Shown one piece after another: positions 1 through 20,106 of a stretch of 20,106 nucleotides of DNA; position 1 is the stretch's first letter; each line of letters begins with the position of its first letter. A program made the translations under genes and the position numbers. Below the pieces are notes generated by a model. The model made no database searches. It was not told the DNA's origin and saw only the letters and a program-made list of their open reading frames with translations. The DNA is taken from assembly GCA_030641315.1 (NCBI GenBank), contig DAOWHR010000150.1, forward strand, positions 1-20,106. The letters run 5' to 3'. Origin of the DNA: Anaerohalosphaeraceae bacterium (GTDB taxonomy: Bacteria; Planctomycetota; Phycisphaerae; Sedimentisphaerales; Anaerohalosphaeraceae).

Positions 1-216
1 TTCACATTATTTAACTCAATCCCGTCCTTTGTGGATGAACGGACAACAATTAAGGACAGCCAAACGAGACAATCATGGCTCAGAAATAACGAAATAAGCA
101 TGATACGGATGAAAACGCAAGCTGCCGGCATTCTTTGCGCAAACGAACAACGGCGGTCCACACATGGCGTCAGCGAAACAAACTCCGAACATGTTGCAGG
201 ATATACTGACCAGAGC

Positions 217-930
217 CTAACGGTCCAGCACACGCACTCTGATATTACGGAACCACATTTTGTCACCATGATCCTGCAAAAGTATATGCCCGCTCTCAGC
301 AACGCCGAAGCCCTTTATCGATTTATATTTGCTGATAGCGATAATATCCATAAACTCCTTGCTTCCCCGCTCGTACTCAAGGATCTTCATGCCGTTTAGC
401 CAGTGCTCTACATGCATCCCGTCCGAAACGATTTTCGCCTTGTTCCACTGTCCGATCTGCAAAGTGGGCTTATTCGTATCAGCGGCGATAAGATCATACA
501 GCGAACCCATCGTCCGATTGCCCCCGCGCCCGTTCTTTGCATCGGGATGGTTCTCATCGTCAAGGATCTGATACTCCAGCCCGAGTCCACCTGTCCCCTT
601 ACTCATTTCCTCGACAACAAAATACTTGATCCCGCTGTTAGCCTTGGTGCTCAGCTTGAACTCCATCTCAAGAACAAAGCTGCTGAATTCGTCCTTCGTA
701 ACTATATCGCCCGCCCTTTTTCCACCCGGCTCAAAAACCAGCATCCCGTCTTCAACCTTCCAACCTGCATCAGGGAATTTGTCAGAATTGATCCCACGCC
801 ACGCATCGACATTGCTGCCGTCAAACAACGATATCCAGTTTTGCCTCTCGCCATTACTGCAGCACTCACAGGAACATCCGCTAAAAGCAACTGCTGCGAT
901 AAATATTGATAAAATAATGATCCTGTTCAT
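217..930 (-). CDS. DUF1080 (3-keto-disaccharide hydrolase-like) domain lipoprotein
   Basis: ORF 217-951. The internal ATG at 930 is preferred: GAGAGG lies 5 nt upstream, whereas the ATG at 951 has no RBS. The leader MNRIIILSIFIAAVAFSGC has a lipobox-like FSGC. Family hallmarks are present: WISLFDG..DAW, WKVEDGML, GDIVTKDEF, NSGI, LEYQILDD, GSLYDLI, VEHWLNG, and LLQDHGDKMWFRNIRVRVL at the C-terminus. It lies 11 nt downstream of the sulfatase gene on the same strand. Confidence 0.85.
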   Translation of the reverse strand: MNRIIILSIFIAAVAFSGCSCECCSNGERQNWISLFDGSNVDAWRGINSDKFPDAGWKVEDGMLVFEPGGKRAGDIVTKDEFSSFVLEMEFKLSTKANSGIKYFVVEEMSKGTGGLGLEYQILDDENHPDAKNGRGGNRTMGSLYDLIAADTNKPTLQIGQWNKAKIVSDGMHVEHWLNGMKILEYERGSKEFMDIIAISKYKSIKGFGVAESGHILLQDHGDKMWFRNIRVRVLDR

Positions 931-962
931 AAAAACCTCTCTGATAATCATAATTGCGTTTA

Positions 963-2585
963 TTATTTTTTCTTTCTCAGATATTCGTGTGAAATCTGAA
1001 CGGCTTTTTTTCTGGCATCATTGTCATAATCCCAGAACTCATCAATGACTTTTTCGACCTTCGGGAAATCCTTACCGGTATCGCCTACTCTTTTACGAAG
1101 CTTTTTAAGCCGTCTTTTTAAATCTTTAACAACCTTGTCATATTTTGGATTATCGTATTGATTAACAACTTCACCCGGATCGTTCTTAAGGTCGTACAGT
1201 TCCCAGCCGGGCGGCGTCTGGTTTTCACCCTCATAGCTGCACCCATAATAAAGAATCAGTTTATGATCCTTGGTCCTGATACCAACGTGCCCCGGGTTAT
1301 CATGGTGAGCCATATGCATCCAGTAACGATAGTAAGCTTCCTTCTTCCAGTCTTTAGGCTCCTTGCCGCTCACACAGATATCGTAAAAACTCTTCCCCTG
1401 CATATATCCAGGGGTCCTAACTCCTGCAAACCCCAGCATCGTAGGACCATAGTCAACGTTTTCAACAATAGCGTCTGTTCTGCTGCCCGCCTTGACCGCC
1501 TTGGGGTAGCGGACAAGAAAAGGCATCCGCATCGATTCTTCGTACATCCAACGCTTATCCATATAGTCATGCTCACCAAGCATAAATCCCTGGTCGCCGG
1601 TGTAGATGATGACAGTGTTGTCGAGTTGGCCTATTGTTTCTAGATATGCGAACAATCGTTTTAGATTGTCATCAACACCCTTAACGCACCTGAGATAGTG
1701 CTTCATATATTCATTATACGCTTCTCGTTTTGCATCATCATCGCTAAGCGACTTGTTGATCTTGTAATACTGTGTGTAGTTACGCCTTGGATTACGTCTG
1801 CCTATCGAAGTTCCTATATAAGGCAGCAGTTCGTCATTGTCTCCCCTCGTCGCAATCGAACCGAACTTAGGCTGTTTCCAAAGGTTCTCAGGTTCCGGTA
1901 TGTCAATGTCCGCAAGATAGTCCTCGTAACGAGGCGCATACTTGAACATATCATGCGGTGCTTTGTAGTGGTGCATCAAAAAGAACGGCTTGTCTCTGTC
2001 CCAGCCCTGGCCGAGCCACTTTAGCGTTATATCCGTTATTGCGTCAGAAGAATGCATCCCATTGTATTTAACAGTATTCTTGGGCCATTGTTCATCACCC
2101 TGCGTTCGGAACAACGGATTAAAGTAATTCCCCTGACCACGCAATACACAGTAATAGTCAAAAGCACCAGGTTCTTCTTTAAGGTGCCATTTCCCGATCA
2201 TCGCCGTATGGTAGCCCGCCTTCTTCATTTCGATTGCAAGATACTGATTCTTAGCTTCGATCCCCCCTCTAAGATCATACGCCCCGTTTGTATGAGCATA
2301 CTGCCCCGTAAGAATACATGCCCGGCTAGGTGAACATATCGAATTGGTACAGAAGGCGTTTTCAAATAGCATCCCTTCTTTTGCAAGTTTATCGATCGTT
2401 GGTGTAGGGTTGAGTTTGGCGAGCCTGCCCCCGTAAGCACCGACTGCCTGGCTGCAGTGATCGTCAGACATGATAAATAGAACATTTGGCTTTTGTTCCT
2501 GTTTGCCGAAAGACATTTTTCCAAAAGTCCCAAGAACTGCGCCAGTAGTAATACAACCTAAAAATTCACGCCTCGTAATTGACAT
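963..2585 (-). CDS. Cys-type (formylglycine-dependent) sulfatase with Tat-like leader
   Basis: 540-aa ORF with an ATG start and GGAG 6 nt upstream. The leader is MSITRREFLGC. It carries PNVLFIMSDDH, the C-x-P-x-R motif CSPSRACILTGQ, GKWHL and YTGDQG. Confidence 0.93.
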   Translation of the reverse strand: MSITRREFLGCITTGAVLGTFGKMSFGKQEQKPNVLFIMSDDHCSQAVGAYGGRLAKLNPTPTIDKLAKEGMLFENAFCTNSICSPSRACILTGQYAHTNGAYDLRGGIEAKNQYLAIEMKKAGYHTAMIGKWHLKEEPGAFDYYCVLRGQGNYFNPLFRTQGDEQWPKNTVKYNGMHSSDAITDITLKWLGQGWDRDKPFFLMHHYKAPHDMFKYAPRYEDYLADIDIPEPENLWKQPKFGSIATRGDNDELLPYIGTSIGRRNPRRNYTQYYKINKSLSDDDAKREAYNEYMKHYLRCVKGVDDNLKRLFAYLETIGQLDNTVIIYTGDQGFMLGEHDYMDKRWMYEESMRMPFLVRYPKAVKAGSRTDAIVENVDYGPTMLGFAGVRTPGYMQGKSFYDICVSGKEPKDWKKEAYYRYWMHMAHHDNPGHVGIRTKDHKLILYYGCSYEGENQTPPGWELYDLKNDPGEVVNQYDNPKYDKVVKDLKRRLKKLRKRVGDTGKDFPKVEKVIDEFWDYDNDARKKAVQISHEYLRKKK

Positions 2586-2818
2586 TCTATGCTCCGAAAT
2601 TGAAAATAATATTAATACTGATAGCCAAAACGCACGTATATTAACATGTCCGGCCTAATCAATCAAGCACTTCAACGTGCTGTTTGACCGGAAAATCGCT
2701 GTTGTTTTCATCAATATCTCTGGCATTCGTCATTGATTTTGAGTATTATAGCAGGCGAAACAGGCATATTTAATTTACTGTCGGGATAATCGATCACAAC
2801 AGCTAAAAAGGGATTCCT

Positions 2819-4245
2819 ATGGATAGAAGAAAGTTCCTCAGTACCGCTGCAATAAGCGTTTGCGCATTATCGTACGGTTCCTTTGCGGACAACACCGCAG
2901 ACCCTAAACGCCCCAACATTCTCTTCATTATGACCGACCAGCAGTTCGCCGACATAATGAGCTGCCGTATGGGTAATCAATATATAAACACCTCGGCGAT
3001 GGACTCCCTTGCGAAAAACGGAATGCTTTTCACCAATGCATACGCGCCCAATCCGCTTTGCATGCCCGCCCGCAACTCCATTTTTACCGGCAGGTATCCG
3101 CACGAAACACAGTGCCAGAAAAACGGCCCCGGCTCGCTTGACACAAAACAGTTCCCCAGCATGGGCACATATTTCAAAAACGCTGGCTACGACACAGGCT
3201 ACGTGGGCAAATGGCACTTGTGGTATAAAACAAAAAGAGCCACGGCTTCGACTACACCGACGTTCTCTACGGCAACGGTCACGACGATGAAATACCCGCC
3301 CCTGCAATTGAGTTCATGAACAAAGACAGAGATAATCCATTCCTTCTCGTCGTCTCTCTCAGCAATCCGCACGATGTGTGCCAGCTTGCAAGACATGAAA
3401 AACTCCCAAGCGGCCCTATCCCGCAACTGCCCCCGATCGTACAAAGGCCGCCTTTAAAGAAAAATATGGCGCCCCCGGCCAAAGAATCTGACGCGATGAG
3501 TCTTATGCGAAAATCCTATCACAACTCCAGCAAGTTTCCCGTCGGCGATTACGATGAGGACAAATGGCGAAGGCTTTCCTGGGGATACTTCCGCCTTGTC
3601 GAAAAAGTTGACGCACTTATCGCTAAGGTACTCAACGGACTAAAACAGTCGGGCCAATATGACAACACGATGATCGTCTTTACCAGCGATCACGGCGACT
3701 GCCACGGCGCACACAAATTCAACCAGAAGACCGTATTCTACGAAGAGTCCGCAAGGATTCCATTCATCCTGAGTTACAACAATGTCATCAAGCACGGCAC
3801 AAGCGACCTGCTGGTAAACACCGGCATCGACATCTTAGCCACCATGATGGATTTTGCAGGCATCGATCAGCCAAAACGACTGCCCGGCAAGAGCCTCAAA
3901 ACTATCACGCAGGGCAATCAGCCAAAAAAATGGCGAGACTACATCGTAGTGCAAAACTACATGACACAGGGCGGACCAGTCGATGGACAAACGCCAAAAG
4001 TAAACGGCAGAATGGTGAGATCGAACTCATACAAATACTGCATCTACGACCACGGAAAACAGCCCGAAGAATTGTTCGACATGGTCAATGACCGCCTGGA
4101 AACCAAAAATCTCGCAACCGATCCCGCATTCAAAAATATCCTGCAATCACACCGCGGATACCTGAAACAGCACGCAAACCGATACAAAGACAAACTCGCA
4201 ATAAAAATGCTTGATCAGCCGTCATTGGACATGATCACCGGTTAA
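2819..4245 (+). pseudogene. Cys-type sulfatase interrupted by a 1-nt frameshift (pseudogene, or a homopolymer sequencing error)
   Basis: ORFs 2819-3319 (frame 2) and 3316-4245 (frame 1) together encode one sulfatase of about 475 aa. The N-terminal part has the leader MDRRKFL, PNILFIMTDQQ, CMPARNSIFTGRYPHE and GKWHL. Frame 1 read from 3241 continues the family sequence (HGFDYTDVLYGNGHDDEIPAPAIEFMNKDRDNPFLLVVSLSNPHD), followed by FTSDHGD. Frame 1 is closed by TAA at 3226-3228, so the indel must lie in 3229-3240 (aaacaaaaagag, with an A5 run at 3232-3236). Confidence 0.85.
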
Positions 4246-4353
4246 AAGACATCCCCCTTAAGTTGGGACTGGAATAAATTCAGTTATCCCTACACACAGA
4301 AAGGATAACATAAATCATACTCAATACTACAGAAGTTAAAAATCTCCCACATA

Positions 4354-7300
4354 CTATTCCAACCAATGCTGGGCCAGGATCACATAGTCTGATAGGTTAG
4401 TTACTCCATCACCGTTAATGTCAGTACTAGAATCTGCTGAAAGCCAATTCTCAACAAAGTACGACAGGTCCCCAAAGGCAACTCCATCAGGACACAAGAA
4501 ATCTCCGATGCTATCATACTCCCAAGCAAGTCTAGGATAACCTGCCCCATCAACACAAAGTCGCCAGAAATCGTCAGTGCCGTTAGCATCTTCATTAGTG
4601 AAGTCCCAGCCGTGGTCTGTAAAGGTGGTTTGGGTTTTCAGTTGGGCTGTTGTTTTGCCCATAACATCTACTGGGTCATCAATATTTCCTACTCCTGTAA
4701 GAGATGGATTCACTTGGCTGTCCCAGAAACAGCTGGCAATGTCCCCGCTGTTGCTGGAACCAACCAGTCCTCCCACTTCGGAGTTTCCAGATACACCGAC
4801 TGCTGCATAACTGTTTGTTATACTGCTGGAATTATTATAGCCAACCAGCCCCCCAACTTCAGTATTCCCAGTTACAGAACCAGTTGAATAGCAGTTTATT
4901 ATCTCACCGTACTCACTTTTTCCCGTCAGCAACCCGATTTTAGAATCGCCTGTTACAGTACCTGTTGAATAACAGTTTATTATCTCACCATATTCATTCG
5001 CTCCGGCCAGCCCCCCAGCAGAAGCATAAGCTCTGTCGATCGCACTGCAGTATACAGTGCCGCTGCAATAGCAGTTTCTAAGTGTACCATGATTAGAACC
5101 CACCAGGACCCCGATGTAAGATTCACCGCTTACATCGCCGCAGGCATAGCAATCTATTATATCACCCGAATTATACCCGACTAGTAGCCCCACGTAAGCA
5201 TATCCGGTTAAACTGCCCGTCGCATAGCAGTTTGTTATTGTGCCAAGGCTACGCCCAACCAGACTTCCCACAAAACCTGCATACTCTTCTGATTCAACCG
5301 ACACATCAATAATCCCTAGATTCCTTATATGACCCCCTCTGTCTAAATAAGCAAATATTCCGTCCGAAAATGTATGCATAAAGTTAGATATAGTGTGCCC
5401 CTTACCGTCAAACACTCCCTGAAACCTCATTCTTATATCTTGGATTGTATTAAAAGATTTTCCCGTGTATGCCGATAGATCAATATCACTCATCAGAACA
5501 AAGTCTTTATTCCAGTCCTGCTTGTGTATCCCAATCTCGTTCATCTCCTCTGCACTCCATATCTGATACGGATCTTCTTCACTCCCAACCCCTCCCCCAT
5601 AAGGAAATCCATCACTAACGACTATAGTAACCATAGCAGCCTCACACCCCGCAGCAGGCTCTTGAGAGATAACCACACCAGCGTCAATTGTTTTGCTGTG
5701 AGTTGCCTTTGTAACCAAAACCGGCACTGCTGAGCTTATCGCTTCTATTGCTTCACCCTCAACCAAACCCACAACTTCAGGCACCACCCCAATTTCCTGC
5801 CATGATAAAACAGGATAACCGCACCCCGACATACTCCAGATATCTTCACTGCCGTTTTCACTTTCACCGACAAAGTCCCAGTTCATCTCGGTATATGTAT
5901 CCTGTATCTGCAGTTCCATTGTTTCCTTGCCAATAATACCTTCTGTATACCAGCTATTATAGCCTTCCCCCGCAAGTGATTCATTTACATTTATATCCCA
6001 GAAACAATTATTATAAACTCCCTGTTCGTTCTCTCCAACAAAAGCTCCAACAGAAGTCTTATATCCAAAATAGCGAACACGACTTGCCGAATAACAGTTC
6101 TCGATAACACATTCACTGTTCCTTCCAATAAGTCCCCCGACATGGCGATCCCCGGAAACCCTACCGATAGCATAACTGTTATCCACACTGCCGTTATCCA
6201 CACAATTCCCCGTTAATCCCCCGACAGAAATATTACCATTGACGCTGCAGACTGAGTAGCAATATGATATAGTGCCTGTATTACATCCTGCCAGGCCGCC
6301 AATATAATAATAGCCGTTAACTGTTCCAGCCGAATAGCAATTTGAGATACTGCCGTTATTAACACTTGCCAGCCCCCCCACATAATTTGAATATGTTCTA
6401 TCAGTGATACTGACATTCTCCAAACCAAGATTTCTAAGAGAACCTTCATTCACCCCGAAAAGCCCGAGGTAACCGTCGTTCGGTCCAGCCGCTTCGATTG
6501 TCAGGTTTCTGACAACATAACCCTTTCCGTCAAATACACCCGTGAACGCTGTCCCAACAAATTTACCTTCTGACATGTCGCTATCCCATGCGATAACTGC
6601 TGTAGAATAAACATATCCTCCTAAATCAATGTCCGCAGATAAAATGAAATGTTTATTCCAATCCTCAGGATATGCTCTAATTGCATTCATCTGCTCAACG
6701 GTCGATATTTGATATGGAGATTCTTCTGTCCCCAAACCAGATTCATAAGGAAAACCATCGCTCACAAACAACGTAACTAACGCGGTCTCACACCCTGCAA
6801 CCGGCTCCTGTCCTATAACATGATCAGTAGGAACAGATTCACTGTGAACCTTAATAACATATACTGGCAATCCCAATGACTCAATTGAACTGACCGCTTC
6901 TGCTTTTGACAATCCGCTAACGTCAGACGACACACCGACAGGTTGCCATGATAAAACAGCAAACCCGCACTCCGGCAGATACCATAAATCATCAATTCCA
7001 TTCAAACTTTCTCCCACAAAATCCCAGTACATATCTGTGTAAGTAATCTGTGTTTGCATCTCAGAGATCGTCTTTCCCACTACATCATAAGGATCTTCGA
7101 CATTACTAATGCCTTTGATATCTGGGTTAGCTTCGATGTTCCATAAACAAGCGTAATAATCAGTGTAATAATTACCACCCACACCCACCAGCCCACCGAT
7201 GTATTCATTGCCTGAAACTTCTCCCATAGCATAACAATAGGTTATCTCGCTATGATAACTATTTGCCCCTGCCAGACCACCCACGCTCCTGTCGCCTTTG

Positions 7301-8298
7301 ACATTTCCCGTAGCATAACAATATCTTATTGCTCCTTCGTTATATCCTACCAGCCCCCCGGAATAACTCGAAAAGCTGATAACCTTTCCTGTTGCATAGC
7401 TCTCGGACACACTCTCATAATTAATTCCAACAAGGCCGCCTATACTGTAACTACCCCTGATATCACCCAGCCCACAGCACCTTGATAACTCACCCATATT
7501 ATAACCAACCACTCCCCCGATTTCAGAAGTGCCCTCAACCCTGCATGCCGCCAAGCAGTCTGTTATAATACCTTCATTATAACCTGCAGTTCCACCAACA
7601 TCGTACGAATCAGATATTACGGTTCCCTCGCTGTTGCAATTTTCTATACTCCCATCATTCCAGCCCACAAGCCCACCAAGATAGCTGTTGCCACCCATGA
7701 TTATTGACACATTGCAGTCAGTTATACTGCCTTTATTTTTACCTGCAAGCCCCCCCGTTGACAAGTAACCATTAACACTGCCGGAAACAGAACAGTTGGT
7801 GATTCCTCCGACATTATATCCTGCCAGCCCCCCCACATAAAAACCGTATTCCGCTTGAATATCGACATCTTTCAGCTCAAGATTTCTGATCTCACCGTTA
7901 CTGCCAACATAACCAAATAGACCTGTATACTCACAATCGAAAGATGAAGTAATAAATCCTGTAATTGTGTGCCCACCCCCATCAAATATACCGTTAAAAG
8001 GTGTTCCATCGTATGAACCATTACTGTTATCCTCGTCTGGAGCAACCAAGGCCGTATCATATATGGCCGCACTCAGATCAATATCAGTCGTCATTAAAAA
8101 ATGCTTATCCCAGTCCCCCTCATTCTCCCCTATCTCCTGCATATGGTTAGGATCTGCAATAATATAAGGTTCTTCAGCAGTCCCCGCACCTCCCCCATAC
8201 GTCCCACAAAAAGCACATTGAGCAAACACAAGCATAGCTGTTACAGCTAACAACAATAGACGATGATTGATTATTATTGCGATATTATTACTTTTCAT
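4354..8298 (-). CDS. Large secreted GLUG-repeat protein (adhesin-like): three tandem modules, two PASTA-like segments, dockerin-like C-terminus
   Basis: ORF 4354-8331 opens with TTG. The ATG at 8298 is preferred because GGAG lies 10 nt upstream. The leader is MKSNNIAIIINHRLLLLAVTAMLVFAQCA. About 20 copies of the GLUG-type motif (V/I)GGL(A/V)G.N.G.I..C(Y/S) are present, which suggests a beta-helix-like repeat. Each of the three modules starts with EE.PYQI....M..I.....W.K.F.L..DIDL. Confidence 0.85.
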   Translation of the reverse strand: MKSNNIAIIINHRLLLLAVTAMLVFAQCAFCGTYGGGAGTAEEPYIIADPNHMQEIGENEGDWDKHFLMTTDIDLSAAIYDTALVAPDEDNSNGSYDGTPFNGIFDGGGHTITGFITSSFDCEYTGLFGYVGSNGEIRNLELKDVDIQAEYGFYVGGLAGYNVGGITNCSVSGSVNGYLSTGGLAGKNKGSITDCNVSIIMGGNSYLGGLVGWNDGSIENCNSEGTVISDSYDVGGTAGYNEGIITDCLAACRVEGTSEIGGVVGYNMGELSRCCGLGDIRGSYSIGGLVGINYESVSESYATGKVISFSSYSGGLVGYNEGAIRYCYATGNVKGDRSVGGLAGANSYHSEITYCYAMGEVSGNEYIGGLVGVGGNYYTDYYACLWNIEANPDIKGISNVEDPYDVVGKTISEMQTQITYTDMYWDFVGESLNGIDDLWYLPECGFAVLSWQPVGVSSDVSGLSKAEAVSSIESLGLPVYVIKVHSESVPTDHVIGQEPVAGCETALVTLFVSDGFPYESGLGTEESPYQISTVEQMNAIRAYPEDWNKHFILSADIDLGGYVYSTAVIAWDSDMSEGKFVGTAFTGVFDGKGYVVRNLTIEAAGPNDGYLGLFGVNEGSLRNLGLENVSITDRTYSNYVGGLASVNNGSISNCYSAGTVNGYYYIGGLAGCNTGTISYCYSVCSVNGNISVGGLTGNCVDNGSVDNSYAIGRVSGDRHVGGLIGRNSECVIENCYSASRVRYFGYKTSVGAFVGENEQGVYNNCFWDINVNESLAGEGYNSWYTEGIIGKETMELQIQDTYTEMNWDFVGESENGSEDIWSMSGCGYPVLSWQEIGVVPEVVGLVEGEAIEAISSAVPVLVTKATHSKTIDAGVVISQEPAAGCEAAMVTIVVSDGFPYGGGVGSEEDPYQIWSAEEMNEIGIHKQDWNKDFVLMSDIDLSAYTGKSFNTIQDIRMRFQGVFDGKGHTISNFMHTFSDGIFAYLDRGGHIRNLGIIDVSVESEEYAGFVGSLVGRSLGTITNCYATGSLTGYAYVGLLVGYNSGDIIDCYACGDVSGESYIGVLVGSNHGTLRNCYCSGTVYCSAIDRAYASAGGLAGANEYGEIINCYSTGTVTGDSKIGLLTGKSEYGEIINCYSTGSVTGNTEVGGLVGYNNSSSITNSYAAVGVSGNSEVGGLVGSSNSGDIASCFWDSQVNPSLTGVGNIDDPVDVMGKTTAQLKTQTTFTDHGWDFTNEDANGTDDFWRLCVDGAGYPRLAWEYDSIGDFLCPDGVAFGDLSYFVENWLSADSSTDINGDGVTNLSDYVILAQHWLE
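4357..4494 (-). other. Dockerin-like (EF-hand-loop) C-terminal tail of the GLUG protein
   Basis: CPDGVAFGDLSYFVENWLSADSSTDINGDGVTNLSDYVILAQHWLE. It contains a D-x-N-x-D-G-x-V-x-x-x-D calcium-loop-like motif and two hydrophobic ..(F/I)(V/L)..(N/H)WL helices. It is related to the tail of the 8538-10208 product. Confidence 0.55.
4495..5580 (-). repeat. GLUG protein internal module 3 (about 362 aa)
   Basis: Starts at EEDPYQIWSAEEMNEIGIHKQDWNKDFVLMSDIDLSA. Contains about seven GGLxG-like units and LKTQTTFTDHGWDFTNEDANGTDDFWRLCVDGAGYPRLAWE. It has no PASTA-like segment and is followed by the C-terminal tail. Confidence 0.75.
5581..6726 (-). repeat. GLUG protein internal module 2 (about 382 aa)
   Basis: Starts at EESPYQISTVEQMNAIRAYPEDWNKHFILSADIDLGG. 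Contains about five GGLxG units and LQIQDTYTEMNWDFVGESENGSEDIWSMSGCGYPVLSWQ. Ends with a PASTA-like segment plus DGFPYGGGVGS. Confidence 0.8.
5608..5787 (-). other. PASTA-like segment 2 within the GLUG protein
   Basis: VVPEVVGLVEGEAIEAISSAVPVLVTKATHSKTIDAGVVISQEPAAGCEAAMVTIVVSDG. It occupies the same position in module 2 as segment 1 does in module 1. Confidence 0.5.
6727..8175 (-). repeat. GLUG protein internal module 1 (protein-level repeat, about 483 aa)
   Basis: Starts at EEPYIIADPNHMQEIGENEGDWDKHFLMTTDIDLSA. Contains nine GGLxG units and MQTQITYTDMYWDFVGESLNGIDDLWYLPECGFAVLSWQ. Ends with a PASTA-like segment plus DGFPYESGLGT. Confidence 0.8.
6754..6933 (-). other. PASTA-like segment 1 within the GLUG protein
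   Basis: VSSDVSGLSKAEAVSSIESLGLPVYVIKVHSESVPTDHVIGQEPVAGCETALVTLFVSDG follows the PASTA pattern (VP.V.G....A...L...GL.......S..V..G.VI.Q.P.AG..V.....V.L.VS.G). Confidence 0.5.
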
Positions 8299-8342
8299 CT
8301 TTGCTAGTCTCCAATATTGAAGGATTTTCAAGCTATTACCAC

Positions 8343-8371
8343 ATCATACTTATATTATGGCAGAATTACAA
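8343..8371 (-). promoter_or_regulatory. Candidate sigma70-type promoter for the GLUG gene
   Basis: The minus strand reads TTGTAA (8371-8366), a 17-nt spacer, then TATGAT (8348-8343). The predicted transcription start is near 8336. That leaves a leader of about 38 nt with GGAG for the ATG at 8298 and argues against the TTG at 8331. This is pattern matching only. Confidence 0.3.
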
Positions 8372-8429
8372 GAAAAAAGGTCAAATGTTATCTTTACACC
8401 CCTATACACTTACTTATTTCAGTAAATCC

Positions 8430-8457
8430 TTGAAAAAATGCCGGGTTTTGATATGAT
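8430..8457 (+). promoter_or_regulatory. Candidate sigma70-type promoter (extended -10) for the HAP2-like gene
   Basis: TTGAAA (8430-8435), a 16-nt spacer ending in TGa (8449-8451), then TATGAT (8452-8457). This lies about 75 nt upstream of the ATG at 8538. Pattern matching only. Confidence 0.35.
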
Positions 8458-8537
8458 GGGCCTATCGTCTTTTATCACAACTGCTCGACAGATGTAAGCA
8501 TAAGCAGGTTTTGTTGTTTTTTGGAACGGAGGGTATC

Positions 8538-8627
8538 ATGAATACAAAAAACGCGGCTTCACACCAAATCGCAATCGTAATATCAACCGCTATAATCGTC
8601 TTGTGCATCACGTCTCTCTGCCAAGCC
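8538..8627 (+). other. Signal peptide (or uncleaved signal anchor) of the HAP2-like protein
   Basis: MNTKNAASHQ is followed by an 18-residue hydrophobic core, IAIVISTAIIVLCITSLC, then QA/D. This could be a small-x-A signal peptidase I site. The core is also long enough to span a membrane if it is not cleaved. Confidence 0.6.
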
Positions 8628-10208
8628 GACATTGTCAGCAGTGCCGAATTAACCGACTGCATTCAGACGGACAAAGATATCACTTGCGATGAGCGAATGG
8701 TATTCACAGTAAACACAAGCTACGGTTTATCAAACAACCTGGAGATACTGAAATTGGACCCGCAAGGTCAGGGTATTGAAGAATCCATACAACTTGAGAT
8801 CACAAAGACGCCTCCATGCTACTATTTCCCTCTGACATATTTCCACACGGCAGCATATTACCCTCACGAAGAATTAAGATCTGCGCACGATCCGACGATC
8901 CCATGCAGCCGAGAATGTGAGGACAGTCCGCAGTCTCAGTGCCCAACGTGCGGATGGGTCTATCATGGTCAGAATCGTATCGAACATTCTCAGGGCTTTT
9001 GCGGCGGCGGTGTCGCGCACTGCATTCGCATGGGAGATTTGTACTTCCACGGTTACGAGATCGGCCCCTACAGAAAAACTTATGATATTAAAACTAAAAT
9101 ATTTCAAGGTTCTGAAGAACACACTTTCACGATCAAGCCGGACAACCCTTTGTATTCCACAAAGTTCGATCGATCATATATGGGCGATTTTAACCTGGAA
9201 GCCAACCTGATCGGCGACCAGCAGCAGTACCTCGGTGTGCCCGAACTCGACAACTACATACTCTATATCCCAGCTGCCCCAGCGGAACATCCGATGGTTC
9301 AGGATTACCAGAACAATATGCTCCTCGTTCCGCGCGAAGAAGTATCAAAATACGGAACCGAGCTGGACAAAGTAGCCATCAGCTATAAGACGTTTCGACT
9401 CTATGGCAGCTCACTCTCCCTGCTCCAGCCAGGTGACGGACTGGGCAACCAACTGTTCCATAAACACAATTCAGACCTGCAACAGCTGACTATAAATCCG
9501 AATACCGAAACAACATACCTTATTCACGGCAAACGTCCGTTTAAGCAGTCAATGGAATTCTTAGTAGGAATGCCGCAGGTACTTGTCTATAAACCAAAAC
9601 AGATACAGCACTCCTTAGTGTCATTTAAGATAGATTCCCCAGCGGAACTTAAACAGATCAAGACGGAATCAAAAGGTATAATTTGGTCTGCTGAAATCGA
9701 AACATTCGATAGCATGTCCAACAACGGCGTTCTCAATGTACTTATCAAAAATATTGGGGATTATAAAACCGATTACATCGTTATGGTAACTGACGCGACA
9801 AGAAACATTCAAAACAATTCTTACCCGGCCCAGGCACGAACGCTGGATCCGGAACAGGAAATCACCGTTAAGTTTGACATCCATACTCAATATAATCTAA
9901 ATTCGTCTAATGAGCTTAAAGTAAACCTCAAAAGCACATCAGGCAAAGAATACGACTCTGTATGGGAGAAATTTGACACAGAAATAATTGAGACCAAATA
10001 TCCATGGCAGCTTTACCAACAGAACAAAGGCTCAAAATACAAAGCCGAATCCAGAAGCTATATCAAGGGGGACTTTAACTGCGATGATAAAGTAGACCTT
10101 CAGGACCTGGCCATCGCGACAGAAGAATGGAAGCCCGGCCAAAGCAATACTATCGTCATGGCCGATCTGCTGAAGATAGCCCAATGCTGGCTTACCGGCT
10201 GCCTATAA
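8538..10208 (+). CDS. HAP2/GCS1-like fusexin (class II fusogen-like) ectodomain protein, secreted, with no C-terminal transmembrane (TM) segment
   Basis: ORF 8511-10208 opens with TTG. The ATG at 8538 is preferred because GGAGGG lies 5 nt upstream. The leader is MNTKNAASHQIAIVISTAIIVLCITSLCQA/D. The following motifs are collinear with Arabidopsis HAP2 as I recall it. IVSSAELTDC..(8)..ITCDERMVFTV matches ILSKSRLEKC....LNCSTKIVLNL. ITKT..CYYFPLTY....YYPHE matches ITVNKSAAYALYDLTYIRDVPYKPQE. CEDSPQSQC......IEHSQGFC.G matches CEPDAG..IC......EQTQP.CCPCG. VAHCIRMGDLYFHGYEIG matches TAHCLRFPGDWFHVFGIG. ANLIGDQQQYLGVPELDNYILYIP matches VNLIGDFGGYTSIPSFEDFYLVIP. NMLLVPREEVSKYGTELDKVAISYKTF matches MWMLLERVRFTLDGLECNKIGVGYEAF. 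GLGNQLFHKHNSDLQQL matches CLHNQLWNFRESDINRI. GIIWSAEIETFDSMSNNGVLNVLIKNIGDYKTDYIVMV matches [36 protein letters not shown]. Confidence 0.8.
   Translation: MNTKNAASHQIAIVISTAIIVLCITSLCQADIVSSAELTDCIQTDKDITCDERMVFTVNTSYGLSNNLEILKLDPQGQGIEESIQLEITKTPPCYYFPLTYFHTAAYYPHEELRSAHDPTIPCSRECEDSPQSQCPTCGWVYHGQNRIEHSQGFCGGGVAHCIRMGDLYFHGYEIGPYRKTYDIKTKIFQGSEEHTFTIKPDNPLYSTKFDRSYMGDFNLEANLIGDQQQYLGVPELDNYILYIPAAPAEHPMVQDYQNNMLLVPREEVSKYGTELDKVAISYKTFRLYGSSLSLLQPGDGLGNQLFHKHNSDLQQLTINPNTETTYLIHGKRPFKQSMEFLVGMPQVLVYKPKQIQHSLVSFKIDSPAELKQIKTESKGIIWSAEIETFDSMSNNGVLNVLIKNIGDYKTDYIVMVTDATRNIQNNSYPAQARTLDPEQEITVKFDIHTQYNLNSSNELKVNLKSTSGKEYDSVWEKFDTEIIETKYPWQLYQQNKGSKYKAESRSYIKGDFNCDDKVDLQDLAIATEEWKPGQSNTIVMADLLKIAQCWLTGCL
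10062..10205 (+). other. Dockerin-like C-terminal tail of the HAP2-like protein
   Basis: IKGDFNCDDKVDLQDLAIATEEWKPGQSNTIVMADLLKIAQCWLTGCL. It has a D-x-N-x-D-x-K-V-D-x-x-D loop plus ..LAIATEEW and ..LLKIAQCWL helices. Compare DINGDGVTNLSDYVILAQHWLE at the end of the GLUG protein. Confidence 0.5.
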
Positions 10209-10238
10209 TAATCTCTGATATAAACAAAATGAAGCCGG

Positions 10239-11723
10239 TTATTTACCGCCGTAGATCAGTTTCATCTGCGCAAAGTTTGGTATAACAGGCAGCATTCCCT
10301 CACCTGGTTTGTAAGAGTCACCCCAATAAGTATAAAAAGCCTTGCCGATCAGATAATCCCGCGGAACGATACCCGCACGATATATCTGACCCAGATCACC
10401 TTTGCCGGGATCCGGCCACATCCGGCTGTCATGGCTCACCGGGCTGTTATCCCCGCACAAAAAGAACTCATCCGGACCAAGCGTAAAACTATTATCCTCA
10501 CGAGGCCTTACTCCGAGTTTATAATACATGTCACGGTATATCCCGATGTGAGCAAGCATCATACTCCCCTGCCCGAAAACTTCGACCGCCGGGTCGTTAT
10601 TATTCTTCACTTCGCCAACCGCATACATATCCGCCCCAAGATCGAAGATCAGTTCTTCTCTGCCGTACCGAAGTTTAAGAACATGATCCACATTAGAAAA
10701 ACGCAATTGATCGCCCTGACCAACTCTGACATCGGTATACAGCTTTGCCTGCGCAATTACTTCTGTCACTCCGTCAACGGTCCTTTCCAGCCTCAACTCG
10801 TCCGCTCCGAAATCCACCCACCCATGATACATTGTATCATACTTCTTAAGCGTCACACCTATGCCCCCCTGCTTTTTTTCGGGCGAGACATAACATTGAA
10901 ACATCAGATCGCTGCATACTTCGGACTTGGCAAACGCCATGCTGTTGTAAGTATACTTCGCGTTAAAGTCCACACCTTTGCTCGCATCGTAATGTATCGT
11001 ATGAACCTTGCCGTCCTCGCTGTCAAGCTCAAACACCGTAGGCCCGTCTGCACTCAGGTTCCAGTTGCTGCCCGGTACGTTCACAAAAGGCTGTTCCCAT
11101 TTCCTGTTACCCAACCCCTGCCCGACATTACCCTCCTTGCCTGCCTTTTCATGCCATCGGCCCGAAGGCTGGTAATCGTTGTCATAAACGCACATCCATA
11201 ACTCGTTTTGAACCTTGGGAGGCTTACGGGATATCTTGCCGTCAATATAAAAATCACCGTCATATATCTCAAGCTTCTCACCGGGACTGCCGATCAGCCG
11301 TTTAATATAGTTCTGTTCAGGATCGCCTGGATACTTGAAAACTACAACATCCCACTGCTTAGGCTCGACGAATTGATAGATCGACTTCAACACGAATATC
11401 CTGTCACCGTTAAGCATCGGTGGAACGTCTTTGCTGTCAACCCAGTACCCGCAGCTTGAGCAGCGGGGACGCGGATCACGGCTGCTGTCTCCATCCAGAT
11501 CAAGAGTATACCCGCAACGGGTACACCGCAAATGGTAATGAACACCACGCAGCGTCTCAGCCATACTGCCGGTAGGGATACGGAAAGGCTCGACAATAAA
11601 CTCACGGAATACAAACGCGAGGATAAGCGCAATACCAAGCCACTGCAAGGTATTAACTATACTCAACAGCGTAGTATTATGACGCCGTTCGAACTCAAAT
11701 CCATCTTCAAAACGATCAACCAT
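10239..11723 (-). CDS. lepB: Signal peptidase I, long form with a Cys4 insert (paralog 1)
   Basis: ORF 10239-11732 opens with TTG. The ATG at 11723 is preferred because AAGGAA lies 9 nt upstream. The N-terminal TM segment is WLGIALILAFVF. The catalytic boxes are IPTGSMAETL (Ser), GDRIFVLK, WDVVVFKYPGDPEQNYIKRLIGSPGEKLEIYDGDFYIDGK (Lys) and FFLCGDNSPVSHDSRMW. A CTRCG..(17)..CSSCG insert follows the Ser box. An insert of about 260 aa separates the Lys box from the GDNS box. Confidence 0.9.
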   Translation of the reverse strand: MVDRFEDGFEFERRHNTTLLSIVNTLQWLGIALILAFVFREFIVEPFRIPTGSMAETLRGVHYHLRCTRCGYTLDLDGDSSRDPRPRCSSCGYWVDSKDVPPMLNGDRIFVLKSIYQFVEPKQWDVVVFKYPGDPEQNYIKRLIGSPGEKLEIYDGDFYIDGKISRKPPKVQNELWMCVYDNDYQPSGRWHEKAGKEGNVGQGLGNRKWEQPFVNVPGSNWNLSADGPTVFELDSEDGKVHTIHYDASKGVDFNAKYTYNSMAFAKSEVCSDLMFQCYVSPEKKQGGIGVTLKKYDTMYHGWVDFGADELRLERTVDGVTEVIAQAKLYTDVRVGQGDQLRFSNVDHVLKLRYGREELIFDLGADMYAVGEVKNNNDPAVEVFGQGSMMLAHIGIYRDMYYKLGVRPREDNSFTLGPDEFFLCGDNSPVSHDSRMWPDPGKGDLGQIYRAGIVPRDYLIGKAFYTYWGDSYKPGEGMLPVIPNFAQMKLIYGGK

Positions 11724-11796
11724 CCCTGACAATTCCTTATCGAATATTATTCCAGCCGCATCTTAAATAACTTTCCCTGCAAATTCGGCTATTGCC

Positions 11797-13347
11797 CTAA
11801 CTGCCCCCGCCCGCGATTATCTTCATCCCCCCGATATACGGCACTAACCGAAGCCCCTTAGCGTACCAGGGTTTGAAACCGCCCGGCCAGTAAACAAAGA
11901 ACGCCTTGCCTATCATATACTCACGAGGAACAATACCCTCACGATATTCATTGCCGTCATTGCCTTTCCCAGGCTCATTCCAGAATCGGGAGTCAGAACT
12001 GCTTGGACTGTTATCGCCGCAAACAAAGAATTGATCATCTGCCAGCGTAAAAGGTGAATCGCCGCGAAGAATTGCATGACCGCTCTCTTCCACAGGAGTA
12101 TAATGAATGTCCCGCATTATAGCGACATGCAGCAGTTCCATCTTCCCGCTGCCGAATATCGTAACGTCAGGCATGATATTAATTTGCTCGCCAGCCGAAT
12201 TGTACGACCTGCCAAGATCATACCGAAGCTCATCGCCGCCAAACTCCAGAACAAGCTCATGGTCGACATTAGCAAAACGACACTCCACCATGACTGCCTC
12301 GTCATGCCAACCAGCCGCCTTTCTGGCAAGTTCCTCCACCTTGCCGCCCCTGCCGATCATCTCGATGACCATATCACCGTCGGCATCGACCCGGCCGCTA
12401 TACCGTATGCCGTACTTACTCAGTCCAACACCGACACTGCTGCTTGCGTCGGACCGCGACACATTGAACTTGACCATAAGATCGCTGCATATCGGCATAT
12501 TTTTGAAGTACGCCGATACATCGTAAGAATATGTCGCCCTGAAATCGTTTCCGATCGTACTGTTATAAACAAGTTCGCTAACCTGACCGTCTTTGCTGTC
12601 AAGAACAAACCTTCTGCCCCCGTCACCGTCAAGGTTCCAACTGCCGCCGCCAACATTATCGAACGGCTGCTCCCAACGATGACCGTTGAATGTAGCAAGC
12701 CCGGGGTTCACCGGCTGATAATCGTTCTGATATATGCTCATCCAAAGCTCATCCTGAACATTCTTTGGCTTCCTTGCGATCTTGCCATCGATATAAACAT
12801 CGCCGTCGATAAGCTCAAGCGTCTCGCCCGGCAGCCCTACCATACGCTTGATATAATTGATCTCAGGATGCACAGGATTCTTGAAAACCACAACATCCCA
12901 TCGCTTTGGTTCGGAAAACTGATATATGCACTTCAGAACAAATATGCGGTCACCTTTGACAACTGGCATCTTTTCGTTTGTACGCAAATAAGAGCCGCAA
13001 CTGCTGCACCATTGAGGAGATGGCAATACAGGCATGTTCTCTCCGGGAGCGGCATTCTCAGGAATCCTGAATCGAAATCGAGAATCCTTGTTATATCTGT
13101 ATGGAACAAACCCATAATCATAACGCCACCCGCATTGCTCACAACGAAGGCGAAAATGTGCACCCTTTAACGTATCTGCCATACTGCCCGTCGGTATAGT
13201 ATAGGCCTGCATCACGAAAACAATAAATACAAGCGTGATCGAAAATGCCATTATCAGCCACTCGGAAGTATTGAACAGACTTTCAAAAAAGTTAAAACTC
13301 TCTTTTTTTCGTTTTTTAGAAGATACTGACAACTCGTTGCCTTTCAA
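11797..13347 (-). CDS. lepB: Signal peptidase I, long form with a Cys4 insert (paralog 2)
   Basis: 516-aa ORF with a TTG start; the first in-frame ATG would truncate the TM segment. TM segment: WLIMAFSITLVFIVFV. It carries IPTGSMADTL, GDRIFVLK, WDVVVFKNPVHPEINYIKRMVGLPGETLELIDGDVYIDGK and FFVCGDNSPSSSDSRFW. The Cys4 insert is CEQCG..(41)..CSSCG. It is collinear with paralog 1 along its full length. Confidence 0.88.
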   Translation of the reverse strand: MKGNELSVSSKKRKKESFNFFESLFNTSEWLIMAFSITLVFIVFVMQAYTIPTGSMADTLKGAHFRLRCEQCGWRYDYGFVPYRYNKDSRFRFRIPENAAPGENMPVLPSPQWCSSCGSYLRTNEKMPVVKGDRIFVLKCIYQFSEPKRWDVVVFKNPVHPEINYIKRMVGLPGETLELIDGDVYIDGKIARKPKNVQDELWMSIYQNDYQPVNPGLATFNGHRWEQPFDNVGGGSWNLDGDGGRRFVLDSKDGQVSELVYNSTIGNDFRATYSYDVSAYFKNMPICSDLMVKFNVSRSDASSSVGVGLSKYGIRYSGRVDADGDMVIEMIGRGGKVEELARKAAGWHDEAVMVECRFANVDHELVLEFGGDELRYDLGRSYNSAGEQINIMPDVTIFGSGKMELLHVAIMRDIHYTPVEESGHAILRGDSPFTLADDQFFVCGDNSPSSSDSRFWNEPGKGNDGNEYREGIVPREYMIGKAFFVYWPGGFKPWYAKGLRLVPYIGGMKIIAGGGS

Positions 13348-13450
13348 TGAAATACTCTATCGCAAAAGCGACAGTAAAAAAATACTCCGGTGCCTGAACA
13401 TATATAATCAAAATTGTAATACTTTAGCCATCTGTCAGATACGACTTGTC

Positions 13451-13470
13451 ATTCCAGCGAAGGCTGGAAT
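13451..13470. repeat. Perfect 8-bp stem / GAAG-loop palindromic element (REP-like)
   Basis: attccagc-gaag-gctggaat. Its translation gives the ..VIPAKAGIQ.. peptide seen in ORF 13235-13579, a signature of a widespread bacterial intergenic palindrome family (from memory). Only a single copy occurs in this window. Confidence 0.45.
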
Positions 13471-14027
13471 CCAGTGTATAATAGCTTCCGCCGCAGGCGG
13501 TATCCTGTTATTTAACATTTGGCTAAAATGTTACTCAAAATTAAATTACAGCTTTAAACGCAAAATCACATTACCCTAAAGGGCGTTAAAACCATTAATT
13601 ATGGCACCTAAACCTATTTAGGTCAAGCAGCTATTGATTTTTTCGGATATTTACACCTCCAGCAATATTTATTCGATCAAGTATTATACCTTCTTTTGAT
13701 GCGTGAAACAGCTTTAATGAACCAAAACATCACTTTTTGCAAACAAACAATCTATAATGTCGACTGAAATATATTAATTTTTTCATCATTCAGGCAGGAT
13801 TTCTCCAGGATTGTAAAAAAACTGAAAATAAGTCTTGCCGTTTAGAAGTCTTTACTGTATAGTACTTTGTGTAATTTAGGAAGGATTTGCCCTGTTTGAA
13901 ATATTTGAGGCCAAGGTATCGTTGATAGTCAATCAAGGCAAACTTAATGCTGCTGGCAAATGCTGTTGTAGGGCTTATTGTGATGCGGTGAAAATAATAA
14001 CAAATTCTTTTTGATACGAGGTCACAC

Positions 14028-14372
14028 ATGTCAACTATCACAAAAAAAGAACTAATAGATAAGATCGCCGATACTACTCAGGCAAAAAGAGTTGTTGTAA
14101 AAAGAATAGTCCAGGCTTTTCTGGACGAAATAGTGGAAGAACTCAGCAAGGATAACAGGCTTGAGTTCCGCGACTTCGGTGTATTCGAGACTAGAAAAAG
14201 AGCAGCAAGAGTTGCGCAAAACCCGAAAACACTCAAAAGAGTAATGGTCCCGGAAAAGAGAACTATAAAGTTCAAAATGGGCAGGCTGATGAAAGAAAAG
14301 CTACAAATGCCCATAGCGGATGAACCAACTGAACAAACGCCATCAGAACCAGTGGAAACTTCTCAGGAATAG
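14028..14372 (+). CDS. HU/IHF-family DNA-binding protein with an acidic, Pro-rich C-terminal tail
   Basis: 114 aa, with GAGG 8 nt upstream of the ATG. ITKKELIDKIA...AKRVVVKRIVQAFLDEIVEEL, RLEFRDFGVFETRKRAARVAQNPKT...V.VPEKRTIKFKMGRLMKE matches the HU/IHF fold pattern (the ..GFG.F....R..R.GRNP.TGE..I......FK.G..LK arm). Confidence 0.88.
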   Translation: MSTITKKELIDKIADTTQAKRVVVKRIVQAFLDEIVEELSKDNRLEFRDFGVFETRKRAARVAQNPKTLKRVMVPEKRTIKFKMGRLMKEKLQMPIADEPTEQTPSEPVETSQE

Positions 14373-14460
14373 TCACCTAAAGGCTTAAATTAAAGAGCAT
14401 ATCCGTTTCTTAAGCATAACACATATCCCGCGCGATGACCGGGATAAATAAGGAGTTTCG

Positions 14461-14661
14461 ATGAAAGACGGCACTGTAAAATGGTACGATAGAAAAAAAG
14501 GCTACGGCTTTATTTCATCATCCGATGGAGATGACATCTTCGTTCACTACACCAGCCTTAGCAGCCAGACAACCACATTAGCCGATGGCGATACTGTAAA
14601 ATTCGAGATCGTTGACGGCGAAAAAGGACCAAGAGCAAGCAACGTCACTGTACAGGTCTGA
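14461..14661 (+). CDS. Cold-shock domain protein (CspA family)
   Basis: 66 aa, with AAGGAG 5 nt upstream of the ATG. GTVKWYDRKKGYGFI is the RNP1-like motif and DIFVHYTSL the RNP2-like motif. GDTVKFEIVDGEKGPRASNV is also present. Confidence 0.93.
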   Translation: MKDGTVKWYDRKKGYGFISSSDGDDIFVHYTSLSSQTTTLADGDTVKFEIVDGEKGPRASNVTVQV

Positions 14662-14713
14662 CCAGCATATCCCTCTATCCCATGCATGGGATAATTCCCG
14701 CCTCTTGCTGCGC

Positions 14714-14750
14714 AATAAAAAGGAAACCGCAAAACAACCTCACGGTCTCC
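14714..14750 (-). terminator. Candidate intrinsic terminator for the minus-strand gene 14785-15483
   Basis: The minus-strand RNA reads GGAGACCG-(13-nt loop)-CGGUUUCC, an 8-bp stem including one G-U pair, followed directly by UUUUUAUU. It starts about 35 nt after the stop codon. The loop is rather long. Confidence 0.4.
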
Positions 14751-14784
14751 ACGAGTATTGTTTGGAACATATTGTCACGAAATA

Positions 14785-15483
14785 TTAGTTTCGCCCGCTG
14801 GTCCGCTCAGTAAGTTCCAGCATCGCCTGGCACTGAATATCCTTGCCGTAAAGTTTATCGGTATCGACAGCGTAAGTACTCAACGCAACGCTGTCTATCT
14901 CGCCGCGATGGTCTGCCCGCACCAATTCATTGAAGCAAAGCTTACGCATCATAACGTCATTCTTATCCGCCCCGCCGGTATCCTCAACAACACCAAGCAG
15001 AAAATCGACTTCAAGAAGTTCCATCCCTCCGGTCATATCACGGCCTCGCTTACGGTTTGAACCGCGTTTATAGTCCCCGTTACGTTTAAAATTCCGAGCA
15101 GTCTCAGTAGTACCCGCTTTTGTTGCAGCACTGTCATCATCGGTTGCCTTTGACTTTGTGATCGTATTGGTATCCATTTTAGTATCCTCGGTTTTTCTAA
15201 CATCATTTACATTTGCAGCATCCCGCCCATCCTCAACCGCAGCAGCCTTAGCAGGGTCCTGTAAAAAACTTAAAGCAGCCTTGGCAGCCGGTGTTTGTAT
15301 TTCATAAACATTAGGTTTCTGCGGCAGGGTGACTTTCGCCGCCCGAACTCCACCGCCCGAACCCGTCATAGGTCTGTCAAGAACAACGGTCCCGACTCCT
15401 GTGCCAACTCCGTTGCTAGGCTCGGTAACTTTTTTACCCTTTTTCCTGCCCACCTTTTTCCAATCTATATCCCACTTACTCAT
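14785..15483 (-). CDS. Hypothetical protein: basic, low-complexity N-terminal two-thirds plus a compact C-terminal domain of about 85 aa
   Basis: 232-aa ORF with an ATG start, and it is the only long ORF in this interval. The N-terminus reads MSKWDIDWKKVGRKKGKK, followed by G/T/A/K/D-rich sequence. The C-terminal part (ELLEVDFLLGVVEDTGG...LCFNELVRADHRGEIDSVALSTYAVDTDKLYG) looks globular. I recognise no family. Confidence 0.55.
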   Translation of the reverse strand: MSKWDIDWKKVGRKKGKKVTEPSNGVGTGVGTVVLDRPMTGSGGGVRAAKVTLPQKPNVYEIQTPAAKAALSFLQDPAKAAAVEDGRDAANVNDVRKTEDTKMDTNTITKSKATDDDSAATKAGTTETARNFKRNGDYKRGSNRKRGRDMTGGMELLEVDFLLGVVEDTGGADKNDVMMRKLCFNELVRADHRGEIDSVALSTYAVDTDKLYGKDIQCQAMLELTERTSGRN

Positions 15484-15842
15484 AAGGCAACATTCCAGAC
15501 TTCACTTCGTACCGTTTAGCCGGTAACCATATTACCACAATTATCCCCCAAGCCTCAACACCCATATATTAAGATCGGCACGATACGGGCACAAGCATAA
15601 ATTTTAACCGAAGCCCGCATTCGACGCCATCGACAATGCATGAACATCTTTATCATATTACCCTGACGGCACTTATGGCTTTGATCACGCAGTATCGATG
15701 AGGATTCTAATTTTGACCGTTAAATAATTTTTTATAACATAAATTTTACAAACCTCTCACATGCCGCCAATGAAGACAATGTACACTGATTGTGTCGACA
15801 TTGATCTTCAACTTGATTCAGGAAAAGTCCGCTTATGTATCT

Positions 15843-17462
15843 CTAATATTCCAGTTCGACAAGAAAGCTGTCCGTATCAATCGGATCGGGACCGTGCATA
15901 TACTGTCGTTCCGACGAATAACCCAACCTGCTGTAAAGATAGTTATGCGAACCCGGATATTTGGTTTTGACCATAAAAGTAAATATCCGCTTTCGCATCA
16001 TATCAGCGGTCTGCGCATAAGCCGGATCGTTGATAAGATTCTTCATCTCATGCGGATCCTTTGCGAGATCGTATAGTTCATCCTTATTGCTGCACGTATA
16101 GCCGTACTTGATCTCGCCGTGCCTGCATGTTATCATATTCGTCGACATGTGCCCCAGCCCGAAAAACTCCACGAAAACGCTGTCGCGCCATTTCGTCTCC
16201 CTGCCCTCGACAAGACCGACAAGGCTCCTGCCGTGGATCTTGCCGCTGTCATATTTACCGCCCGCGTAATCGAGCACCGTCGGATAAATATCCAGCGTCG
16301 ACACCAGCTTATCGACTTTACTGCCGCGTTTGCCCCCCTGTCTGCCCTGCCTTGGATCCATAACGATCATACCTACATGCTGTATTTCCTCAAAATGACT
16401 CCATCCCTTATCGGTCATACCCGCATGACTGCCAAGTGTCTCACCATGATCGCTTGAAAAAATAATTATCGTATTATCAGCGATCCCCTTCTTTTCGAGA
16501 TGTTCAAGCACCCTGCCGATCTGCTCGTCGATCAGAGTCGCGAACGCGTAGTAATGCCGGATCGATTCTGCCCAGTCCTCCCATTGCAGCACATCATGAT
16601 TCGGATGCCGTTTTACCTGGTCAGGCCCATACGGATTCTCAGGCTTCCAGCGATAGCTTTCCCACTCGGGTATCTCGACATCTTTGTACATATCGTAATA
16701 TTTCTCAGGCACGAAATAAGGCTCATGCGGCCCCCAGTTATTGTGCCAGATAAAGAAAGGCTCACCGCTCTTATCGAATTGATCGATCAGCGACATCGTA
16801 TTTCCCGCAAGATAATACGGAACGGATGACTCAACCACATCTTCAAGCACACCGTAATTACGTATCTTCACCCCGTCCTTAGCATGGGGCCTAACCTTAT
16901 GTTTATACCCATGCTTCTTCAAATAGGCTTTATACTCAGGATACCCGAAGCCGCCGCCGCCGTGACCACCGAAATCAATACCTGTAAAGCCGACTGTTGA
17001 TGGCAGCGACGTCCTGTTCCCAAGATGCCATTTGCCGGTATACCCGCACCGATAGCCGACAGCCTGCAATTTCCTCGGAAGCAGATCGGGCGAATCAGGC
17101 AGTTCATTAACATTGCACCCGAACTCGTAAGTGTTCGCGCCCATCTTGTGAGCGTGGATGTGCTGACCGGTTATCAAAGACGCCCGCGCCGGACTGCAAA
17201 GAGGACACGACGTATAAGCGTTCTTAAACAAAACTCCGTCAGCGGCAAGTTTATCAAGCACCGGCGTTTTGCATACCGTCTTACCGTACGCACCGATAGC
17301 AGAAAGCCTCTGCTGATCCGTAAGGAAAAGAATAATATTAGGACGCTTACCGTTCGATGCCTTCTCCGCCGCCTCGACAACGCTCGAAGTTGTCACTGCC
17401 GCGGCAGAAACACCAACCATCTTCAAAAAATCACGTCTGCTGGTTAAGCTAGAATATTTCAT
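15843..17462 (-). CDS. Cys-type sulfatase with Tat leader
   Basis: 539 aa, with an ATG start and AGGAA 5 nt upstream. The leader is SRRDFLKMVGVSAAAV. It carries PNIILFLTDQQ, the C-x-P-x-R motif CSPARASLITGQ, GKWHLG and FSSDHGE. Confidence 0.93.
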   Translation of the reverse strand: MKYSSLTSRRDFLKMVGVSAAAVTTSSVVEAAEKASNGKRPNIILFLTDQQRLSAIGAYGKTVCKTPVLDKLAADGVLFKNAYTSCPLCSPARASLITGQHIHAHKMGANTYEFGCNVNELPDSPDLLPRKLQAVGYRCGYTGKWHLGNRTSLPSTVGFTGIDFGGHGGGGFGYPEYKAYLKKHGYKHKVRPHAKDGVKIRNYGVLEDVVESSVPYYLAGNTMSLIDQFDKSGEPFFIWHNNWGPHEPYFVPEKYYDMYKDVEIPEWESYRWKPENPYGPDQVKRHPNHDVLQWEDWAESIRHYYAFATLIDEQIGRVLEHLEKKGIADNTIIIFSSDHGETLGSHAGMTDKGWSHFEEIQHVGMIVMDPRQGRQGGKRGSKVDKLVSTLDIYPTVLDYAGGKYDSGKIHGRSLVGLVEGRETKWRDSVFVEFFGLGHMSTNMITCRHGEIKYGYTCSNKDELYDLAKDPHEMKNLINDPAYAQTADMMRKRIFTFMVKTKYPGSHNYLYSRLGYSSERQYMHGPDPIDTDSFLVELEY

Positions 17463-17482
17463 ACCGGTTCCTGTTTAATTTT

Positions 17483-18319
17483 TTACAGTTTTAGTTTTTT
17501 AAGTCCTGACAATGGCCTTATCCAGATGTTTCGAAAACGCACAGGACAACTATGCCCCTGTATCATCAGCGGCATTTCAGCATTATGCGTCTTATAACCT
17601 GGAACGTTCATGTGTCCTGTAGCTCCATGAACAACCGAATTGAGATGCACCAATACACCGTTGTGGAGCATTGTGATGGTTGCTGGCTTACTGACTTTAC
17701 CTTCCTTGAATGTCGGTGCTGTAAAAACAATATCATAGCTCTGCCACTGCCCGGCTTTACGACAGACATTAACAAGCGGAGGCGTCTCACCATAAATTGC
17801 CGCACACTGGCCATCAGGATAAAATTGTTGTTTATGATCAGGATGGGAATCGAATATCTGTACTTCGTAATGTCCCATCAGAAAAACACCACTGTTGCCC
17901 CGATTGAATAACGGCCCCTTATACTCTTGGGGAATGCAAAATTCCACATGAAGCTGACAGTCACCAAAAAACTGTTTTGATACCAGGTTACCGCTTCCAG
18001 CCGTTACGTATCCATTCTCCACTTTCCATTGCGATTGTTCCCACTGAGACAAATCTTTGCCGTCAAAAAGCAAGATCGCATCGGATGGCCTTCCTGAGGT
18101 TTTTGTTTCGGGAGGCACATAAACATGCACCGGCACAGGCCGAGTAGGATCATGCTTGCGATAGCTGCACCATGGAAGCTTGGCAATGTCACTATACCCG
18201 ACAACACCGTCACTGGTCTCAAGCAACTTAGCTGCACCAAGTGGAAAGACAACTCCCAATGAAATACAAATGACAGTGAACAATCGTCCCTTCACGGAAT
18301 GTTTAATGCACTTAACCAT
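17483..18319 (-). CDS. DUF1080 (3-keto-disaccharide hydrolase-like) domain protein, secreted
   Basis: ORF 17483-18358 opens with TTG; the ATG at 18319 is preferred (AAGG upstream). The leader is MVKCIKHSVKGRLFTVICISLGVVFPLGAA. It carries ILLFDGKDLSQWE, WKVENGYV, GNSGVFLMGHYEVQIFDS, AAIYG, GQWQSYDIVF, ML.NGVLVH, and VRFRNIWIRPL at the C-terminus. Confidence 0.85.
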   Translation of the reverse strand: MVKCIKHSVKGRLFTVICISLGVVFPLGAAKLLETSDGVVGYSDIAKLPWCSYRKHDPTRPVPVHVYVPPETKTSGRPSDAILLFDGKDLSQWEQSQWKVENGYVTAGSGNLVSKQFFGDCQLHVEFCIPQEYKGPLFNRGNSGVFLMGHYEVQIFDSHPDHKQQFYPDGQCAAIYGETPPLVNVCRKAGQWQSYDIVFTAPTFKEGKVSKPATITMLHNGVLVHLNSVVHGATGHMNVPGYKTHNAEMPLMIQGHSCPVRFRNIWIRPLSGLKKLKL

Positions 18320-18396
18320 AATATGGCCTTTCGTGAAACGGGGGCTTCTGAATAACAAAACGACACTTTATTTGCTCTTTGATCTGTTAACCGTTG

Positions 18397-19596
18397 TCAA
18401 ACCTTCAGTCCCGTAGTGTCGAATTCCAGTTTTTTGTTTTCCTTGATAATCTGATCCCAGGTCAACACTTCGTTGCGAACACCAGCTTCTCTGCCCAGAA
18501 TTGTTGCCAGCGTACTGTCTACGCCCCTTTGCAGGGTATCGTTTTCGTAGTTGCCGCCCCTGAGGGCCTTTTCAAATTTGGAGAGGTTCCGGTCGATTCC
18601 GGCTGCGTAAAGGCTCCCAACTTCACCTCCTCTGTAGCCGCCCAGGTTACCATTTACCCAGGCTTTGCCTTGATAGCCGATCTCTGCATATCCCTTCGCC
18701 CCCCACGCCATGCACCGACAGGTAAAGTCATACTTGTTACGCAAATGCTCGCCGCGGTGGTTATGGATGATACCGTTTTCATACTGATATGTGATAGAAT
18801 AAACATCCCGCGTGTTGCCGTGATGGTCGCCATTGACCTGCCTAGACGAACCCATCGCACTGACAGGTCGATTGCCGGCTATCCATAAACCCGCGTCTAC
18901 AGCGTGAATGCCCGCATTAACCAGCATGCCCCCGCCAAGTTCTATGTCATTTACCCAGATCAGATGCCGCAGCCTGCTCTCGATGTTAGCGGTCTTAGGC
19001 GGATCGCTAAAGGCATTGTCACAATAGATGCTGCTGAGCATTCCGATCTTACCTAATAGTCCCTCGTGACAGCGTTTGACCGTTTCGATATTGAATTCAT
19101 CTGTTGGTAGTTGAAAATCTATTAGAAAGACCTGCCCGTTTTTGGTGGCCTTTTTGCCGGATTCCAGAATAGACAAACATCCCGGCACATCGCACGCAAC
19201 AGGCTTTGCAAAATAAGTATGACAGCCCGCATCGACGCTGGCAGCGACATGCTCAGGAAAAAAACAGGGGGGCGTCTCTAAGAACATCACATCGACCTTG
19301 CTGTCGATAACTTTCTTATAGCCGCTCAGCCCCGAGAAGCATCGATCCTTTGCGACATTATATTTTTCGCCTGCTGGCCCAACCACATGATCGAAATAAT
19401 CGGCCACCGAAACGATTTTGTAGCCCTTATGGTTATTGGCCATCATCCCGGCGATCAAACTGCCGCGTCCGCCAAAACCCACAAAACCAACCTCAATCCT
19501 GCTGTTAGCCTCAAAACCCTTCGCGGTCGAGGGCTTCATGATCGAAACACCCGCCGCTGCCGCCGCGGAACCTGCCAAAAACTGCCTGCGATTCAT
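18397..19596 (-). CDS. Gfo/Idh/MocA-family oxidoreductase with Tat leader
   Basis: ORF 18397-19635 opens with GTG; the ATG at 19596 is preferred. The leader is MNRRQFLAGSAAAAAGVSIMKPSTA. The Rossmann motif is IEVGFVGFGGRGS, followed by VDVMFLETPPCFH-like and EKP-like (YFAKPVA) segments typical of the family. Confidence 0.88.
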   Translation of the reverse strand: MNRRQFLAGSAAAAAGVSIMKPSTAKGFEANSRIEVGFVGFGGRGSLIAGMMANNHKGYKIVSVADYFDHVVGPAGEKYNVAKDRCFSGLSGYKKVIDSKVDVMFLETPPCFFPEHVAASVDAGCHTYFAKPVACDVPGCLSILESGKKATKNGQVFLIDFQLPTDEFNIETVKRCHEGLLGKIGMLSSIYCDNAFSDPPKTANIESRLRHLIWVNDIELGGGMLVNAGIHAVDAGLWIAGNRPVSAMGSSRQVNGDHHGNTRDVYSITYQYENGIIHNHRGEHLRNKYDFTCRCMAWGAKGYAEIGYQGKAWVNGNLGGYRGGEVGSLYAAGIDRNLSKFEKALRGGNYENDTLQRGVDSTLATILGREAGVRNEVLTWDQIIKENKKLEFDTTGLKV

Positions 19597-19667
19597 GTGG
19601 CCTTTTCTTCCGCCTGTTTCGTCATTAACTATCACCGAAAGATCTCCCGTTAAACGTTAATTTCACA

Positions 19668-19838
19668 TCAAAAAGACAGTACTAAATGCCAAATGTACAT
19701 ATATGATAAAGCCTCATTATCCTCCCATACGCGTTTGAATAATTCTTCGTCTCCGTTGATCGCGGGCAGTTCTTTGCGAACTTCATCCCAGGATAAGCAG
19801 ATGCCCGGCACTGATTTATTTTGTTTATTCTCAGTCAT
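19668..19838 (-). CDS. Small hypothetical protein (56 aa)
   Basis: ATG at 19838, with AAGGA 6 nt upstream overlapping the stop codon of the upstream gene, which suggests translational coupling. No family recognised, and it could be spurious. Confidence 0.3.
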   Translation of the reverse strand: MTENKQNKSVPGICLSWDEVRKELPAINGDEELFKRVWEDNEALSYMYIWHLVLSF

Positions 19839-19848
19839 TATATCGTCC

Positions 19849-20106
19849 TTAATATACACCGTACTCACGAGTAAATTCGGTCATCACCTTGACATTTTCG
19901 ATAGAAGCATCGTTCTGCATTATGGCCGAGGCATCCATTATATAACCGCCGTCAACAGCGACTTCATCGATCACTTTCTTACAGAACTGACGAACTTTAT
20001 CAGGTGACTCATACGCCAGAAGGTAATTCGGTATCCCCCCGCTGATACAGAATTTGTGACCGATCTTTTTGTGCACCTCGAAAACATCGTCCTGGTCGAC
20101 ATGAAA
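19849..20106 (-). CDS. Uroporphyrinogen decarboxylase (URO-D)-family protein, C-terminal part; the gene continues beyond the window
   Basis: The reading frame is open to the window edge (FHVDQDDVFEVHKKIGHKFCISGGIPNYLL...). The C-terminus PDKVRQFCKKVIDEVAVDGGYIMDASAIMQNDASIENVKVMTEFTREYG fits the URO-D/MtaA-like C-terminal pattern (GG(Y/F)I...G..I..D.P.EN(V/I).A(M/F)). Confidence 0.55.
   Translation of the reverse strand, partial: FHVDQDDVFEVHKKIGHKFCISGGIPNYLLAYESPDKVRQFCKKVIDEVAVDGGYIMDASAIMQNDASIENVKVMTEFTREYGVY

Follow-up and report, generated by a model that had tools for sequence, protein, structure and literature searches.

A HAP2/GCS1-family protein without a predicted membrane anchor or cd fusion loop in a Planctomycetota genome

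The gene and its surroundings

The window analysed here, the whole 20,106-nt stretch of contig DAOWHR010000150.1 (assembly GCA_030641315.1), carries on its plus strand a coding sequence (8538..10208) for a bacterial protein of the HAP2/GCS1 family. In the ORF reading of the contig, the gene opens with an ATG at 8538 and closes with a stop codon ending at 10208, giving 556 aa plus stop. A protein of identical sequence is deposited at NCBI as 'hypothetical protein KAS23_04510 [Anaerohalosphaera sp.]'. A Shine-Dalgarno sequence, GGAGG, can be read off the sequence at 8528..8532 (+), 5 nt 5' of the start codon, in agreement with the bacterial ribosome-binding site named in an earlier, sequence-only reading of this DNA. 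A sigma-70-like promoter candidate (TTGAAA-16-TG-TATGAT, 8430..8457, +) lies about 80 nt before the ATG; it is a consensus match only, with 10 of 12 positions agreeing and an extended -10. Because the upstream gene is divergent and the downstream gene convergent, KAS23_04510 is probably monocistronic. The gene has a GC content of 0.45 and a GC3 of 0.52, like the surrounding DNA, and contains no introns. Rfam and tRNA scans of the whole window both came back empty.

The neighbours are housekeeping and polysaccharide-degradation genes typical of Planctomycetota, and along the whole contig both GC and gene content are consistently bacterial. They include two S26 signal peptidases, which bear out the lepB-type neighbours described earlier, as well as the HU and cold-shock proteins that had also been named. 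The sulfatases of that reading are confirmed as well, one of them with a sub-threshold TAT_signal match (19.5 bits against 22.7); the above-threshold match belongs to a GFO/IDH/MocA oxidoreductase. The Shine-Dalgarno site, the promoter-like site, the uniform GC and the Planctomycetota-type neighbours support the view that this is a bacterial gene. A mis-assembly of eukaryotic and bacterial DNA, the concern raised with that view, is excluded by the uniform bacterial GC and gene content and by about 135 homologs in unrelated bacterial contigs. KAS23_04510 genuinely belongs to the chromosome of a Planctomycetota bacterium, represented by an Anaerohalosphaera MAG.

A conserved operon or partner gene was sought by all-vs-all BLASTP of ORFs of at least 90 aa from 14 bacterial loci and rejected, the HAP2 gene alone being shared by more than three loci; inspecting the flanking genes of individual loci one by one gave the same picture. 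Carriage by mobile elements or viruses was likewise set aside, no relative occurring in IMG/VR viral contigs, PLSDB plasmids or INPHARED phages. An IS110 transposase lies close to the gene at one Nitrospira locus; this is not general.

Family membership, predicted fold and missing parts

With E=1.4e-47, the Pfam model PF10699 (HAP2-GCS1) matches KAS23_04510 at 162.9 bits, far above its gathering score of 27.4; residues 56-500 align with profile positions 26-486 of 515, which covers about 90% of the model. This strong score answers the profile-HMM comparison proposed earlier, and the near end-to-end match substantiates the claim of HAP2-type similarity along the ectodomain. In phmmer searches of PDB sequences, all solved HAP2 sequences are matched, including those from T. 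cruzi (3e-21), Arabidopsis (6e-13) and Chlamydomonas (5e-12). The alignments recover the motif blocks listed in the sequence-only reading, namely SQGFC, AHC(I/L)R.GD.YFHGYEIG, NLIGD, YILYIP, MLL...R, NQL and, in domain III, IKN.G. No NCBIfam model matches the protein. The ij-loop signature (N-Q), which underpins the domain II tip, is present as GNQLFHKHNSDL (aa 303-314), with N304 invariant and Q305 at least 90% conserved across the family, and aligns with Arabidopsis LHNQLW. KAS23_04510 keeps 105 of the 114 family-conserved positions (typical members keep 98-109); outside the deleted loop described below, its conservation equals that of any other member.

The cysteines set the bacterial proteins apart. 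The HAP2 ectodomain is reported to contain 16 conserved cysteines (PMC5332557), and this signature disulfide pattern is absent from the bacterial family, which has about 6-8 conserved ectodomain cysteines. Only C41, C50, C127, C138, C155 and C162 are conserved in at least 81% of its members, and C123 and C135 are found in 35-48%.

The AlphaFold (AF2) monomer model of KAS23_04510 has a pLDDT of 89.9 and a pTM of 0.84. Its ectodomain core (aa 31-485; 8628..9992, +) comprises domains I, II and III, with pLDDT mostly above 90, and its extent is supported by the Pfam match at aa 56-500 and by Foldseek matches to HAP2. Domain III, an Ig-like beta sandwich recognised from the strand pattern of the model and the alignment with HAP2 domain III, spans approximately aa 355-485 (9600..9992, +). 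Foldseek's top-ranking structures are HAP2 from Chlamydomonas and from Arabidopsis (E=4e-38 to 3e-32, TM 0.64-0.85), among them 6DBS (E=4e-38), 5MF1 (TM 0.85) and 5OW3 (TM 0.79). Similarity extends more weakly to archaeal Fsx1 (7P4L; E=1e-16, TM 0.44-0.53, 11% identity), to EFF-1 (E=5e-13, TM 0.39-0.45, 7-8% identity) and to viral class II proteins (E about 1e-15 to 1e-10), with BFVD viral models at TM 0.43 or lower. The fold comparison suggested earlier thus yields a class II architecture of three domains, to which HAP2 itself is structurally closest. By sequence, KAS23_04510 truly belongs to the HAP2/GCS1 family, and it has the class II 'fusexin' fold. The model adopts the geometry of the post-fusion HAP2 hairpin, with TM 0.85 to 5mf1 versus 0.47-0.53 to the prefusion monomer 7s0k. 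AlphaFold tends to give back the post-fusion form present in its training data, so this geometry carries little weight.

At its N-terminus the protein has a putative signal peptide (aa 1-30, MNTK..., a hydrophobic core, ...LCQA|DIVSS; 8538..8627, +), assigned from hydropathy and the -3/-1 rule and not by a dedicated predictor; here and below, signal-peptide and TM assignments come from simple hydropathy and rule-based scans. The closest relatives conserve the cleavage junction (R/Q)A|DIV. The assignment agrees with the Sec-type leader proposed earlier, and a cleavable leader of this kind predicts that the protein is exported. At the other end, a hydropathy scan finds a C-terminal TM anchor in none of 120 bacterial relatives. 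Beyond the first 80 residues, the top 19-residue hydropathy among the 120 bacterial-type proteins is 1.63; of 71 full-length eukaryote-type representatives, 63 reach at least 2.2. The stem motif present in 50 of the 63 TM-bearing eukaryote-type representatives is absent from KAS23_04510, as are the juxtamembrane Cys motif, TM helix and Cys-rich/basic cytoplasmic tail of eukaryotic HAP2. Lipoprotein anchoring was considered and rejected, since just about 10 of 109 N-termini have a lipobox-like motif and that of KAS23_04510 does not.

In place of the eukaryotic Cys-rich stem and TM helix stands a linker or stem-like segment (aa 486-510, KYPWQLYQQNKGS...; 9993..10067, +), followed by a dockerin-like C-terminal tail (aa 511-556, GDFNCDDKVDLQDL...ADLLKIAQCWL; 10068..10205, +). 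These 46 residues contain one clear calcium-loop-like (EF-hand-like) motif, D-x-N-x-D-x-K-V-D-x-x-D-L, and are modelled as two helices with pLDDT 66-80. Against Pfam Dockerin_1 (PF00404) the tail scores E=0.1 and 13.3 bits, below the 22.9 threshold. A matching tail (4357..4506, -; BLASTP E=5e-8) occurs in the neighbouring, divergently transcribed gene, which encodes a 1325-aa GLUG/PASTA repeat protein (CDS 4354-8331) and itself matches Dockerin_1 below threshold (E=0.003); the two genes do share a C-terminal tail, as first proposed. No cohesin partner for the tail was identified. The tail might replace the TM helix as a non-covalent anchor, a point that counts against the explanation preferred below.

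The second missing part, the cd loop, belongs at the tip of domain II. In HAP2 it bears both fusion loops and is organised by a conserved, essential Arg (PMC5332557). Between SQGFC and AHC, eukaryotic HAP2 and most bacterial relatives have 25-40 aa that house the fusion loops, and in 83 of 102 relatives the cd loop adds 25-33 residues here. In KAS23_04510 just four residues (GGGV) separate SQGFC from AHCIR, from C155 to A160, and the whole cd loop is deleted, as it is in 18 of 102 aligned members. Alignment and the AF2 model place the deletion at aa 155-161 (C-GGGV-AH; 9000..9020, +), where a tight turn joins strands 154-156 and 159-164. The excision is precise, leaving the flanking Cys and His motifs intact. 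Most bacterial relatives retain an aromatic, Arg-organised bipartite cd loop, with WW-R-G-E loops in the long-loop members. The invariant Arg of their WRGE motif, present in all long-loop bacterial sequences, aligns with a loop Arg found in 70 of 74 eukaryote-type sequences; this column is a gap in KAS23_04510. In the long-loop relative P0013, the Arg directly precedes a short helix, as R185 precedes helix alpha0, and in Chlamydomonas HAP2 R185 is needed for both fusion and liposome binding (PMC5332557). Loop loss is recurrent in the bacterial clade, with at least two events, and five members of the short-loop clade of KAS23_04510 itself are intact, at about 55% identity. The four-residue interval had been overlooked in the sequence-only reading.

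Bacterial relatives and possible roles

At least 135 homologs were found, all matching PF10699, which answers the earlier call for orthologs and their taxonomy with bacterial relatives in several phyla; the exhaustive search yielded 388 cluster representatives, eukaryotic HAP2 among them. Hosts are MAGs of Planctomycetota, Desulfobacterota/Thermodesulfobacteriota, Nitrospira and Spirochaetales, and the homologs are embedded in bacterial contigs of 317, 107, 70, 31 and 26 kb. A pattern scan of 185,579 GTDB species genomes detected 9 loci in 9 species genomes from at least four phyla. No isolate is among the sources of the bacterial examples, which are all MAGs or metagenomes. Accessory modules of surface or adhesin type in the relatives include Bact_surface_Ig-like, TSP3, TIG plus collagen triple helix, and MopE. 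Many relatives are tail-less or carry the extra module (TIG plus collagen) at the N-terminus, and the collagen triple-helix fusions hint at trimers. The statement that fusexins had no bacterial example holds for the literature searched, in which no description of a bacterial HAP2 clade was found; it does not hold for the databases, where this protein is deposited as hypothetical and a homolog already bears the name 'HAP2/GCS1 family protein [Phycisphaerae bacterium]'.

In neighbor-joining trees of domain-trimmed sequences (237-436 columns), the bacterial proteins form a separate clade, at 24-30% identity to eukaryotic HAP2. Two AT-rich, TM-anchored sequences, P0125 and P0134, cluster with this clade. 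Their contigs measure just 1.2 and 1.7 kb, their C-terminal extension contains no Pfam domain, and a search with P0134 returned 7 proteins, none informatively named. A metagenome scan for their lineage gave no match, and the identifiers of their samples (IMG 3300036487 and 3300035593) do not occur in the literature searched. These sequences show that the family crossed between a eukaryote-type-anchored lineage and bacteria, in one direction or the other. Horizontal exchange of the clade with a lineage bearing TM-anchored HAP2 is probable, as is its later patchy spread among sediment bacteria.

The explanation we lean towards, with somewhat better than even confidence, is that KAS23_04510 is a secreted or surface-docked, fusogen-derived protein of the bacterial HAP2 clade and not a canonical fusogen. 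With neither an anchor nor a membrane-insertion element, it should be unable to act as a canonical unilateral HAP2-type fusogen. The implication of bacterial cell-cell or vesicle fusion drawn earlier is weakened by the missing TM anchor, the missing cd loop as a whole and the missing essential Arg. Judged from these missing parts, the protein is probably a repurposed surface protein rather than a working fusogen. It would most likely reside outside the cytoplasmic membrane, soluble or surface-docked and probably oligomeric, as an adhesin or scaffold, and the C-terminal dockerin-like tail may serve as a docking or sorting tag.

The precedent of EFF-1 means that loop loss alone is no proof of a non-fusogenic protein. 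KAS23_04510 might be an active bacterial fusogen with a split anchor, its tail docking on a membrane-embedded partner in place of the TM helix and its ectodomain trans-trimerising bilaterally, like EFF-1, without a hydrophobic loop; the outcome would be fusion or outer-membrane exchange between cells or vesicles. The tail does occupy the HAP2 stem/TM position, after domain III and a 25-aa linker. Conservation is strong over the whole ectodomain, most relatives keep the aromatic, Arg-organised loop, EFF-1 itself fuses independently of such a loop, and the hairpin resembles post-fusion HAP2 (TM 0.85 to 5mf1), although AlphaFold's post-fusion bias leaves this geometry little weight. This possibility is nonetheless unlikely: the 14 loci hold no conserved adjacent partner gene, the tail is missing in many relatives or the extra module is N-terminal, the dockerin match is sub-threshold, and we know of no bacterial cell fusion in this Planctomycetota lineage. 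A secreted membrane-targeting effector or toxin-like protein, acting on protists, algae or bacteria and binding or perturbing membranes as soluble HAP2 ectodomains do liposomes, is quite improbable. It would draw on the soluble Chlamydomonas HAP2 ectodomain, which inserts into liposomes as trimers (PMC5332557), on the predicted secretion and anchorless nature of the bacterial family, on collagen-stalked relatives that may resemble trimeric spikes with the domain II tip outward, and on the WW-R-G-E loops of the long-loop relatives. The insertion loop is gone from KAS23_04510, however, and with it the Arg whose mutation leaves HAP2 unable to bind liposomes; an effector role fits the long-loop relatives better, and toxin, immunity and secretion-system genes are all absent nearby.

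Losing the TM anchor and fusion loop can also be read as decay, as expected of a functionless relic of horizontal transfer from a eukaryote that is becoming a pseudogene, and the rare, patchy distribution (9 loci in 185,579 species genomes by pattern scan) is compatible with this. Such a relic is nevertheless highly improbable in view of the intact 556-aa ORF with its Shine-Dalgarno site, the 105 of 114 conserved positions kept, the five intact short-loop clade members at about 55% identity, the more than 100 intact relatives across phyla with newly acquired bacterial modules, and the precise loop excision that spares the flanking Cys/His motifs. That the gene is an artefact, whether eukaryotic contamination or a chimeric eukaryote-bacterium assembly, is hardly credible. 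Every bacterial example does come from a MAG or metagenome, and Moi et al. 2022 advised caution on bacterial MAG assignments of Fsx1 (PMC9259645). Here, however, expression signals are bacterial, introns are absent, GC (0.45) and GC3 (0.52) match the surroundings, and homologs lie mid-contig in many independent bacterial assemblies from different samples and assemblers. The architecture, with its Sec leader, dockerin-like, Ig-like and TSP3 modules and no TM helix, is likewise bacterial, not eukaryotic.

A broader combination of these ideas, in which bacteria own a true HAP2 lineage with some members functioning as membrane-active machines, appears distinctly improbable. Long-loop members would then insert into target membranes, and tail-bearing members, tethered to the outer membrane through a dockerin-like split anchor, would bring about bilateral outer-membrane or vesicle fusion. 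Alternatively or additionally, eukaryotic HAP2 could descend from this bacterial clade, instead of the reverse.

HAP2, which fuses sperm and egg in plants and protists, is taken to be the ancestral gamete fusogen of eukaryotes, and the debate on its origin has involved eukaryotes, viruses and, since 2022, archaeal Fsx1. A bacterial clade of more than 100 members from several phyla that matches the HAP2 model directly adds a fourth player. If bacteria proved to be the source, the origin of the gamete fusogen would move outside the eukaryote/archaeal/viral triangle, and the AT-rich TM-anchored sequences make it a concrete and testable matter when, and which way, the transfer took place. The clade also offers natural 'deletion mutants', with the anchor gone in all members, the fusion loop gone in some and a collagen stalk present in some. 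Such variants can reveal which parts of a class II fusogen serve which activity, and what non-fusion roles the fold may have. Being disulfide-poor and secreted, the bacterial ectodomains may also lend themselves better than eukaryotic HAP2 to expression for structural studies.

Comparison with known systems

The tail of KAS23_04510 resembles the type I dockerins (PF00404) of bacterial surface and cellulosome proteins in having a calcium-loop-like motif followed by helices. Type I dockerins contain a duplicated loop-helix, whereas this tail has one complete loop and a sub-threshold score. The ectodomain shares its three-domain, beta-rich architecture with the viral class II glycoproteins (flavivirus E, alphavirus E1 and bunyaviral Gc), which are TM-anchored and have fusion loops; the likeness is distant. 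C. elegans EFF-1/AFF-1 also display the class II fold. EFF-1 has no hydrophobic fusion loop, is TM-anchored and is required on both membranes, and Perez-Vargas et al. 2014 reportedly found that it fuses through bilateral trans-trimerisation. It therefore offers a precedent for a loop-independent mechanism, although its structural likeness to KAS23_04510 is weak.

Archaeal Fsx1 (7P4L) is likewise a prokaryote-encoded class II fusexin with a signal peptide. It is remote from HAP2 and required HMM-HMM comparison for its detection (PMC9259645), whereas the bacterial family matches the HAP2 Pfam model directly. Fsx1 has a fourth globular domain, a six-helix bundle, three C-terminal TM helices and a functional fusion loop, and its genes sit in integrated mobile elements (PMC9259645, Moi et al. 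2022). In contrast, the KAS23_04510 model consists of three domains and a 46-aa tail, without the fourth domain, six-helix bundle or TM helices, and the gene lies among housekeeping and polysaccharide-degradation genes, with no flanking genes shared across the 14 loci. Nor is Fsx1 the nearest relative, given Foldseek E-values of 1e-16 for Fsx1 and 4e-38 for HAP2.

Compared with eukaryotic HAP2/GCS1 (5MF1, 6DBS, 6E18, 5OW3, 5OW4), KAS23_04510 lacks the stem Cys motif, TM helix, cytoplasmic tail, and cd loop with its Arg, and the bacterial proteins have gained surface modules, placed C-terminally or, in relatives, N-terminally. The two nevertheless share the PF10699 family, the three-domain class II fold, an N-terminal signal peptide and the motifs SQGFC, AHC(L/I)R, YFHGYEIG and ij-loop NQL, and most bacterial relatives keep the bipartite cd loop with its invariant Arg before a short helix.

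A HAP2-family gene and its bacterial setting

The HAP2-family gene runs on the forward strand from an ATG at 8538 to a stop at 10208 and encodes 556 residues; the mechanical ORF begins at an upstream in-frame TTG at 8511. A GGAGG Shine-Dalgarno sequence (8528-8532, forward strand) lies 5 nt ahead of the ATG, matching the bacterial ribosome-binding site proposed in the sequence-only reading, and a sigma-70-like site with an extended -10 element occupies 8430-8457 on the same strand. Profile-HMM searching against Pfam aligns residues 56-500 with positions 26-486 of the 515-position HAP2-GCS1 profile (PF10699; E=1.4e-47, 162.9 bits against a gathering score of 27.4), which bears out the homology claimed over the ectodomain. 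A phmmer search of PDB sequences returns HAP2 proteins only (T. cruzi, 3e-21; Arabidopsis, 6e-13; Chlamydomonas, 5e-12), and the motif blocks of that earlier reading appear in these alignments. NCBIfam holds no model for the protein, and the exact sequence is already deposited as 'MAG: hypothetical protein KAS23_04510 [Anaerohalosphaera sp.]'. Its membership of the HAP2 family is practically certain.

An AlphaFold2 model built from the family alignment A1 (102 sequences) has a mean pLDDT of 89.9 and a pTM of 0.84, and its predicted fold is that of HAP2. Foldseek comparison with the PDB places Chlamydomonas HAP2 6DBS first (E=4e-38, TM 0.71/0.77, rmsd 3.7 Å), with Arabidopsis HAP2 5OW3 (E=5.5e-34, target-normalised TM 0.79) and Chlamydomonas HAP2 5MF1 (E=3e-33, target-normalised TM 0.85) close behind; these best matches bear out the proposed class II architecture. 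The structural match to archaeal Fsx1 (7P4L; TM 0.44-0.53, 11% identity) is weaker, at 1e-16 versus 4e-38, and viral class II proteins and EFF-1 score 1e-14 or weaker.

The surroundings are bacterial. Other genes in the window encode sulfatases, two 3-keto-disaccharide hydrolases, a 1325-aa GLUG/PASTA repeat protein, two long S26 signal peptidases, HU, a cold-shock protein and a Tat-signal oxidoreductase. The lepB, HU and cspA neighbours named earlier are present, and one sulfatase has a sub-threshold TAT_signal match. GC is even along the whole contig, all 20,106 bp of which make up the window. A search of 5.8 billion proteins found 135 relatives at E 1e-3 or better, all with PF10699, from sources that include Planctomycetota, Phycisphaerae, Thermodesulfobacteriota and Nitrospira; one is already called 'HAP2/GCS1 family protein'. 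Bacterial contigs of 317, 107, 70, 31 and 26 kb enclose relatives, amid genes including those for SAICAR synthase, a sigma factor, rhomboid, PilM, ZnuA and histidine kinases. For practical purposes, a chimeric assembly and contamination are both excluded; the sequence-only reading had likewise argued against contamination.

Scanning 185,579 GTDB species genomes yielded nine loci, a lower bound because the scan rests on few peptide patterns. They fall in Planctomycetota (including Sedimentisphaerales and Phycisphaerae), Desulfobacteria, Olavius symbiont Delta 1, Nitrospira and Spirochaetales. Every one is a MAG, and the bacterial examples are MAG- or metagenome-derived throughout. No relative was found among the viral contigs, plasmids and phages searched. 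Since 14 compared loci share no gene besides the HAP2 homolog, it is a stand-alone gene.

Several local features accompany these loci. An IS110-family transposase (5207-6226 of L005) about 1.5 kb upstream of a Nitrospira homolog is the sole hint of mobility among the loci seen. One occurrence is host-associated: L012 comes from the Olavius sp. associated proteobacterium Delta 1, which reduces sulfate and is the symbiont of a gutless marine worm, and its homolog shares 41% identity with the window protein. The other MAGs come from sediment or water column. A Thermodesulfobacteriota MAG contig (L004, GCA_042567335.1) has two tandem paralogs (10001-11626 and 11730-13595), one with C-terminal MopE repeats, adjoined by a gene for a large TSP3-repeat protein. 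Within the window, a sulfatase is apparently split into two overlapping forward ORFs (2819-3319, Sulfatase profile positions 1-112; 3316-4245, positions 160-301 plus SGSH_C), suggesting that a frameshift is present, whether through pseudogene formation or through faulty assembly. The tandem S26 paralogs (10239-11732 and 11797-13347, reverse strand) are unusually long (497 and 516 aa), with a CxxC...CxxC zinc-ribbon-like insert soon after the N-terminal TM segment and an S26 domain broken up by large insertions. Upstream of the HU gene, an AT-rich intergenic stretch of about 680 bp (13350-14030, GC about 0.37) gave no Rfam or tRNA match.

Fusion-loop region, membrane anchor and accessory modules

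The window protein has just GGGV between SQGFC and AHCIR. Most aligned relatives (83 of 102) have 25-33 more residues between SQGFC and AHC, with the core (W)W-R-G-E-E...F-S-T-A-H-C; its Arg is invariant in all 83 and shares an alignment column with the Arg of 70 of 74 eukaryote-type sequences. Chlamydomonas HAP2 has a cd loop of about 40 residues with two fusion loops and helix alpha0 between them; R185, at the alpha0 N-terminus, bridges to E126 and the ij loop, and neither gamete fusion nor co-flotation with liposomes survives in the deltaTRA, R185A and R185Q variants (Fedry et al. 2017, PMC5332557). P0013 is a long-loop relative whose overall architecture equals that of the window protein. 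Its model (pLDDT 85.7) places R175 shortly before a short helix (177-180) and is closer to HAP2 than the window protein is (6DBS, E=6e-42, TM 0.74/0.80). In the window model, a tight turn (pLDDT above 90) connects strands 154-156 and 159-164.

The short form occurs in 18 of 102 members. P0001-P0005, the clade to which the window protein belongs (100% bootstrap), make up one group; another, separate clade is large and has KNHG tails; and there are isolated cases such as P0070 within a long-loop clade (73% bootstrap). Because short forms are scattered over separate clades, the cd loop was lost at least twice, on a tree with this within-clade support and no resolution at deep nodes.

Hydropathy and simple rules identify the N-terminal leader as the only hydrophobic segment in the 120 listed bacterial relatives; beyond the first 80 residues, the top 19-residue Kyte-Doolittle mean is 1.63. 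Among more distant representatives from an exhaustive search, 63 of 71 full-length proteins carry a segment of at least 2.2 near residue 480-650 (Balamuthia, Malawimonas, Naegleria, Nematostella and Riccia HAP2 among them), preceded in 50 of the 63 by C-x(1-3)-C-x(4-10)-C-x(4-8)-C. The Sec-type leader noted earlier looks cleavable from its (R/Q)A|DIV junction. Members of the window protein's clade conserve this junction, and the mature N-terminus falls where domain I begins. Only about 10 of 109 sequences show a lipobox-like motif.

The bacterial HAP2 core stops at KYSW(D/E)LQxKNEAS, conserved past domain III, after which the protein ends or continues into bacterial modules: a dockerin-like tail, Bact_surface_Ig-like repeats, TSP3 with a KNHG tail, or MopE repeats. 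A few relatives add TIG and collagen triple-helix modules at the N-terminus; P0083, P0096, P0097 and P0103 have a TIG or DUF7467 domain and a collagen region before the ectodomain. Such collagen would impose a parallel trimer, with the attachment at the end of domain I.

The window protein's own tail (residues 511-556, GDFNCDDKVDLQDLAIATEEWKPGQSNTIVMADLLKIAQCWLTGCL) forms two helices of moderate confidence in the model and matches Pfam Dockerin_1 below threshold (E=0.1). As first noticed from the sequence, it resembles the C-terminus of the neighbouring GLUG/PASTA protein (35% identity over 49 residues, BLASTP E=5e-8), which itself matches Dockerin_1 below threshold (E=0.003). This exported protein is transcribed divergently from the HAP2 gene (4354-8331, reverse strand) and is built from three modules that resemble one another and contain many GLUG motifs along with PASTA domains. 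The tail may serve docking or sorting, and its presence on both proteins suggests a common route; no cohesin partner was identified.

Relation to eukaryotic HAP2

The exhaustive search covered 1.84 billion cluster representatives and returned 388 at E 1e-3 or better, about 45 of them close (at least 32% identity, no TM) and the others 24-30% identical. Two short, very AT-rich contigs (L016, 1-1190; L017, 1-1712; GC 28-30%, GC3 12-17%) from JGI samples 3300036487 and 3300035593 encode P0125 and P0134. Over domains II-III these two proteins share 42-53% identity with the window protein, and they extend further into a Cys stem motif of the eukaryote type, a strong TM helix and a polybasic tail rich in Cys. 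The aligned core of P0125 reaches 66% identity to Planctomycetota-type members. Neighbour joining with simple distances on domain-trimmed sequences sets the bacterial and AT-rich sequences apart from eukaryote-type HAP2 in 200/200 bootstraps (170/200 with Dayhoff-6 recoding), and the bacterial sequences by themselves are never monophyletic. Mean distances are 0.93-1.0 between bacterial sequences, about 2.0 between bacterial and eukaryotic ones and 1.6 between eukaryotic ones.

The lower diversity and patchy distribution of the bacterial clade lean towards transfer into bacteria, followed by anchor loss and horizontal spread, but the nested TM-anchored sequences could also reflect transfer out of bacteria or long-branch artefacts, and either direction may hold. 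Dense intron-less arrays on two further contigs (GC 39-46%), adjoined by MORN and RCC1-repeat genes, hold two TM-anchored paralogs (L018, 5230-7464 and 7753-9570) and three (L019, GCA_004196315.1; 2-916, 932-2884 and 4172-5944). These long-branch sequences could stem from a protist or giant virus.

Possible function and comparison with known fusogens

Class II fusion needs an anchor in one membrane and an element engaging the other membrane (or a trans partner), and fold-back draws the two membranes together. The window protein is exported and consists of the ectodomain only; it lacks the cd loop, and neither end bears a membrane anchor. We infer that it is incapable of this cycle alone. Accessory modules across the bacterial family are of types found in bacterial surface proteins and adhesins, and the collagen stalks at the N-terminus imply that the proteins bearing them are constitutively trimeric, the domain II tip being directed away from the stalk. 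Together, these features favour an exapted, oligomeric protein, secreted or docked at the surface, that would serve as an adhesin or scaffold, a mechanism to which the anatomy gives an even chance or slightly better.

The main rival, an EFF-1-type bilateral fusogen with a split anchor whose tail docks onto a membrane partner, is unlikely; EFF-1 fuses without a hydrophobic loop, so loop loss alone leaves room for it. There is a small chance of a secreted membrane-targeting effector, a role that fits the long-loop relatives better than the loop-less window protein. A decaying relic is very improbable, and conservation and context contradict it: loop aside, the protein retains 105 of 114 positions whose conservation among the other family members is at least 85% (98-109 in ordinary members), and it is not decaying. 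The same kinds of data make an assembly artefact scarcely credible.

Before Fsx1, gamete-type fusogens had not been found in prokaryotes, and bacterial MAG assignments were mentioned, with caution, for Fsx1 only (Moi et al. 2022, PMC9259645). Full-text searches on bacterial HAP2 or fusexins, Planctomycetes fusogens and PF10699 returned no description of a bacterial HAP2, so the earlier statement that no bacterial example is known holds, as far as can be told, for the literature. It does not hold for the databases, where precomputed PF10699 matches and one PGAP name make the homology visible. What is new is that a true member of the HAP2 family occurs in a further domain of life, and that its architecture is anchorless and, in the window member, loop-less besides. 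Eukaryotic HAP2 carries a Cys stem motif and a TM helix, whereas the bacterial relatives have no TM anchor; and where Chlamydomonas HAP2 presents the cd loop with R185, the window protein has GGGV only.
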